In this document: piece by piece, positions 1 to 64,000 of the stretch | How the letters are laid out: each line of letters begins with the position of its first letter | Numbering within the stretch: the first letter of the stretch is position 1 | Source: Bdellovibrionales bacterium | GTDB taxonomy: Bacteria; Bdellovibrionota; Bdellovibrionia; Bdellovibrionales; UBA1609 | Assembly (NCBI GenBank): GCA_965261545.1 | Contig: CBDHDF010000007.1 | Coordinates: forward strand, 288,001 to 352,000 | Direction of reading: 5' to 3' | Length of the DNA: 64,000 nt | Notes under the pieces: model-generated | Database searches by the model: none | What the model saw: the letters and a program-made list of their open reading frames with translations, nothing else | Told to the model about the DNA's origin: nothing | Translations under genes and position numbers: made by a program

Positions 1-317
1 TGAGCTTGGGAAGCCAATAAATTTGGAGAACTAAAAAACTCCTTGATGATAAGTGATATCATCATCGACAATCTAGAAGTGGATAAAACACAACCGGGAG
101 GGGAGGGAGGCACCTTGACCTTGGAGTCCACAATAACAACGGCAACGCCGGCTTTCCAGCAAGGAGTCAACCACCGACTTTGGGGAATAAAACAAAGACC
201 TTTCCGCCGAGGCTCTTCCACGGACCATGGCCTCTCCGCCTCAAGGTCTAAGGCCCCCCCCACATGGGAAACAAACATTGGAAACTTATCAAGAATCTGT
301 TGTCCAGTAACTGCCAT
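1..317 (-). CDS. Partial CDS running off the window start, possibly an LpxD-like N-terminus
   Basis: Manual translation from ATG at 317: MAVTGQQILDKFPMFVSHVGGALDLEAERPWSVEEPRRKGLCFI...AVVIVD, open to the window edge; loosely resembles the LpxD uridine-binding N-domain. Confidence 0.4.
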   Translation of the reverse strand, partial: MAVTGQQILDKFPMFVSHVGGALDLEAERPWSVEEPRRKGLCFIPQSRWLTPCWKAGVAVVIVDSKVKVPPSPPGCVLSTSRLSMMISLIIKEFFSSPNLLASQA

Positions 318-489
318 GGCATATCTACTGACATATTCTTAGAAATTTACAAGAAATGATACGACGCATCTTCGAAGCTGACAAACTTATTCAAACTCAA
401 ATACTCAAACCAAGACTCACATGCGCAAGTCAAAGTTCACAAAAATCTAAGCATCAACGTCTCAAAAAAGTGTCTTGGAGCATAGAAAA

Positions 490-1137
490 CTATGGAGTGT
501 CGGGCTGCTTGCTAGGGGAGGCTTTTTGAAAAGCTTCCAACTCCATGCAATTTTCATAAACCCTTAAAAGGTGGGAGCGCTCCACAACACTCACCCCAAA
601 CCTTTGGGCTGCAAATACCTGGGGGATGACGAAGGCATCTGCCACCGTCACTTGTCCCCCGAGACAAAACGAACCAGCCGTGGTAGCAAGCTTTTCTTCA
701 AGAGCTCGAAGTCCTCGAGATATCCAAAATTGATGCCACTGGGCCACATCTTTTTCCTCCGCTTGAAATTGAGCCTTTAATTGTTTGGCAACTCCTAGGT
801 TTTGTAAGGGTTGAATACCACTATTGACAATTTCACATATTTCAATGGCCTGTGCACGATTCCATGGGTCCATAGGAAACAGGGGGGGCTGAGGCCACTT
901 TTGCTCCAAGTGGTCGATAATGGCCATGGATTGCCCTAGGGAACCTTGATCGTGAACCCAGCAGGGCACTTGAGCCATGGGGTTAAGACCTAAAAATTCT
1001 TGTTTGTGCTGCTGCCCCCCCTCCTTAAGGAGGTGAACCGAGCGATATTCAAAGTCAATATTTTTGAGGAATAAAACGATACGCACACGATAGGAGGCCG
1101 AACTGCGAAAGTAATTGTAAAAAATAGGCTCAGACAT
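490..1137 (-). CDS. maiA: Maleylacetoacetate isomerase (GST zeta class)
   Basis: YFRSSASYRVRI N-terminal motif, NPMAQVP, SGIQPLQN. Confidence 0.92.
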   Translation of the reverse strand: MSEPIFYNYFRSSASYRVRIVLFLKNIDFEYRSVHLLKEGGQQHKQEFLGLNPMAQVPCWVHDQGSLGQSMAIIDHLEQKWPQPPLFPMDPWNRAQAIEICEIVNSGIQPLQNLGVAKQLKAQFQAEEKDVAQWHQFWISRGLRALEEKLATTAGSFCLGGQVTVADAFVIPQVFAAQRFGVSVVERSHLLRVYENCMELEAFQKASPSKQPDTP

Positions 1138-1816
1138 TGTTTCCTTTATTTAGCTTTTTAAGGCGAGCACGAGCCTTCTGCGCTTCAGGATCCTTAGGGT
1201 GATTGTCTATGACTTCTTTATAAAAGAGTCGAGCATTGACCTTATTCCCCATCTCTTCAAAACATAGACCAATTTTGTAAGTAGCCAAAACATAGTGTTT
1301 ACCCTGGGGGTTCTTGGTTCTATATTTTCCAAATTCAAGGGCAGCCTCTTTCCAACGCTTGTTTTTAAAATGCTCCTTAGCAAGCTCTAAAGAACCTTTG
1401 GAAGGAACATTTTTTTTAGTCATTTCAGTAGCCAAGTTTTCCACAGCCTGTTCGAGAAACTTAATTCTAGCCCAAATCTCTTGATTATTATTAGAGTGCT
1501 GGTTTTGACTTTGAACTTGAGTATCTGCCCTTTGCTTGGTGGCCACCTCCACCGACTCAAGCCGACCTTGCATATGACGAGCCTGAGTTTCTAGGTCTTG
1601 AAATCGCAGGTTCAAACGAGATTCGCGCTGCTCCCAAATTTGGCGATCCCTATCTTCTTGAACCGTCTTTTCTAGCTTTTTTTGCTGCTCTCTTTCCTGC
1701 TTATGATGGGTCTCCTTCATTTTTTCCTCGGCACTAAGTTGGGAGCGAGTTCTTAAGCAACCCGCCAATGAAGTTGCCAACCAAAGCGATACCAAAAGAC
1801 ATAAAAACTTTTTCAT
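1130..1816 (-). CDS. Tol-Pal associated coiled-coil/TPR lipoprotein, CpoB(YbgF)-like
   Basis: Likely start MKKFLCLL at 1816 with lipobox LAGC; coiled coil followed by a C-terminal TPR; lies downstream of pal. Confidence 0.75.
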   Translation of the reverse strand: MKKFLCLLVSLWLATSLAGCLRTRSQLSAEEKMKETHHKQEREQQKKLEKTVQEDRDRQIWEQRESRLNLRFQDLETQARHMQGRLESVEVATKQRADTQVQSQNQHSNNNQEIWARIKFLEQAVENLATEMTKKNVPSKGSLELAKEHFKNKRWKEAALEFGKYRTKNPQGKHYVLATYKIGLCFEEMGNKVNARLFYKEVIDNHPKDPEAQKARARLKKLNKGNNV

Positions 1817-1820
1817 CTTG

Positions 1821-2240
1821 TCATGGCTCCTCGGGTAAAAAATCCCCCGATTTAAATTTCTTAACATGGGATTGATTCTCTGCTTTCTCAGCATATTCTC
1901 TCGCCTTGGTAAAGTGAATCCGAGATTTTTCACGCTCATTTTGATCAAAGTATCCTAGGCCCTTTTGATAGTGCCTCTCCGCTTTATCTAAAAAAGAGGG
2001 GGCCAGTTGGGATGCTCCCCCAGCCCGAGCGGACTCTATGGCTTTATGAGCCAATGTAAATTCTCTGAGAGGGCGAGGCCCTAAGACACAGCCAAGCCCT
2101 GCAATCCCTATCACCGCAATTCCAAAGACCAAACCAAGACCCATGGATGGTAAGACCTTTATCCCCCCTCTTCCAAAGAAGCTATTCGTACCTCTTCCTA
2201 GATACTTTCTTCCTAAGAGACTATTCGGAAATAGGAACAA
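1821..2240 (-). CDS. Small lipoprotein, DUF4398-like (true start probably further downstream, near 2144)
   Basis: Hydrophobic stretch plus GLGC lipobox, then A..AI..AR.AGA...AP...KAE helical pattern; between pal and the cpoB-like gene. Confidence 0.65.
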   Translation of the reverse strand: MFLFPNSLLGRKYLGRGTNSFFGRGGIKVLPSMGLGLVFGIAVIGIAGLGCVLGPRPLREFTLAHKAIESARAGGASQLAPSFLDKAERHYQKGLGYFDQNEREKSRIHFTKAREYAEKAENQSHVKKFKSGDFLPEEP

Positions 2241-2766
2241 AATTAGCGCGACGATTGGCCCGATGAGCTTCCTCCGAGTTTTCCGTTCTCAAAGGCTTTT
2301 CCTTTCCATAACTAAGCGTGGATAACTTAAGGGGGTCCACACCGAGGCTCACCAAGTAGTCCTTGACAGCCTCAGCCCTTCGATCTCCTAAAGCCAAGTT
2401 GTATTCACTGGACCCTCGATTGTCACAGTGGCCTTCCACTTGAACAAGAACAACGTTTTGAGATTGAATCCAACTCGCATTGTCCGCAAGAATTTGCCTC
2501 GCTGTGCTAGATAGCCTCGCTTGATCGTAGTCAAAGGTAATGCTCCTCAATCCTATAATGTCGCCACTATCACTTCCAAGCTCGGGAAAAGAGGGAAGTA
2601 TTGGAGCGGCCTCCGGAACACTTTCAAACATTTGTTCAGCGGAGGGATCTTCCTCAGCCTTTTTTTTGGTCGCACAAGACGAGGATATCATCATCGAAAG
2701 TGCTATCATAAAAATTGTCATACCTCGAAGCATAAGTTCTCCTTCCTTATTGTCGAATACACTCAA
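2221..2766 (-). CDS. pal: Peptidoglycan-associated lipoprotein Pal (OmpA C-terminal domain)
   Basis: FDYDQARL, VEGHCDNRGSSEYNLALGDRRA, SYGKEKP, NRRANF; lipobox SSC. Confidence 0.92.
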   Translation of the reverse strand: MSVFDNKEGELMLRGMTIFMIALSMMISSSCATKKKAEEDPSAEQMFESVPEAAPILPSFPELGSDSGDIIGLRSITFDYDQARLSSTARQILADNASWIQSQNVVLVQVEGHCDNRGSSEYNLALGDRRAEAVKDYLVSLGVDPLKLSTLSYGKEKPLRTENSEEAHRANRRANFVPISE

Positions 2767-2923
2767 TTCTTAACTAAAGAATAAAAAAATACAATAAAAA
2801 AATGTAAACCCCAATATTGGAATTGGGAAAATATCTTTATTGAGGAATATCTTTAGTTTTTTGTCAGCGACTGGCCTTTTTTGCACGTCAACACATAGTA
2901 TCATGTGACGAAACCCTGCTATG

Positions 2924-4133
2924 CTATTTTTTAATCTCAAAATCTCGAAGGGCACTTAAAACTTCGCGGCAATGCTCCACCCCCTTTGTCTCCAAAAGAA
3001 ACTGAATCACTGTCTCTCGCAAGTTTAAATGGCGTCCAATGCGATCATGCTCCACTTGAAGAATGTTCGCTCGATGGCGAGCAATGATATCTGTCAACTT
3101 GCTGAGAACCCCAGGAGAATCTGAAACCACCACAGAAAACCGTACAATTCTTCCAGCCTTTGCCAAACCGCGCTCAATGACCGAAGAAAGAAGATTCATA
3201 TCCAAGTTGCCTCCACTCAAAACAAGACAAGTTTTCTTCCCCAGCGACAACCCACCCTTCATCACGGCCGCCAATGAAAGAGCCCCCGACCCCTCCACCA
3301 CCGTTTTGGCCCTCTCAAGAAGATAGACCATGGCTGAAGCAATGGTTTCTTCATCCACCGAACAAACATCATCCACATACCTTTTTATAAATTGATTGTA
3401 CATCACGGAACTCGGCTCTTTGAGAGACGTTCCATCCGCAATGCTTGGCTTATAGGAGATCGACTCCAGGGATTTATTTTCCGATAGGGCCTTCATAGCA
3501 GAACAGTTCTCTGGGACCACGCCAATCACCTTGCAAGAGGGCATGGACTCTTTGATGGCGATAGCCACTCCTGAAATTAAGCCTCCGCCTCCAATGGGAA
3601 CCACAATAGAGTCCAGGGGCTCTCCTTTCATTTGATTCATGACTTCTAGCCCCAAGCTCCCTTGACCCGCAATAATATGGGGGTCCTCAAAGGGGTGGAT
3701 AAAAACATGCCCCCCCTCCTTGGACACCTCCAAGGCCCTTTTATAGCTTTCGTCGTAAATATCTCCGTGCAAAAGTACTTCGGCCCCATAACCTCTGGTC
3801 GCGGTTATTTTTACCAAAGGTGTCTGAAGAGGCATAACAATCTTTGAGTGAGCCCCCACATAGGTCATGCTATAAGCCACACCCTGGGCGTGATTCCCCG
3901 CTGAAGCCGCCACAATTCCCTGGGCTTTTTCCTTTTCTGTCAATGACAAAGCCTTATTCATGGCTCCACGAATCTTAAAAGCTACCTGTGATCTGGTGAT
4001 TTTCTTGCTTCAAAAAAACATCCACTCCCGCAAGCTTTGATCCATGGCGAGAATAGGTCAATGGCGTTTCACTAATGGCCGAAGCAATTCGCTCCCTAGC
4101 CTCCAAGATATCTTTAATAGTCACGTCTTTCAT
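2924..4133 (-). CDS. ilvA: Threonine ammonia-lyase with C-terminal ACT domain; apparent +1 frameshift near 3977-3980
   Basis: Start MKDVTIKDILEARERI at 4133; KQENHQITGSF then TTTT instead of TTT breaks GSFKIRGA; SAGNHAQG, PIGGGGL, SGGN and ACT domain downstream. Confidence 0.88.
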
Positions 4134-4150
4134 GGTATTGCAGGGCTCAC

Positions 4151-4429
4151 TTAAACCTCATTCCAATAAGCTGTCAAACCTTGAATGGGTCCATACCCTC
4201 CATGAGATTCCACATGAGATTCCACATTTTTCACACCTCCACTAATATCGGCGTGGTTTGTTGAGCGAGCCCTGGACTCATCCAGTGTAGGAACAAAACG
4301 CTCATCAAAATAGAAAAAGGGAATTAAAACTCGTCCACAGCAATGGCATGAACAAACAGCTTCATCAGATGATTGATTGGTAAACCCACATATGTGACAA
4401 CGACGAAAATATAAAGAGTGACTCATATT
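4151..4429 (-). CDS. Hypothetical zinc-ribbon protein
   Basis: CHIC...CHCC motifs; GGAGGA Shine-Dalgarno before MSHSLYFRRC. Confidence 0.6.
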   Translation of the reverse strand, partial: NMSHSLYFRRCHICGFTNQSSDEAVCSCHCCGRVLIPFFYFDERFVPTLDESRARSTNHADISGGVKNVESHVESHGGYGPIQGLTAYWNEV

Positions 4430-4921
4430 TCCTCCCTTAAGGGGAATGCAGATGATCTCGCCTAACATGAATAGTGACCTTGTCATTTAACTACCTTGTC
4501 ATTAATCTACATGAACTCAAGCTCCGGGACAATAGTCCATATTTGGTCAAGGGAGATATCAAGACCCCCGCAGCCTCTTTCCTGAAAATAAAGACGGATC
4601 TCTAAAAAAGAATGCTAAATAATAACAAGGACTTGGCGCGTCATATTAAATTCTATTCCCATGAACTTCCATAAAAATGTGTCTCGCAAAAACACATAAC
4701 TTTATTTGATATTTTCTCTTTTTTTTACACCACACCTCTTTCCATCTCTCCATGAAACACTCGACTTTAATAACTGCCACAACAAAACTCTGACACGATC
4801 ACTCCTTCGTCCCGTCAATGAAATGTCAAAATATCACTGGTCAAGGTCTCTTTTGCTGTTAAATTTTGGCACCCATCTTGCTAATTACACTCATGAGTGA
4901 TTCTCAATCAAGGAGTGAGTT

Positions 4922-5785
4922 GTGAACACTGACTTTTATCAAGGTTATGATCTGAACAAAGGGTCTCAAAAAAGCCATGGACCATGGATGGCCCATGCCC
5001 AGCTTCTCATAGAAGCCGGCGGTTATACGTGGGCCACCATTCTCCTAGAGGCTATTCTCAAAGAAAACCCCCACCACCAGCAAGCCCTAGAAAAAATCGC
5101 CCAATGTTCCATTCATTTAGCCAACAATTTGTATGAAAATGGAAAGAGAGACCTTGCCCTAAAGATTTACCTTGCCATCAAGGACTCCCTTCGCCGGGAG
5201 GAAATTTATCCTGTTTTAAAAAATATCGGAAATATTTACACTCAAATGAAAAATTTTGACCAAGCAAGAAAGCACTATGAAATGGCTCTCCATATTTGCC
5301 CCGCCTCAGACACCCTCATGATAAGCTTGGGCACCCTGTCCCTACAAACAGACCACTGGGAAGAAGCTATAGAATGGTTCCGAAAAGCTGTCCAATCCAA
5401 TAGTTATAACGATGACGCTTGGCTAGGTTTAGCTATCATCCACAACCATTGTGGAGACCTCGACCTCGCTTGGGCCAATTTAGAAAAAACTCTGGATATC
5501 AACCCTCTCCACGAACTGGCCCTTCATTTATATTTTGAATGGGGCATTGAAAATCAAAGGGAAAGAATTATTGAAGAAAAACTCCAGCGCCTCACCCAAA
5601 AAAATCCCCATCGAGATGATTTAAGAATTCTTCTTGCCAAAATCCAATTCTGCCTAGGGCATTTTGAAGAAGCACAAAACCATACAGATGTCTTCTTATC
5701 CCACAATCATGAACACCCCGCAGCCATGCAGTTGAAAGCATGGATTGAAAAACATGGAGACCACCAAAATGAAGACTATAAATGA
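4922..5785 (+). CDS. Tetratricopeptide repeat protein
   Basis: Several TPR units (KNIGNIY...A..HYE.AL..P; AWLGLA); AGGAG RBS. Confidence 0.85.
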   Translation: MNTDFYQGYDLNKGSQKSHGPWMAHAQLLIEAGGYTWATILLEAILKENPHHQQALEKIAQCSIHLANNLYENGKRDLALKIYLAIKDSLRREEIYPVLKNIGNIYTQMKNFDQARKHYEMALHICPASDTLMISLGTLSLQTDHWEEAIEWFRKAVQSNSYNDDAWLGLAIIHNHCGDLDLAWANLEKTLDINPLHELALHLYFEWGIENQRERIIEEKLQRLTQKNPHRDDLRILLAKIQFCLGHFEEAQNHTDVFLSHNHEHPAAMQLKAWIEKHGDHQNEDYK

Positions 5786-6041
5786 CCCCCACAGCGACCA
5801 AAGTTTTTTTTCCAATAAGGTGGTGGCCTTAAAACTAAGGCAGATCAATGACCGATTTATAATCGTCCCTACAAAAGATCACTCAAAGAACCACACCCAT
5901 TTATTGACCCATAGTTTATTGGCCCATAGAAAGTCTCAAATATCTCAACTTTGCCTTCTGCACTTCACTCGTGATAAAACCTTAGATATCAGTATCACCT
6001 ACGATCCTTGGAGCCATTGGCTCAATATTCAAGTGCTATAA
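5745..6041 (+). CDS. Hypothetical protein
   Basis: 98-aa ORF filling the gap between the TPR and kinase genes; no motif recognised. Confidence 0.35.
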   Translation: MKNMETTKMKTINDPHSDQSFFSNKVVALKLRQINDRFIIVPTKDHSKNHTHLLTHSLLAHRKSQISQLCLLHFTRDKTLDISITYDPWSHWLNIQVL

Positions 6042-6044
6042 ACC

Positions 6045-7331
6045 ATGAATGGTTCAACTCCTCCCCACCACCTTCTTCGGCCCTTTCTTCGCCAAAACCT
6101 CCCAGATAAGATCTTCTATGTTTGCCCCCAGAAATGGAACAACAACGACCCCAGTCATGGCGACAGTGATCCCGGTGGCAGCGCATCAAATCATGGTGGT
6201 GGCCACCCAAGCCATACAGAAGAAGACCTCGGTTGTTTACAAGAACTTAAAGGCTCTATCCACATGGTTTTTGGTCTCATGAACCTCCCCCCCCTTCTGC
6301 CTCCCTCAAACCCCACTCCTGTTGTTATTGAAGAGGGCTCTCTAACCACTCTAACCACGGCCCCACCACAACATGCCATCCATGCCCTCCATACCATCCT
6401 TCCCATTCCTTTGATCTCCATTCACCCCACCTTTATCAAACTAAGAAACCTGGAAAGACTCAAAGACATAGCCCCCATGGCTCCATGGGCGGGAGTCCTT
6501 CATAGCGGGATGTCCCCCAAGGAGGCTTTGCAGATCGTTACAGAAAAATCCCCCCACCTCTGGAATCCCTTGGAAATTTTTGGCCTTCCTGAAGAACAAA
6601 AAAATATTATTCAAAATGAAAAGATGGTCTCTATTGGACGCCTTACAAAGAATATGGCTCACCACCTACAACAACCCCTTGAGCAAATAGACTCCCTTTG
6701 CCAACAGTGGCTTAAAAGATGCCAAGATGGTTCCACGACCTTCCCCACCCTGGAGTCTGATCTCAAGGAGGTCCAAAAAGCCAATCAGCGTATTCAGAAA
6801 ATAATTGAAAACCTACTCAAATTTATCAAAAGCCCAAACCACCACCTCGAAATTCATTCCTTAAGTCAACTCGTTCAAGATACTTTACCCATCCTAGATC
6901 CCTTGCTCAAACCTTTCCACTGTCACTTGGAAATAGACAAGACAAAAAAAGACACCCTATGGGTTCAACCAGACTTATTCAAACAAGTTATTTTTAACCT
7001 TGTTCACAATGCCTGCCAGGCCTCCCAGGTGGGAAGTTCATTGCACATAAGAACAAGTCAACCCTGCCCCCAGTGGCTTTACTTAGAAATTCAAGATTTT
7101 GGATCAGGCATTCCCCATGACCAACAGCTTAAAATCTTTCACCCCTTCTTTACCACAAAGAACCAAGGTCAAGGCACGGGACTGGGACTGAGTATTAGCA
7201 AAAAGATTGTTGAAAGCTTTCACGGAAAAATTCATGTGCAAAGCACTGTCGGTCAAGGCACCACTTTTCAAGTTCAACTCCCCTCTCAAGAACACTCCCC
7301 CCTATCTCCAAAGAAAGGACGCCAACCATGA
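6045..7331 (+). CDS. Sensor histidine kinase (NtrB-like HisKA plus HATPase)
   Basis: MAHHLQQPL H-box, QVIFNLVHNA, IQDFGSGI, FHPFFTTK, GTGLGL. Confidence 0.85.
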   Translation: MNGSTPPHHLLRPFLRQNLPDKIFYVCPQKWNNNDPSHGDSDPGGSASNHGGGHPSHTEEDLGCLQELKGSIHMVFGLMNLPPLLPPSNPTPVVIEEGSLTTLTTAPPQHAIHALHTILPIPLISIHPTFIKLRNLERLKDIAPMAPWAGVLHSGMSPKEALQIVTEKSPHLWNPLEIFGLPEEQKNIIQNEKMVSIGRLTKNMAHHLQQPLEQIDSLCQQWLKRCQDGSTTFPTLESDLKEVQKANQRIQKIIENLLKFIKSPNHHLEIHSLSQLVQDTLPILDPLLKPFHCHLEIDKTKKDTLWVQPDLFKQVIFNLVHNACQASQVGSSLHIRTSQPCPQWLYLEIQDFGSGIPHDQQLKIFHPFFTTKNQGQGTGLGLSISKKIVESFHGKIHVQSTVGQGTTFQVQLPSQEHSPLSPKKGRQP

Positions 7332-7876
7332 GAGTCATCTCTGGTCATTTTAAAGGACGTCGTCTGGCCTCCTTTAAATACAAACATATAAGGCCCACCA
7401 CAGATATGGTCAAAGAAGGAATTTTTAATCGTTTGTCCTCCACCATCCAGGGAGCAAGAGTGTTGGATCTCTTCTCTGGCACGGGAAGCCTCAGTATTGA
7501 AGCTCTTTCCCGGGGAGCTAAGGAAGTTGTCGCCATTGAAAAACATCCCCAATCCCTCAAGGTCATTCACGAAAACATCCAACAACTAGGCATTCAAAGT
7601 GAAGTGAAAGTGATTCGAGAGGATGTTATGAAATTCCTAAAAAAATATAGGGGAAATAAATTTGACCTTATTCTGATAGACCCTCCATTCACTCAAAAAA
7701 TAGCACACGATATTATGGTGGTCCTCTCTCTCTCCCAGATCTTCCATGAAAAGAGTTTTGTAGCCATTGAGTCAGGTCGCCACGAAAGGTTGGATGAAGC
7801 CTATGGGGTGTTTGAACTCTCGGCCCAAAAGAGTTATGGTGATAAAAAGGCTTCATTTTTTAGTCCGCCCCGCTGA
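7328..7876 (+). CDS. rsmD: 16S rRNA (guanine966-N2)-methyltransferase
   Basis: MRVISG.FKGR, RPTTD, LDLFSGTGSLSIEALSRGA, DPPF. Confidence 0.95.
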   Translation: MRVISGHFKGRRLASFKYKHIRPTTDMVKEGIFNRLSSTIQGARVLDLFSGTGSLSIEALSRGAKEVVAIEKHPQSLKVIHENIQQLGIQSEVKVIREDVMKFLKKYRGNKFDLILIDPPFTQKIAHDIMVVLSLSQIFHEKSFVAIESGRHERLDEAYGVFELSAQKSYGDKKASFFSPPR

Positions 7877-7896
7877 ATATAAAGAGGAGATTTCGT

Positions 7897-8391
7897 TTGT
7901 CCACAGCCGTTTATCCAGGGAGTTTTGACCCCATCACCTTGGGACATCTTGATATCATCCAACGCCTTTGCTCACACTATGATAAAATTGTCATCCTCAT
8001 TGCAAACAACCCTCAAAAAACATATCTTTTTTCCCTCACAGAAAGAGTTCAATTAGCACGAGATAGCCTCAAAGAAAAAAAAATTGAAAATATAAAACCG
8101 GATACATTCCAAGGACTCACAGTGAATTATGCCAAAATCATAGGAGCCTCGGTCATCGTTCGAGGAATTCGATCTGTCACTGACTTTGAGTATGAAATGG
8201 CCATGTCCCACATGAACAAAAAACTTTGTCCCGAAGTAGAAACCATGATGATCTTTGCAAGTCCTGATCTCAACTGCCTTTCTTCAAAAATGGTGAAAGA
8301 GGTTGCCATCTTCGGGGGACGGCTGCAAGACTTAGTTCCCACCAATGTGGCCGAAGCTCTATCCCAAAAAAAAAAGATGAGTAGAGCTTGA
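7897..8391 (+). CDS. coaD: Pantetheine-phosphate adenylyltransferase
   Basis: YPGSFDPITLGHLDII, RGIRSVTDFEYE, SSKMVKEVA. Confidence 0.96.
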   Translation: MSTAVYPGSFDPITLGHLDIIQRLCSHYDKIVILIANNPQKTYLFSLTERVQLARDSLKEKKIENIKPDTFQGLTVNYAKIIGASVIVRGIRSVTDFEYEMAMSHMNKKLCPEVETMMIFASPDLNCLSSKMVKEVAIFGGRLQDLVPTNVAEALSQKKKMSRA

Positions 8392-8400
8392 GAAGAATTT

Positions 8401-9636
8401 ATGAAAGAGGATAAAAATATAGCGAAAGAAAATGCAGCCATAGAAATCATGATTTCAAAAAGAGTGAGAGCGCTTCCAGAGTCGCCCACCTTGGCCTTAG
8501 CAGCCAAAGCCAAGGAACTCAAATCCGAGGGAAAAGACGTCATCTCCCTCGCCGTGGGAGAGCCCGATTGGGGCACCTTGGAATCCGCCAAAGTGGCAGG
8601 AAAAATGGCCATTGACCAAAATATGACGAAATACACACCCGCCAGTGGAATGAAAGAACTGCGAGAGGCCATCGCTCAACAGGCAAGTGCCCAGTACAAT
8701 ATGAACTTTAATTTCCAGCAAGTCACCATTTCCTCGGGCGCCAAATTTATGATCTACAGTGCCTTAAGCAGCATTCTCAACCCTGGCGATGAGGCCCTCA
8801 TTCCCACGCCCTTTTGGGCGAGTTACCCTTCCATCGTTCAACTTGCCGGTGGCCTTCCCAAATTCATTTCCACAACATCTAAAAATCGATTTAAAATAAC
8901 ACCTCAGGAATTAAACAAGGCCATCACACCACAAACAAAAGTCTTCATGTTTAACAGCCCCAGCAATCCCACAGGACAAATATATACAAAACGAGAACTC
9001 CAAGCCCTCGTCGATATTTTAGTTCAACACCCCCATATCATCATACTAAGTGATGATATCTACAGTCGACTTATCTTTACAGAGGATCACTGCGCTCCTC
9101 ACTTTTTGCAAATAGACCAAGGGCTTGCTCCTCGCCTCATTATTGTCAACGGAGCCTCCAAGTCTTTTGCCATGACAGGCTGGAGAATGGGTTGGGCCCT
9201 TGGCCCTCTGGAAATCATTCAAGCCATGGGGCGCTTTCAAAGCCAAGCCACCGGCTGCGCAAGCTCTATTTCCCAAGCCGCCACACTGGGTGCTTTAAAA
9301 AATTCAGATGAAGAATTTAAAAGGGTTTTAGTGGAATTAAAAGACAAAATGGCTTATGCAGTGCAAGCTTTTTCCCAGATTCATGGCCTCTCCCTGGAAG
9401 AACCTGAAGGAGCTTTTTACCTGTGGGTGGATATCCACTCCTACCTGAGTCCATCTTCTAAAAAATACACCTTTCAAGATTCCCGTGAATTTGCCTCCGA
9501 ACTTTTAAAGAGTCAATCTGTAGTGGTCGTGCCTGGAGCTGACTTTGGACAAGAGGGATTTATAAGGGTGAGCTTTGCCGTGGAAAAACAAAAAATCTCC
9601 CAAGCAGCCTCACGTATCCAAGCATTTCTCAAGTGA
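8401..9636 (+). CDS. PLP-dependent aminotransferase class I/II (aspartate aminotransferase-like)
   Basis: GEPD, NSPSNPTG, SDDIY, SKSFAMTGWRMG. Confidence 0.93.
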   Translation: MKEDKNIAKENAAIEIMISKRVRALPESPTLALAAKAKELKSEGKDVISLAVGEPDWGTLESAKVAGKMAIDQNMTKYTPASGMKELREAIAQQASAQYNMNFNFQQVTISSGAKFMIYSALSSILNPGDEALIPTPFWASYPSIVQLAGGLPKFISTTSKNRFKITPQELNKAITPQTKVFMFNSPSNPTGQIYTKRELQALVDILVQHPHIIILSDDIYSRLIFTEDHCAPHFLQIDQGLAPRLIIVNGASKSFAMTGWRMGWALGPLEIIQAMGRFQSQATGCASSISQAATLGALKNSDEEFKRVLVELKDKMAYAVQAFSQIHGLSLEEPEGAFYLWVDIHSYLSPSSKKYTFQDSREFASELLKSQSVVVVPGADFGQEGFIRVSFAVEKQKISQAASRIQAFLK

Positions 9637-9845
9637 AACATTTCTCAAGCGAAACAGAAAAATCGCAACCATCAACTGTCGCACTCTCATTGCGCAGCAC
9701 ATTATATCTCACGCACACCATTTTGACAGGCACCGCCTCTATTTGACATAATCTTTGACATAGTCAAAGGCAGGAGGCCACGGCTGGCCTTTTTTGATCA
9801 CATAACTTTAATGACATACTTTGATCACATACCAAGGAGGGATCT

Positions 9846-11108
9846 GTGGACACGCCCCGTCATTCTCATGATGCTGTTGTTAGTGGCAGTGTTCCTGTGC
9901 CCGACAAATTGCCTCAAAAATTTGATCGAAGTACGCTTTCTGATAAAGCTCTTCGATCTGGAGCCATTGAATCACTTATTAGTCATAATGAAGATCTTAT
10001 GTCTAGACTCCAAGTGGCACTTCGACGAATCTCGTCTCTAGAAGAGAGGCTTCAACAATCAGCAACATTTGAAAACAAATTCAAATTTCACTACAAAAAT
10101 TTAAAAGATCAAGTCCTCGTTTTAAAACAGAGAGAAAAATACCTAAGAGAACGCAAGAGTATCGCAGAAACCAAATTCGATGGTCTCCAGCAAAGGATTC
10201 GGATACTCGAAATAGAATACGCAAAACTTTACACTTCCTCTCAAGATGAACACAAACAGTTAACAGGTAGCATAAAGAAACTTTCTAAACGCATAAGACA
10301 CTTAAATAAGTTTAAGTCAAAACTTTCTTTTGTGGCCCATAAGTTGAGAAAATCATTTAAAAAGAGTCAGGAAGAATTATTAAAATCCAAGGAGGAACTT
10401 AAAGCTCTGAAAGGAAAACTAGGCCAAGCTGTCAATTATATTCAAAACCAAGCTGAGAAATTTAAAAAAGAAAAGTACGAATTAACGGAAGAATTAACAA
10501 TTTTACGCAAAAAAAATCAAAATTTCAATGAAGTTTATAATGAAAATATCGTACTCCAAAACAAATTGGTTTTTATCCAAAGAAAGCATGATGAGTCTCG
10601 TAACAACTTCAACTCAGAAGTCTCCAAACTCCAGGAGGGCCTTGCTCACTACCGTGAACAAGCCAAGAGCCAAATCCTAAGCCTACGTCAACAAAACGAA
10701 GAAGTAGAAGAAAAGAAGGTCGAAGTCGATGCACTCAAAGAAGAAATATTCACTTTAAAGGACCAATTGGAAAGCATCCAATGTTTATGGAGAGACAATC
10801 AAAATCAACTTGAAAAGCAACGACAAAAGGGTGACTCACTGGAAGCTCTCAATCAACAAATGAGCCGCCAATTAAGTCAGTACAGGCAAGAATTCAAAGA
10901 GTTGCATCAAAGTTTTCAAAATGAAAGGCATGAGACTGCAAAGAAAATGAATGAAGTAAAGGATCAACTTCAAACAGCACGAATCACGGATAAAAAGACC
11001 ATCTCCAATAATTTGTCACAGAAAGAAAAAACACTCCCCCTGTTGATTTCTCCCACCATAGAAAAGCTAGAAGAACTCATAACTGACCTTGAAACAAGGT
11101 CGCTTTAG
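9846..11108 (+). CDS. Long coiled-coil hypothetical protein
   Basis: 420-aa ORF with heptad-rich E/K/Q/L composition; AAGGAGG RBS. Confidence 0.75.
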   Translation: MDTPRHSHDAVVSGSVPVPDKLPQKFDRSTLSDKALRSGAIESLISHNEDLMSRLQVALRRISSLEERLQQSATFENKFKFHYKNLKDQVLVLKQREKYLRERKSIAETKFDGLQQRIRILEIEYAKLYTSSQDEHKQLTGSIKKLSKRIRHLNKFKSKLSFVAHKLRKSFKKSQEELLKSKEELKALKGKLGQAVNYIQNQAEKFKKEKYELTEELTILRKKNQNFNEVYNENIVLQNKLVFIQRKHDESRNNFNSEVSKLQEGLAHYREQAKSQILSLRQQNEEVEEKKVEVDALKEEIFTLKDQLESIQCLWRDNQNQLEKQRQKGDSLEALNQQMSRQLSQYRQEFKELHQSFQNERHETAKKMNEVKDQLQTARITDKKTISNNLSQKEKTLPLLISPTIEKLEELITDLETRSL

Positions 11109-11337
11109 AAATTTTTCTGATGAACATCTTGAAGTCTGATTAGGGTGTGTCCTCACTTTGACCAAGCGCATTTATCCTAGCGCAACCAAAATTAAAGTCT
11201 AGATATGTCGTCATCCGTATTCTGCGGAGCATTGATTTAGAGGATTTTTTTAACACTCATGGCCTTCAAAGACAAGTTCCACTGTTTGAGTGAGCTTAGG
11301 AGACTTTAGAAGGTGAATGTCATTTTTGTTGAAATTT

Positions 11338-12291
11338 TTACTTTTTTTGGAGAGCCTTGATTTCGTCTTCAGAAAGCCCTGTTGCTTCGGCTATCTCCAA
11401 AGCCTCCTGTCCTTTTAAAATCATCTTTAAAGCAATGGCCTCTCTCTCTTCCCTTCGCCCTCTTTCAAGCCCTTTTTCAAGCCCTTTTTCAAGCCCTTTT
11501 TCAAGCCCTTTTTCAAGCCCCTCTTCATGGGCTGTGTCGATCTGTGACAAAATATCTCGACGCTGCTTATCTTCAGATTCAAGTCGCTCTCGCATAAGTT
11601 CGTCTTGAGACAAATTCCACAAATTTTTGACGGCTCTTCCCATGTCCCTTCCTTTTTTGGCTAGCTCTTGGCTGGTTTGTTGATCCAACTCATCCGATCT
11701 CTTTAAGAAATAGCACCACGCTTCACGCTGGTCAACAAGACTGTCTAATCTGCCGATGAACTTGTTCAATTCTACAATGACAAATTGCATACCATCGGTG
11801 ATCCTTAAATAAGGGTGTCTATCCTGCCTCATGCTGCATGTGTGGTAATAATCGTTGTCCTTGCGTAGCTCAGGAAGGTCCACAGTACTGAAAACAAGGG
11901 AGTAAACAGTTCTTAATTTCTCGTATTTTTCTCCTTCTTTCACTTGATTGGAGTAGACCCGTCCCGCATAGGCAAGAAGGCGATTTGTGAAGTCTCTTTG
12001 GGATACGGTTTGCATCTCCACATTCACAGTTTCATCTTCGACCCACTCTCCACTGGACAATTGTCGAGAGATGCGAAGTTTCATGTCCAAGATGAAGGTC
12101 TTTCCCGAAGGCTTGCTTGCCTCTGAAGAGTTTTCTTCGGCATCTAACAACTGAACATGCTCCACCCGGCAACCGGGTGGCAAAGGAAGAAAATCCTGCA
12201 ACAAAGGTTTGAGCAAGTCCTGGTCGTGCTTAAAAAATGCTTTAAAAGTGTTATCAAGGGTTAAGCAAAGGGGAGGAAGGGGTTTTTTCAT
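11338..12291 (-). CDS. Rpn-family PD-(D/E)XK nuclease (recombination-promoting nuclease / putative transposase)
   Basis: D.TFK.FF, ILDMK, NVEMQ, R.L.Y, IVELNKF, WCYFLK, EKGL repeats and C-terminal IAEATGLSEDEI. Confidence 0.9.
   Translation of the reverse strand: MKKPLPPLCLTLDNTFKAFFKHDQDLLKPLLQDFLPLPPGCRVEHVQLLDAEENSSEASKPSGKTFILDMKLRISRQLSSGEWVEDETVNVEMQTVSQRDFTNRLLAYAGRVYSNQVKEGEKYEKLRTVYSLVFSTVDLPELRKDNDYYHTCSMRQDRHPYLRITDGMQFVIVELNKFIGRLDSLVDQREAWCYFLKRSDELDQQTSQELAKKGRDMGRAVKNLWNLSQDELMRERLESEDKQRRDILSQIDTAHEEGLEKGLEKGLEKGLEKGLERGRREEREAIALKMILKGQEALEIAEATGLSEDEIKALQKK
11463..11520. repeat. 12-bp tandem repeat (about 5 units) encoding EKGL in Rpn
   Basis: (TTTCAAGCCCTT)n read directly. 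Confidence 0.9.
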
Positions 12292-12417
12292 AAGTAAAAA
12301 TTATGCATCTTGCTTTGGAGTAAAGTCAATGTATGTTTTCATTTACAGTTGTAGCCTACAACTCTCCCCCCGTACTTTCTTAAACGACTTTTCTGATCTC
12401 CGGGCACGATATAGGCC

Positions 12418-12921
12418 ATGATTTCATTGGTGGTGAACTACCAGGAGCGGTCGAGTGTAGGTAACACGTGTGTGGTGGCCCGAACAGCGACTGTGCCCTG
12501 TGCTTCATGCCTCACTTGCGGCCCCTCAGAGATAGATGCCGTAGCTGCCATGGCAACCACTTGCAGTCCTACCAGTCGATGCCAAAGTGGGACGGCGAAC
12601 TACCAAGTAAGAGCGAGTGGCGGCAGCACCTGTGTGGTAAAGACAGCCAAAGTGAGTTGCGCGTCTTGTTCAGCTGTCAAACGGACCCAAAGTTCAATGA
12701 TATGTCCTTCTACAAGAACGAATGAGTGTAGTATGGCTCAAAGAGGTCTTGTGAAGTGGGCTTGGTATGGGATAGGATGTGAGCAAGATCGGAGTACTTT
12801 TTTTCTTCCTATACAGGAGGAAGTGTTACGTGAACTGAAAGTTGGTTTCTCAAACAGCTTCAGGGGTTTACGCAGGATGGAAGTCAGTTGGAGTCCCGTG
12901 CCCATGAAAAATTACGCCTGA
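12418..12921 (+). CDS. Cys-rich ORF with two internal repeats about 54 aa apart, probably a gene remnant
   Basis: NYQERSSVGNTCVV...CASC and NYQVRASGGSTCVV...CASC; ends at the IS4 insertion site. Confidence 0.4.
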   Translation: MISLVVNYQERSSVGNTCVVARTATVPCASCLTCGPSEIDAVAAMATTCSPTSRCQSGTANYQVRASGGSTCVVKTAKVSCASCSAVKRTQSSMICPSTRTNECSMAQRGLVKWAWYGIGCEQDRSTFFLPIQEEVLRELKVGFSNSFRGLRRMEVSWSPVPMKNYA

Positions 12922-13002
12922 GTCAATGCCGTTTCCTTAAGAAAAATCTCTTGAAATTATTAGATAGTTTCTGTCCAGAAAGGCCCATTTTTTGTTCTCT
13001 GA

Positions 13003-13042
13003 CACTCCCCATTGAGCCTCCCAATGCCTCAATGGGGGAGTG
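13003..13042 (-). terminator. Strong hairpin downstream of the ISNCY transposase
   Basis: CACTCCCCATTGAG...CTCAATGGGGGAGTG inverted repeat; terminator role is inferred. Confidence 0.4.
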
Positions 13043-13200
13043 AGAGTTGGAGATTTGCCACACAAACTCTACAGATTAAGGGGAAAAAGGTCTTTAAGCG
13101 ACTTGCGCCCTAGTTTTTTCGATTTGAAGACGCACCCCTACCTTTGGAAGATTTTAGCACCTTCGACCTGGTCCATTGCTGTTATTCCTAATGGATAAAT

Positions 13201-14565
13201 TTAGGTGACAGTTGATAATTCATGTCTTGCCAAGACAACAAAATTATAGGCACAAACGGCATTCTTTACATACCTCTTAAAACCATCATGCCCTTTCCAG
13301 TAAGCAACTCTCATACCAAAACATCTCTTAAGGAATGAAATAACAGCCTCTATTCCGGCTCTCCAATTGAGAAGATTTTTAAAGACCCAAGCACTTTTAA
13401 CCATCTTTAATATTTTCATTCCTTTTTTTTCTGGGAAGCAAACATCTTTAGCCCCCATCTCTTTGGCCTCTTCAAGATTTTCTTTTGAAGCAAACCCACC
13501 ATCTGCACTTACTTTTACAGGGCAAGCCCCATAGGTTTGTGTCACTGAATTCATAACTTTTAAAAACATATCAGAGTCTGCGGGGTTGCCATCAGGGATC
13601 TGACAATCTAAAATCATGTTGCTTTGCCCTGAGGTCAGAAAGATTTTATGCCCAAACTCGACTTCTCTTTGCCCCTTTACAATAATGTCTGTATGCGGTT
13701 CAAAGATGGATAGGACCTTTTTTTCAGAAGATACTTTTTTCCCCTCAATAACTCTTTTTTGAGTTTGAAAGATGATTTTTTCCAGGTAGAAGGCAACATT
13801 TTCTAACTGTTTTAGACTCTTTTTCAAAGCATTCATCTTCACACATTTTTGTTCTTTTTTTATCTTTCTGATGGTATCAGGTAATCCTTTGTTCAATTTG
13901 GTAGCGATTTTTAAAAGCTCCTTATAGCAAGGTAGTCTTTCCGCATCATTTTTGGAATTATTAATTTTGTAAAGCAAGGTTTTTGCTCTCTTAAGATCTT
14001 CTCTTGAAATAAGTCGCCAAAAATCTTTCATGACATTTTTACGAACTTTTTTAAATTCTCTTTCTGTAACTCTTATGCAGTCATATAAAAGCGATGCATC
14101 CGTTGGATGATGAATATTTGATTTCGTCACTGTACTGTCCAATCTCATTTTCTTACACGGCTCAATCTTTTGATCTCTTGCATCTGAAACTAAAGAGGCG
14201 CTAATAATTCCCCAAGTTTCTTCACTTATTTGAACAATCAAGTCCTGTAAGGTGGAGTGAGCGTAATTTTCTTCCAATTCAAGGCCCAGAAAAGCTCTGG
14301 TGGATACTGAATCGACAAGATTAAAGGCTAACGCACGATAGGAAAGACCTCTTATGGATTTAAGAATAGCCACCTTGAGAACTTGCTCCGATGTCATACC
14401 AATATCACCAGAATCTTTCTTTTCTTTAACAAGGTCTTCATGAACCATATGGGCAAACTCTGGATGGCGATCAATGATGTTATTAATTTGCTGCAATTCT
14501 GTACTGAGTTGGTGGTTAGGATATTGGGAAAAGAGTCCCAACTGTGTCTTCTTCAAATGGCGCAT
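13201..14565 (-). CDS. DDE transposase (ISNCY / IS5-like)
   Basis: RLDSTV..SNIHHPTD, FEPHTDII.KG.REVEFGHK, SADGGFAS, WRAGIEAVISFLKR. Confidence 0.9.
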   Translation of the reverse strand: MRHLKKTQLGLFSQYPNHQLSTELQQINNIIDRHPEFAHMVHEDLVKEKKDSGDIGMTSEQVLKVAILKSIRGLSYRALAFNLVDSVSTRAFLGLELEENYAHSTLQDLIVQISEETWGIISASLVSDARDQKIEPCKKMRLDSTVTKSNIHHPTDASLLYDCIRVTEREFKKVRKNVMKDFWRLISREDLKRAKTLLYKINNSKNDAERLPCYKELLKIATKLNKGLPDTIRKIKKEQKCVKMNALKKSLKQLENVAFYLEKIIFQTQKRVIEGKKVSSEKKVLSIFEPHTDIIVKGQREVEFGHKIFLTSGQSNMILDCQIPDGNPADSDMFLKVMNSVTQTYGACPVKVSADGGFASKENLEEAKEMGAKDVCFPEKKGMKILKMVKSAWVFKNLLNWRAGIEAVISFLKRCFGMRVAYWKGHDGFKRYVKNAVCAYNFVVLARHELSTVT

Positions 14566-15178
14566 AGTCCCCCCTTTGGTGAAAGTTTCTCTTTAATTTT
14601 TATATTAACATACGTTTTTTTGAGGGAAAAAAGTGAGCAAGGATGTCTTTTAAGAAGAAAAAAATCAGAGAGGTTCTCGGAGAACATGGATAAGAATTCT
14701 ACCTCATAGAGAGGTTCCCACGCCTCCTAAAACCTACATAAAAAATAAATGAAGAATAAAATATCAAAAATTATTTCTCTGAAAAAACACGTCAAGTATT
14801 TTTTGAAGTTGATGCGCAACGTAATGTTATTTCCCTGAAGGAGGTTTGAAATCACCACGGTGGAAACACAGGTTGATCCAACTCTTCCTCTCATATCAAG
14901 TAACCAGTTGATAGCCACATAAGTCACTGAAAGGGAGGGGCTGTGAAAGGTTCGTCAAGAGAGGGGGGGGAACTTATTTTATTTTTCCGTTTTATGTAAG
15001 TAACTGAATTTACACGGATTATGTTTGATGGACTCCATTTTAAAGCATAAAATCTAAAGGGAAGGCATGTAAATACTTAAAACTACTTAACTTTCTTCCC
15101 TGGACAGGAACTAGATAAATCGACAAGAATAAGACTTGTTTTATTTTACACCCAACCCTCAACCAAGGAGTAAGTCAC

Positions 15179-16477
15179 ATGCAATCCAATATTGATCTCG
15201 AAAGCCCCCAAATGACGAGTTCGCGTCACAGATGACCATTTTATTCTACCAAAACTTGATTCTTCCTTCAAGCCAGAGCACCTTGTCGATCCAGAAAAAC
15301 AAAAAAGGAATCGAAAATTTAATCCTCAAATTTTCTTTTTTACCATTATCTATCTTATTTCAGGAACAAATTACGAAGGCTACCAAATCGCTCTTAAGAC
15401 GGTATGGACTCATTTTGGGACCTGCTTCTCATGCCAGTCAAAAGCAGTCTCAGCAAGATACGTCAAAGTATTTCTTACCTATTTTTCAAAGATATCTTTG
15501 AATCTCTGATTACAGACTACGAACCATTGAGAAAAACGTTTCATGGTTTTTATATCTATGCCATAGATGGCGACCAATTAGCACTTCCTCGCTCTAAAGA
15601 TCTTTTAAAGGAGGGTTATTGTGGGTACCCTTGCCCAAATGAGATGGAAACTCATTTCTTACGTATGTATCTATCTCATGCTTATGACGTTTTATCGGGT
15701 GTGACAAAGAATCTTTGCTTTTCTCCCGCTCTCAACGAAATCGCCAATGCTATTCAAATGATAGGTAGTTTTGAGAGTAATAGCATAACTCTCTACGATA
15801 GGCTTTATTTATCTACAGAGATTATTAAGGCCCATGCTCAAGCCAGTAACTTCTTTATTGCGCGTTGTAAGCGAGGCTCTACTTTTATCCCCATCGTAAA
15901 TTTATTTAATGGCCCAGGTTGGTATTCACAAATGGTTATTGAGGGGGTGGTCATTCATCTCTATAAGTATAAAAACCCAAAGACTGGGGAGTTCTCTGTT
16001 TTGGCCACTAATCTTCCGCATGGCTCCTTGGACAAGAAGGATATGGTTGCTCTTTACTCTCGTCGTTGGGAAATAGAAACGACATTTCGTGATTTTACAT
16101 CGACAATGAAAATGGAGCAGTGGCACTCAACAAGCCTTAATGGAATATTGCAAGAGCTGTATTCTTATTTTTGGCTCTTCAATTATACAAAGATTCAAAT
16201 GAGCATAAATGAGGATGAAGACAGTGTGAATCAGTTGGTAAAAAATGACTACAAAAAACCTAACTTTAAACTGATTCTTGATTTCATAATGGATAGCATC
16301 CCCCTTTTTGTTGCGGGGCTCTATCAGAAATTTAGGAAGCAGATAAAGTTGCTGATGAAGATTTCAATGGAGAAGAGGAGGCACTTCAAAAGAAGCTATG
16401 AAAGGTCTATCAAAAGGGCTGGGAGTTCTTTTAAAAGAAATAGCTTAACGCAGAGGCAGAGGGGTGTGGTGGCTTAA
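15179..16477 (+). pseudogene. IS4-family transposase with a 1-nt deletion near 15418 relative to copy 2
   Basis: AIDGD, YDRLY, Y.RRWEIETTFR (YREK-like); TTTGGGACC here versus TTTGGTGACC in copy 2. Confidence 0.85.
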
Positions 16478-16590
16478 GGAAACGGCATTGACGCCTGAGT
16501 AGTAGGGTTATTTAGGTAAGTTAAGAGCAAAGGGCGGCGGCCCCCAAGGGGTTAGGCCCCTTCCCACGAGGCTTTCGATCGATCTTATTC

Positions 16591-16923
16591 ATGATAACCT
16601 CTAAAGAAAAGCTATCAAAATTTATCTCCAAACACAAGGAGAAACAAAATTTTAGACTTTCGTTGGGGTCCCAAAGACCCCAAGAAATAGTAGAAACGCT
16701 GAACGGCCAAATCAAAAATCAAACTTATTATTTTTCTGAAAGAAAAACCATATTCGCTGGAGGTAAACAATTAACTTTCTACAAAAAATGGGAAGATCGA
16801 TTTGTAGAGTTTTGCCTGTCTACCTATTTACGCTATTTACGAGAAATGGCCAATGCAACAAGACTTAGGTGCTGGATGCGCTTGGCTAAAATGAGGACAC
16901 ACCCTAATATTAACGGCGATTAA
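16591..16923 (+). CDS. Hypothetical protein
   Basis: 110-aa ORF, no motif recognised. Confidence 0.3.
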   Translation: MITSKEKLSKFISKHKEKQNFRLSLGSQRPQEIVETLNGQIKNQTYYFSERKTIFAGGKQLTFYKKWEDRFVEFCLSTYLRYLREMANATRLRCWMRLAKMRTHPNINGD

Positions 16924-18824
16924 CTACTTTTTTTTGTCAATAAAGAAGAGATAATAGTTGTGAAGCGTCCTCCTTGGTTACTTTTTTTTACCATAGCTGT
17001 GGCTCTGCGTATTTCCTTTTGGAGTCCTGGAATCGAAGGGTCAATCCCTAGGGCATGCTCAAAGCATTGCTTGGCCTGAACATACTCCTTACGCATCTTG
17101 TGGCAAAGTCCACGCACGACATGATAGTGGGCATGGCGTTTTGGATCATAGGGAATGGGCATTTTTAAGACTTCCGAATACACTTTATCAATAAATTTAT
17201 TATCAATCTGTTGACAACACTTAATTTCAGCCCAAAGAGCGTAAATCTTCCATCTGTCACGACTTTCTTGAGTGTTTGGCATTTTTTTAAATATATTGTA
17301 AGCCTTAGAGTAGTCTCCTGCCATAAGGGCCATATAACCTAAATCTAAAGTGCTTTGAGTGGAGGTTGTGGATTCTTCTTCGCCACCACCACTTAATTTT
17401 GAGGTGTAAGTCGCTCTCAGATCTGCATTACTAAGAATTTTATGAGACTCTTCTAAAAGATTCAATAAATTGCGGCTAAGATTGCATATCTCTACAGGTA
17501 ATTCATCGGACGTATATTTATAATCAAGCAATTGAGTCCGAATTAAATAAGCATCATTGACATCTCGAACGGTGGCAAATCGATCTATATTGAGCCTTTC
17601 ATAGTGATCTTGACTTTCAAAAATGTCTTTAAGTTCTTTGAGACGACTTATTTTTATATCATAGGGTTTTTCAATCAACTGAGAGCTAACAAAGTTCATT
17701 TTTCTCAATAGAATCATGAAGTAGACTTCATTAAACTGTAGTGGGTCTTCAACACCCTTAAGCAAATCCAAAAAAGGAGCACCTTCAGGCATCTTTTTTA
17801 GCTCTGTGGATATAAGACTATGTGAAAATTCTTTTTGAATAAGGCACAAACTCTCATGGCTTAAAGAATATCCTTCAAGAGATAAAAATTGGTTCTTTAG
17901 TGATTCACTATCGAGCCTTTTTCTTATCCACTCATCCATAAAGAGATTAAAATTACTAGGGCCAATATGCAAATCACTGGGGAGGTTACCTTCGACAACA
18001 AGGGTTGCTGTATATATTATATCTTGAATAAATTGACTGATTCGTATTTTCATCTGTTCAATGAGAATCACCTTAATCACCGAAGCACTGATGGAATTTA
18101 CCTCAACCAAACGCTCTCCAATACGCTTATCATCATTGGCATTTAAGCTTTGGCTCAATTCTTCCTCACTAATCAATCCCTTACTCACCAAAAGAGATCC
18201 AAATGGATTCTTGGTATCATTACTATCAACGTTAAAAATAAGACCCTTATGAAAATAAATCCTACCGTGTATATTATTTTTTCTTGATTGAAGTTGCAAA
18301 AATCCTGTGAACTTTTCTTCGTGGGCACTCGCTAAAAAAAGAGGAAGTTGCTCTCCTCGAATTTTATTGTTCTCTATGAGAAGTGAGTAAACTTCTTGGT
18401 TCCGATCAATAAAAGATTGCAAGGGGCTCTCATTTTGATTTTCTTGCAGCTCAAGACATTTATGGACAGATTGAATTAAAGTTTCAATACTAAAGGGCTT
18501 TGTTAAATAGTATTTAGATTGAGCCAATTGAAGGGCTCGGTCCATAAATTCTTGCTTTTTGAAAATACCACTCATCATAATGATATGTGGCTCGCTTCCA
18601 CAAAGAAGGCGTATGGCTTGCGCAAGTTCGACACCATTTTGCCCCGGCAACATACAATCAATAATATAACATTGAAAATAACCTGATTTTATATGATTCA
18701 TAGCCTGGTGGCTATGCAAAGCAAGGGTCACTTTGTAGCCATTTCTACTCAAAGCTTCCACCATCGCCGAACTAAGAGACGTGTCATCTTCACAAATAAG
18801 TATAGAGATATCTGATTTTTTCAT
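16920..18824 (-). CDS. Response regulator with REC, DUF4388-like, degenerate J-domain and TPR regions
   Basis: ICEDD / IDCMLPGQNG / TKPF receiver; FTGFL..GRIYF.KG, FGSLLV.KGLI; HYERLNI..A...V..AY without HPD; C-terminal TPR. Confidence 0.8.
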   Translation of the reverse strand: MKKSDISILICEDDTSLSSAMVEALSRNGYKVTLALHSHQAMNHIKSGYFQCYIIDCMLPGQNGVELAQAIRLLCGSEPHIIMMSGIFKKQEFMDRALQLAQSKYYLTKPFSIETLIQSVHKCLELQENQNESPLQSFIDRNQEVYSLLIENNKIRGEQLPLFLASAHEEKFTGFLQLQSRKNNIHGRIYFHKGLIFNVDSNDTKNPFGSLLVSKGLISEEELSQSLNANDDKRIGERLVEVNSISASVIKVILIEQMKIRISQFIQDIIYTATLVVEGNLPSDLHIGPSNFNLFMDEWIRKRLDSESLKNQFLSLEGYSLSHESLCLIQKEFSHSLISTELKKMPEGAPFLDLLKGVEDPLQFNEVYFMILLRKMNFVSSQLIEKPYDIKISRLKELKDIFESQDHYERLNIDRFATVRDVNDAYLIRTQLLDYKYTSDELPVEICNLSRNLLNLLEESHKILSNADLRATYTSKLSGGGEEESTTSTQSTLDLGYMALMAGDYSKAYNIFKKMPNTQESRDRWKIYALWAEIKCCQQIDNKFIDKVYSEVLKMPIPYDPKRHAHYHVVRGLCHKMRKEYVQAKQCFEHALGIDPSIPGLQKEIRRATAMVKKSNQGGRFTTIISSLLTKKSS

Positions 18825-19073
18825 CGCCTTTTAGAACATCGGCCTATGAAGCGATTTACTTAAGCTGCGGGTGTGAACTGCCTCAGAGAGAGACCGCTTA
18901 TAAGTTGAACACTTTGAAGAAGACTTATTGAAATTCTAAAAGTCACCGAATCTAGATATGAGAGAATCATTTGAGAGTCCATGAAGTTGGCGCCGAGCTC
19001 TCCCTGGCAATGAGAACAGAGAGAACAAAAGAAATAGAGAGAGTAGAGACGCCAGCAAGACCACTGAGTTCAA

Positions 19074-19793
19074 GTGAAGGAAAGTTCCATGGCTAAGATA
19101 TTATTGGTTGATGACGATGCAGATATGTTAGAAATTGCGGCCAAGACTTTATCCAATGCCAACCACCAGGCCCATACGGCTTTGGATGCCCTTTCTGCTC
19201 TAGATATCCTCAATGGAGAGACCTTTGATGCTCTCATTACAGATGCAAATATGCCCCACCACTCCGGCTATGAACTCGTTCAAACCCTGCGCAATGATTC
19301 ACATTTTGATAAAATGGCGGTGGCACTACTTACGGGGAGACGCAACAGGCAAGATATTGAAAAAGCCTTAAAATTAGGAGTTGACGATTATATTATCAAG
19401 CCCTTTGATCCTCTTTTATTTCTTACAAAAGTTGAGCTTCTGCTCCAACAAAAAAGAGGGCAAGACCCCTCTCAAGGTTCACCAGAAGTTCACCTTAAAG
19501 ATACATCTATTTGCACTGAGGCAAAGGTAGAGCTTGAGGCGCGCTTAGAGACCCTCTCTGAAGTGAATATCACTCTGACAACAGACTATAAAATGGAATC
19601 TGGACAAATATTGAATCTCAAGACAAGCCTTTTTGATGAGCTAGGCATTGCCCCGCCCGCCTTTAAGGTTTTATCTTCAATAAAGAAGGAGCAACACTGG
19701 TTGACCACTCTTCTTTTTGTCGGTACCAATGATTTTATTCTTCAAAAAATCCGTGCCCATATTTATAAGAGTTCGGGTTCTAGAGTTGCTTAG
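19074..19793 (+). CDS. Response regulator (REC plus C-terminal domain)
   Basis: LLVDDD, TDANMP, DDYIIKPF. Confidence 0.88.
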   Translation: MKESSMAKILLVDDDADMLEIAAKTLSNANHQAHTALDALSALDILNGETFDALITDANMPHHSGYELVQTLRNDSHFDKMAVALLTGRRNRQDIEKALKLGVDDYIIKPFDPLLFLTKVELLLQQKRGQDPSQGSPEVHLKDTSICTEAKVELEARLETLSEVNITLTTDYKMESGQILNLKTSLFDELGIAPPAFKVLSSIKKEQHWLTTLLFVGTNDFILQKIRAHIYKSSGSRVA

Positions 19794-19802
19794 GAGAAAT
19801 TT

Positions 19803-20207
19803 GTGAGAATACTGCTTGCCGAAGACGACGATAATATCTCAACCATTGCCAGACTAGCTCTGGAGCAATTCGGTCAGCATAAAGTGGACCTCGCCAAAGA
19901 CGGTCAAACGGCCCTTGAAATGGCCATTGAACATGGTTACGATCTCATTCTTCTCGACCGCATGATGCCTAAAATGAATGGACTGGATATGTGTCTTAAA
20001 TATAAAAGTCACCCCCAAAGCCATACCCCCATCATCTTTCTAAGCGCAAGATGTCATGACAAGGATGTAAAAACCTTCTGCGAACTGGGGCAGGGATTTA
20101 TTCCAAAACCCTTTGACCCCACTCATCTTTGTCAACAAATTGATGAGATTATGAAAATCCAAGAACAAAATCAAGAACAGATGATGACGTCTTTGGAGAA
20201 AACTTGA
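19803..20207 (+). CDS. Single-domain response regulator
   Basis: LAEDD, LDRMMP.MNG, IPKPF. Confidence 0.9.
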   Translation: MRILLAEDDDNISTIARLALEQFGQHKVDLAKDGQTALEMAIEHGYDLILLDRMMPKMNGLDMCLKYKSHPQSHTPIIFLSARCHDKDVKTFCELGQGFIPKPFDPTHLCQQIDEIMKIQEQNQEQMMTSLEKT

Positions 20208-20208
20208 C

Positions 20209-21765
20209 ATGGAATCTATTCGCCTACGCATCTTATTGGTGATGTTCGGGGCTCTTCTTTCTGTAGGAGGTTTTGGATACCTTACAGCCAAAGCCCATTT
20301 TCAGTATATAAGCTTGAACAAAGAACTTCTCAGTAGTCATGAATTGGTATATTTCGCCAAAATGATTTCTCATCACCCATCCTTTGAACAATCCACCTTT
20401 GAGAATATGAAGAAGTATCGCTCTCAACTTTCTCTTAAAAAGAGAGCTAAGACCTTCAGTGACCTCATTCAGTCTTATGCCGACAAAAATCATCCGCTGG
20501 TTCAGAAAAGAGTCAAGATTGTGATTCAAAATGAAGCTCAATATGTAAATAAAATTCAGGTAAAAACGAATCGTTTGGAGAAGAAGATTCAACTCTATGG
20601 ACTTGCCAGCCTTAGTGCCGTAGCTTTATTTATGGTGATTCTCTTTGCTTATATTCAAGCTTCAATATTTGCTCCTTTGAGAAATCTTTTTTGTAAAATG
20701 ATTGAATTTTTAAACAATCGCTACACTTATCAATTTACAAACCCTAGGCCCGATGAAGTTGGAAAGCTTCATGCCACATTCAATGCTCTCGCTCAAAGGG
20801 TGATAAGCAATATAGAGGAACTAAGGTCTCTTGACCGAGCTAAATCTGATTTTCTCAGTATTGCTAGCCATGAACTACGAACTCCTCTTACGTCTATTAA
20901 GGGTTCTTTGAGTTTACTAAAAAGTGGCGTGGTTGGAGAAGTCAACCCTCAAGTGACTCACCTGATGACCATTGCAGAGACAGAAACAGATCGCCTGATA
21001 AGATTAGTGAATGAAATTCTAGACCTTGCCAAAATTGGGGCAAAAAAGTTTCCATTAAATCGAAATTGGCACTCCTTAAATGATATTGTTGACCAAACTT
21101 TTGAAGCCATTGCGGGGTTGGCTCAAACGGCTGGCGTCCGACTGTCCTATGATAAGTTCCAAAATGTTGATATTTATGTGGATAACAATCGCATGCAACA
21201 AGTGTTTACGAATTTACTTTCCAATGCGATTAAGTATAGTCCCAAGGATGTTCCCGTAACAGTCTCTTCTTACATCAAACAAGAGCGACTTGTCATCGAA
21301 GTCCGTGACCAAGGCCGAGGTATTGCCCCTAAAGATCAGGAGCTTATTTTTGAACAATTCCGCCAAACCACAGGCCCCGACAATCCTCTCGTCAAAGGGA
21401 CGGGCCTGGGCCTCTCTATTGCCAAGGCCATTGTCGAGGAACATGGTGGCTATATTGGAGTTCATTCAGATTTAGGGCATGGTTGCGCCTTTTATTTTAT
21501 TCTTCCCCAGTGGAAGTTTGCTGAATTCACCCAAGAGGCCCTAACTGATGAAAAGGTCCCCGCTGATGAAAAGGTCCTCGCCGATGAAAAGGTCCCCGCT
21601 GATAAAAAGACCCTCGCTGATAAAAAGACCCTCGCTGATAAAAAGACCCTCGCTGATAAAAAGACCCTCGCCGATCAGAAAATCCCCACAAACCAGAAAA
21701 TTTCACCCCTCATAGGCCAAGAAGAAGCTCCCACAGGTCAAAAAGAAGTGCGAGAGATTTTATGA
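20209..21765 (+). CDS. Membrane sensor histidine kinase (2 TM, HAMP, HisKA, HATPase)
   Basis: ASHELRTPLTSI, NLLSNAIKYS, DQGRGI, GTGLGL. Confidence 0.92.
   Translation: MESIRLRILLVMFGALLSVGGFGYLTAKAHFQYISLNKELLSSHELVYFAKMISHHPSFEQSTFENMKKYRSQLSLKKRAKTFSDLIQSYADKNHPLVQKRVKIVIQNEAQYVNKIQVKTNRLEKKIQLYGLASLSAVALFMVILFAYIQASIFAPLRNLFCKMIEFLNNRYTYQFTNPRPDEVGKLHATFNALAQRVISNIEELRSLDRAKSDFLSIASHELRTPLTSIKGSLSLLKSGVVGEVNPQVTHLMTIAETETDRLIRLVNEILDLAKIGAKKFPLNRNWHSLNDIVDQTFEAIAGLAQTAGVRLSYDKFQNVDIYVDNNRMQQVFTNLLSNAIKYSPKDVPVTVSSYIKQERLVIEVRDQGRGIAPKDQELIFEQFRQTTGPDNPLVKGTGLGLSIAKAIVEEHGGYIGVHSDLGHGCAFYFILPQWKFAEFTQEALTDEKVPADEKVLADEKVPADKKTLADKKTLADKKTLADKKTLADQKIPTNQKISPLIGQEEAPTGQKEVREIL
21544..21705 (+). 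repeat. 18-bp in-frame tandem repeat (about 9 units) in the kinase tail
   Basis: TDEKVP-ADEKVL-ADEKVP-(ADKKTL)4-ADQKIP-TNQKIS. Confidence 0.9.
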
Positions 21766-22142
21766 GCATTGAAAACACACTGAAAGAACTCTATCTTAGC
21801 TATATTCAAAGCCTGCCTGAAAAAATTCAAGCCTTGGAAACCCATCTTCACAACAACGATCAGGTCGCCCTTCGAGACAACTTTCACCGCATGAAAGGCT
21901 CTGGTGCCACATACGGTGTCCCCGAGATATCTGAGCTTAGTGCTGTCATGGAGCAGCTTTGCAAAAGGGAGCATCTCGACCTCCAAAAGGTGATTCCTCC
22001 AGCCTTAAATATTCTCAACGACATCTATGGGAAAAGAAAACACTCCCCCCAAGAAAACTCAACTTTTAAGGACGCATCTAAGGTATCCCCTCCCTACATC
22101 CTTGAGGATGATCCAAGGTTCTTAGACTTAAAGACCTTTTAA
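21762..22142 (+). CDS. Hpt (histidine phosphotransfer) protein
   Basis: FHRMKGSGATYG motif. Confidence 0.88.
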   Translation: MSIENTLKELYLSYIQSLPEKIQALETHLHNNDQVALRDNFHRMKGSGATYGVPEISELSAVMEQLCKREHLDLQKVIPPALNILNDIYGKRKHSPQENSTFKDASKVSPPYILEDDPRFLDLKTF

Positions 22143-22199
22143 GACCAAACCTTTTAAAGCCTTTTAGTGAATTGTCTTAGCGAATCGTTCTTTGATCAG

Positions 22200-23161
22200 C
22201 AATTCCCGTCGAAAAATAGTTTAGGCCACAGTAGTGGCTTCCAAAAGATTCGCCTCAAAAAGAGTTCGTAGACTTTTGCCTAAGTATCTGTTTGAATATT
22301 TGTTGTTGCACATCAGACCAAGGAGGGTTCGTCATGTCGCATCAACATTTTAGAAAAGGTCTATCCGCTTCAGGAATGTATTCCCTGTTACACAGTAAAT
22401 CTCTTGCAGTTCCAGATATAAGATCGCAGCGTCCCCATAGGATTCCTCTGAGCGATGCCATTATGTCATCGTGGCAATGTTTGCCTTGAAAGATCCATCC
22501 ATGCTTCAGTTTTGTGATCGTGTCCATGACCCAGTGGCAAAAAACAACCTACACCATTTGTTTCAAATAGGCCAAATTCCTAGTGATACGGCTATGCGAG
22601 AGATTTTAGATCCTGTTCCAACCCGTGAGTTTCAAAATTTTTTTAAATCTTTGTTTACCGTAGCTCAAAGAGGGAAGGTTTTGGAGGGTTACCCATATTT
22701 GGGTGGAAAATATCTTCTCAGCATTGATGGAACAGGTGCCTTTAGCTCCTCGACTATTCATTGTGAGAATTGTTGTATAAAGAATCATCGTGATGAGACG
22801 AAGACCTACTATCATCAAATGTTAGCAGGAGTGATTGTTCACCCCGATAAGAAACAGGTTATACCTATTGCTCCAGAGCCCATTTCAAACACAGATGGAT
22901 CGAGCAAAAATGATTGTGAGCGTAATGCAGCCAAACGACTCCTTGAAGATTTTCGCAGGGAACACCCTCACCTTCCAGTGATTGTTATTGAGGATGGATT
23001 GGCTTCCAATGCTCCTCACATCACTCTTCTTAACGAATTAAAATTAAGTTATATTTTAGGCTGTAAGATGGGGGACCACAAAGTTTTATTTGAGTTTGTA
23101 AATGGAGCAGATAGCTTAGGAACAGTTTCTCACTTCACCGTGGTAGAGAATGGAGTGACAC
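22200..23161 (+). mobile_element. Truncated ISNCY-type element; transposase from 22334 is frameshifted near 22470 and cut at 23161
   Basis: MSHQHFRKGLSA.../AMFALKDPSMLQF, PSDT.MR..LD, SIDGTG, K.DCE.NAAKR, EDGL; left boundary approximate. Confidence 0.75.
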
Positions 23162-23412
23162 CATAGGTGTTCGTGGTTTTTTATTCTTTCATAGCAAGAC
23201 CTTTTTAGCCATATTCATTGATGTTTTTCGCCGTCGGTAGTTTGTGTCATAAATTTCATGGGAGAATATCTTGATCTTCTCTATCAAAATATTTAAATAC
23301 TTTTGAGATGAGCTTAGGAGATATTTGATAAAATCAGAGGCTAATAAGACGGTAACCTTAGCAACTCTTTGAAACGATGTGGAGTCATTTTGTTCCTTAT
23401 TGAGTTTAGTTC
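23162..23412 (-). mobile_element. Right-end fragment of another IS (probably IS4 family), interrupted at 23413
   Basis: Minus-strand open frame ending YRRRKTSMNMAKKVLL*; CAT-starting end abruptly truncates the ISNCY ORF. Confidence 0.5.
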
Positions 23413-25125
23413 GTAACATTCATGGGGGCGCCTTGCTTCCCCACCCACGCCCATGAATCTTATCTAGGCCCCCACTTCTTTGCACGAAGCAACTCGGTGG
23501 ACAGCTTCGCTGGTCTATATAATTGGCCTCTTTTAGTTACTCTGGACTTTTGATGGTATTTTTGTCATGTATGATTCCGATACAATAAAGGATAAAGCAA
23601 TAACATTATTGGAAGGTGATAAGATGAGTGGCCGTTGAATAGATTGGTAATTTTAATTCCGTGAAGTAACATGGTCTTGAGCTTTGGATCGAACCCACGC
23701 ATGTACCTGCACTCTGAGTGTATGGACGTATAGTAAGTTGACCTATTTTCGCATTATTTTAGAATTTATGGCAAAATCCCAAGGCTCTAGTTTTATCACC
23801 TTCTTTTTTTCTAACAGAAAGGAGGAGTCATGTGGATATTATTTATAGTTCTGTTTGTGGAATAGATGTTCATCAACATATGTTGATGTGTACGATTGTC
23901 AAAGTGGAAGACGGTAAGAAGAAGTTTTTCACAAAAGAGTTCAAGAATTTTCCAAAAAATTTTCCTAGAATGCGCTCTTGGATGAAGCCACATAAGGTTG
24001 AGAGAGTTCTTTTTGAGAGCACAGGGATTTATTGGAATTCTTTATACGATGATTTGACAGAAAAAGGTTATGAAGTAGATGTTATCAATGCCTTTCATGT
24101 CAAAAATATTACTGGTAAAAAAACTGACGTGTTGGATAGCCAGTGGATTGCAGAGCTTGGTGCTTGTGGTCTTCTAAGAGCTAGCTTCATTCCTCCACGT
24201 GAGATTCGTTCTATTAGACTTTTGGCTCGTTATCGTACAAAAACGATCCGCCAAATATCTTCGGAACAAAATCGTATGTATAAGGTTCTTGAATATTCAG
24301 GCATTCGTTTAACCTATGCAATGTCTAAAGCTGACTGCGTATCTGGTATGGCCATGATTCGTGCCATAGCTAATGGAGAGAGATCAGTTTCTAAATTGAT
24401 GTCTCTTGCCAGAGGGTCTTTACGTCAAAAGACCGAAGAATTTTCTTACGCCCTGTCGGGAAAGATGACGGAAGAAAATCGTTTTGTTCTTCAACGCATT
24501 CTTGATCGAATAGATTTTTTGAAAAAAGAATGCTCTCAAATTGAAGAAGAACTTTTCATTCGTATGAAACCCTATGAAAGGCAGTGGCATCTACTCCAGA
24601 CTATACCTGGAATTGACGAATTAAGTGCAGCGCTTTTGATTGCAGAAATAGGAGGCAATGTGAAGTCTTTTAAAAATAAAGGAAATTTTTGCTCCTGGAT
24701 GGGGATTTGCCCATCCAATAATGAGAGCGCAGGAAAAAAAGTCTTCACGAACGAGGAAAGCGAACACATATGTGAAATCGTTGGTATGTGAGATGGCCAA
24801 TAGTGCTATTAAGACGAATTCACAATTCAAAGGCAAATACCAATCACTTGTTATAAGGCGTGGGCACAAGAGATCAGTGATTGCCGTTGGTCACAAAATG
24901 ATGGGAGTTGTTTATTCAGTCATAAGTAATGACACCCCCTACAAAGACCCTGGAATTGACTATGAAAAGCTCATGGTGAAAAAAAATGCACCAAGGTGGA
25001 TTAGAGCGTTAAAAAAGTATGATTTCATGTAATGTAGGATGATTTAAAAACTCGGACATTTGAAAAAATTCGAAGAACGGATAGTGGATTCGTGCGTCCA
25101 AACTACCCCGGAGATTCATAGTAAC
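23413..25125 (+). mobile_element. IS110-family element, copy 1 (transposase frameshifted)
   Basis: Bounded by GTAAC at both ends; near-identical to 55399-57107; A7 instead of A9 near 24734. Confidence 0.95.
23832..25032 (+). pseudogene. IS110 recombinase, frameshifted
   Basis: Split into 23832-24791 and 24721-25032 at the poly-A run. Confidence 0.88.
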
Positions 25126-25172
25126 TCTTTGAAACGATGTGGAGTCATTTTGTTCCTTATTGAGTTTAGTTC
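25126..25172 (+). repeat. 47-bp duplicate of the left flank (23366-23412) trapped between IS110 copies 1 and 2
   Basis: TCTTTGAAACGATG...GAGTTTAGTTC is identical in both places. Confidence 0.95.
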
Positions 25173-26881
25173 GTAACATTCATGGGGGCGCCTTGCTTCC
25201 CCACCCACGCCCATGAATCTTATCTAGGCCCCCACTTCTTTGCACGAAGCAACTCGGTGGACAGCTTCGCTGGTCTATATAATTGGCCTCTTTTAGTTAC
25301 TCTGGACTTTTGATGGTATTTTTGTCATGTATGATTCCGATACAATAAAGGATAAAGCAATAACATTATTGGAAGGTGATAAGATGAGTGGCCGTTGAAT
25401 AGATTGGTAATTTTAATTCCGTGAAGTAACATGGTCTTGAGCTTTGGATCGAACCCACGCATGTACCTGCACTCTGAGTGTATGGACGTATAGTAAGTTG
25501 ACCTATTTTCGCTTTAGAATTTATGGCAAAATCCCAAGGCTCTAGTTTTATCACCTTCTTTTTTTCTAACAGAAAGGAGGAGTCATGTGGATATTATTTA
25601 TAGTTCTGTTTGTGGAATAGATGTTCATCAACATATGTTGATGTGTACGATTGTCAAAGTGGAAGACGGTAAGAAGAAGTTTTTCACAAAAGAGTTCAAG
25701 AATTTTCCAAAAAATTTTCCTAGAATGCGCTCTTGGATGAAGCCACATAAGGTTGAGAGAGTTCTTTTTGAGAGCACAGGGATTTATTGGAATTCTTTAT
25801 ACGATGATTTGACAGAAAAAGGTTATGAAGTAGATGTTATCAATGCCTTTCATGTCAAAAATATTACTGGTAAAAAAACTGACGTGTTGGATAGCCAGTG
25901 GATTGCAGAGCTTGGTGCTTGTGGTCTTCTAAGAGCTAGCTTCATTCCTCCACGTGAGATTCGTTCTATTAGACTTTTGGCTCGTTATCGTACAAAAACG
26001 ATCCGCCAAATATCTTCGGAACAAAATCGTATGTATAAGGTTCTTGAATATTCAGGCATTCGTTTAACCTATGCAATGTCTAAAGCTGACTGCGTATCTG
26101 GTATGGCCATGATTCGTGCCATAGCTAATGGAGAGAGATCAGTTTCTAAATTGATGTCTCTTGCCAGAGGGTCTTTACGTCAAAAGACCGAAGAATTTTC
26201 TTACGCCCTGTCGGGAAAGATGACGGAAGAAAATCGTTTTGTTCTTCAACGCATTCTTGATCGAATAGATTTTTTGAAAAAAGAATGCTCTCAAATTGAA
26301 GAAGAACTTTTCATTCGTATGAAACCCTATGAAAGGCAGTGGCATCTACTCCAGACTATACCTGGAATTGACGAATTAAGTGCAGCGCTTTTGATTGCAG
26401 AAATAGGAGGCAATGTGAAGTCTTTTAAAAATAAAGGAAATTTTTGCTCCTGGATGGGGATTTGCCCATCCAATAATGAGAGCGCAGGAAAAAAAGTCTT
26501 CACGAACGAGGAAAGCGAAACACATATGTGAAATCGTTGGTATGTGAGATGGCCAATAGTGCTATTAAGACGAATTCACAATTCAAAGGCAAATACCAAT
26601 CACTTGTTATAAGGCGTGGGCACAAGAGATCAGTGATTGCCGTTGGTCACAAAATGATGGGAGTTGTTTATTCAGTCATAAGTAATGACACCCCCTACAA
26701 AGACCCTGGAATTGACTATGAAAAGCTCATGGTGAAAAAAAATGCACCAAGGTGGATTAGAGCGTTAAAAAAGTATGATTTCATGTAATGTAGGATGATT
26801 TAAAAACTCGGACATTTGAAAAAATTCGAAGAACGGATAGTGGATTCGTGCGTCCAAACTACCCCGGAGATTCATAGTAAC
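25173..26881 (+). mobile_element. IS110-family element, copy 2 (transposase frameshifted), right end fused to the IS66 left TIR
   Basis: ...GATTCATA-GTAAC-TATTCAGGGGGTG junction; A7 run plus one extra A. Confidence 0.95.
25587..26788 (+). pseudogene. IS110 recombinase, frameshifted
   Basis: Split into 25587-26531 and 26528-26788. Confidence 0.88.
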
Positions 26882-27772
26882 TATTCAGGGGGTGCCGCAT
26901 TAATTCGAACAATTTTTTTAAAAAAAGTATAAAAATTCTTGACAAGTTTTTGAAGCAAACGACCTCTTTCATTTGTTCTTTATCGAATATGTTCCTGCAT
27001 ATGCCTTAAACTCTCTGAGAGCCATAGTATTGAAAGATTGTGAAACATAGGTCGCGGGGGGCACTTCTCATTCCTTTTGCTTCTTAGAACGAATCCTAGT
27101 GCATTTTTTTTAATGAAAAAAAGGCATGTTAATATTTTCATAAGGTAAGTATGAAAATAGAAATATTGACGTGTCTTCAGCCATAAATAAAATCAGGAAG
27201 CTTCTTAAGAAAGAGAAGTCCCTTTCTCCCGCTTTTATTGTGGCCATTGAGTTGTTGATCAAAATCATCACTATTCTAGTAAATCAAAAAAAATTAAATA
27301 GTCAAAACAGTAGTATTGCCCCTTCTCAAGATCCGAATGGCCCTAAAAAGAAACCTAAGGAAGAAACTGGTAAGAAGCCAGGAGGACAACCCGGACACGA
27401 AGGAGCTACTTTAAAACCCGTGGATACTCCAGACAAGGTGGAGTTCATTTCTATTAATAAAGAGGAACTTCCTCCAGGTGATTACATTTCTTCTGGAGTT
27501 GAAAAGCGTCAAGTATTTGAGGTAGACCTTTCTGTGCATGTCACGGAGTATCAAGGAGAAATCCTCGAAGACCAAGATGGGAATCAGTGGGTTGCAGGTT
27601 TTCCAGAAGGAATCAATAACCCAACTCAATATGGCCCTTCTGTGAAAGCTCACTCAGTTTATATGTCCCAGTTTCAGTTAATCCCTCATCTTCGAGTCGC
27701 AAGTTACTTTAATCAATGGGGTCTATCGCTTGCTGGATCTACGGTACACAATTTTAACAAATCTGCCTTTGA
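26877..27772 (+). mobile_element. Truncated IS66-family element (left part)
   Basis: Matches the element starting at 58807 up to ...TGCCTTTGA; 1-nt deletion near the start codon. Confidence 0.92.
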
Positions 27773-27941
27773 TGTTAGGCGCCAATTAAAATTTGAGGGA
27801 AAAAGCTACCGATTGAAGGAAGCTTCAAACCGACTTGTCAAGATAAAAAATTAAAGGTAGGGTGAGCCCATCTTGTCAGATCGCCCTAAATGGCCTGGTT
27901 TGCCCGCCCACAAATGGCCTGGTTTAACCCGCCCATCGGGG
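27773..27941 (+). mobile_element. istB: IS21-family remnant: IstB C-terminus and right end
   Basis: FEGKSYRLKEA...* followed by two tandem ~24-bp repeats AAATGGCCTGGTTT..CCCGCCCA, as typical of IS21 ends. Confidence 0.7.
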
Positions 27942-28924
27942 TTAACTCACCAAAAGCATCTTCAATTTTCCACAATTCTTTGTAGTTGATAATAATCTCA
28001 TCTGCCGTCAAGTCTTTGACATTTGTAAGGACGGCAAAAAAACCATCAATTTTTTCATCTAATTCTATTTGTTCTGCATTTAATTCAGGTTTTTTATTTT
28101 TGTCGTCAGCCATCTTTACATATTTCTTATAACCTTTATTGGAAACAAAAGTACTAGACTGAACACCTTTAGAAGATAGTTTTCCTTCGATCTTTTCAAG
28201 AAGGGATTCTCTAGATTTTTTATCTCTCTCTGCTCTTTTCCTAGACCAAGTCACAATACATCTATGCCCCCCATGGTCTGTTTCGTAAACAGCAAGCTCA
28301 TTCTCATATACCCAGCTAAAACGATTTAAATCATAGACCTCTTGTTTCTTTTCTTTTTTTAAAGATCCAAGCTTCATACCAACAATAAACTCGCTTTGAT
28401 CCTCACTGAGTTTGTCAGTATTAGCCTTTGATAAAAGCCCCCTATCAGCCACAAAAATGAAACGGCGTACATTAAACTTTTTTCTCATTTTATCAACAAT
28501 ATCTGAAAGCGTCTTGCCTTCAAAAGTATTACCAGGGAAAACCTCAAAACCTAAAGGGATGCCATCCCGATTCACCAACAAACCAAAGACAACTTGGGTG
28601 CAGTCTGATCGTCTCTCTTTACTATAGCCAAATTGACGAAGTTTCCCTAAGTCTGTTCTTGTACTCTCGAAGCGTAAGGTTGTTAAATCATACAACACAA
28701 TGTCTACTTGGAAATTAAATAAATCTCGCCCCACCCAATAAAGCGAGTTCTCTATTTCATCCTTATGGGAGGCAAGTAAGTCCATAGACCGATAAATATG
28801 CTGGAGACTCAAATCACCCTTAATCATGTCTGGGTAAAAAGATTTTTGCCAATACTCAAAAACCTTTAACTTGGAACTAGGAGCAATAAATCGGCTGGCA
28901 ACTAAGGTAAAAATCACCTTACAT
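27942..28924 (-). mobile_element. IS1634-family element, internal/distal part of the minus-strand copy
   Basis: Reverse complement of part of the 29105-30766 transposase; truncated at 27942. Confidence 0.9.
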
Positions 28925-30837
28925 CCCGAGTTTGACAGCAGCATCTGCGTTAAAATGCGAAATTTCCAGAAATTGGGGTTGTACTGAAATATAATGGTAG
29001 CTGCTGGAAAAATTAAAATTGACGTAAAAAAAGTGTAGAAAACAAAATAGGATTTTATCGTTTTAAATATTGATATATCATAGAAATATGTAGAAAATAT
29101 CCTCATGTACATCCAAACGACTAAAAACTCAAAAGGTCAGTGCTACTACCACCTTGTGGAGTCCTACAGAGAAAAAGGCAAATCCAAAAAACGCATGCTC
29201 ATGTCCTTAGGTAAGGCTGGAGAAGGAGGAGAGGATAAGATTAATAGTTTGGCGCAGGCCGTATCCCGCCACCGAGAGCTTCTCACTGTGAGTCAATTGG
29301 CTAAGGAGCTTTACATCGAAGAGACTTTCATTTTGGGTCCCTTGCTGATTTTACAAAAGTTGTTTGATCAACTGGGTATCAATAAGACCCTCAAAGACAT
29401 AAAAGATTCTCATGAGAAAGTTCAATTTGATTTATGTAAGGTGATTTTTACCTTAGTTGCCATCCGATTTATTGCTCCTAGTTCCAAGTTAAAGGTTTTT
29501 GAGTATTGGCAAAAATCTTTTTACCCAGACATGATTAAGGGTGATTTGAGTCTCCAGCATATTTATCGGTCTATGGACTTACTTGCCTCCCATAAGGATG
29601 AAATAGAGAACTCGCTTTATTGGGTGGGGCGAGATTTATTTAATTTCCAAGTAGACATTGTGTTGTATGATTTAACAACCTTACGCTTCGAGAGTACAAG
29701 AACAGACTTAGGGAAACTTCGTCAATTTGGCTATAGTAAAGAGAGACGATCAGACTGCACCCAAGTTGTCTTTGGTTTGTTGGTGAATCGGGATGGCATC
29801 CCTTTAGGTTTTGAGGTTTTCCCTGGTAATACTTTTGAAGGCAAGACGCTTTCAGATATTGTTGATAAAATGAGAAAAAAGTTTAATGTACGCCGTTTCA
29901 TTTTTGTGGCTGATAGGGGGCTTTTATCAAAGGCTAATACTGACAAACTCAGTGAGGATCAAAGCGAGTTTATTGTTGGTATGAAGCTTGGATCTTTAAA
30001 AAAAGAAAAGAAACAAGAGGTCTATGATTTAAATCGTTTTAGCTGGGTATATGAGAATGAGCTTGCTGTTTACGAAACAGACCATGGGGGGCATAGATGT
30101 ATTGTGACTTGGTCTAGGAAAAGAGCAGAGAGGGATAAAAAATCTAGAGAATCCCTTCTTGAAAAGATCGAAGGAAAACTATCTTCTAAAGGTGTTCAGT
30201 CTAGTACTTTTGTTTCCAATAAAGGTTATAAGAAATATGTAAAGATGGCTGACGACAAAAATAAAAAACCTGAATTAAATGCAGAACAAATAGAATTAGA
30301 TGAAAAAATTGATGGTTTTTTTGCCGTCCTTACAAATGTCAAAGACTTGACGGCAGATGAGATTATTATCAACTACAAAGAATTGTGGAAAATTGAAGAT
30401 GCTTTTGGTGAGTTAAAAGGGACTTTGAAAACACGTCCTGTTTTCCATTGGACAGACCAGAGGATTATTGGACATTTAACTCTATGCTTTTTAACTTATC
30501 TTTGTGAGGCCCACCTTACAAAATGTTTAAGAGATAAGAAGATGAACCTAAAAAGCCCAGCCATAGGCATTGGTCATGTTAAAGAGCGACCTTTAACTGT
30601 TGTAGAGGCCATGAGGGAACTCAAGGAAGTTAGGGCTATCCCTGTTAAAATTCGTGATCAAGTCATTTGGACCCGCACAGATATCACTGGCAATGCCAAC
30701 TCCTTATTTAAAGCCGCAGGCGTCCCCATCCCTCCCAGAATCCTTAATGCCCACAAGTGTGGATAAACAAAATACAACTATATGCGTTAATCCTTTAATA
30801 TCATTCGTTTGACGCAGATGCTGCTGTCAAACTCGGG
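28925..30837 (+). mobile_element. Complete IS1634-family element (1913 bp)
   Basis: 26-bp perfect TIR CCCGAGTTTGACAGCAGCATCTGCGT; flanked by a 248-bp direct repeat (28677-28924 and 30838-31085). Confidence 0.93.
29105..30766 (+). CDS. IS1634-family transposase
   Basis: LVESYR, YDLTT..FE, FGYSKE.R.D..QV, VADRGL, YK.LWKIEDAF..LK..L..RPVFHW. Confidence 0.93.
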   Translation: MYIQTTKNSKGQCYYHLVESYREKGKSKKRMLMSLGKAGEGGEDKINSLAQAVSRHRELLTVSQLAKELYIEETFILGPLLILQKLFDQLGINKTLKDIKDSHEKVQFDLCKVIFTLVAIRFIAPSSKLKVFEYWQKSFYPDMIKGDLSLQHIYRSMDLLASHKDEIENSLYWVGRDLFNFQVDIVLYDLTTLRFESTRTDLGKLRQFGYSKERRSDCTQVVFGLLVNRDGIPLGFEVFPGNTFEGKTLSDIVDKMRKKFNVRRFIFVADRGLLSKANTDKLSEDQSEFIVGMKLGSLKKEKKQEVYDLNRFSWVYENELAVYETDHGGHRCIVTWSRKRAERDKKSRESLLEKIEGKLSSKGVQSSTFVSNKGYKKYVKMADDKNKKPELNAEQIELDEKIDGFFAVLTNVKDLTADEIIINYKELWKIEDAFGELKGTLKTRPVFHWTDQRIIGHLTLCFLTYLCEAHLTKCLRDKKMNLKSPAIGIGHVKERPLTVVEAMRELKEVRAIPVKIRDQVIWTRTDITGNANSLFKAAGVPIPPRILNAHKCG

Positions 30838-31594
30838 AGGTTGTTAAATCATACAACACAATGTCTACTTGGAAATTAAATAAATCTCGCCCCACCCAAT
30901 AAAGCGAGTTCTCTATTTCATCCTTATGGGAGGCAAGTAAGTCCATAGACCGATAAATATGCTGGAGACTCAAATCACCCTTAATCATGTCTGGGTAAAA
31001 AGATTTTTGCCAATACTCAAAAACCTTTAACTTGGAACTAGGAGCAATAAATCGGCTGGCAACTAAGGTAAAAATCACCTTACATAAATCAAATTGAACT
31101 TTCTCATGAGAATCTTTTATGTCTTTGAGGGTCTTATTGATACCCAGTTGATCAAACAACTTTTGTAAAATCAGCAAGGGACCCAAAATGAAAGTCTCTT
31201 CGATGTAAAGCTCCTTAGCCAATTGACTCACAGTGAGAAGCTCTCGGTGGCGGGATACGGCCTGCGCCAAACTATTAATCTTATCCTCTCCTCCTTCTCC
31301 AGCCTTACCTAAGGACATGAGCATGCGTTTTTTGGATTTGCCTTTTTCTCTGTAGGACTCCACAAGGTGGTAGTAGCACTGACCTTTTGAGTTTTTAGTC
31401 GTTTGGATGTACATGAGGATATTTTCTACATATTTCTATGATATATCAATATTTAAAACGATAAAATCCTATTTTGTTTTCTACACTTTTTTTACGTCAA
31501 TTTTAATTTTTCCAGCAGCTACCATTATATTTCAGTACAACCCCAATTTCTGGAAATTTCGCATTTTAACGCAGATGCTGCTGTCAAACTCGGG
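30838..31594 (-). mobile_element. IS1634-family element, left end and 5' part of the minus-strand copy
   Basis: Left TIR ends at 31594; N-terminal ORF 30827-31414. Confidence 0.9.
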
Positions 31595-32088
31595 ATGTAC
31601 TGGCCATATCCACATATCCATGGTTTCAAAAGGCTAGACGAAGGGCAAGCTTATTTTGTGCATAGATTTGTTGCCTGGTTTGTTGAAGAGTGTGAGGCAT
31701 GACTTTGGCAGTTAGGTGACCAAAGGAGTAGCGTGACTCATAACGATATGCGTTAGTTTCGGCCTAAAACTTCTTGCGATAAAGTTGCAATGTGTCTTAC
31801 CATAAAATGGTGGGGGGGCGATGTTGGCAGGATGACTTACAAAGCAAGGATGTTTTGGCATCGTCCTTTTTTTTATCCCACAGATTTTCTTTTCTTTATT
31901 TCATTTTCATCTCTATTTCTTATAGTGGTCTCTTTAGTTATGATGGAGCGACTACCACATACACCTTAACTACAACTGCGAATGCACTCAAGTTACTTCT
32001 TAGTCACCTCTTTCGGACGAATGTATAGTATTTAATTATTATAATAATTAACATTGTCCTTTGGAATAAGAAAATATAATTTTTAGGA

Positions 32089-34518
32089 ATGGAATATTTT
32101 ATAGCCCTAAGCCTAATGCAATGCGCTAAATTGATGGGAAGTTTTGCAATGGGCCTTGGTGCCCTTAGGAGAAACTCTGGGTTTTCTCTTATTTCTATGA
32201 TGATAGCGACTTCTATTATGGGATTTTCCATGTCTGCTCTGGTTTCATTGATGGTTCGTCAGGAAAAGGGAGGAGTGGATTTAGGTCACAGGTTCGACAA
32301 TGCTCGCTTACAGCAAAGTCTTTTGAGTGCGATGATGAATTCTGAAATATGCACTTGTCATTTTGTCGTCGATTCAGGTTCTACAGTGACTTTAGATACA
32401 CAGGGGTTAGGGGATATTCCAATGGGCTTTGTTCGAAGTAGCTGTGATTTTTCATCCCAAGATAATATTCTTGTGGAGGCGGGAGTTCATGTGCCTGGAA
32501 GCAGCGCCTTAATGGTGGAAAACATCAAGGTGACAGATATTAAATTCACGGGGACAGCCGACAGGTATTCAGGAAATCTCAGTGTGGAATACAACCAAGA
32601 AAGCTTGCCCTATCCCATGGGGACTTTTTTTATTCCCCTTGTTTTAATAGTGGATTCAGAATTAGGCACAGGTGTGGCGCATCCTATTGAATCTTGCTGG
32701 AACTCTGAATCACAGGGTGAGGAAAGTCCTTGGAGTGAGGTCAATAATGGGAATGGTGGGGGAGGAGGAGGTAGCACCAATGATGGGAGTGAGGCTGAAA
32801 GTGCCAGCGGATTTTATAATGCTTGCATGCTTATGGACTTCTCTTCAGATGAGGATAGAGATGGACGAACTTTAGTGGGTTGCGGGGGCACTGCAAATAT
32901 TTTTCGCCCCCCCCATAGCACGGCTTTTGGGTTTGGCGCGGGGTTACTCTCCGGGAGTGGAGACAATACTTATTTGGGTTATAGTGCTGGGGGAGAGCAT
33001 ATAGGAAATCAAAGTACTTTTGTGGGCTACCGTGCGGGGCAGAGGGCTGGGAATGCCTCGGCAAATACGGCCATTGGTTATGATGCTGGAAGGTATGCCC
33101 AAGGGGGGAGACAGGTTTTTGTGGGAGCTTGGGCCGGGGAAAGTGAGGAGGGGGCCATTGGAGAGGAAAATGTTTTTGTGGGAATGGGGGCTGGTCAACG
33201 CAACAGGAACGGAAGTAGAAATGTCGCCTTTGGTTTAAAAGCAGGAGCTAATAATAATGATGCCAATGATAATGTGATATTGGGTCATTATGCTTTGCAA
33301 ACGACCAATGAAGGTTTCAATGTCGTTGTAGGTTACGAGGCTGGTTCAAATTTTACAAAGAACAATCAAGTTTTCTTAGGTTATCAGGCCGGTAAATACA
33401 TAAGCACAGGGGATAGAAATATTTTTGTAGGTGCTTTTTCAGGAGGAGATAGCTCTGTGACAGGAGAGGATAATGTCTTTATGGGCTATAAGACGGGCCA
33501 CTATAATCGAGGTTCTAGAAATGTTTTTCTAGGGGAATCTACAGGGTATGGAAAGAGTGGCTTTGAAGCCCAAGAAAATACATTTGCGGGATATGGGACA
33601 GGTTTTTTAGGAGAGAACTTAAATACAAACACAGTGGTGGGTGAAGAGGCCGGGCAGTATCTGATAAATGCGGACAGTAATGTGTTGGTGGGTCGAAGGG
33701 CGGCTTATAAAGCATCCGTTGGCCACAGGAACGTGGTGCTAGGTGAGAGAGCTTTGGAGTACAGTGCTTCTTTAAAAGATGACAGTATTTATATAGGACG
33801 AAAGTTAGGTGGTGGGTCTTCCAGTGCCTCACTGCAATCATCAGAACTTATTTTAGGGGTGGAAGCTGAAGAGTGGAGATGGTTGACAGGGGATATTTCT
33901 TCAACGGGCAATCTCTATCTCAACGGTCAGCAAGTGGCTCTCACAAGCTCCAGAGAACTAAAGAAAAATATTCACCCTATAAAGAATATTAGAAAATATG
34001 TTAATAGTCTCATTCAAACGCCTTTGTTTATCTATCAGTATAAAGATAAGAATCTTCAACCTCAAAAAATTCGTATGGGATTTATATCTGAAGAACTTCC
34101 TGAGCACTTACAGATAAAGAAAAAAGGGAAACTTTCTCATCCCGACTGGCCAAGTATTTATGGTTCTTTTTGGGCGAGTATTCAATATATTTATGGTGTG
34201 CTGCAAAGGCTCGAAAAGACCTTTCCTTTGAGGGTAAAAAAAGTGATCGATGCAACAAGATATTTCCATGGTCAGCAAAATGGATTGATAGAAGATACAA
34301 TGGACTCAAGACAAGAACTTTTAAAAATGAAAAATCAACTCTCCCAGGCATCTCAAGAACTTGAGGCTGCCAAGAGAGAACTTATGGAATTAAAAACAAG
34401 CATAAGAGAAAAATGGAAAGACGTCGAAGAAAAGTTTCCTAGGTTGAAGAACTGGGCGGCATCTAGGTCGGAGTTTATATCTAAGCCTCTATTGGAACCT
34501 ATGTTTATTATGAATTGA
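32089..34518 (+). CDS. Prepilin-like / beta-roll repeat / peptidase S74 chaperone fibre protein 1 (true start probably slightly downstream)
   Basis: NSG|FSLISMMIA, CTCHF, many N.F.G..AG repeats, TSSRELKKNI, MGFISEELP, coiled-coil tail. Confidence 0.75.
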   Translation: MEYFIALSLMQCAKLMGSFAMGLGALRRNSGFSLISMMIATSIMGFSMSALVSLMVRQEKGGVDLGHRFDNARLQQSLLSAMMNSEICTCHFVVDSGSTVTLDTQGLGDIPMGFVRSSCDFSSQDNILVEAGVHVPGSSALMVENIKVTDIKFTGTADRYSGNLSVEYNQESLPYPMGTFFIPLVLIVDSELGTGVAHPIESCWNSESQGEESPWSEVNNGNGGGGGGSTNDGSEAESASGFYNACMLMDFSSDEDRDGRTLVGCGGTANIFRPPHSTAFGFGAGLLSGSGDNTYLGYSAGGEHIGNQSTFVGYRAGQRAGNASANTAIGYDAGRYAQGGRQVFVGAWAGESEEGAIGEENVFVGMGAGQRNRNGSRNVAFGLKAGANNNDANDNVILGHYALQTTNEGFNVVVGYEAGSNFTKNNQVFLGYQAGKYISTGDRNIFVGAFSGGDSSVTGEDNVFMGYKTGHYNRGSRNVFLGESTGYGKSGFEAQENTFAGYGTGFLGENLNTNTVVGEEAGQYLINADSNVLVGRRAAYKASVGHRNVVLGERALEYSASLKDDSIYIGRKLGGGSSSASLQSSELILGVEAEEWRWLTGDISSTGNLYLNGQQVALTSSRELKKNIHPIKNIRKYVNSLIQTPLFIYQYKDKNLQPQKIRMGFISEELPEHLQIKKKGKLSHPDWPSIYGSFWASIQYIYGVLQRLEKTFPLRVKKVIDATRYFHGQQNGLIEDTMDSRQELLKMKNQLSQASQELEAAKRELMELKTSIREKWKDVEEKFPRLKNWAASRSEFISKPLLEPMFIMN

Positions 34519-36815
34519 TGAGGTTATTCATGAATGGCTCTATGGAATGGAGCGTGATGAAACAGCGGAATATTTCGGGTTTATCTTCTCAAGGGGGAGT
34601 GACTCTTATATCTGCATTGGTCGCGGTGCTTGTGATCAGTATGGCCTCGCTTTCTTTGGTATCTATGCAAGTCTCTCAAAAAAAGCAATCCTTAGCTTTA
34701 AAGCAGAAGCTTGCCCATATTGGTTTGGGGGCTTTTATTACAAAGGTTTTTTACAGCGGTGTTTGCTCTTGTCACTTTCATGCTGAAATCAATACGGGGG
34801 CACCCGAGGGAAGTCTCTTTTTAGATACATCAAATACAGATGTGGCCAGCAGTATTCCTTTAGAATCCATAAGAACAGGTTGTGAATTTAGTGGTAACGA
34901 TAATGTGATTGTGAGGGCCAATGAGGAGGTGGTTCGTAGTGGGGGCCTTGTGGTGGGAGATATTATCGTTAAAGACCTCCTGGCGACAGGGTCTTCTGAT
35001 GTCTATTCTGGAAATCTTGTTGTTAGCTACACAGAGTCCAGTCAAAAGTTGCTTTTGGAGCCGATTTCTATACCTCTCGTTTTGTCCATTGACTCAAGCT
35101 TAGGCACTCCTGAAGCAAGGCCCATTCAATTTTGTTGGCAAGGTGAGGGCGACGTGGCTGTAGAGCAAGTCGACGGTGATGATGGTAATGGCAATGGTAG
35201 TGGAGAGATCGAGAGCGAGGATATGTCAGGGCTTGCCTGTGCCCATGTGACGGACGCCACAGGGACGGAGGATGATGGAAGCAGTCTTGTTGGCTGTAAG
35301 ACATCAGATGTGGTCACGGCTGAAAAGACGGCACTGGGCTTTGAGGCGGGGAGCAATGATGAGATCTACGGTAACAATACTTATTTGGGTTTTAAAGCTG
35401 GATCATCTATGGCTTTGGGGAAGGGAACTTTTTTAGGTTTTAGGGCGGGTGAGAATTTTAATGGTCAGTATAATACGATGGTTGGTTCTCTTTCTGGAAA
35501 TAGTTCTTGGAATATAACGTATGGGCATGTGCTTATAGGGATGGATGTGGGGAGGGGGCATAGCAGTAGCTATTACAGCCAGAATATTTTAATAGGAACC
35601 TATACAGGACAAAGCGCGGCGAGGCATGCTCTTTTTATTGGAAACGAAACCGGGCAACAAGCCGAAAAGGGGTTTATTATAGGCCACGGTGCGGGAGTAT
35701 CTTCTAGCACCAGTTCCTTGGATACCTTTGTAGGAAATGGGGTGGGAAAGAATAACCAATCTTTGGGGGGCAGTGTGGTGGTGGGTTATGAGGCTGCTAT
35801 GGGTGAAGAGGTGGCTCTTGGTATTGGGATCGGCCGATCTTCTGGAAAAGGGGGTATTCATAGGGCTTTCATGGTAGGTTTTGAGGCGGGGCAAAAAGGT
35901 GCGGGGAAATATGGCCTTTTCTTGGGAGGGCAAGCGGGCTCGAATCTTGAAAGTGGAGATTATAATAATTTTATTGGTTTCCAGGCGGGGTTTCAAAAGA
36001 CATCTGGGCATTCGAATACCTATGCGGGGGCCTTTTCGGGGCACAGTGACCAGAGTGCCACTGGAAATACTTGTGTAGGCTGGAGTTCTTGCTATGACAA
36101 TGAAACGGGGATAAATAACACCATTCTGGGGGCTCATGCTGGAAAGAGCCATCTTGGGTCCAACAATATATTTATTGGCAAAGGAGTGGGCTCTTTATCG
36201 TCTCATGCAAATCTTAATGCAACACTCATGGTGGGAACCGAGAGTCATCAAGAATGGCTGGTCGGAGAGATGTCATCCGTTTCAACCATGCTTTTAAATG
36301 GTAACCCCATAACCATTCAAAGCTCAAGAGCTTTGAAGAAAAATATATATCCTGTGAAGAATCTTAAAAAATATTTTCAATGGATGTTGGAAACTCCCCT
36401 ATTTACTTACCAATACAAGGACCCAAAACTTCAACCTGATAAGATGCGTATGGGTATTATTTCTGAAGAACTTCCTGAGATTTTGCAAATCAAAAGAAAG
36501 GGTAAGTTCTCTCAGCCAGATTGGCCAAGTGTTTATGGAGTTTTTGCAGCCAGTATCAAATGGATTTATATCTCTACCATGAATTTGGAAGATAGCGTAT
36601 CCACCAAAATGGCGGACATCATGGGTTTGTTGACTTCCATTGAAAGGGATATTCGAGGTATAAGGCAAAAGCTTGATGAGTGGGTGAAGAATCCCTATGT
36701 GACGAAGAGGCATATAAAGCAATCCCAAGAGAAGATAAAGAAAATGAGGAGTGAGATAGCAAAGGCAGGCATAGATGTAGATAAGAAGTGGGAAGAACTT
36801 ATGGGTGAGCCATGA
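34515..36815 (+). CDS. Prepilin-like / beta-roll / S74 fibre protein 2
   Basis: QGG|VTLISALVAV, CSCHF, G..AG repeats, QSSRALKKNI, MGIISEELP. Confidence 0.75.
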   Translation: MMRLFMNGSMEWSVMKQRNISGLSSQGGVTLISALVAVLVISMASLSLVSMQVSQKKQSLALKQKLAHIGLGAFITKVFYSGVCSCHFHAEINTGAPEGSLFLDTSNTDVASSIPLESIRTGCEFSGNDNVIVRANEEVVRSGGLVVGDIIVKDLLATGSSDVYSGNLVVSYTESSQKLLLEPISIPLVLSIDSSLGTPEARPIQFCWQGEGDVAVEQVDGDDGNGNGSGEIESEDMSGLACAHVTDATGTEDDGSSLVGCKTSDVVTAEKTALGFEAGSNDEIYGNNTYLGFKAGSSMALGKGTFLGFRAGENFNGQYNTMVGSLSGNSSWNITYGHVLIGMDVGRGHSSSYYSQNILIGTYTGQSAARHALFIGNETGQQAEKGFIIGHGAGVSSSTSSLDTFVGNGVGKNNQSLGGSVVVGYEAAMGEEVALGIGIGRSSGKGGIHRAFMVGFEAGQKGAGKYGLFLGGQAGSNLESGDYNNFIGFQAGFQKTSGHSNTYAGAFSGHSDQSATGNTCVGWSSCYDNETGINNTILGAHAGKSHLGSNNIFIGKGVGSLSSHANLNATLMVGTESHQEWLVGEMSSVSTMLLNGNPITIQSSRALKKNIYPVKNLKKYFQWMLETPLFTYQYKDPKLQPDKMRMGIISEELPEILQIKRKGKFSQPDWPSVYGVFAASIKWIYISTMNLEDSVSTKMADIMGLLTSIERDIRGIRQKLDEWVKNPYVTKRHIKQSQEKIKKMRSEIAKAGIDVDKKWEELMGEP

Positions 36816-39097
36816 TCACAGTGAAGAATATGTACTCTTTAGAGAATACGACTTTTGGTGGAAGTTATGGTTTTGCTATGCTGTCCATTATTTTGTCTAT
36901 TTCTATTATGAGTGTATCTATGTTGTCTTTTTTATCCAAGATCAATATAGGTACCAAAGAGGTCAAGCACTTATCTAAAAAAATCCAAAGACAGAATATT
37001 GAACTTGCTGTTGGGAAGCTTATGGATAGTGAAAAATGCACTTGTCACTTTGATCCAACACAAAATACAAATATTTCTTCCACATCACTTGGAATTAATA
37101 CGTCCACTTCAGAGGATATCCCACTGGGAGCTCTAAGGACAGGTTGTGATTTTAGCTTGACTAATAATATTTTGATTCAAGATGGAAGTTCCCTAGGGAA
37201 GGGTTTGGTGGTAGACAAGGTTAAGGTGTCAAATATTAGGTCAGAGGAGGGGAGCAGTGAAAATTTTTTGGGGGATCTTACTATTACTTATGCCAACGAA
37301 GGTCGCCCAGAGGCTTTTCGACCCTCTGTGATCCCTATAACTTTTTCTGTTGATTCTAGTTCAGGGTCGAGTGAAAATCGGCCGGTCAAAAATTGTGAGA
37401 GTTTGAGCAACCGTATGACGACACCACCAAGCTTTCCCTGTCACCTTGCGGATACGGAGGCTGGTGCCATGGATGATACAGAGTTGGGTAGCATGGCGGA
37501 GGGGCGAACTCTTTTAGGTTGTGGAGGAGCCGTGGATGAAAATCGCTCTGGATCGACAACATCCTTTGGATTTAGGGCTGGGAAGTCTTCGGCTTCGCAC
37601 ATGGGAAGTACTTATTTTGGGTATGAAGCTGGAATGACCCATAATAATATTTATAGCACGATGGTGGGCTATAGGGCGGGAAAGATGTCCATACACTTAA
37701 GACGTAGCAATCTCATTGGGTATCGAGCTGGAGAGAATACGAAGTGGGGTCAGAATTTTCATTTCATTGGAGCCGAGGCCGGTCTCAACACATTTACGAG
37801 AGTCAATAATATTTTTATAGGAGCTTCAGCAGGAAGGAACAATCGTCGAGGAATGTACAATATTTTCTTGGGCTATGAGGCCGGGCGAGATGGACCTGCT
37901 GCAGATGACAATATTTTTATAGGCTATAGGGCTGGGCTTTCAAATGTTGGATATCGGAATACCTTTATTGGATCTCAGGCGGGAGAGGCCAATACTTCAG
38001 GGGGAGACTCTGTGGTCATTGGTTATCGTGCTGGTTATGAAAATCCATTTATAAGCAAGAGTGTCCTTTTGGGAAGTTTTGCGGGGAGGGAGAGTGATGG
38101 AGGTCAGCACTCTGTGTTTGTAGGTTATTTGTCTGGGAGAAAGAACAGGGGTGATTACAATACATTTGTAGGAAACTATACTGGCACAAAGAATGTGGAG
38201 GGGTATGAGAATGTTTTTGTAGGGCACAGGGCTGGTGATTCTAATATCATTGGATCAAAAAATACATTTATTGGAGAATTGGGGGGAAGCAAGAACGAAT
38301 CAGGATCCTACAATACTTTTATAGGTCGGTGGGCGGGCTATAACAATATCACTGGAAGTTCGAACACCATGATTGGTTTTCAGGCGGGCTATTTAAATGA
38401 AGGAGGCAGCCATAACATATTTATCGGTACAGATGTGGGGGATATATCCTATGCCAACACAGACTCTAAATTTGTTATGGGCAATACATACACGAGAACT
38501 TGGGTTGAGGGAGACATGACTTCCACTGGAAATCTCTATGTCAATGACCAGCAAGTTGTGGTGACAAGTTCACGATTTTTGAAGAAGAATATTCGCCCTG
38601 TGACCCAATTTAGAAAATACTTGGATGACCTCTTAAAGACTTCTCTTTTTACATATCAATATAAAAGTTCTAGAAATCAACCCAACAAAACACGTATGGG
38701 GGTTATATCTGAAGAACTGCCTCAAAATTTAAAAATTCAAATGACAGAGGGGCTTCCCCATCCCGATTGGCCCACAGTCTACGGTTCTTTTTGGGCGAGT
38801 CTTAAGGCCCTCCATGGAATCAAGAAAGAATTGGAAGAACAATTTCTGTTAAAATATCAGGATTTTTTATTTAAGGTTCGATCCATAAAGAAGAAGCAGC
38901 TTCAGGTGAACGAAGTATGGATTCAGCACAAAAAAGAAATGTCTTCCATAAAGTCTCAATTTCGCCAGATTCATCGTGAAATGGAGCAAATTCAGAAAGA
39001 TATTTTAAAAACCAAAAATAAGTTTGACGAGGATTGGCAGGATTTAATAGCCAGACTTTCTAGGACTCCCTTGGATGGCTGCTGTGCTTCTGAATGA
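36812..39097 (+). CDS. Prepilin-like / beta-roll / S74 fibre protein 3
   Basis: YG|FAMLSIILSI, CTCHF, regular 14-aa N.FIG..AG repeats, TSSRFLKKNI, MGVISEELP. Confidence 0.75.
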   Translation: MITVKNMYSLENTTFGGSYGFAMLSIILSISIMSVSMLSFLSKINIGTKEVKHLSKKIQRQNIELAVGKLMDSEKCTCHFDPTQNTNISSTSLGINTSTSEDIPLGALRTGCDFSLTNNILIQDGSSLGKGLVVDKVKVSNIRSEEGSSENFLGDLTITYANEGRPEAFRPSVIPITFSVDSSSGSSENRPVKNCESLSNRMTTPPSFPCHLADTEAGAMDDTELGSMAEGRTLLGCGGAVDENRSGSTTSFGFRAGKSSASHMGSTYFGYEAGMTHNNIYSTMVGYRAGKMSIHLRRSNLIGYRAGENTKWGQNFHFIGAEAGLNTFTRVNNIFIGASAGRNNRRGMYNIFLGYEAGRDGPAADDNIFIGYRAGLSNVGYRNTFIGSQAGEANTSGGDSVVIGYRAGYENPFISKSVLLGSFAGRESDGGQHSVFVGYLSGRKNRGDYNTFVGNYTGTKNVEGYENVFVGHRAGDSNIIGSKNTFIGELGGSKNESGSYNTFIGRWAGYNNITGSSNTMIGFQAGYLNEGGSHNIFIGTDVGDISYANTDSKFVMGNTYTRTWVEGDMTSTGNLYVNDQQVVVTSSRFLKKNIRPVTQFRKYLDDLLKTSLFTYQYKSSRNQPNKTRMGVISEELPQNLKIQMTEGLPHPDWPTVYGSFWASLKALHGIKKELEEQFLLKYQDFLFKVRSIKKKQLQVNEVWIQHKKEMSSIKSQFRQIHREMEQIQKDILKTKNKFDEDWQDLIARLSRTPLDGCCASE

Positions 39098-39896
39098 CTG
39101 TGTAGATATCTAAAAGGCGGTTTATCACATCTCTCAAATTGTGGAGGGGAAGTTGAGTTGCGGAGTCGGATAGGGCCTGTGAGGGATCGGGGTGAGTTTC
39201 CATAAACAGAGCCTCGGCTCCCGCTGCCACGGCAGCCATGGAAAGGGTAAGAATTTGTTCTCTGGGGCCACCTCCCGTGGTGGCTCCCCCCAGCCTTTGG
39301 ATGGAGTGAGTGGCGTCGTGAACCACTTTGGCACCAAAGCTTTTCATAATGGAAAAGCTTGTCATGTCGACGACCAGTCGTCCATAACCAAAGCAGCTTC
39401 CTCTTTCGGTCAATAAAATGTTTGATCTGGGGATGAAGTGAGCCGCTTTTTCCACGAGATACTCTGTTTGTTCAGGAGCTATAAACTGACCCTTTTTAAC
39501 TTTGAGGCGGCGTTGATATTTTTTGCAAGCCATGGCCCCTTCCACGATCATATCCGTTTGCCGGCATAAGAAGGCGGGAATTTGAAGAACATCCACAACT
39601 GAGGCAACATCATCCGCTTGGGAGGGGAGATGAAAATCAGTGAGCACCGGAAGGGAAAAAGTGGTTTTCACCTTTTCTAAAAGACGCAACCCCTCTTCAA
39701 GCCCAGGACCTCTGTAAGAGTTTATGGAGGTTCGATTGGCCTTATCAAAACTTCCCTTGAAAGTTATAGACACGGACTCACCTAACTCTTGGTTAAGGGA
39801 GGCCAATGTTTCAGCCACCGTCATTGCCAAACTTTCACTTTCTAAAACACAGGGGCCTGCAAAAACCTCCATGGTGGAAATCTTGTTGGGACTCAT
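39060..39896 (-). CDS. kdsA: KDO 8-phosphate synthase
   Basis: AGPCVLES, KGSFDKANRTS, QIPAFLCRQTD, KKGQF, ERG..FGY, DATHS. Confidence 0.96.
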   Translation of the reverse strand: MSPNKISTMEVFAGPCVLESESLAMTVAETLASLNQELGESVSITFKGSFDKANRTSINSYRGPGLEEGLRLLEKVKTTFSLPVLTDFHLPSQADDVASVVDVLQIPAFLCRQTDMIVEGAMACKKYQRRLKVKKGQFIAPEQTEYLVEKAAHFIPRSNILLTERGSCFGYGRLVVDMTSFSIMKSFGAKVVHDATHSIQRLGGATTGGGPREQILTLSMAAVAAGAEALFMETHPDPSQALSDSATQLPLHNLRDVINRLLDIYTVIQKHSSHPRES

Positions 39897-40001
39897 AGTG
39901 GGACTCCTATGGGGGGGCTGGGATTCCTACGGTAATATTAGGGTGGTTTTTTACTCCCTTCTCACTTTACGAAGACAGCCTTTCGTTCTATAAGCTCATC
40001 T

Positions 40002-40640
40002 ATGTTAGAAGTCCAGTGGTTTGGAAAAAGGCCCTACAATGAGTCTTGTCGCATACAGCACTCAGGTCTCCAAGAAATTCGGTATGGAGCAACTCCAAAA
40101 GTTATGGGATTTGAATATCCCACCACTATTACCCAAGGGATTCGCTCTCAGGGCTTCCTGGATATTCTGAAGCCCAGGGATTTTTGGGAGAGTCAGAAAA
40201 TACCCATTGTCTCCACGGGGCGTGGAGGGCAGACAACCCTCCACTCGCCAGGTCAATTGGTGATTTATCCCCTGCTTCCACTTAGCTCTTGGAGGTTGGG
40301 CGTCAAAGATTATGTTCATCTTCTTCTAAAGGCCACCTCCCAGTGGCTTTTGCACCAGGGTGTCTGGGCCTGTGAGCGGAAGAATCACACCGGCCTTTTT
40401 ACAGAGCGAGGAAAAATTGCCTTTGTTGGAATTGCAGTGCGTTATGGTGTCAGTCAGCATGGACTCTCCATCAATGTGGCCAATGATCTCCGGCTGTTTT
40501 CCATGATTAAGTCCTGTGGCATACGTCATATGGATTTGGATGCCATTTACCCCTATCCTCAAAAAGTGGAGCTCGCTCCCTTTTTTCAGAGTTGGTGTCC
40601 CTACTTTACTAGCCAATTAAAACCAATTAAAAACTTATAA
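40002..40640 (+). CDS. lipB: Octanoyltransferase
   Basis: RGGQTTLHSPGQLVIYP, KIAFVGI, HGLSINV, CG. Confidence 0.9.
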   Translation: MLEVQWFGKRPYNESCRIQHSGLQEIRYGATPKVMGFEYPTTITQGIRSQGFLDILKPRDFWESQKIPIVSTGRGGQTTLHSPGQLVIYPLLPLSSWRLGVKDYVHLLLKATSQWLLHQGVWACERKNHTGLFTERGKIAFVGIAVRYGVSQHGLSINVANDLRLFSMIKSCGIRHMDLDAIYPYPQKVELAPFFQSWCPYFTSQLKPIKNL

Positions 40641-40675
40641 GAGTTTGTGAGAGTTTAGATTTTGTAAGGGTTTAG

Positions 40676-41971
40676 ATGATGAATTCAAAAGAGTTGTTTG
40701 AAAGAGCAAAAAAGGTGATTCCTGGGGGCGTTCATAGCCCTGTAAGGTCCTTTCAATCCGTGGGGGGGGAGCCCTTGTTTTTTAAATCTGCTCAGGGGGC
40801 TTATATGACCACGGTGGAGGGCGAGGAACTCATTGATTTTTGTCAGAGTTTTGGTCCCAACCTTTTAGGACATAGAGACGTCGATGTGGCTTTCAAAGTT
40901 CAACAAATGGTTCAGAGGGCCTGGAGTCTTGGGGCCTGTGACCCCTATTCACTGGAGCTATCGGAATGGTTGGTGGAGAGGCTTCCCTGGGTGGACCAAG
41001 TGCGCTTGGTGAGTTCGGGGACCGAGGCTGTGATGAGCGCCCTTCGCCTCGCTCGGGCAGCGACAGGGCGGCGAAAAATTTTGAAATTTGAGGGCTGCTA
41101 TCACGGTCATACGGATGCGATGTTGGTCAAGGCAGGAAGTGGTTTGGCGGGTGCTGTTGCCAGTGACTCTGCCGGTGTCGAGGGTTCTCTTGTGGAAGAT
41201 ACCATGATTATTCCCTTGGACGACGAAGAGAAATTGAATCAAGTGCTACAGGCCCAGGGTTCTCAAATGGCCGCTGTTATTTTAGAGCCACTGCCCGCCA
41301 ATTATGGACTTTTAAAGCAGCGTCCTTCATTTATTAAGAAATTATTTCAAGGAGCCAAAAACTGTGGGGCCTTGGTGATCTTTGATGAGGTAATTTCAGG
41401 TTTTCGAGTGGGACTTCAGGGCATGGCGGGTTTGTTGGAGCTTTCGCCAGACCTTGTGACATATGGAAAGGTTATGGGAGGAGGCTTTCCCATGGGGTGT
41501 TTTGGGGGGCGTCGAGATATTATGGAACTGGTGGCTCCCTGTGGTCCTGTTTATCAGGCGGGGACGCTGGCCGCCCATCCCGTGGCCACTTGTGCAGGGC
41601 TTGCGACTTTGCAAAAGGTGGAGAAGAGGGGAGTTTATGGGGTTCTCGATCAACGCATGAAAGTCTTTGTAAACTCACTTCAAAAGGGCCTTGAGGTCAC
41701 AGACTGGGATATCACTTTTCAGAATTCTTTGTTTTGGTTTCACTTAAAGAGTGCCGAGCCCTACCGCTCCCCTCGGCAGTTGCCCCCCCAGTTGAGGGCA
41801 AGGTTTCAAGAGCTTTTTCACGGTTGTGTGTGTCGAGGTGTTTACTTGGCTCCAAGTGCCTTTGAAGTCAATTTTTTATCTTTGGCTCACACGGAAGAAA
41901 TTTTAGAAAAGGCTGCTGCGGCCATTGTGGCTGCAGCGATGGAATCCACCAAAGGCCAAGCTCTTAAATGA
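40676..41971 (+). CDS. hemL: Glutamate-1-semialdehyde 2,1-aminomutase
   Basis: PGGVHSPVR, SGTEA, GCYHGH.D, FDEVISGFR, GKVMGGGFP, YQAGTL. Confidence 0.96.
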   Translation: MMNSKELFERAKKVIPGGVHSPVRSFQSVGGEPLFFKSAQGAYMTTVEGEELIDFCQSFGPNLLGHRDVDVAFKVQQMVQRAWSLGACDPYSLELSEWLVERLPWVDQVRLVSSGTEAVMSALRLARAATGRRKILKFEGCYHGHTDAMLVKAGSGLAGAVASDSAGVEGSLVEDTMIIPLDDEEKLNQVLQAQGSQMAAVILEPLPANYGLLKQRPSFIKKLFQGAKNCGALVIFDEVISGFRVGLQGMAGLLELSPDLVTYGKVMGGGFPMGCFGGRRDIMELVAPCGPVYQAGTLAAHPVATCAGLATLQKVEKRGVYGVLDQRMKVFVNSLQKGLEVTDWDITFQNSLFWFHLKSAEPYRSPRQLPPQLRARFQELFHGCVCRGVYLAPSAFEVNFLSLAHTEEILEKAAAAIVAAAMESTKGQALK

Positions 41972-42895
41972 GGTGGAAAAGAGAGTTTGTGAGAAAGAGC
42001 AAAATAATTTTGATTCTTCTATGGTTTACACTCACTTTGTCCATGGCGGGTTGGTGGGCTACCTTTGCGTTGAGACTTCTTGAGTCGACTCCCAAGGCCG
42101 AGGATGTGGATCGTTTGAGAAGTATGATTTTTTGGGAAGGCTTTGTTTGGATGGCCCTTCTTCTTATTGGAGGACTTTCCCTTATTTTTTATGTCATTAA
42201 AGAGGAGGGGCAGGCGAGAAAGCTTAAGGGGTTTGTTGCCGCTTTTAGCCACGACTTAAAAACTTCATTGGCCAGTTTAAGGTTACAGGCTGAAAGTTTA
42301 AAGGAAGACCTTGCAGATCATTCAAACTTCGCCCCCCCCCAAGGAAGATCTCACTGTGAGATTGATTGCAGACACTGTTCGTTTGGAACTTCAGCTAGAA
42401 AATTCTCTTTTTTTGGCACGGGGATTCGTTCAGAAGCTTTATTTTCAGAACCTTAAAATCAGTGACATTTTAAAGAAAGTAGAACTTAACTGGCCTCAGA
42501 TGAAGTTGGATTTTAAAGAAGAATTTTTGAAAGATCTGCATGTCTATGCAGATGGTCGAGTTCTTCAAAGAATTTTTGACAATATCATTTATAATGCCAT
42601 TATCCATGGCCAAGCCGATGCTATCTCTGTAAGGACTCTGCTCAGGGGACGCCTTTGCTTTCAAGACAATGGAGTGGGTTTTTGTGGGAATCCCCAGAGG
42701 TTGGGCGAAATGTTTTATCGTCATACCCCAAGCAGTGGCAGTGGTATGGGGCTTTACATTGTGTCTCAATTGATGAAAGATATGGGAGGAGCCGCTTCCT
42801 TTCCAGGAGTGGTGCAAACCTCTAAAAAGCCTGAAGGTTTTCAGGTCTGTTTAGAATTCAAGCAACCCTCGATCTCTACTCCTGGAATCTTATGA
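41968..42895 (+). CDS. Membrane sensor histidine kinase, out of frame at a C9 tract (42332-42340)
   Basis: FSHDLKTSL in the first frame; NIIYNAI.HG, DNGVG, GSGMGLY in the second; C8 would fuse them. Confidence 0.82.
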
Positions 42896-43608
42896 TTCAC
42901 TTGCTTTTGATAGAAGATGATCCTGCTCTAGGCCAGACTCTTAAAGAGCGTCTTGAAAAAGAAGGCTACAAAGTGTCTTGGGCAACGAGTCTCTCCATGG
43001 CTCGTCAGTATTTAAGGACAAGCTCTGGTGACTTTGGTGGTTCTGGAAGACCCCAAGGGTTCTCACCTCTACGTCTTGCTCTCTTGGATGTGGGTTTGCC
43101 CGATGGCTTGGGGTTTGAATTTGTTGAAGACATTCAGAAAATCTGGCCCATTCCCTTTATTTTTATAACGGCTCAGGCATCTGCTGAAGACCGTTTGCGT
43201 GGGTATGAACTCGGAGCCACCGAGTTTATTCCCAAACCTTTTCACCTCAAAGAAGTCTTAATACGCATCAAGCATGTTTTGGAAAATCATAGTCTTGACA
43301 CCTACAAACTCAAGGATGGCACTCGCATTGAATTTACTTGTCTGAGAATTATCCGTGCCGATGACTCCCTCCAAGAGCTAAGTCTGAAAGAAATGCAGAT
43401 ACTGAAGCTTATCATTGAGAGGTCTCCCCAGGCCGTCAGTCGAGATGTGATTCTCGATGTTATATGGGGAATGGATAAATTCCCAAGCCAAAGAACCATT
43501 GATAATATGATTGTTCGTTTGAGGCAGGCCCTTGGCTTCTATGGGGGCCTTTGCATACGCTCTGTGAGAGGGGTGGGCTACCAATTTATCGATACCTCCC
43601 TACTATAA
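42892..43608 (+). CDS. OmpR/PhoB-family response regulator
   Basis: IEDD, LDVGLPDG, KPF, RTIDN.I.RLR, SVRGVGY. Confidence 0.93.
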   Translation: MIHLLLIEDDPALGQTLKERLEKEGYKVSWATSLSMARQYLRTSSGDFGGSGRPQGFSPLRLALLDVGLPDGLGFEFVEDIQKIWPIPFIFITAQASAEDRLRGYELGATEFIPKPFHLKEVLIRIKHVLENHSLDTYKLKDGTRIEFTCLRIIRADDSLQELSLKEMQILKLIIERSPQAVSRDVILDVIWGMDKFPSQRTIDNMIVRLRQALGFYGGLCIRSVRGVGYQFIDTSLL

Positions 43609-43885
43609 TTTTCCTAGCATTGTTTAGGTGTTGACCACTGTATAACAAAAAATGTCACTTTCTTCGTTTCAGTAAACATTGATCTTAGAATCATAAAATA
43701 AAAAATGATGAATATCAATGACTTAAGTCATTATATACTTCTAACAATTATATTGGAACAGTATTTGCTTCTTAGTTAAATTACTTAAAATAGATAATTA
43801 TGTATTGACCAGACATCCATGCTCTCTCGTTCTCTGTAAAAGAGTATAAAAAAGAAAGAGAGTATAAAATAAAGGAGAGAACATT

Positions 43886-44572
43886 ATGAAAATTATGAAA
43901 ACAGTAAAGAAGATGAGTAAATACTCATATTTCAGTTTCACTATGGCGACCGCAAGTATGTTCATGGCTTTTAGTATACATGCGGAGGGACTGCGCACTT
44001 ACCAAGCCATTGATCTGAAAGACTATAAAGATTTAATGGTTGAGTATGAACTGTACGAAATGGGAGGCTATCAAGCAACTTCACTGGAAAATTTAATTGA
44101 AATGAGTGACTCATGGTCTGGGTATTGTTATAACGATGTGTATCCAGTTTTTGCTGATAGTCCTTACCGCCCTACAGTTTTTTTGGATCAAATAAAACTA
44201 AAAAAATTAGTTAGAAATGATACCATCCTAGGAATTAATTCTTCGTCTGTGCATCTAGATATAGAAAATGCTACAAATCTTTATGCAGAAGGTACAAAGA
44301 CTTATTTTATAACTAAAGATAAATCTCTTTTGTTTCCTGGCACTCACTGGTCATTAAAGGTATGCTACTATGAACATGATAGAGAAGAGGTGGTGATAGA
44401 GACGGAAGACCAGTCATGTGTTTATAGTCTTGAAGATCATTCATGGTGTAGAAAAGAAGCAAAGATAAAACAAAAACTTCTTGAATCATGGGATATAAAT
44501 CCGATTTCAGAGCTTCGCGAAGCATGGAATGCAGAAGATGCAATCCCATCGGTCGGCTACCAAGGGATGTAA
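43886..44572 (+). CDS. Hypothetical secreted protein (AT-rich)
   Basis: AAGGAG RBS, signal-peptide-like N-terminus (SIHA|E); no family recognised. Confidence 0.6.
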   Translation: MKIMKTVKKMSKYSYFSFTMATASMFMAFSIHAEGLRTYQAIDLKDYKDLMVEYELYEMGGYQATSLENLIEMSDSWSGYCYNDVYPVFADSPYRPTVFLDQIKLKKLVRNDTILGINSSSVHLDIENATNLYAEGTKTYFITKDKSLLFPGTHWSLKVCYYEHDREEVVIETEDQSCVYSLEDHSWCRKEAKIKQKLLESWDINPISELREAWNAEDAIPSVGYQGM

Positions 44573-44732
44573 TGTAGTGTTGTCGCGCACACGAACCGAT
44601 CACCCTTAGCCTTTTTACCCTTTACCCTTCTGGCAATAAGAAATGTGGGGCTGCAAACAAACCGCAAATCCACAAATTTTCTATGAAACCATAGGTGTGA
44701 GCAGTTGTGCCGTACTAGTTGTGCCGTACTTA

Positions 44733-45755
44733 TTAGGAATCGGCATGAGTCTCGGGGTCGGTATCCTTTGTTGTATCTTCCTTATCTATTGTATCCGTGG
44801 ATTTTTGAAGGACTGGATTTCTTGTAAAATTGGAGTGCAATTGATCCCGTAGCTTTTTAGCAAGCTCTTCAAGGTGGTTGAATTCATCGCCTTCACGAAG
44901 TCGAAGCTCTCTATCTTTCCCCGCGAGAATATCTTCTAGGAACTTTTCAAAGGCATGTATGGGACCTGCTGTTCGGTGGGATAAGGTTCTTCCAATAATT
45001 AAAAGTGCAATGGTAAAAGCTAAGCTTATCAAAGCAAAGACTGTGAGAAAAGGAATGATAAATTTTTCCTCGATGGCCCTTGGGGAGGAAGTCACCAAAT
45101 CATCAATGATTATCTTGATATAGGTATATGAGAAAACTCCACTGATAATAGAAAAGCCCAAGGCCACAGCGATGAGAATAAAAATGTAGTTCGTTTGAAA
45201 TTTAGGTTTGACCCACCTTGCCTTTCTCTCACTGGAAGAGGGCCATATTTGTTGTTCCTCTTTCACAAGGCCATAGATCAAAAATGCGTAGCCCACCCAT
45301 TGAAGCCCATCTGCCATATTGAAGGCGGGAGTTATCAACTTAAGGGAGCCTATTTGCCAGTTTGGTGAGCCAAGAATCAAAAAGTCCACCACAGATCCCC
45401 ATATAATGCGGTCAGAGACATTGCCAATAATGCCTCCGAGTAAGATTGACATCCCACTTCGAAGAGCGAGAGATTTACGAGAAATGAGATATTGTAGAAA
45501 AATATAAATAAAAATGAGAAAGGCTCCTCCTGTGGATAGGGAAACAATCCTCAAAATGGGTGGTAAATCTGAAAACATCCCCAGCATGGCACCAGGGTTT
45601 TTGTGCAGAACAAAACCAATCGGTCCGTAAAAATTCAAGCCTTCAAGGGAGTAAAGAGCCCATAGTTTTGTGAGCCTATCGAGAATCCAAGTCGCAAAAA
45701 CCAATCCAATAACTAAAAACCACTCTCGCTTTCTCATTTGTTTAGAGTCTATCAC
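44733..45755 (-). CDS. lspA: Signal peptidase II with a C-terminal 2-TM plus HAMP-like extension
   Basis: DRLTK, N.GA..G, GNVSDR, VVDF, FNMAD. Confidence 0.82.
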   Translation of the reverse strand: MIDSKQMRKREWFLVIGLVFATWILDRLTKLWALYSLEGLNFYGPIGFVLHKNPGAMLGMFSDLPPILRIVSLSTGGAFLIFIYIFLQYLISRKSLALRSGMSILLGGIIGNVSDRIIWGSVVDFLILGSPNWQIGSLKLITPAFNMADGLQWVGYAFLIYGLVKEEQQIWPSSSERKARWVKPKFQTNYIFILIAVALGFSIISGVFSYTYIKIIIDDLVTSSPRAIEEKFIIPFLTVFALISLAFTIALLIIGRTLSHRTAGPIHAFEKFLEDILAGKDRELRLREGDEFNHLEELAKKLRDQLHSNFTRNPVLQKSTDTIDKEDTTKDTDPETHADS

Positions 45756-45968
45756 TTTTAGGGAAAGATACTATAAAAGATCGTTGTGCCAGAAGATTGT
45801 TGTGCCAGAAGATCGCAGTTGCCAAGAGCTTAGCAAAACAGCCGCCTCACTCCTGGGTGGATGGCGAGAGACATCCAGGGAGGTTCTAGGCAAGCACTTC
45901 ACAGGGAAGGACACCAGGCACATTTAACTGGCGAATGACATTAAGCATTATTGACGTTATAGTGATGG

Positions 45969-47594
45969 GTGCCGTATTGCTTGGTTAAGATGTTAGATCA
46001 ATTCATAACTCACTTGGTTTTATTGGTTCTATTTGTTTTTATGAACTCCTTCACCATGTCCACAGGGGCTGCGGTCATGGAGAGGGCTAAAGAACAAAAA
46101 AAACACTCTTCCCACCTACTGGCCAAGTCGTTGGAAAAGTGGGTGTCTAAAAGTTCTCTTCCTTTAAAGTCCATGGGAATCGTGGTGCAAGACCTGAAGA
46201 CGGGAGAAATTTTATATGAACTCAATGGCCACAAGCCCTACACTCCTGCTTCTCTCACGAAGTTTGCCACGGCCTATGGAGTCTTGAAAGAAATGAAAGG
46301 AACACAAACCTTCGTCACGCGTTTGCTTAGTTCGGCTCCAATAAATTCCCATGGAAAGCTACGTGGTGATTTGTATTTGGTTGGTGGAGGGGACCCCACT
46401 TTTGTATCTGAATCCATGTGGAGGCTTGTCAATCACCTGAAAAGAACTGGTTTGACCTCCGTGACAGGCAATCTCGTTGTGGATGACTCCCTTTTTCAGT
46501 ACTTTCGGTATGGCAAGGCGGCTGGACGTGTGGATAGGGCCTATGATGCCCCAACAAGCGCCATGTCTTTTAACTGGAATAGTGTGAATGTTTACGTTAG
46601 ACCTTCTGAAGTGGGGCATTCCCCTTTTGTGTTTGCAGACCCTGAAAATGAATTTGTTGAAGTTATCAACAGGGCACAAACAATTCGCGGAAAGAGAAAT
46701 AGCATTCTCGTTCGAAGAGTTGAGGTCAAATTTCAGGACTCCTACAAAAATCAAATTGTAGTGACAGGGAAGCTGGGTGTGGACCGAGGAGAAATGGTCA
46801 TTTACAAAAGTATTACAAGGCCCAGTCTGTGGAGTGGCTACAACCTTAAGGCTTTCTTGGAGCGTCGGGGAATAGAAGTTCATGGGAAAGTTCTTAGGGG
46901 CCATTTCCCTCTCTCTCAGCAAGTGACCGAGTGGGCCCGGGTGGAGTCAGAGCCCTTGTCCCACTCCATCACCAAAATGATGAAGTTTTCCAACAACTAT
47001 ATTTCAAATATGCTTATTCAATCTTTAGCTCTTCAAAGTCAGAACCAGAATCAGAGCCAGGACCACAGGCCACAGCAAAGACAAGGTCACACACAACACC
47101 ACAAGCCACAGCAAAAGCCCGCAGGGTCTGCAAGTAGGCGGGAGGGGTTAAGGATTTTATCTCAAATTCTTAAAGACCAAGGTTTTATGGATTTTCACAT
47201 TGAAAGTAGTTCGGGCCTCTCTCATAAGAATAAACTTAGGCCCATAGATATCAGTCGTTTGCTCAAAATATCCCTGGAAGATTTTTCTATATTTCCCGAA
47301 TGGGTGTCAGCCCTCCCCATTGCCGGTCGGGATGGAACACTTAAAAGAAGGTTTCTTGTCAACCCAGGTGGCGTTCGCGCTAAGACGGGTCTTTTGAGTG
47401 GCGTGGTGGCTTTGGCTGGCTATGCTGGACCGTCAGAAGCACCCCCCTCCCCCTCCTCATCCCAGCAGGGTGGTTCGTCTCCCTCGGTCAGGAGCCACCT
47501 TAAAAGTTTTGTCTTGATCTACAACGGTAAGACTGAGGGTATGAGTAAGGCAAAACTTTTATTCGAGAATATGGCCCTTCAACTCACAAAGTAG
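45969..47594 (+). CDS. dacB: D-Ala-D-Ala carboxypeptidase/endopeptidase (PBP4, peptidase S13)
   Basis: PASLTK (SxxK), GGGDP, SNN, SGLS, KTG. Confidence 0.92.
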   Translation: MPYCLVKMLDQFITHLVLLVLFVFMNSFTMSTGAAVMERAKEQKKHSSHLLAKSLEKWVSKSSLPLKSMGIVVQDLKTGEILYELNGHKPYTPASLTKFATAYGVLKEMKGTQTFVTRLLSSAPINSHGKLRGDLYLVGGGDPTFVSESMWRLVNHLKRTGLTSVTGNLVVDDSLFQYFRYGKAAGRVDRAYDAPTSAMSFNWNSVNVYVRPSEVGHSPFVFADPENEFVEVINRAQTIRGKRNSILVRRVEVKFQDSYKNQIVVTGKLGVDRGEMVIYKSITRPSLWSGYNLKAFLERRGIEVHGKVLRGHFPLSQQVTEWARVESEPLSHSITKMMKFSNNYISNMLIQSLALQSQNQNQSQDHRPQQRQGHTQHHKPQQKPAGSASRREGLRILSQILKDQGFMDFHIESSSGLSHKNKLRPIDISRLLKISLEDFSIFPEWVSALPIAGRDGTLKRRFLVNPGGVRAKTGLLSGVVALAGYAGPSEAPPSPSSSQQGGSSPSVRSHLKSFVLIYNGKTEGMSKAKLLFENMALQLTK

Positions 47595-47757
47595 GGTTTC
47601 AACAGCCGTTTGAACTTGAATTAAATCTTTCAGCACTTAACCTTTGAGACTTTGGTCGTGGTGAGGCGGAAAAATCCGTGTCTTACTTTAGGTTTTTCTC
47701 AATTATTTCCGATACTTTACTGTGTGAAATGGGCCTTGAAAACACAAAGGAGGGGTT

Positions 47758-48666
47758 GTGTTCAGTATAGAGTGGCTATTGTTATTGGGTGGCCTCGGTC
47801 TTTTTGCCTTGGGTGTCTACCTCTTTATCAGTGAAATTTTTGCTGGAAATGCCGATGAAGAGGCTCTTGCCTGGGCTTCAGACAATGAACCGAAACTCTC
47901 TAAGTCCAGCTTTATCAATTTCTCAAGACCCTTGGTTCATAACCTCACCCTACAGCACACAACCAAAATTAAAAATAAAGCCTATCGCCAAAAGGTGAAG
48001 AAAAAAATTATGACGGCGGGTTTATCCAAAGAACTCAACGTGGATGAATTCATTGGGCTTCAAATCCTATGGGGAGTGATGTTTCCCATTTTTGTGGTCA
48101 TTTTAAACTTTGCTCTTCAGTTGGGTTATAGTTACGCTCTTTGTCTTTTGCTAGGTCTTTTTGGCATCTATTTTCCTCATCTTCACTGCTCTCAGTGTAA
48201 AAAGCATCGTTATGGTGCTGTTATTTTGGACCTGCCTTTTTTCATTGACCTTCTTGCACTTTCCACAGAAGCAGGTTTGGATTTCATTAATGCCATGCAA
48301 AGAATTGTTGAGAAGGCTGAAAACAGTGTGCTTGCCGATGAATTTTCCATCGTTCTTAAAGACATTAAATTGGGAAGTTCAAGGGCTGAAGCTCTTAGAG
48401 AATTGGCAGAAAGACTTGATATTCCAGAGGTGACAAGTTTGTGTGCAGTGATTATTGACGCCGATTATACGGGGGCGAGCATTGCCGATGTTCTTAAAGA
48501 GCAGTCGGCCCAAATGAGATTGGAACGCTTTGTGAGAGCTGAAAAAGCGGGGGCAAGGGCTTCCCAGGCTATTCTTGTTCCCATGATGATTTTCATTCTT
48601 CCGGCGGTGTTTATTATGGTTTTTGCCCCTGTTATTATCCAATTTGCCTCGGGAGGTGGGCCATGA
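47758..48666 (+). CDS. tadC: Type II secretion F-domain protein, TadC-like
   Basis: LPFFIDLLA...EAGL.F..A, R.EAL, G.SI..VL..Q, FILP. Confidence 0.85.
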   Translation: MFSIEWLLLLGGLGLFALGVYLFISEIFAGNADEEALAWASDNEPKLSKSSFINFSRPLVHNLTLQHTTKIKNKAYRQKVKKKIMTAGLSKELNVDEFIGLQILWGVMFPIFVVILNFALQLGYSYALCLLLGLFGIYFPHLHCSQCKKHRYGAVILDLPFFIDLLALSTEAGLDFINAMQRIVEKAENSVLADEFSIVLKDIKLGSSRAEALRELAERLDIPEVTSLCAVIIDADYTGASIADVLKEQSAQMRLERFVRAEKAGARASQAILVPMMIFILPAVFIMVFAPVIIQFASGGGP

Positions 48667-49025
48667 ACGGCCCTGTTGTGAACTCTATTGTGAACCTTCG
48701 AACCCATGAAGTTTTATTCTCCCATATTTTTGTTCCCACCACTTTTTTAAAACGCACCCTTGGTCTTATGGGGCAGAAGGCTCTTGAGGAGGGTGCAGCC
48801 CTTATGATTACTCGCTGCGGGAGTATCCATACGCACTTTATGCGTTTTGCAATGGATGCTATTTTTGTGGACAAAGATCTTAAAGTTCAATCTATTTATA
48901 AAAATATAAAACCTTGGAGGTTTGTTTTCGCCGGTCCGACCTCCTATTCGGTCATAGAATTTACCAGTGATTATTTTGACTACAGAAAAATTCGTCTAGG
49001 AGATCAACTCAGTGTGGGAAATTAG
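48663..49025 (+). CDS. DUF192-like protein
   Basis: R..GLMG, SIHT.FMRF.MD.IF.D, KPWR, VIE. Confidence 0.8.
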   Translation: MNGPVVNSIVNLRTHEVLFSHIFVPTTFLKRTLGLMGQKALEEGAALMITRCGSIHTHFMRFAMDAIFVDKDLKVQSIYKNIKPWRFVFAGPTSYSVIEFTSDYFDYRKIRLGDQLSVGN

Positions 49026-50742
49026 AGTCCTCACAGGATCCCAAAGGGGTCAAAAATTCTTACTCTCTCGTGGCACCTACAGGGTGGGGCGCAGCCCTTC
49101 CTGCGAGGTAACTCTTCAGCATTCTCAAGTTTCCAAGGAGCATGCATGTATTCAAGTTTACGGTGACGGTATTGTGATTTTTGATATGAAGTCCAGAAAT
49201 GGAACCTTTGTCAATGGGACTCAAATTCAAAGCTATATCTTAAAGCCTCAAGACCAGGTTGTTATTTATGACATTCATTTGCAAATAGTGCCGGCCTCGG
49301 CTCCCGCCAACCACGATCCAGACTTTGGCCCTACCAATGCTTTCAATGATTTTTCGGAAAATCAGGCAAGTTTTCATCACGCCTCCGCCCATGGCTCCCC
49401 TCGCCCAGGTCCCCATTCTGACTCCCACCCAGGTCCTTCCAATTCCCACCTGGGTTCCCAGCCCGGCCCTTACCCTGGGCCTCATCCTGACTTTCATCCT
49501 GAAGGCTTGGGAGATGAACCTCTCAGTGGAGGGCAAGGTTCAGCAGCAAGTAGCCTCTTGGACAAACTCCATCAGTACATTGAGGAAGTGGCCTTGCCTG
49601 CCATTTACAAGATTCCAGAAATCATGGAAGCCAAATGGGCCATGGGCCTTTTTATTTTGGGTTTTGCCACCATTGTTACATTTCTTTCAGCCGTACCAGC
49701 TCTTCATTTGCTCAAGTCAAATGTAGAAAAAGAAGCTGAAAAAAGAGCGGTGACCATCGCTACAGCGATGGTTCGTGAAAATAGAAACGCCATTGCAACA
49801 CAAGTGCAAACAGCTCTCAGTGTTCAGGCGGCGGCAAATGAAGCTGGTGTCAACAGGGCCCTTATTGTCTCTAACCCCGAGGGAACGATTATGGCGCCGG
49901 CAAGTCTTGCCGGTCAGTATGCTTCGAAAACTCCCTTTATCTATTCGGCCATCAAGGACCCCTCACAAGTGGTGGAGTCCATAGGCGACAACCTCATTGG
50001 GGTTTCTATACCTATAAAGTTTTATAAACCCTCCACGGGAGAGGCTCATATTGTTGCCAATGCCATTCTTATTTACGATATGTCATCCATCGCCATTCAA
50101 AATGCCCAAGTGACAAGCCTTTATATCCAGATATATGCATTGGCTCTTCTCTTTGGTGCCCTTCTTCTTTTTTTCATTTACAAAATGACAAATCACCCCA
50201 TTGAAGGAATCAACAAGCAGTTGGATGAGGTGCTTAGAGCGGGAACTCTTCAAGAAGACGCAACTCATATACAATCCTCTTATAATTTGGCGAGTTTGCA
50301 GCGTATGGTTTCTAATATCAACAGCGCCTTAAGTAGAATGAATCAGGGAGATAGCCCTGAGAATTCCATGGGGATGGAGTATGACAGAAGTCAAGAACTG
50401 ACTCATCTTGTTCAACTGATCGGCTTTGGGGCTATTGGCATCACCTCCCATAATCTCTCAGTGGCCGCTGTCAATAGTGAGTTTCAGGAAAGCACGGGAA
50501 TGAGTGCCGAGGAGTTACTTTACACCCCTGTGGAGAATATGACAGATCAAGCTCTTAAGCTGAGCCTCCAAGATCTCATTGAGCGTGCCCAAAATCCATC
50601 CGATTCCATGGTGAGCAATGAGCTTGAAGTGGCAGGTATCAATTACGAGCTTGTCATTCAGCCCATCTATGGAAAAGCTTCCATTGCTTACTATCTCATT
50701 GTTATGTTTCCCCGCGAGGGTTCTGAAGAGGGTGTGGCATGA
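49012..50742 (+). CDS. FHA-domain membrane protein
   Basis: VGR...VSKEHA...SRNGTFVNG; Pro/His/Gly linker; two TM segments. Confidence 0.85.
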   Translation: MWEIRVLTGSQRGQKFLLSRGTYRVGRSPSCEVTLQHSQVSKEHACIQVYGDGIVIFDMKSRNGTFVNGTQIQSYILKPQDQVVIYDIHLQIVPASAPANHDPDFGPTNAFNDFSENQASFHHASAHGSPRPGPHSDSHPGPSNSHLGSQPGPYPGPHPDFHPEGLGDEPLSGGQGSAASSLLDKLHQYIEEVALPAIYKIPEIMEAKWAMGLFILGFATIVTFLSAVPALHLLKSNVEKEAEKRAVTIATAMVRENRNAIATQVQTALSVQAAANEAGVNRALIVSNPEGTIMAPASLAGQYASKTPFIYSAIKDPSQVVESIGDNLIGVSIPIKFYKPSTGEAHIVANAILIYDMSSIAIQNAQVTSLYIQIYALALLFGALLLFFIYKMTNHPIEGINKQLDEVLRAGTLQEDATHIQSSYNLASLQRMVSNINSALSRMNQGDSPENSMGMEYDRSQELTHLVQLIGFGAIGITSHNLSVAAVNSEFQESTGMSAEELLYTPVENMTDQALKLSLQDLIERAQNPSDSMVSNELEVAGINYELVIQPIYGKASIAYYLIVMFPREGSEEGVA

Positions 50743-51716
50743 GCCAGGCCATTTCGTCCGCCCCTCAACAGGGTCAGAAAAATATTGTTATAAATATTCT
50801 CAGTGGGTCTCAAAAGGGCTCTCGTTTTCAAGCTTGTTTGGTGCTTGGCAAATCTTTGACTGTAGGAAGAGGGGATAGCAACGATATTCAACTTCATGGG
50901 GACCCCAATATCAGCCGGCAACACTTTAAAATATCCCTTGAAGGTGGTGGTCTCTCCATGGAGAGTTTGAATACCAAAAACCCTGTGTGGGCTCAAGGCC
51001 AACCTCTTCAACAAACAAAGATCGAAGGTGTGGCTCACTTTGTGGTCGGGCAAACAGAGCTTGAAATCACTGTGGTTGGAAATCAAAATCATCAAACCTC
51101 TCAGTTTTCCCAACCCCCCCAGCCTCGGAGAATGACTTTACCCCATCAACAAGCCCAAGCCATGCCAGCCTTTTTTCAAAAAAAGAAAAAGAAACAAAAA
51201 GCTCTTTGGGTGATTGTGGCTGTCATGGGTTTATTGCTCTTTTTGGGAGATAAGAAAAAGCCTGTGGAGCCACCTCAACTTCGTACGGAAGAAGATGTGA
51301 ACAATGAGATTGCGACACAAAAGGAAGTTATTAAACAACTCAAAGAAAAGAATATCAAATTGGGAAAATCGACCATCCAATTTAAAACAGCTCAAGCAAG
51401 TTATATCAAGGGATTTAGAGACTACAAGCATGGGCAGTATCAAAGAGCGACCCAGTCCTTCCAAGCTTGCTTAAGTATTTATCCTCCCCATACTCTTTGT
51501 CGAAGGTACTTGGGGTTGGCGCAAAAGCGATTTAGTGAACTTGTACAGTACCACATGGTGCTTGGAAAGAAGTCTTTAGACAAGAAGCAGTACCGTGCAT
51601 GCATGACATCTTTTAACAATGTGATGGTGATGATAAGTGATAAAAGTGATAAGGTATTCATCGAGGCAAGGTCCAATTATGATATTTGTGAATACCATGA
51701 TCGGAAGAGGTTTTGA
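50739..51716 (+). CDS. FHA domain plus TM plus TPR-like protein
   Basis: VGRG...ISRQH; one TM segment; helical C-terminus. Confidence 0.8.
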   Translation: MSQAISSAPQQGQKNIVINILSGSQKGSRFQACLVLGKSLTVGRGDSNDIQLHGDPNISRQHFKISLEGGGLSMESLNTKNPVWAQGQPLQQTKIEGVAHFVVGQTELEITVVGNQNHQTSQFSQPPQPRRMTLPHQQAQAMPAFFQKKKKKQKALWVIVAVMGLLLFLGDKKKPVEPPQLRTEEDVNNEIATQKEVIKQLKEKNIKLGKSTIQFKTAQASYIKGFRDYKHGQYQRATQSFQACLSIYPPHTLCRRYLGLAQKRFSELVQYHMVLGKKSLDKKQYRACMTSFNNVMVMISDKSDKVFIEARSNYDICEYHDRKRF

Positions 51717-51766
51717 CGAGGTCTACGAGGTTCTGAGGAAAGAGATTTTAAGGGAAGAAATTTTAA

Positions 51767-53890
51767 ATGAAGTTAAAGGCAAAACGACAAGGTCAAATGA
51801 TTCACGAAATCGAACTCACTGAGGGTGAGGAGTATATAGTGGGTCGCTCCAGTGCCTGTGATCTATGCCTTAGAGAGTCTTCTAAAATTTCTCGACAACA
51901 TGTCAAAGTCTCTCAAGATGAAAATGGGCGGTGGGTGGCTCATCTTGTCGCTCGCTTTGGAGAGATGATATTTCAAGGTGAAAGTCAGAGCACTATTGTT
52001 CTTGACCAGGCTCTCTCCTTTCACATCTCACCCTATGATATTGAGTTTTCCATGGAACCTTCCCAATTTGGATCTGAGGAGGAGGGCCAAACGGGAGCAG
52101 ATCAACAAGAGGTAGCAGATCAACAAGAGGGACGAGCGGCGCCATCTGTACCTCCTCCCTCCGCCCCTGAGTCTATGATTTCCTGCCCCCCCTCTGTGTC
52201 CCGGACTTCTTCCGTTCCGGGGGCCTTCTTGGCCCCCTTTAAAGGTGAAATGGGTGATAGAGGCGAATTTAGTGATGATATCACCGCAGATGGTGTTTCG
52301 GATGAACTTCAAGCTTGTCTAGAGATTTTGTGGGAGAATGGACCCAGTGACCTTCATTCACTGGACAAAGGAAATCACTGGCTTTTGGGACGGGATAAGT
52401 CTCTCGCCCAGATTATTCTTGCAAAAAAATATATCAGCAAAAAACAATTTGAAATTGTTAAGAAAGGTTGTGAGTTTTACATTATAGATCTTGGAAGCTC
52501 CAATGGCACGTTTTTAAATAACGAAGCCTTATCCCCCCATGAGCCTCATATTCTCAAAAGTTATGACATGATTTCTGTTAAAAATTTAAAAATGCAGTTT
52601 ACTGTAAAGAACTCCTCTCTCATAACGAACCTTCCCGCAGAGGTGAACTTGGAGAGCCTTCCTAGAGGAGAGGAAGTTTTAGCTTCCCACCAAGAGTTGT
52701 CTCGGGGAGCTTCTCAAGGAGTCCATATGCTGGGAGATCAGATACCGGGCCCCGATGAAGTCAGCACCAATATTACTAAGATGGGACGCTTTCATCAAAA
52801 ATTTCCACCACAGAAGAGAAAGAAAGTCATTCGTATTGCCACAGTTTTATTTATACTTTCTATTTTCTATGGGTTGATGTATGATAGCGGTAAAAAAACC
52901 GGACTTTTCATTGGTGAAGAAGAGTCTGGGGCCTCTGGTGGAGCTTCGGGAGAGGATATGAGTCATCTGCCTCCTTCTCAGAAAATGATGATTAAAGACA
53001 CTTTTCGTCTCGCCCGTACACACTACACTCAGGGGAGTTATCAACTTTGTCTCTCTGAGCTTCATAAGTTACACCAACAACTTCCTTTTTACAAAAACTC
53101 AAAAGAAATTGAGTCCTATTGTGAGGAAGGGCGTTTGTCAATGATGAAGCAAAAAGAAAAGGAGCGGCGAGAATTGGCGGCAAAAGAACTCAAAGAAAGA
53201 GTTCACGTTCTTATTGAAGAATGCAAACGCAAGATCAATCCTTACACAACCCTTGCTCAATTGGAACAGGAGACGTGCTTCATAGAGGTTCGTGAGAAAG
53301 ACCCTGCTCATCCAGGGATTGCAAAGCTCATCGAAGATATAAAGATTCGTGAGCAGAAAAGACTTAGTGAAAGGCAAAGGCAAGCTCAATATCAAAGTCG
53401 AGTTCATCAAGGAACTCAGAGTTACAGTGCAGCCAAGCGCACTTATAAGACAAAGTCCTTAACAGAAGCCATAAGGGCTTATGAAAACTACCTAAAGTCT
53501 TCTTTCCCTGACCCTAAAAAACTTAAGGCCAAGGCCACAAGAGAATTGGCTTCTATAAAAAAGAAATTTAAAAAGCGAGTGAGAAAACATATCACCAAAT
53601 GTAAAAAATTTCTCAACCAAAAAGCCTATAAGAGATCCATTCAGTCTTGCGAAAAAGCCACGGCAGAGGATCCTTCAAGCAAGAAGGCTGAGTCTCTACG
53701 AAAGGAGGCCCTTTCTCAGCTAAGAGTCAAAATGAGAAAAATCTACGATGAGTCTGTGTTGGAGGAACAGTTCGGTAATATAGAAGCTGCCAAAATAAAG
53801 TGGAATCAGATTATACAAGAGGATATTTCTAGCGATGAGTACTTTCAGAGAGCCAAAAGAAAATTAACAAAATATGAAGGTGGGATTTAA
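51767..53890 (+). CDS. Double-FHA plus TM plus TPR protein
   Basis: VGRS..ISRQH and LGRD..ISKKQ..DLGSSNGTFLN. Confidence 0.82.
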   Translation: MKLKAKRQGQMIHEIELTEGEEYIVGRSSACDLCLRESSKISRQHVKVSQDENGRWVAHLVARFGEMIFQGESQSTIVLDQALSFHISPYDIEFSMEPSQFGSEEEGQTGADQQEVADQQEGRAAPSVPPPSAPESMISCPPSVSRTSSVPGAFLAPFKGEMGDRGEFSDDITADGVSDELQACLEILWENGPSDLHSLDKGNHWLLGRDKSLAQIILAKKYISKKQFEIVKKGCEFYIIDLGSSNGTFLNNEALSPHEPHILKSYDMISVKNLKMQFTVKNSSLITNLPAEVNLESLPRGEEVLASHQELSRGASQGVHMLGDQIPGPDEVSTNITKMGRFHQKFPPQKRKKVIRIATVLFILSIFYGLMYDSGKKTGLFIGEEESGASGGASGEDMSHLPPSQKMMIKDTFRLARTHYTQGSYQLCLSELHKLHQQLPFYKNSKEIESYCEEGRLSMMKQKEKERRELAAKELKERVHVLIEECKRKINPYTTLAQLEQETCFIEVREKDPAHPGIAKLIEDIKIREQKRLSERQRQAQYQSRVHQGTQSYSAAKRTYKTKSLTEAIRAYENYLKSSFPDPKKLKAKATRELASIKKKFKKRVRKHITKCKKFLNQKAYKRSIQSCEKATAEDPSSKKAESLRKEALSQLRVKMRKIYDESVLEEQFGNIEAAKIKWNQIIQEDISSDEYFQRAKRKLTKYEGGI

Positions 53891-53931
53891 GTATGAAGGC
53901 GAGACTTAAATATGAGAGCGGAGTTTAACCT

Positions 53932-54609
53932 ATGAAGGATATAATCAGTCGTTCCTATGGAGGAAAGTTATTCAGACCATCTCCAGAAACTTTTCAGAGG
54001 GATGATGATTTACTTATTGTGGTCACTCCTTGGGGACCTAGAGAGTCTGCAAAAAATCTTATAGAAACAGTGAATGAGCACTGTATTTCCCACGAAAATA
54101 GTATGGAAGTCACATCACCATTTGGGTGGCTCACCTATCTATCACCTCTTGGAAATTGGCTGCGAACAGCTCTTATGATTGCTAACAACAAGCTTTGCTC
54201 CGAAGAAAATAGTTACGAGTACCAGTCGGGAGTGGAGATTCTTGCCCTTTGGCGAGATGGTGAGGACTTATGTTTAGGTCACATTGGAGGGCCACATGTG
54301 TTTATTGATCGCAAAGGCTCTAACCTCATACCCCTTGTGTCTGGGTGGGATTTGTCTACAGAAATGTGTGTAAACCATCAATTGCCTCCTCCGCTTCCTA
54401 AAGAGTTGGCAGGAATCCATCAACCTGCTAATATTCATATAATGTCTATGAAACTTTTTGAAGGGGATCGTATTATTTTGCTAAGTCGATCTTATGTGCC
54501 CAATGCCTTTTACGCCCTCTCCAGGGACAAAAGAAATCTCAGTGGTATCTCACAGGCTCTGGCTCAGTCCGACCCCCATTGCCCCTTCTGGCTAGGAGTC
54601 ACTTCATGA
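53932..54609 (+). CDS. Degenerate PP2C/SpoIIE-fold protein
   Basis: L..A...AN..L, GHIG, L..GD.I.LLS pattern without the canonical DG motifs. Confidence 0.5.
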   Translation: MKDIISRSYGGKLFRPSPETFQRDDDLLIVVTPWGPRESAKNLIETVNEHCISHENSMEVTSPFGWLTYLSPLGNWLRTALMIANNKLCSEENSYEYQSGVEILALWRDGEDLCLGHIGGPHVFIDRKGSNLIPLVSGWDLSTEMCVNHQLPPPLPKELAGIHQPANIHIMSMKLFEGDRIILLSRSYVPNAFYALSRDKRNLSGISQALAQSDPHCPFWLGVTS

Positions 54610-55391
54610 GTGAGCACAAGACACAGTTTACGAACAATGATACTATTTACGGTCCCGTTCAAAGTCGTCGCATGGGATGGAGCCTAGGAATCAATCTTTT
54701 AGGACACGAACATAAAGTTTGCTCTTATAACTGTCCCTACTGTGAATTGGGAGAAAGTAAACTTCGCCTGAATCAAGTGGGGCGAACGATCAAATTTCAT
54801 CCCCCCGAGGTTATCAATGATCGATTTGTAAAAAAACTCTCTGATATCCAGCTCTCACCTCATCCCATAGAATCCATATGCAATTCAGGTTATGGTGAAC
54901 CCACCTTGTATCATCCTTTTAAAGAGGTGAGTGAAATGATCTACCATTCACGGAACGAAATTATGGGAAATGCTAAACTCCATCTCCTTACAAATGGAGC
55001 TCATTTTGATCAAAAAAAGGTTCTTGCAAGTCTTCCCTACTATGATTTTATTCATGTAAAGTTTGATGCGGGAGACGATCAAATTTTAAAACAGATCAAT
55101 GCTCCCCTTGTTCGGACCAATATCAACAAAATTCTCCACCAACTCCGAAGTATCGATCATTTAATTCTACAATCTATGTTTGTGACAGGGAGTGTGGACA
55201 ATACCACAAACGCTGCTGTTGAGTCTTGGATGGAGGCTGTGGGCATTGTTCAACCCCAGGTGGTTCATCTTTACACCCTAGATAGAAAGCCCACAGACGC
55301 CACTATTCTCAAGGTGGACGAAGACATCCTCGATATTATTGGAACGAAGCTTCGGCGCAAGACTCAAATAGAGTATCATGTGTTTTACTAA
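54606..55391 (+). CDS. Radical SAM protein
   Basis: YGPV.SRR.G.SLGIN, CSYNCPYC, GEPTL, LTNG; ATGA overlap with the upstream gene. Confidence 0.88.
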   Translation: MSEHKTQFTNNDTIYGPVQSRRMGWSLGINLLGHEHKVCSYNCPYCELGESKLRLNQVGRTIKFHPPEVINDRFVKKLSDIQLSPHPIESICNSGYGEPTLYHPFKEVSEMIYHSRNEIMGNAKLHLLTNGAHFDQKKVLASLPYYDFIHVKFDAGDDQILKQINAPLVRTNINKILHQLRSIDHLILQSMFVTGSVDNTTNAAVESWMEAVGIVQPQVVHLYTLDRKPTDATILKVDEDILDIIGTKLRRKTQIEYHVFY

Positions 55392-55595
55392 AATTCTTGT
55401 AACATTCATGGGGGCGCCTTGCTTCCCCACCCACGCCCATGAATCTTTCTAGGCCCCCACTTCTTTGCACGAAGCAACTCGGTGGACAGCTTCGCTGGTC
55501 TATATAATTGGCCTCTTTTAGTTACTCTGGACTTTTGATGGTATTTTTGTCATGTATGATTCCGATACAATAAAGGATAAAGCAATAACATTATT

Positions 55596-55790
55596 GGAAG
55601 GTGATAAGATGAGTGGCCGTTGAATAGATTGGTAATTTTAATTCCGTGAAGTAACATGGTCTTGAGCTTTGGATCGAACCCACGCATGTACCTGCACTCT
55701 GAGTGTATGGACGTATAGTAAGTTGACCTATTTTCGCTTTAGAATTTATGGCAAAATCCCAAGGCTCTAGTTTTATCACCTTCTTTTTTT
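55596..55790 (+). ncRNA. Candidate IS110 bridge/seek RNA (equivalents at 23611-23810, 25371-25565, 57300-57494 and minus 63261-63455)
   Basis: Hand-folded closing stem GAAGGTGATAA/TTATCACCTTC followed by a U-tract; two internal loops with target-like and donor-like sequences; G-U pairs favour the + strand. Confidence 0.65.
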
Positions 55791-55811
55791 CTAACAGAAA
55801 GGAGGAGTCAT

Positions 55812-57014
55812 GTGGATATTATTTATAGTTCTGTTTGTGGAATAGATGTTCATCAACATATGTTGATGTGTACGATTGTCAAAGTGGAAGACGGTAAGAA
55901 GAAGTTTTTCACAAAAGAGTTCAAGAATTTTCCAAAAAATTTTCCTAGAATGCGCTCTTGGATGAAGCCACATAAGGTTGAGAGAGTTCTTTTTGAGAGC
56001 ACAGGGATTTATTGGAATTCTTTATACGATGATTTGACAGAAAAAGGTTATGAAGTAGATGTTATCAATGCCTTTCATGTCAAAAATATTACTGGTAAAA
56101 AAACTGACGTGTTGGATAGCCAGTGGATTGCAGAGCTTGGTGCTTGTGGTCTTCTAAGAGCTAGCTTCATTCCTCCACGTGAGATTCGTTCTATTAGACT
56201 TTTGGCTCGTTATCGTACAAAAACGATCCGCCAAATATCTTCGGAACAAAATCGTATGTATAAGGTTCTTGAATATTCAGGCATTCGTTTAACCTATGCA
56301 ATGTCTAAAGCTGACTGCGTATCTGGTATGGCCATGATTCGTGCCATAGCTAATGGAGAGAGATCAGTTTCTAAATTGATGTCTCTTGCCAGAGGGTCTT
56401 TACGTCAAAAGACCGAAGAATTTTCTTACGCCCTGTCGGGAAAGATGACGGAAGAAAATCGTTTTGTTCTTCAACGCATTCTTGATCGAATAGATTTTTT
56501 GAAAAAAGAATGCTCTCAAATTGAAGAAGAACTTTTCATTCGTATGAAACCCTATGAAAGGCAGTGGCATCTACTCCAGACTATACCTGGAATTGACGAA
56601 TTAAGTGCAGCGCTTTTGATTGCAGAAATAGGAGGCAATGTGAAGTCTTTTAAAAATAAAGGAAATTTTTGCTCCTGGATGGGGATTTGCCCATCCAATA
56701 ATGAGAGCGCAGGAAAAAAAAAGTCTTCACGAACGAGGAAAGCGAACACATATGTGAAATCGTTGGTATGTGAGATGGCCAATAGTGCTATTAAGACGAA
56801 TTCACAATTCAAAGGCAAATACCAATCACTTGTTATAAGGCGTGGGCACAAGAGATCAGTGATTGCCGTTGGTCACAAAATGATGGGAGTTGTTTATTCA
56901 GTCATAAGTAATGACACCCCCTACAAAGACCCTGGAATTGACTATGAAAAGCTCATGGTGAAAAAAAATGCACCAAGGTGGATTAGAGCGTTAAAAAAGT
57001 ATGATTTCATGTAA
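55812..57014 (+). CDS. IS110-family DEDD recombinase/transposase (400 aa)
   Basis: GIDVH, FESTG.YW, KTD..DS..IA, TIPGI, AEIG, G..P...ESAG; AGGAGG RBS with GTG start. Confidence 0.96.
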   Translation: MDIIYSSVCGIDVHQHMLMCTIVKVEDGKKKFFTKEFKNFPKNFPRMRSWMKPHKVERVLFESTGIYWNSLYDDLTEKGYEVDVINAFHVKNITGKKTDVLDSQWIAELGACGLLRASFIPPREIRSIRLLARYRTKTIRQISSEQNRMYKVLEYSGIRLTYAMSKADCVSGMAMIRAIANGERSVSKLMSLARGSLRQKTEEFSYALSGKMTEENRFVLQRILDRIDFLKKECSQIEEELFIRMKPYERQWHLLQTIPGIDELSAALLIAEIGGNVKSFKNKGNFCSWMGICPSNNESAGKKKSSRTRKANTYVKSLVCEMANSAIKTNSQFKGKYQSLVIRRGHKRSVIAVGHKMMGVVYSVISNDTPYKDPGIDYEKLMVKKNAPRWIRALKKYDFM

Positions 57015-57102
57015 TGTAGGATGATTTAAAAACTCGGACATTTGAAAAAATTCGAAGAACGGATAGTGGATTCGTGCGTCCAAACTACCCCGGAGATTCA
57101 TA

Positions 57103-58811
57103 GTAACATTCATGGGGGCGCCTTGCTTCCCCACCCACGCCCATGAATCTTTCTAGGCCCCCACTTCTTTGCACGAAGCAACTCGGTGGACAGCTTCGCT
57201 GGTCTATATAATTGGCCTCTTTTAGTTACTCTGGACTTTTGATGGTATTTTTGTCATGTATGATTCCGATACAATAAAGGATAAAGCAATAACATTATTG
57301 GAAGGTGATAAGATGAGTGGCCGTTGAATAGATTGGTAATTTTAATTCCGTGAAGTAACATGGTCTTGAGCTTTGGATCGAACCCACGCATGTACCTGCA
57401 CTCTGAGTGTATGGACGTATAGTAAGTTGACCTATTTTCGCTTTAGAATTTATGGCAAAATCCCAAGGCTCTAGTTTTATCACCTTCTTTTTTTCTAACA
57501 GAAAGGAGGAGTCATGTGGATATTATTTATAGTTCTGTTTGTGGAATAGATGTTCATCAACATATGTTGATGTGTACGATTGTCAAAGTGGAAGACGGTA
57601 AGAAGAAGTTTTTCACAAAAGAGTTCAAGAATTTTCCAAAAAATTTTCCTAGAATGCGCTCTTGGATGAAGCCACATAAGGTTGAGAGAGTTCTTTTTGA
57701 GAGCACAGGGATTTATTGGAATTCTTTATACGATGATTTGACAGAAAAAGGTTATGAAGTAGATGTTATCAATGCCTTTCATGTCAAAAATATTACTGGT
57801 AAAAAAACTGACGTGTTGGATAGCCAGTGGATTGCAGAGCTTGGTGCTTGTGGTCTTCTAAGAGCTAGCTTCATTCCTCCACGTGAGATTCGTTCTATTA
57901 GACTTTTGGCTCGTTATCGTACAAAAACGATCCGCCAAATATCTTCGGAACAAAATCGTATGTATAAGGTTCTTGAATATTCAGGCATTCGTTTAACCTA
58001 TGCAATGTCTAAAGCTGACTGCGTATCTGGTATGGCCATGATTCGTGCCATAGCTAATGGAGAGAGATCAGTTTCTAAATTGATGTCTCTTGCCAGAGGG
58101 TCTTTACGTCAAAAGACCGAAGAATTTTCTTACGCCCTGTCGGGAAAGATGACGGAAGAAAATCGTTTTGTTCTTCAACGCATTCTTGATCGAATAGATT
58201 TTTTGAAAAAAGAATGCTCTCAAATTGAAGAAGAACTTTTCATTCGTATGAAACCCTATGAAAGGCAGTGGCATCTACTCCAGACTATACCTGGAATTGA
58301 CGAATTAAGTGCAGCGCTTTTGATTGCAGAAATAGGAGGCAATGTGAAATCTTTTAAAAATAAAGGAAATTTTTGCTCCTGGATGGGGATTTGCCCATCC
58401 AATAATGAGAGCGCAGGAAAAAAAAAGTCTTCACGAACGAGGAAAGCGAACACATATGTGAAATCGTTGGTATGTGAGATGGCCAATAGTGCTATTAAGA
58501 CGAATTCACAATTCAAAGGCAAATACCAATCACTTGTTATAAGGCGTGGGCACAAGAGATCAGTGATTGCCGTTGGTCACAAAATGATGGGAGTTGTTTA
58601 TTCAGTCATAAGTAATGACACCCCCTACAAAGACCCTGGAATTGACTATGAAAAGCTCATGGTGAAAAAAAATGCACCAAGGTGGATTAGAGCGTTAAAA
58701 AAGTATGATTTCATGTAATGTAGGATGATTTAAAAACTCGGACATTTGAAAAAATTCGAAGAACGGATAGTGGATTCGTGCGTCCAAACTACCCCGGAGA
58801 TTCATAGTAAC
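57103..58811 (+). mobile_element. IS110-family element, copy 4 (intact, head-to-tail with copy 3)
   Basis: Junction GATTCATA-GTAAC-ATTCATGG at 57103; right end joined to the IS66 left TIR. Confidence 0.96.
57516..58718 (+). CDS. IS110-family recombinase/transposase
   Basis: Same protein sequence as 55812-57014. Confidence 0.96.
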   Translation: MDIIYSSVCGIDVHQHMLMCTIVKVEDGKKKFFTKEFKNFPKNFPRMRSWMKPHKVERVLFESTGIYWNSLYDDLTEKGYEVDVINAFHVKNITGKKTDVLDSQWIAELGACGLLRASFIPPREIRSIRLLARYRTKTIRQISSEQNRMYKVLEYSGIRLTYAMSKADCVSGMAMIRAIANGERSVSKLMSLARGSLRQKTEEFSYALSGKMTEENRFVLQRILDRIDFLKKECSQIEEELFIRMKPYERQWHLLQTIPGIDELSAALLIAEIGGNVKSFKNKGNFCSWMGICPSNNESAGKKKSSRTRKANTYVKSLVCEMANSAIKTNSQFKGKYQSLVIRRGHKRSVIAVGHKMMGVVYSVISNDTPYKDPGIDYEKLMVKKNAPRWIRALKKYDFM

Positions 58812-60521
58812 TATTCAGGGGGTGCCGCATTAATTCGAACAATTTTTTTAAAAAAAGTATAAAAATTCTTGACAAGTTTTTGAAGCAAACGACCTCTTTC
58901 ATTTGTTCTTTATCGAATATGTTCCTGCATATGGCTTAAACTCTCTGAGAGCCATAGTATTGAAAGATTGTGAAACATAGGTCGCGGGGGGCACTTCTCA
59001 TTCCTTTTGCTTCTTAGAACGAATCCTAGTGCATTTTTTTTAATGAAAAAAAGGCATGTTAATATTTTCATAAGGTAAGTATGAAAATAGAAAATATTGA
59101 CGTGTCTTCAGCCATAAATAAAATCAGGAAGCTTCTTAAGAAAGAGAAGTCCCTTTCTCCCGCTTTTATTGTGGCCATTGAGTTGTTGATCAAAATCATC
59201 ACTATTCTAGTAAATCAAAAAAAATTAAATAGTCAAAACAGTAGTATTGCCCCTTCTCAAGATCCGAATGGCCCTAAAAAGAAACCTAAGGAAGAAACTG
59301 GTAAGAAGCCAGGAGGACAACCCGGACACGAAGGAGCTACTTTAAAACCCGTGGATACTCCAGACAAGGTGGAGTTCATTTCTATTAATAAAGAGGAACT
59401 TCCTCCAGGTGATTACATTTCTTCTGGAGTTGAAAAGCGTCAAGTATTTGAGGTAGACCTTTCTGTGCATGTCACGGAGTATCAAGGAGAAATCCTCGAA
59501 GACCAAGATGGGAATCAGTGGGTTGCAGGTTTTCCAGAAGGAATCAATAACCCAACTCAATATGGCCCTTCTGTGAAAGCTCACTCAGTTTATATGTCCC
59601 AGTTTCAGTTAATCCCTCATCTTCGAGTCGCAAGTTACTTTAATCAATGGGGTCTATCGCTTGCTGGATCTACGGTACACAATTTTAACAAATCTGCCTT
59701 TGAGGCTCTGGAAGCTTTTGAGGAGTGGGCAAAGGAAACTCTTCTGAACTCACCTTTGATTCATGCTGACGAAACTGGAGTGAATGTTAATGGGAAGAGG
59801 CTGTGGTTTCACCTCTTGTCCAATGATACTGTGGTTCTCTATCAGGTGGACGAAAAAAGAGGCGCAGAGGCTATGGATCGCATGGGAATTCTTCCAAAAT
59901 ACACAGGGATTGTTTGTCATGACCATTGGAAACCTTATTATACATATACTTCCTGCATTCATGCCCTTTGCAATGCGCACCATTTAAGGGAGCTTCAAAG
60001 AGCTTGGGAGCAAGATGATCAAAAATGGGCAAAAGAAATGAAGTCTCTTTTAGAGACAATAAACAAAGAGGTGCACGATACGCAGAACCAATGCCTTTCA
60101 CAAGACCGAATTGAATATTACAAAGAGAAATATCGAAATATTCTCTTCGAAGGGGAAAAGGAATCTCCATTAATGGAGAGGACAGAGAAAAAAAAGAAGG
60201 GAAAGGTTAAACAATCCAAATCTAGAAATTTACTAGATCGACTGAGAAACTTTGAAGATGATACCTTGCTATTTATGAAGGACCCCATAGTTCCATTTAC
60301 GAATAATATAGCAGAAAATGATCTGAGAATGACCAAAGTTCAGCAGAAAATATCTGGGTGCTTTCGTTCGTTGATGGGAGCCAAGACATTTTGTAGAAAC
60401 CGAAGCTTTCTCCTGACTTGCCAGAAAAATGGCATAGAACCTAAAGATGCTCTAAATATGCTATTTCAAGGAAAACTTCCCTCATTTATGACTCGAATTC
60501 GCCCACCCCCTGAATAGTTAC
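58807..60521 (+). mobile_element. Complete IS66-family element, single-ORF type (1715 bp)
   Basis: 18-bp perfect TIR GTAACTATTCAGGGGGTG; GTAA termini and 8-bp TSD are IS66 hallmarks. Confidence 0.93.
59081..60517 (+). CDS. IS66-family transposase (TnpC-like)
   Basis: NSS.APS.D, GGQPGH.G, HADETG, HDHW, C.AHHLREL, FTNN.AE.DLR. Confidence 0.94.
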   Translation: MKIENIDVSSAINKIRKLLKKEKSLSPAFIVAIELLIKIITILVNQKKLNSQNSSIAPSQDPNGPKKKPKEETGKKPGGQPGHEGATLKPVDTPDKVEFISINKEELPPGDYISSGVEKRQVFEVDLSVHVTEYQGEILEDQDGNQWVAGFPEGINNPTQYGPSVKAHSVYMSQFQLIPHLRVASYFNQWGLSLAGSTVHNFNKSAFEALEAFEEWAKETLLNSPLIHADETGVNVNGKRLWFHLLSNDTVVLYQVDEKRGAEAMDRMGILPKYTGIVCHDHWKPYYTYTSCIHALCNAHHLRELQRAWEQDDQKWAKEMKSLLETINKEVHDTQNQCLSQDRIEYYKEKYRNILFEGEKESPLMERTEKKKKGKVKQSKSRNLLDRLRNFEDDTLLFMKDPIVPFTNNIAENDLRMTKVQQKISGCFRSLMGAKTFCRNRSFLLTCQKNGIEPKDALNMLFQGKLPSFMTRIRPPPE

Positions 60522-61051
60522 TATGAATCTCCGGGGTAGTTTGGACGCACGAATCCACTATCCGTTCTTCGAATTTTTTCAAATGTCCGAGTTTTTAAAT
60601 CATCCTACATTACATGAAATCATACTTTTTTAACGCTCTAATCCACCTTGGTGCATTTTTTTTCACCATGAGCTTTTCATAGTCAATTCCAGGGTCTTTG
60701 TAGGGGGTGTCATTACTTATGACTGAATAAACAACTCCCATCATTTTGTGACCAACGGCAATCACTGATCTCTTGTGCCCACGCCTTATAACAAGTGATT
60801 GGTATTTGCCTTTGAATTGTGAATTCGTCTTAATAGCACTATTGGCCATCTCACATACCAACGATTTCACATATGTGTTCGCTTTCCTCGTTCGTGAAGA
60901 CTTTTTTTTTCCTGCGCTCTCATTATTGGATGGGCAAATCCCCATCCAGGAGCAAAAATTTCCTTTATTTTTAAAAGACTTCACATTGCCTCCTATTTCT
61001 GCAATCAAAAGCGCTGCACTTAATTCGTCAATTCCAGGTATAGTCTGGAGT

Positions 61052-62468
61052 CAATGCCGTTTCCTTAAGAAAAATCTCTTGAAATTATTAGATAAATCGA
61101 CAAGAATAAGACTTGTTTTATTTTACACCCAACCCTCAACCAAGGAGTAAGTCACATGCAATCCAATATTGATCTCGAAAGCCCCCAAATGACGAGTTCG
61201 CGTCACAGATGACCATTTTATTCTACCAAAACTTGATTCTTCCTTCAAGCCAGAGCACCTTGTCGATCCAGAAAAACAAAAAAGGAATCGAAAATTTAAT
61301 CCTCAAATTTTCTTTTTTACCATTATCTATCTTATTTCAGGAACAAATTACGAAGGCTACCAAATCGCTCTTAAGACGGTATGGACTCATTTTGGTGACC
61401 TGCTTCTCATGCCAGTCAAAAGCAGTCTCAGCAAGATACGTCAAAGTATTTCTTACCTATTTTTCAAAGATATCTTTGAATCTCTGATTACAGACTACGA
61501 ACCATTGAGAAAAACGTTTCATGGTTTTTATATCTATGCCATAGATGGCGACCAATTAGCACTTCCTCGCTCTAAAGATCTTTTAAAGGAGGGTTATTGT
61601 GGGTACCCTTGCCCAAATGAGATGGAAACTCATTTCTTACGTATGTATCTATCTCATGCTTATGACGTTTTATCGGGTGTGACAAAGAATCTTTGCTTTT
61701 CTCCCGCTCTCAACGAAATCGCCAATGCTATTCAAATGATAGGTAGTTTTGAGAGTAATAGCATAACTCTCTACGATAGGCTTTATTTATCTACAGAGAT
61801 TATTAAGGCCCATGCTCAAGCCAGTAACTTCTTTATTGCGCGTTGTAAGCGAGGCTCTACTTTTATCCCCATCGTAAATTTATTTAATGGCCCAGGTTGG
61901 TATTCACAAATGGTTATTGAGGGGGTGGTCATTCATCTCTATAAGTATAAAAACCCAAAGACTGGGGAGTTCTCTGTTTTGGCCACTAATCTTCCGCATG
62001 GCTCCTTGGACAAGAAGGATATGGTTGCTCTTTACTCTCGTCGTTGGGAAATAGAAACGACATTTCGTGATTTTACATCGACAATGAAAATGGAGCAGTG
62101 GCACTCAACAAGCCTTAATGGAATATTGCAAGAGCTGTATTCTTATTTTTGGCTCTTCAATTATACAAAGATTCAAATGAGCATAAATGAGGATGAAGAC
62201 AGTGTGAATCAGTTGGTAAAAAATGACTACAAAAAACCTAACTTTAAACTGATTCTTGATTTCATAATGGATAGCATCCCCCTTTTTGTTGCGGGGCTCT
62301 ATCAGAAATTTAGGAAGCAGATAAAGTTGCTGATGAAGATTTCAATGGAGAAGAGGAGGCACTTCAAAAGAAGCTATGAAAGGTCTATCAAAAGGGCTGG
62401 GAGTTCTTTTAAAAGAAATAGCTTAACGCAGAGGCAGAGGGGTGTGGTGGCTTAAGGAAACGGCATTG
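61052..62468 (+). mobile_element. IS4-family element, copy 2 (1417 bp)
   Basis: 18-bp TIR; 10-bp TSD AGTCTGGAGT at 61042-61051 and 62469-62478. Confidence 0.96.
61193..62455 (+). CDS. IS4-family transposase (frame open from 61193; first ATG only at 61409)
   Basis: KRNRKF N-terminal motif is in frame upstream of the ATG; AIDGD, YDR, RWEIE. Confidence 0.85.
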   Translation, partial: RVRVTDDHFILPKLDSSFKPEHLVDPEKQKRNRKFNPQIFFFTIIYLISGTNYEGYQIALKTVWTHFGDLLLMPVKSSLSKIRQSISYLFFKDIFESLITDYEPLRKTFHGFYIYAIDGDQLALPRSKDLLKEGYCGYPCPNEMETHFLRMYLSHAYDVLSGVTKNLCFSPALNEIANAIQMIGSFESNSITLYDRLYLSTEIIKAHAQASNFFIARCKRGSTFIPIVNLFNGPGWYSQMVIEGVVIHLYKYKNPKTGEFSVLATNLPHGSLDKKDMVALYSRRWEIETTFRDFTSTMKMEQWHSTSLNGILQELYSYFWLFNYTKIQMSINEDEDSVNQLVKNDYKKPNFKLILDFIMDSIPLFVAGLYQKFRKQIKLLMKISMEKRRHFKRSYERSIKRAGSSFKRNSLTQRQRGVVA

Positions 62469-63671
62469 AGTCTGGAGTAGATGCCACTGCCTTTCATAGG
62501 GTTTCATACGAATGAAAAGTTCTTCTTCAATTTGAGAGCATTCTTTTTTCAAAAAATCTATTCGATCAAGAATGCGTTGAAGAACAAAACGATTTTCTTC
62601 CGTCATCTTTCCCGACAGGGCGTAAGAAAATTCTTCGGTCTTTTGACGTAAAGACCCTCTGGCAAGAGACATCAATTTAGAAACTGATCTCTCTCCATTA
62701 GCTATGGCACGAATCATGGCCATACCAGATACGCAGTCAGCTTTAGACATTGCATAGGTTAAACGAATGCCTGAATATTCAAGAACCTTATACATACGAT
62801 TTTGTTCCGAAGATATTTGGCGGATCGTTTTTGTACGATAACGAGCCAAAAGTCTAATAGAACGAATCTCACGTGGAGGAATGAAGCTAGCTCTTAGAAG
62901 ACCACAAGCACCAAGCTCTGCAATCCACTGGCTATCCAACACGTCAGTTTTTTTACCAGTAATATTTTTGACATGAAAGGCATTGATAACATCTACTTCA
63001 TAACCTTTTTCTGTCAAATCATCGTATAAAGAATTCCAATAAATCCCTGTGCTCTCAAAAAGAACTCTCTCAACCTTATGTGGCTTCATCCAAGAGCGCA
63101 TTCTAGGAAAATTTTTTGGAAAATTCTTGAACTCTTTTGTGAAAAACTTCTTCTTACCGTCTTCCACTTTGACAATCGTACACATCAACATATGTTGATG
63201 AACATCTATTCCACAAACAGAACTATAAATAATATCCACATGACTCCTCCTTTCTGTTAGAAAAAAAGAAGGTGATAAAACTAGAGCCTTGGGATTTTGC
63301 CATAAATTCTAAAGCGAAAATAGGTCAACTTACTATACGTCCATACACTCAGAGTGCAGGTACATGCGTGGGTTCGATCCAAAGCTCAAGACCATGTTAC
63401 TTCACGGAATTAAAATTACCAATCTATTCAACGGCCACTCATCTTATCACCTTCCAATAATGTTATTGCTTTATCCTTTATTGTATCGGAATCATACATG
63501 ACAAAAATACCATCAAAAGTCCAGAGTAACTAAAAGAGGCCAATTATATAGACCAGCGAAGCTGTCCACCGAGTTGCTTCGTGCAAAGAAGTGGGGGCCT
63601 AGAAAGATTCATGGGCGTGGGTGGGGAAGCAAGGCGCCCCCATGAATGTTACAAATTCTTTTGATTCCCTT

Positions 63672-64000
63672 TTAATTTCTTTGTGAATAGTAGGGGTGAG
63701 AGTTTCTCATCGTTGAAGGTAAGCCTCCAATGGCGGCAGGCGCTCCCGTGAGGGATTGGCCATTGAAGCCTATTCCCATAAAGGGTGTAAAGCCGCCTCG
63801 TGCCTCTTTGTCCAGGCCGTAGTAGAGGCCCAAAACAAAGTCGAGAGGGAAGTGATAGCCAATGGTTGTACTCAGCTTAAACTCTGCTCCTGTCCCTAAA
63901 AAAGAGCGATTCATGGAGACTCTTTCGTAGAGCTGGGTATCTCCATTGGCAAAAAAACCGTCCACCGCCACATAGTCTATAAAAAGACCTCCGTGAAGTT
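63672..64000 (-). CDS. C-terminal part of an outer-membrane beta-barrel protein (partial)
   Basis: Amphipathic strands GTGAEFKLSTTIGY.FPLDFVLGLYYG; frame appears to continue beyond the window end. Confidence 0.55.
   Translation of the reverse strand, partial: LHGGLFIDYVAVDGFFANGDTQLYERVSMNRSFLGTGAEFKLSTTIGYHFPLDFVLGLYYGLDKEARGGFTPFMGIGFNGQSLTGAPAAIGGLPSTMRNSHPYYSQRN

Follow-up and report, generated by a model that had tools for sequence, protein, structure and literature searches.

What leads an IS110-family insertion sequence to both ends of an IS66-family element, in mirror orientation? The question is raised by a composite locus in the window, the stretch of 64,000 nucleotides from a Bdellovibrionales bacterium that was analysed here. 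Between two copies of an 8-bp duplication, the locus holds two tandem IS110 copies, a single-ORF IS66 element and an inverted IS110 copy split by an IS4-family element (Table 1). The original prediction held that both IS66 ends are capped in mirror orientation, that AAATTCTT lies outside the caps, and that taking out the IS110 copies restores TSD-IS66-TSD, and our reading agrees on each point. The joint that it reported, ...GGAGATTCATA|GTAAC|TATTCAGGGGGTG, has been recovered by reading the window and by motif searches at 26877, 58807 and, inverted, 60517-60521 (3-5 matches for each motif against 0.01-0.04 expected from shuffles).

Two insertion sequences and their families

Table 1. Features of the two capped loci (window positions)
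Feature	Position	Strand	Basis or remark
Second capped locus	23366..26876	+	adjoins IS66 left tip at 26877
IS66 TSD, 8 bp, AAATTCTT, left copy	55391..55398	.	sequence reading
IS110 copy 1, 1704-bp unit	55399..57102	+	Pfam, NCBIfam, catalytic-residue alignment
65-bp module in IS110 left end	55481..55545	+	~95% identical to another IS's leader stretch
Predicted bridge-RNA core, copy 1 left end	55615..55728	+	homologous positions and compensatory pairs
Loop-1 closing stem GGCCG.../...GGTC	within 55615..55728	+	prediction
RTG-like slot TTGAATAG	55620-55627	+	clearly homologous position in 5/7 elements
LTG-like segment GTAACAT	55651-55657	+	homologous position in 7/7 elements
Candidate RDG TGAGCTTT	55663-55670	+	complement of off-target site
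Conserved anchor	55675	+	alignment
LDG-like segment ATAGTAA	55715-55721	+	homologous position in 7/7 elements
IS110 copy 1 transposase ORF, 400 aa	55812-57014		Pfam, NCBIfam
IS110 copy 2, head-to-tail with copy 1	57103..58806	+	ORF 57516-58718
IS66-family element, 1715 bp	58807..60521	+	ORF 59081-60517, 478 aa; Pfam, NCBIfam
IS66 terminal inverted repeats starting GTAACTATTCAGGGGGTG	58807 and, inverted, 60504-60521		
IS110 copy 3, right end adjoining right IS66 tip	60522..63652	-	interrupted 61051-62469
IS4-family element, 1419 bp, within IS110 copy 3	61051..62469	+	ORF 61409-62455
IS66 TSD AAATTCTT, right copy	63653..63660	.	sequence reading

The two copies of the left cap differ by one mismatch in 1704 bp, and copy 3 without its IS4-family element has no mismatch to copy 1. 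The limits of the IS110 unit are ambiguous within five bases because GTAAC is present at each end, and the joint between copies 1 and 2 (57092-57122) reads as expected for a circle (donor) junction. The IS4-family element is flanked by an 8-bp duplication, GTCTGGAG, at 61043-61050 and 62470-62477, and yields 191 BLAST pieces genome-wide. The insertion sequence whose leader matches the 65-bp module of the IS110 left end occurs about 50 times in the genome. The second capped locus is made up of a 47-bp flank (23366-23412), an IS110 (23413-25120), GTAAC, an exact duplicate of the 47-bp flank (25126-25172) and a further IS110 (25173-26876), and the IS66 that starts at 26877 is truncated after ~897 bp.

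The intact, identical 400-aa transposase is encoded by nine IS110 copies and contains both domains of the family (PF01548, E 4.8e-23; PF02371, E 4e-21; NCBIfam NF033542, 245.5 bits, cut-off 140). Residues D12, E62, D99, D102 and S299 align with the catalytic residues of IS621 in 8wt6 (E 2.7e-15; chain numbering +2), and the serine motif is G-x2-P-x4-S-A, not S-G. The ends read GTAAC.../...TTCATA+GTAAC, with GTAAC/AA alone shared at both joints; there are no terminal inverted repeats and no multi-base duplication beyond this short core. The long non-coding region, with its putative guide segments, occupies 413 nt upstream of the gene, as expected of the IS110 family.

The target element belongs to the IS66 family by its transposase (PF03050, DDE_Tnp_IS66, E 1.6e-49; NF033517, 285.2 bits, cut-off 180). 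Members of this family duplicate 8 bp of target and have inverted repeats starting GTAA; here, both tips read GTAACTATTCAGGGGGTG and 8-bp duplications are present at the window locus and at three other composites. Canonical IS66 elements also carry the accessory genes tnpA and tnpB. Both are absent from the 1715-bp element, which has one 478-aa ORF and is therefore a single-ORF member.

Membership of the IS1111 group has also been considered for the IS110 element. IS1111 subterminal inverted repeats are 11-13 bp long, with 7-bp and 3-bp extensions. The short subterminal repeat found here, ATGAATCT / AGATTCAT, forms a 10-nt pairing including a G.U, with a right extension of 3 nt before the core and a left extension of ~37 nt. 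This left extension, the mere 88 bp downstream of the stop codon and the upstream position of the non-coding region led us to reject the IS1111 group, for which a long non-coding region lying downstream of tnp, together with long subterminal repeats, has been described (PMC11187229).

Insertion at IS66 tips across the assembly

All joint and tip counts come from one repeat-rich 4.3-Mb assembly, in which the IS110 right end forms 35 joints: 15 with IS66 tips, 8 tandem and 12 with other sequences, mostly look-alike sites. At the tips, the right end is placed against GTAACTATTCAGGG in constant register and orientation (15/15). These capped tips are spread over ~12 IS66 copies and include left and right tips, the right end always adjoining CTATTCAGG. 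The eight head-to-tail joints all lie within arrays terminating at an IS66 tip, and at each of them an abutted right-left junction is present in the chromosome. Taken across the genome, the joints support the reading that the IS110 homes to left and right IS66 tips with specificity for site and orientation. No cap is present at 18 of the 33 IS66 tips, and of 32 exact tip motifs, 14 have the IS110 right end before them, as does one variant. In all four complete composites, the caps are enclosed by the 8-bp duplications of IS66, and at least 13 distinct outer flanks are found over five contigs. Caps vary by locus, with one, two or four copies of differing alleles, on one tip or on both.

The right ends do join the terminal inverted repeat at an identical position, as had been claimed, but the insertion point is the AA of GTAA inside the tip and not a point beside it. 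Off-target joints also put the crossover in AA (targets GCAAC|TC.., TTTAAC|CT.. and GAAAA|GC..); the IS-derived GT stays on the right-end side, and the base after AA is that of the target. The left-hand GT is probably also read. There are 36 genomic GTAACTATTCA sites, of which 16 are occupied, including one of three non-IS66 sites, while AACTATTCA without GT is found at 12 sites and occupied at none (Fisher p=0.004), a GT effect confounded with IS66-tip status, since non-IS66 sites by themselves give 1/3 against 0/12 (p=0.2). On the outer side, base-specific signal is absent (0.07 bits at -1, 27 unique flanks), and the flanks are only AT-rich, as they are at uncapped tips. The largely one-sided recognition that had been postulated therefore holds.

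A predicted guide RNA and its alternatives

The putative guides have been mapped by comparing the 413-nt left end with 12 distant relatives, each of <=50% identity, using seven elements for guide positions and 13 sequences for the scaffold alignment. In described bridge RNAs, the left guides are same-sense and the right guides complementary, core included (PMC11208160; PMC11208158). In all seven elements, left flank and core recur as a same-sense copy 24-28 nt before the conserved anchor, and right end and core do so 29-43 nt after it; the complement of core and right flank is found at -48 to -55 in five of the seven, this IS110 among them. Compensatory changes are seen in 8 of 13 predicted scaffold pairs. 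The slot at 55620-55627 is complementary to CTATTCAG in the tip, and a 7-nt complement within a 10-nt slot has a chance of ~2.4e-4. The off-target site AAAGCTCA, at IS110 position ~1551, perfectly complements the candidate RDG. The RTG-like slot can pair with the core only if an A is bulged out or an A.A mismatch is tolerated. Because L040 has the same UUGAA in the 5' part of this slot and L038 a similar sequence, the slot could in part be a conserved linker and not a guide specific to the tip. Rfam gave no match at E<=1 for 55300-59100, a simple scan of the tandem joint found no sigma-70-like promoter, and the folding energy of the left end is ordinary (MFE z -0.90).

We hold with good confidence that a recently active 1704-bp IS110 with a DEDD/Ser recombinase inserts with site and orientation specificity into the terminal repeat of the single-ORF IS66, guided by a bridge-type RNA. 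From sequence, we infer the targeting mechanism, in which this RNA would be transcribed from the left end and guide the reaction, and movement of the IS110 via a circle. Target choice would be made by the RNA encoded in the 413-nt left end. Recombination takes place within the tip's GTAA, at its AA, and the IS110 right end therefore always adjoins ...CTATTCAGGGGG. The 3'-side guide (..GUAAC..) would span GT and core alone, and the recognised site would therefore be GT-AA-CTATTCA, about 11 bases, nearly all within IS66. The one-sidedness would be due to the left-target guide matching GTAAC alone, and the outer 8-bp IS66 duplication would not be read. Since the IS110 right end terminates in ...AGT-AA, each insertion rebuilds GT-AA-CTATTCA at the new right joint; a target rebuilt at the same tip can in turn take a further insertion, giving head-to-tail arrays. 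Look-alike and donor-like joints, together with flank-plus-IS110 duplications, are best explained as recombination with only one matching half-site. The capped IS66 ends are probably disabled.

We consider it unlikely that there is no dedicated target guide and that the donor-binding loop or the protein recognises the tip as a pseudo-donor with a half match. The IS110 donor junction AGT-AA-CATTCATGGGGG does resemble the tip GT-AA-CTATTCAGGGGG, the tip being similar to the IS110's own donor right half, and ~18 of 21 positions are alike between left end and tip, given two indels that offset each other. Several off-target joints are donor-like: one, GCTCATGG, is similar to the left end, and another, GTATAGTAAG|TTGACC, is DNA that codes for the LDG-like segment. 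The LTG-like segment AGUAACAU fits the donor junction better than the tip, and half-match recombination has been reported for IS621 (10.64898/2026.08.31.748434). On the other hand, the slot at 55620-55627 forms seven contiguous Watson-Crick pairs with the tip (CTATTCA) and five with the left end (ATTCA), its position complements the right flank in relatives with unrelated targets, and the occupied non-IS66 site GTAACTATTCAttatc has the tip-specific T without the G-run.

It is rather improbable that the IS110 is a dependent passenger of IS66, with a left tip converged on the IS66 terminus and composites moved by the IS66 transposase. The left tip GTAAC-ATTCATGGGGGCGCC is similar to the terminus GTAACTATTCA-GGGGGTGCC, and by such convergence a capped IS66 would regain a usable outer end. 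If this were true, both IS110+IS66 composites and double-tip hairpins of 50 bp would be mobilised by the IS66 transposase, with the outer 8-bp duplications as the result, and the lopsidedness of the guide (2 nt + core + 7-8 nt) would let the IS110 re-hit the rebuilt site and form arrays.

That the many IS110-IS66 joints stem mostly from a few composites carried as units by the IS66 transposase, the IS110 hitch-hiking with its left tip GTAAC-ATTCATGGGGG as surrogate end, is very unlikely. This would equally predict the outer position of the 8-bp duplications, and 50-bp hairpins of two facing IS110 left tips are flanked by 8-bp direct repeats at three independent sites. These may just as well be scars left by deletion between the 9-bp CCCATGAAT repeats in two facing caps, however, and hitch-hiking is superfluous, since the IS110 also sits at a non-IS66 GTAACTATTCA site and at look-alike sites. 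The variation of caps in copy number (1, 2 or 4) and alleles, and the capping of either tip or both, also argue against it. Relatives of 40-47% identity that have other targets keep the architecture of the left end's first ~46 bp, and so this stretch was not borrowed from IS66.

An assembly or segmental-duplication artefact in this repeat-dense genome is hardly credible: hundreds of IS pieces are present, contig C1 may be a duplicate of C7 at ~115-119 kb since it has the same interrupted copy and then a tip, and public contigs break at repeats with no piece crossing the whole composite, but the 13 or more outer flanks on five contigs, the exact 8-bp duplication matches across composites and a contig of a second study that runs from IS110 right end to tip with 0 mismatches (IS66 side 18 nt, below the bridging rule) all oppose it.

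Comparison with known systems

Guided insertion into IS66 tips would make this genome a clean natural example of hyperparasitism between insertion sequences, with ~45% of IS66 tips capped, in which the IS110 gains a self-multiplying landing pad at no cost to the host. It would also offer a natural variant for bridge recombinase work, with specificity nearly all to the right of the core and a target that is rebuilt. The flank-plus-element duplications and donor-like insertions resemble recently described in vitro 'half-match' reactions. The original prediction knew of no IS66-targeting case, and our literature search likewise found no paper describing one, so that IS66 appears to be a new target for an IS110-family element; the kind of targeting is already known, however. 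In Pseudomonas putida H, IS1383 integrates into the inverted repeats of IS1384 (Muller, Lauf & Herrmann 2001, cited in PMC11208160), the former being listed as IS110 family and the latter as IS5 family (table, PMC5141477). There too, a member of the IS110 family has the terminal inverted repeat of a different insertion sequence as its specific target, but that target is of the IS5 family and here IS66.

The IS1111-group elements IS4321 and IS5075 target terminal repeats, 38 bp long, in transposons of the Tn21 family (Partridge & Hall 2003, cited in PMC11208160). They share with the present element a DEDD transposase and site- and orientation-specific entry into the terminal repeats of another transposon, which is seen here as 15 tips entered at a single position with a single orientation. 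Theirs is an IS1111-type organisation with a downstream non-coding region, whereas the present element has 413 nt upstream, a 400-aa protein and an IS66 target.

With IS621 the element shares a DEDD+Ser recombinase, a dinucleotide core, repeated-sequence targets and, as predicted here, a left-end guide RNA with same-sense left guides and complementary right guides (PMC11208160; PMC11208158). The proteins are only distantly similar, the core is CT in IS621 and AA here, and the IS621 target is REP rather than another insertion sequence. In IS621, LTG (50-58) lies 5' of RTG (77-80) (PMC11208158), whereas in the clade of the present element the putative right-target guide comes first, 5' of the one for the left target, the same guide order as in IS1111-type seekRNAs (PMC11187229). 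IS621 recognition covers 7 + core + 2-5, compared with a predicted ~2 nt left + core + 7-8 nt right. Finally, ISPa11, ISPpu9, ISPpu10 and ISKpn4, which target REP or attC, also use an abundant, selectively neutral repeat as a landing pad (PMC11187229; PMC12288879; 10.64898/2026.03.19.712850), but the landing pad here is a multiplying mobile element whose site is rebuilt on insertion.

IS110 at IS66 tips in the window and the assembly

The original prediction described an IS66 capped at both ends, with its duplication lying outside the IS110 copies. This anatomy of 55391-63660 is borne out by reading of the sequence and by three motif searches of the window, each of which gave 3-5 matches against 0.01-0.04 expected. 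The predicted joint between an IS110 right end and an IS66 tip at 26877 has also been found to be real by motif search and reading. The cap at 26877 is made of two IS110 copies, between which 47 bp of the upstream flank recur exactly. In the stretch 26877-30766 at this first locus, the IS66 is truncated after ~897 bp, and two other DDE_Tnp_1 transposase ORFs, 27886-29112(-) and 29105-30766(+), are located downstream of it.

Features of the capped locus, putative guide segments and mini-element sites
Feature	Position	Strand	Basis or remark
IS66 8-bp duplication AAATTCTT, left copy	55391-55398	.	direct reading of 55200-64000
IS66 8-bp duplication AAATTCTT, right copy	63653-63660	.	direct reading
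IS110 copy 1, 1704-bp unit starting GTAACATTCATGG	from 55399	+	reading and motif searches
IS110 copy 2	from 57103	+	sequence comparison; 1 mismatch to copy 1
IS66-type tip GTAACTATTCAGGGGGTG	starts 58807; inverted partner ends 60521	+ / -	motif search
IS110 copy 3, inverted	to 63652	-	split by IS4-family element; without that element, copy 1 exactly
IS4-family element, 1419 bp	61051-62469	.	inside copy 3; duplication GTCTGGAG
Putative right target guide (RTG) slot UUGAAUAG	55620-55627	+	seven Watson-Crick pairs and one G.U with CTATTCAG; core reached only with a bulged A
Putative left target guide (LTG) segment ..GAAGUAACAU..	55651-55657	+	agrees with target in GTAAC only
Candidate right donor guide (RDG) TGAGCTTT	55663-55670	+	imperfect pairing with left end; perfect with off-target AAAGCTCA inside IS110
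Putative left donor guide (LDG) segment AUAGUAA	55715-55721	+	position-homologous comparison
Mini-element sites	C6 3544; C3 20876; C10 576451; C2 233621; C11 725851; C2 289236		contig and position

The 400-aa ORF of the IS110 contains the domains PF01548 and PF02371 and scores 245.5 bits on the NCBIfam model 'IS110 family RNA-guided transposase' (cut-off 140). It matches IS621 (8wt6) with E 2.7e-15, and D12, E62, D99, D102, and S299 align opposite catalytic residues. The IS66 element is 1715 bp long and its sole ORF encodes a 478-aa IS66-family DDE transposase (PF03050; NF033517, 285.2 bits, cut-off 180), while the element interrupting copy 3 has been assigned to the IS4 family by domain and profile searches. 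Across the IS110 copies, the A-run of the transposase gene (56714-56722 in the window) has the length A9 in 14, A7 in 18, and A8 in 3. A9 gives the intact 400-aa ORF, and A7 or A8 results in a frameshift after residue ~306. These length differences reflect either real slippage or a homopolymer error of the assembly.

The three elements have been compared by BLAST with the 4.3-Mb, 11-contig assembly, in which the window is C7:288001-352000; this gave 105 pieces for IS110, 26 for IS66, and 191 for the IS4-family element, the most abundant repeat found here. The genome is extremely rich in IS, and nesting of insertions is common. The genomic IS110 copies were tabulated with their flanks, the check proposed with the original prediction, and provide 35 right-end joints. 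The sequence GTAACTATTCAGGG comes next in 15 of these (IS66 left and right tips alike), the element's own left end in 8, and other sequence in 12. All 8 head-to-tail joints are found within arrays of two to four copies ending at an IS66 tip. An IS110 right end precedes 14 of the 32 exact IS66 tip motifs and one G-to-T variant, leaving 18 tips bare, and no tip of the assembly is adjoined by an IS110 in the opposite orientation. A locus on contig C1 and the C7 locus at ~116 kb may be one assembly duplicate.

Both outer borders are readable in four composites, namely the one in the window and those at C7 211.5-216.7 kb, C10 189.6-193.0 kb, and C11 861.9-865.3 kb, and the IS66 8-bp duplication is located outside the caps in all four. 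The observation is confirmed, and the homing of this IS110 to IS66 ends is supported. Among the contigs of public sequencing runs, none spans the composite stretch of the window. Contigs of run X5, from a second study, match this IS66 and the 3' portion of the IS110 perfectly (window 58485-60105). One of them crosses the IS110 right end into the IS66 tip with 18 nt on the IS66 side and has not been counted as bridging.

Recognised site and crossover point

Of the 12 other joints, those with a target within an IS110 or with a second copy of the target close by reveal the sequence before insertion, and the crossover has been read from them. At such right-end joints the GT from the IS110 is kept and the base after AA comes from the target; the informative cases are GCAAC/TCTTTG, GCAAC/TCGG, TTTAAC/CTATGC, CAAAC/TACCCC, and GAAAA/GCTCATGG. 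At one matching left joint, the TT before AA is retained from the target. These retained bases point to strand exchange within the AA of GTAAC, the core.

The assembly contains 36 GTAACTATTCA sites (33 IS66 tips and 3 others), 16 of which are occupied. One occupied site is not an IS66, and its sequence departs from the tip directly after ...TTCA. None of the 12 AACTATTCA sites without a preceding GT is occupied (p=0.004), a contrast confounded with being an IS66 tip; at non-IS66 sites alone the GT effect gives p=0.2. In a flank table computed from genome coordinates, the 27 unique outer flanks hold 0.07 bits at -1 and farther out AT-richness only, a pattern also seen in the 17 bare-tip flanks. 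At -7, an A is found at 21 of 27 capped tips versus 8 of 17 bare ones (p=0.05). The occupied sites, the GT data, and the outer flanks argue for a recognised site of approximately GT-AA-CTATTCA, and the proposal that target recognition is largely one-sided holds.

Predicted guide RNA and relatives

No relatives above 50% identity with readable flanking DNA have been found in GTDB contigs, 40 related genomes, JGI metagenomes, or plasmids. A single-protein scan of GTDB contigs gave no close relative, and the best full-length match in an alignment-based GTDB scan was 34%. The best matches were 33% identical in the 40 related genomes (in 2 genomes) and 40.7% in plasmids, and JGI metagenome contigs contain relatives at 31-48%. 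ENA/Logan relatives at 74, 70, and 67% identity are known as proteins only (P0002-P0004). This element and twelve JGI relatives have a common left-end plan, formed by the core, C-NN-TCATG, a C-rich stretch, CATGAA, and finally a scaffold centred on the invariant anchor ...ACCC.... CATGAA is also the short subterminal repeat of the IS110 right end. Capture of the outermost 46 bp of the IS110 left end from an IS66-type MITE has been rejected, because the same left-end architecture is present in 40-47%-identical relatives with other targets. A 65-bp stretch of the left end (55481-55545; 57185-57249) is ~95% identical to the sequence just 5' of the ORF of another IS with ~50 copies. This module, which contains TATATAAT, may be a leader or promoter common to both ISs.

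RNAalifold on 13 sequences predicts a closing stem and the inner hairpin of a first loop, plus a second stem, and 8 of 13 predicted pairs are preserved by two-sided changes (e.g., GGCC/GGCC, GAUC/GAUC, CCCC/GGGG). The single-sequence fold of the left end is like that of shuffles (z -0.90), and per-sequence MFE folds are inconsistent with one another. An Rfam scan of 55300-59100 gave no matches and a promoter/terminator scan across the tandem IS110 joint no sites.

Guide positions have been compared in seven elements with readable joints, relative to the anchor (55675 here). In all seven, a same-sense copy of the left flank and core is located 24-28 nt 5' of the anchor, and a same-sense copy of the right end and core 29-43 nt 3' of it. 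The complement of the core and right flank is found at -48 to -55 in this element and in the JGI loci L037, L051, L041, and L040; it is limited to 5 nt in L036 and has one mismatch in L038. The RDG has no consistent position across the seven. Flank matching covers 3-6 nt on the left and 1-4 nt on the right in the relatives, and 2 and 7-8 nt in this element, so that its predicted total match is similar to theirs with the weight shifted rightward. The UUGAA of the RTG slot, common to L040 and like that of L038, may be partly linker.

By the published rule for bridge RNA, the bottom strand is the pairing partner of left guides and the top strand that of right guides, with the core taken in (PMC11208160; PMC11208158), and the guide segments of this element and its relatives conform to it. 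On the other hand, the guide order here (window 55620-55721, loci L036-L110; 395-455-aa-type IS110 clade), with the right-flank complement 5' of the left-flank match, is the reverse of that of IS621. It is the order of IS1111-type seekRNAs as given in PMC11187229, where a non-coding region upstream of the transposase, as seen here, is the IS110-type placement; the clade also has a short inverted repeat in subterminal position. Judging from these sequence features, the mechanism is probably bridge-RNA-guided.

Arrays, putative derived elements, and known systems

The IS110 right end ends ...AGT-AA. Insertion would therefore recreate GT-AA-CTATTCA at the new right joint and a capped tip would stay a target, which may be why arrays are found only at tips. 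Since insertion parts GTAA from the remainder of the IS66 repeat, capped IS66 ends are probably disabled. Tandem repeats of a flank piece plus IS110 also occur, with pieces of 47 bp (window 23366-26876) and 347 bp (twice, C7 226765-232573), and with 154-bp and 22-bp IS110 fragments as pieces (C7 121217-128203, C7 263185-270021). In every such repeat, a site that resembles the target only weakly and is located upstream of the element itself has been joined to that element's right end. Such products would be expected if only the donor half drove the recombination; 'half-match' activity of this sort is reported for IS621 in a 2026 preprint (10.64898/2026.08.31.748434).

Palindromes of 50 bp formed by two facing IS110 left tips (GTAAC...GTTAC) are present at C2 618570-618619, at C6 99928-99977, and in seven copies at C2 345-384 kb, flanked by direct repeats of 8 bp, one pair of which agrees at 7 of 8 positions. 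They may be what remains of doubly capped IS66 copies after a deletion by recombination between 9-bp CCCATGAAT repeats, or else miniature elements that an IS66-type transposase mobilises. In a mini-element of ~106-110 bp, ~55 bp separate the left-tip hairpin from a right end like that of IS110 (...ACATTCATA). The GTAAC sites that it precedes are a degenerate IS66 tip, a tip-like GTAACTGCTCAGGGGG motif, the left end of an IS110, and a site within an IS110, and the mini-element is probably a non-autonomous derivative.

IS110-family elements homing to repeats are well known from REP, attC, and the terminal repeats of the Tn21 family (IS4321/IS5075). The original prediction knew of no described IS66-targeting case, and full-text literature searches for IS110 with IS66 likewise returned no account of targeting to IS66 tips. 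Muller et al. in 2001 reportedly found that IS1383 has the inverted repeats of a second IS, IS1384, as its specific integration target. In the relevant part of PMC5141477, IS1383 is assigned to the IS110 family and IS1384 to the IS5 family. As here, an IS110-family element occupies the inverted repeats of another IS, but the victim belongs to the IS5 family there and to IS66 here. This kind of targeting is therefore already known, and the IS66-tip case is a further member.

Follow-up and report, generated by a model that had tools for sequence, protein, structure and literature searches.

An IS110 element in a Bdellovibrionales genome carries, in its left non-coding end, a segment for which a bridge RNA had been proposed, with a target loop reading the terminus of an IS66 element and a donor loop reading the junction of the IS110 element itself. 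The locus raises the question of whether such an RNA is encoded here, and which DNA its four guides read. The motifs named in the original prediction are all present in the window (the whole analysed stretch of 64,000 nucleotides): TGAATAG at 55621-27, GTAAC at 55651-55, CCCACGCATGT at 55679-89 and ATAGTAA at 55715-21. The matches are short, as had been cautioned, and each is weak alone. Among 20,000 dinucleotide shuffles of this sequence, on either strand, TGAATAG is matched in 3.4%, GTAAC in 30%, ATAGTAA in 3.6% and the three together in 0.04%; for the 9/11 match to the junction the rate is 6.8%, computed for an 11-mer one base off the one noted. Proof therefore rests on relatives and on the insertion sites within the genome. 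The reading of an IS66 end by the target loop is ordinary, and taken alone it adds a new example of a known habit; the surprising part is a donor match that lies inside the element.

The element and its relatives

The element is a member of the IS110 family (Table 1). Its transposase contains the Pfam domains DEDD_Tnp_IS110 and Transposase_20 with conserved DEDD residues and catalytic serine S299, and the family hallmark is seen at its ends, where terminal repeats and a target duplication are absent and a 2-nt core is shared. The left end, which contains the RNA, measures 409 bp and the right end 90 bp. Much of the left-end length is accounted for by a 65-bp repeat (55481-55545) with dozens of copies in the genome. 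The DDE_Tnp_1 (IS4-type) element inside copy 3 (61049-62469) has 18-bp terminal repeats, a 10-bp duplication and many copies across the genome. More than half of the near-full IS110 copies in the genome are frameshifted near codon 303 (window 56713-56722), at an A run directly after the catalytic serine; relatives of 314 aa in the databases point to the same frameshift, its cause being sequencing error or slippage. Elsewhere in the window (49012-53890, by eye), three consecutive genes with FHA-like N-termini adjoin Tad-pilus-like genes.

Table 1. Features of the IS110-IS66 array and of the predicted RNA (positions in the window)
Feature	Position	Strand	Remarks
8-bp target duplication AAATTCTT of host IS66	55391-55398	+	partner 63653-63660; brackets whole array
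IS66-end terminal GT left outside, then AA core	55399-55402	+
IS110 copy 1	55403-57104	+	first of tandem pair
Left donor arm, terminal 7 nt of IS110 left end	55403-55409	+	not complementary to left donor guide
Left-end hairpin GGGGG...TCCCC	55410-55428	+	position conserved in relatives, sequence varies
W, ACCCACGCC	55429-55437	+	minus strand is predicted partner of left donor guide
Left subterminal repeat ATGAATCT	55439-55446	+	consensus of relatives ATGAAA
65-bp dispersed repeat (passenger) in left end	55481-55545	.
Predicted bridge RNA, copy 1	55596-55790	+	outer stem, target-binding loop, donor-binding multiloop, T7 tail
Left target guide TGAATAG-AT	55621-55629	+	positions 1-7 equal minus-strand IS66 end; position 8 mismatches core
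Right target guide and handshake CAT	55648-55657	+	GT-AA matched, GAA unmatched; clade z 15.7 and 10.7
Left donor guide ACCCACGCA	55678-55686	+	8/9 identical to W (55429-37)
Right donor guide TATAGT-AA and handshake GT	55714-55723	+	equals right end CATAGT-AA with one wobble; z 11.4
IS110 transposase, 400 aa	55812-57014	+	D12/E62/D99/D102 and S299
Right end: subterminal repeat AGATTCAT, right donor arm, tandem-junction AA core	57094-57106	+
IS110 tandem copy 2	57107-58808	+	its RNA at 57300-57494
IS66 host element	58807-60521	+	IS110 right ends regenerate both termini as GTAAC-TATTCAG
IS110 copy 3, other IS66 end	60520-63648	-	split by DDE_Tnp_1 (IS4-type) insertion

A scan for loci starting from one protein returned none, and a single-sequence nhmmer search found only 3 relatives, weakly. 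Alignment of the transposase with 45 of 120 homologues among the matches listed led to 159 loci at 32-48% identity. Kin genomes contain full-domain homologues only at ≤35% identity, and 13 of 61, our own included, have any match. Guides were read off the alignment columns at 142 loci, our own element counted once. Element ends were set from shared motifs, blind to the guides (98 left, 62 right; the remainder dropped), and multi-copy elements of two other genomes diverge exactly at ends placed in this way. Loci without anchors (44/142) were excluded from the tests of W, the internal window treated below. The null distribution for covariation comes from permuting guides among 70%-identity clusters. 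The sequences establish the RNA family, the ends, the core, the target, the orientation and the covariation of each guide.

The predicted RNA

The proposed architecture of a target loop followed by a donor loop is borne out by conservation upstream of related transposases and by compensatory stems in relatives. The RNA model matches 138/167 upstream regions of related transposases and 6 downstream regions. In 60 selected relatives, 13 of the 15 stem pairs display two-sided changes, and 94% of stem cells are paired; shuffled alignments give 82%, and controls slid out of register give 30-54%. By this covariation the predicted RNA is a true two-loop IS110 bridge-type RNA. Similarity to a diverged relative, on one contig, begins at 55597.

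The fold had been drawn by hand. RNAfold recovers its outer stem (55597-55607/55773-55783, followed by T7 at 55784-90) and both stems of loop 2, one of them formed by GAGCTTTGG (55664-72) and CCAAGGCTC (55759-67), with a z of -2.95 and an equally good fold in 1 of 200 shuffles. Loop 1 is absent from this single-sequence prediction and emerges in the consensus of the 60 relatives, with three helices. Of the GGCCGT/ATGGTC closing stem assigned to this loop only 4 bp (55615-18/55658-61) are conserved, so that the handshake bases CAT stay unpaired. Loop 2 contains a third hairpin that the hand fold had missed.

A search of Rfam with the RNA gave no match near the gathering score. A consensus scan detected no plus-strand promoter in the left end or across the tandem junction, a terminator scan did not score the T7 tail, and no conserved promoter motif stood out beyond the subterminal repeat. 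Transcription of the predicted RNA, and pairing by its guides, is what we infer from the comparisons described here.

Target recognition

Numbered as in IS621 (PMC11208158; published systems are cited here from the covered parts of each source), the target reads TGAATAG-TT-AC on strand B, the minus strand, opposite to the transposase gene. The handshake CAT of the target loop is identical to the trinucleotide with which the left end begins. The genome contains 37 right ends (38 matches, one unrelated and removed), of which 10 are joined to a left end in tandem, 15 to an IS66-type end GTAACTATTCAGG and 12 to sequence elsewhere. The exact target 7-mer is present at 16/27 non-tandem right junctions, in agreement with the proposal that the IS66 terminus is the target. 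Against the left target guide, the 12 off-target junctions score 7/7 once, 6/7 once, 5/7 once and ≤4/7 nine times. Among these 12 the free site could be reconstructed for 10, and in 9 of them the joined sequence is preceded by AA, which fixes the core as AA (TT on B) in place of the whole GTAAC that had been suggested. IS66 ends, left or right, are occupied in 13/30 cases and truncated ends in 2/3, while two near-cognate end families are occupied in 0/13 and 0/14.

The GTATCTATTCAG family of ends (14 sites) matches the left target guide at 9/9, yet has no right end attached; the core of the right guide (AA) mismatches there. One truncated copy (C2 559,493) shares its left flank with an end of this family.

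In relatives (70% clusters) the right target guide covaries with the left flank at z 15.7 (n=46) and the target-loop handshake reaches z 10.7 (n=47); the donor-loop handshake is weak (z 2.7, n=32). Agreement between the left target guide and the reverse complement of the right flank stands at z 3.6 (n=32), with 17 close pairs for and 8 against out of 31 (p 0.054). The IS621 orientation, in which the left target guide equals the left flank on the gene strand, gives z 0.1 (n=43). These permutations indicate that the orientation is reversed clade-wide, extending to the whole clade the claim that the guides read the strand opposite to the gene. Cores in the clade are AA or AG. The left target guide is weak clade-wide and strong within this genome; this element is unusual in leaning on it. 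The high-copy L045-type and L035-type relatives (G061, G062) behave in the opposite way: they select sites chiefly through the right target guide (CTAA, ACAA), and their left guide matches little.

The shortness of the right target guide does account, as proposed, for the free outer flank. With GT-AA as the last bases of the right end, each insertion restores the IS66 terminus together with the complete target site, so that further copies could insert there and build up head-to-tail arrays. According to the covered parts of 10.64898/2026.08.14.744561, insertion normally proceeds without target regeneration.

The outer IS110 junction GTAAC-ATTCATGGGGG resembles an IS66 end and may consequently act as an IS66-type end, which may let IS110-IS66 composites move together. 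Five such composites are flanked by 8-bp duplications, which are expected with or without mobilisation by the IS66 transposase. Tandem duplications of flank plus element occur at C7 226,760-232,575 and 311,413-314,879, with the right end joined to AA in the upstream flank; they look one-ended and half-matched. A 50-bp miniature element corresponds to the IS110 left-end hairpin region (matching window 55399-55444), has symmetric GTAAC...GTTAC ends and 8-bp target duplications, and is found at C2 ~618,610 (-), C6 ~99,930 (+) and C2 345,410-383,720 (6 copies in a repeat).

Donor recognition

Of the four guides originally assigned, three hold and the left donor guide was misassigned. The right donor guide covaries with the right end in relatives (z 11.4, n=32), as does the right target guide with its flank; the covariation expected between the left donor guide and the junction is missing. 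The left donor guide instead reads the same, and in the same orientation, as W, a window of 9 nt that lies some 26 bp within the left end and stops 1-2 nt short of the subterminal repeat ATGAAA. The left end runs in the order core, 7-8 nt, hairpin, W and subterminal repeat, and the right end in the order subterminal repeat, 4 nt and core. From the location of W between the conserved hairpin and the subterminal repeat it follows that both donor guides would pair with the same DNA strand.

Across 47 clusters at 70% protein identity, guide and W agree at 6.51/9 positions against 4.80 when permuted (z 11.4), and 30/47 agree at ≥7/9. Permutation within classes of core, spacing and GC leaves z 6.9. 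Among 160 scanned windows (80 offsets on both strands, n=52), the only standouts are offsets -10 (z 10.5) and -11 (z 6.4), the next best reaching 3.4. The rule that locates W is blind to the guides and drops base 5, as a one-base bulge, where the spacing is 11-12; its offsets and bulge were first spotted by eye in these very loci. In nine additional elements, placed by eye, guide and W agree at 9, 7, 6, 6, 6, 5, 5, 5 and 4 of 9 positions (mean 5.9/9, background ~4.8), ISArsp3 being one of those at 6/9; at 4 further loci the RNA match is absent.

Immediately beyond the terminal arm stands the hairpin, with a mean of 3.96 bp where shuffled sequences give 2.0 ± 0.18, and with at least 4 bp in 30/47. 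In the minimum-energy DNA fold of this element's own B junction the subterminal repeats pair around the hairpin (-9.5 kcal/mol), and these repeats change together in the clade: ATGAAT/ATTCAT here, TGAAA/TTTCA in most relatives and AGAAA/TTTCT in L218 and L219. Stem mismatches do not discriminate between the strands: 4 favour folding of B and 3 folding of the other. W carries the core in 1/47 and shares 1.9/7 bases with the arm that it would face.

We consider it probable, on these sequence comparisons, that this IS110 clade presents its donor as a folded single strand or cruciform that is exchanged on one strand. Strand B would play the part of the top strand of IS621. The target loop would open the IS66 end (TGAATAG-TT-AC on B), and the donor loop would bind two stretches of the same strand, B, the right guide at the right end and the left guide at W. 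At the end-to-end junction B would fold back, the hairpin closing one side and the subterminal repeats pairing on the other. W would then lie opposite the 7-nt terminal arm and 2-nt core, 9 against 9, replacing the missing second strand and occupying the place of the second (bottom) donor strand of IS621. The donor would be a single-stranded circle or an extruded cruciform; B alone would be cut and exchanged, and the insertion would be finished by replication or repair. Since W rarely carries the core, exchange of a second strand would lack homology, and the mismatch between W and the arm together with the missing core would create a ready-made bubble in which only B is exchangeable. We infer both the donor fold and the single-strand exchange.

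Pairing of the left donor guide with W might also serve control rather than catalysis: the RNA would bind an antisense transcript, or the left end once integrated, and half-matching by the right donor guide would suffice for transposition. Recombination on half-matches is reported for IS621 in the covered parts of 10.64898/2026.08.31.748434, an antisense RNA is described for ISPpu9, which forms circles even without its hairpin (PMC12288879, covered parts), and in our genome 9/27 non-tandem right junctions match the left target guide at ≤4/7, yet use AA. A control function accounts neither for the precise fit of 9 against 9 in the space from hairpin to subterminal repeat nor for the pairing of the two subterminal repeats, and we regard it as unlikely.

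The likeness of guide and W could instead reflect descent, through local duplication or shared composition, without any pairing. Both sequences are rich in C, agreement at positions 1, 2 and 8 barely exceeds what is expected, and at 55% clusters (n=19) the restricted permutation is not significant (z 1.2; z 4.8 when free). Positions 4-7, however, covary (0.72-0.87 observed, 0.32-0.57 expected), and among 49 disjoint closest pairs the own guide-W pairing is favoured in 39, the swap in 4, with 6 ties (sign test p 1.6e-8). Guide-W mismatches include 17 wobbles (G-U/G-T) with strand B against 6 in reverse, and the offset is single and sharp. Mere descent is very improbable on this evidence. A reversed form of IS621-type donor recognition, in which the left donor guide pairs with the plus-strand terminal left end of a duplex circle, is likewise very improbable. 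It draws on an already known mechanism (PMC11208158, covered parts) and on the 9/11 match of CCCACGCATGT in this element. In the target-loop register, however, guide and terminal left end agree at 3/9 positions, relatives show no covariation between the two (z -0.3, n=47), and the swapped guide is the better fit in 20 close pairs against 8 (of 47). That 9/11 match, from which the left donor guide had been assigned to the junction, stands three bases off the target-loop register and uses the conserved TG that follows the guide; the near-palindromic left end here permits such a shifted match as well.

Comparison with known systems

The folded, single-stranded donor may characterise more than the present element. 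On balance we lean, with little to spare, towards the view that a large IS110 branch (~400-aa transposases, many phyla) consists of RNA-guided recombinases dedicated to a single-stranded donor. A surrogate strand that folds back would be encoded in their left end, in the manner of an attC site programmed by RNA, and transposition would proceed throughout by exchange of one strand.

With IS621 and ISCro4 (PMC11208160, PMC11208158; PDB 8wt6, 9t56; covered parts) the element shares a DEDD RuvC domain and Tnp serine, a left-end RNA with target loop before donor loop, handshake bases, and a 2-nt core that ends in T on the exchanged strand. Unlike in those systems, the 400-aa protein is only distantly alike (E 2.7e-15), the sites are read on the strand opposite to the gene, and the target is rebuilt after insertion. 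The left donor guide here corresponds to a window within the element, on the strand that the right guide also reads, whereas the covered IS621 literature places the two guides on opposite strands. The predicted RNA, by its sequence, is not of the IS621 type in orientation or donor recognition.

The seekRNAs of the IS1111 group (ISEc11, ISKpn4, ISPa11; PMC11187229, covered parts) resemble it in having the guide complementary to the top strand first and in their subterminal repeats; their RNA, however, lies downstream of the gene, and here it lies upstream, in the 409-bp left end. ISEc21, a left-end element, has the guide order opposite to that of IS1111 elements (PMC11187229). A left-end RNA with IS1111-type guide order was not found described in the covered literature. 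IS4321 and IS5075 likewise target the terminal repeats of other transposons, and no report of IS110 insertion at IS66 ends was found in the literature covered. In contrast to those two and to the seekRNA elements of the IS1111 group, as far as covered, a hairpin here precedes the left repeat, which lies ~36 bp in from the end.

ISPpu9 of Pseudomonas putida, as described in the covered parts of PMC12288879, has an AG core on the gene strand, as do many relatives here, a 43-bp left box, a 4-bp hairpin 8 nt from the core, a 16-bp right box and no junction promoter; in those parts its guides are not mapped and the hairpin is left unexplained. Motifs from a supplementary table suggest a kinship with our clade. 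Circles still formed when the ISPpu9 hairpin was mutated, as detected by end-point PCR, and the authors suggest a role for it in integration (PMC12288879). If ISPpu9 shares the design proposed here, the finding argues against a requirement for the hairpin during excision.

Whether bridge recombinases act on single or double strands, and by cutting or copying, is disputed (10.64898/2026.08.31.748434, 10.1101/2025.10.25.684509, covered parts). Single-stranded excision products are described for IS621 (10.64898/2026.08.31.748434), and CazIS110-1 shows transfer and excision of the top strand only (10.1101/2025.10.25.684509). Single-stranded DNA performs ~20-fold worse than double-stranded DNA at the LD-RT junction of CazIS110-1 (10.1101/2025.10.25.684509), the step that a surrogate strand would repair. 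The top-strand-only excision, single-stranded circles and tandem by-products of these two studies resemble what is proposed here; their donor guides, unlike ours, lie on opposite strands, and no folded donor is involved in the parts covered. In ISPpu10 (10.64898/2026.03.19.712850, covered parts) a DNA stem-loop helps the bridge recombinase, as it would here, but that hairpin is an accessory in the target, while ours would sit in the donor and supply the guide-binding strand; the donor guides in that work are also on opposite strands. No report of a folded or single-stranded donor design was found in the text of the literature covered, and the covered parts of PMC11208160, PMC13626964, 10.1101/2025.05.14.653916 and 10.64898/2026.10.21.760802 contain no folded donor.

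If the folded-donor reading is true, a clade with its donor guide wired to a folded single strand would amount to built-in evidence for one-strand copy-and-paste, and the strand question would become testable with few compensatory mutations. It would also explain why the donor guides of such elements escape alignment to the junction, would supply rules for designing with a large and so far unused set of orthologues, and would hint at programmable insertion of single-stranded DNA.

A folded single strand is the recombination site, with one-strand exchange, in integron attC, CTXphi attP(+) and the end hairpins of IS200/IS605. Those sites are recognised by proteins, tyrosine recombinases or HUH enzymes, and are not RNA-guided. 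The donor proposed here would work like integron attC, but would be addressed by RNA.
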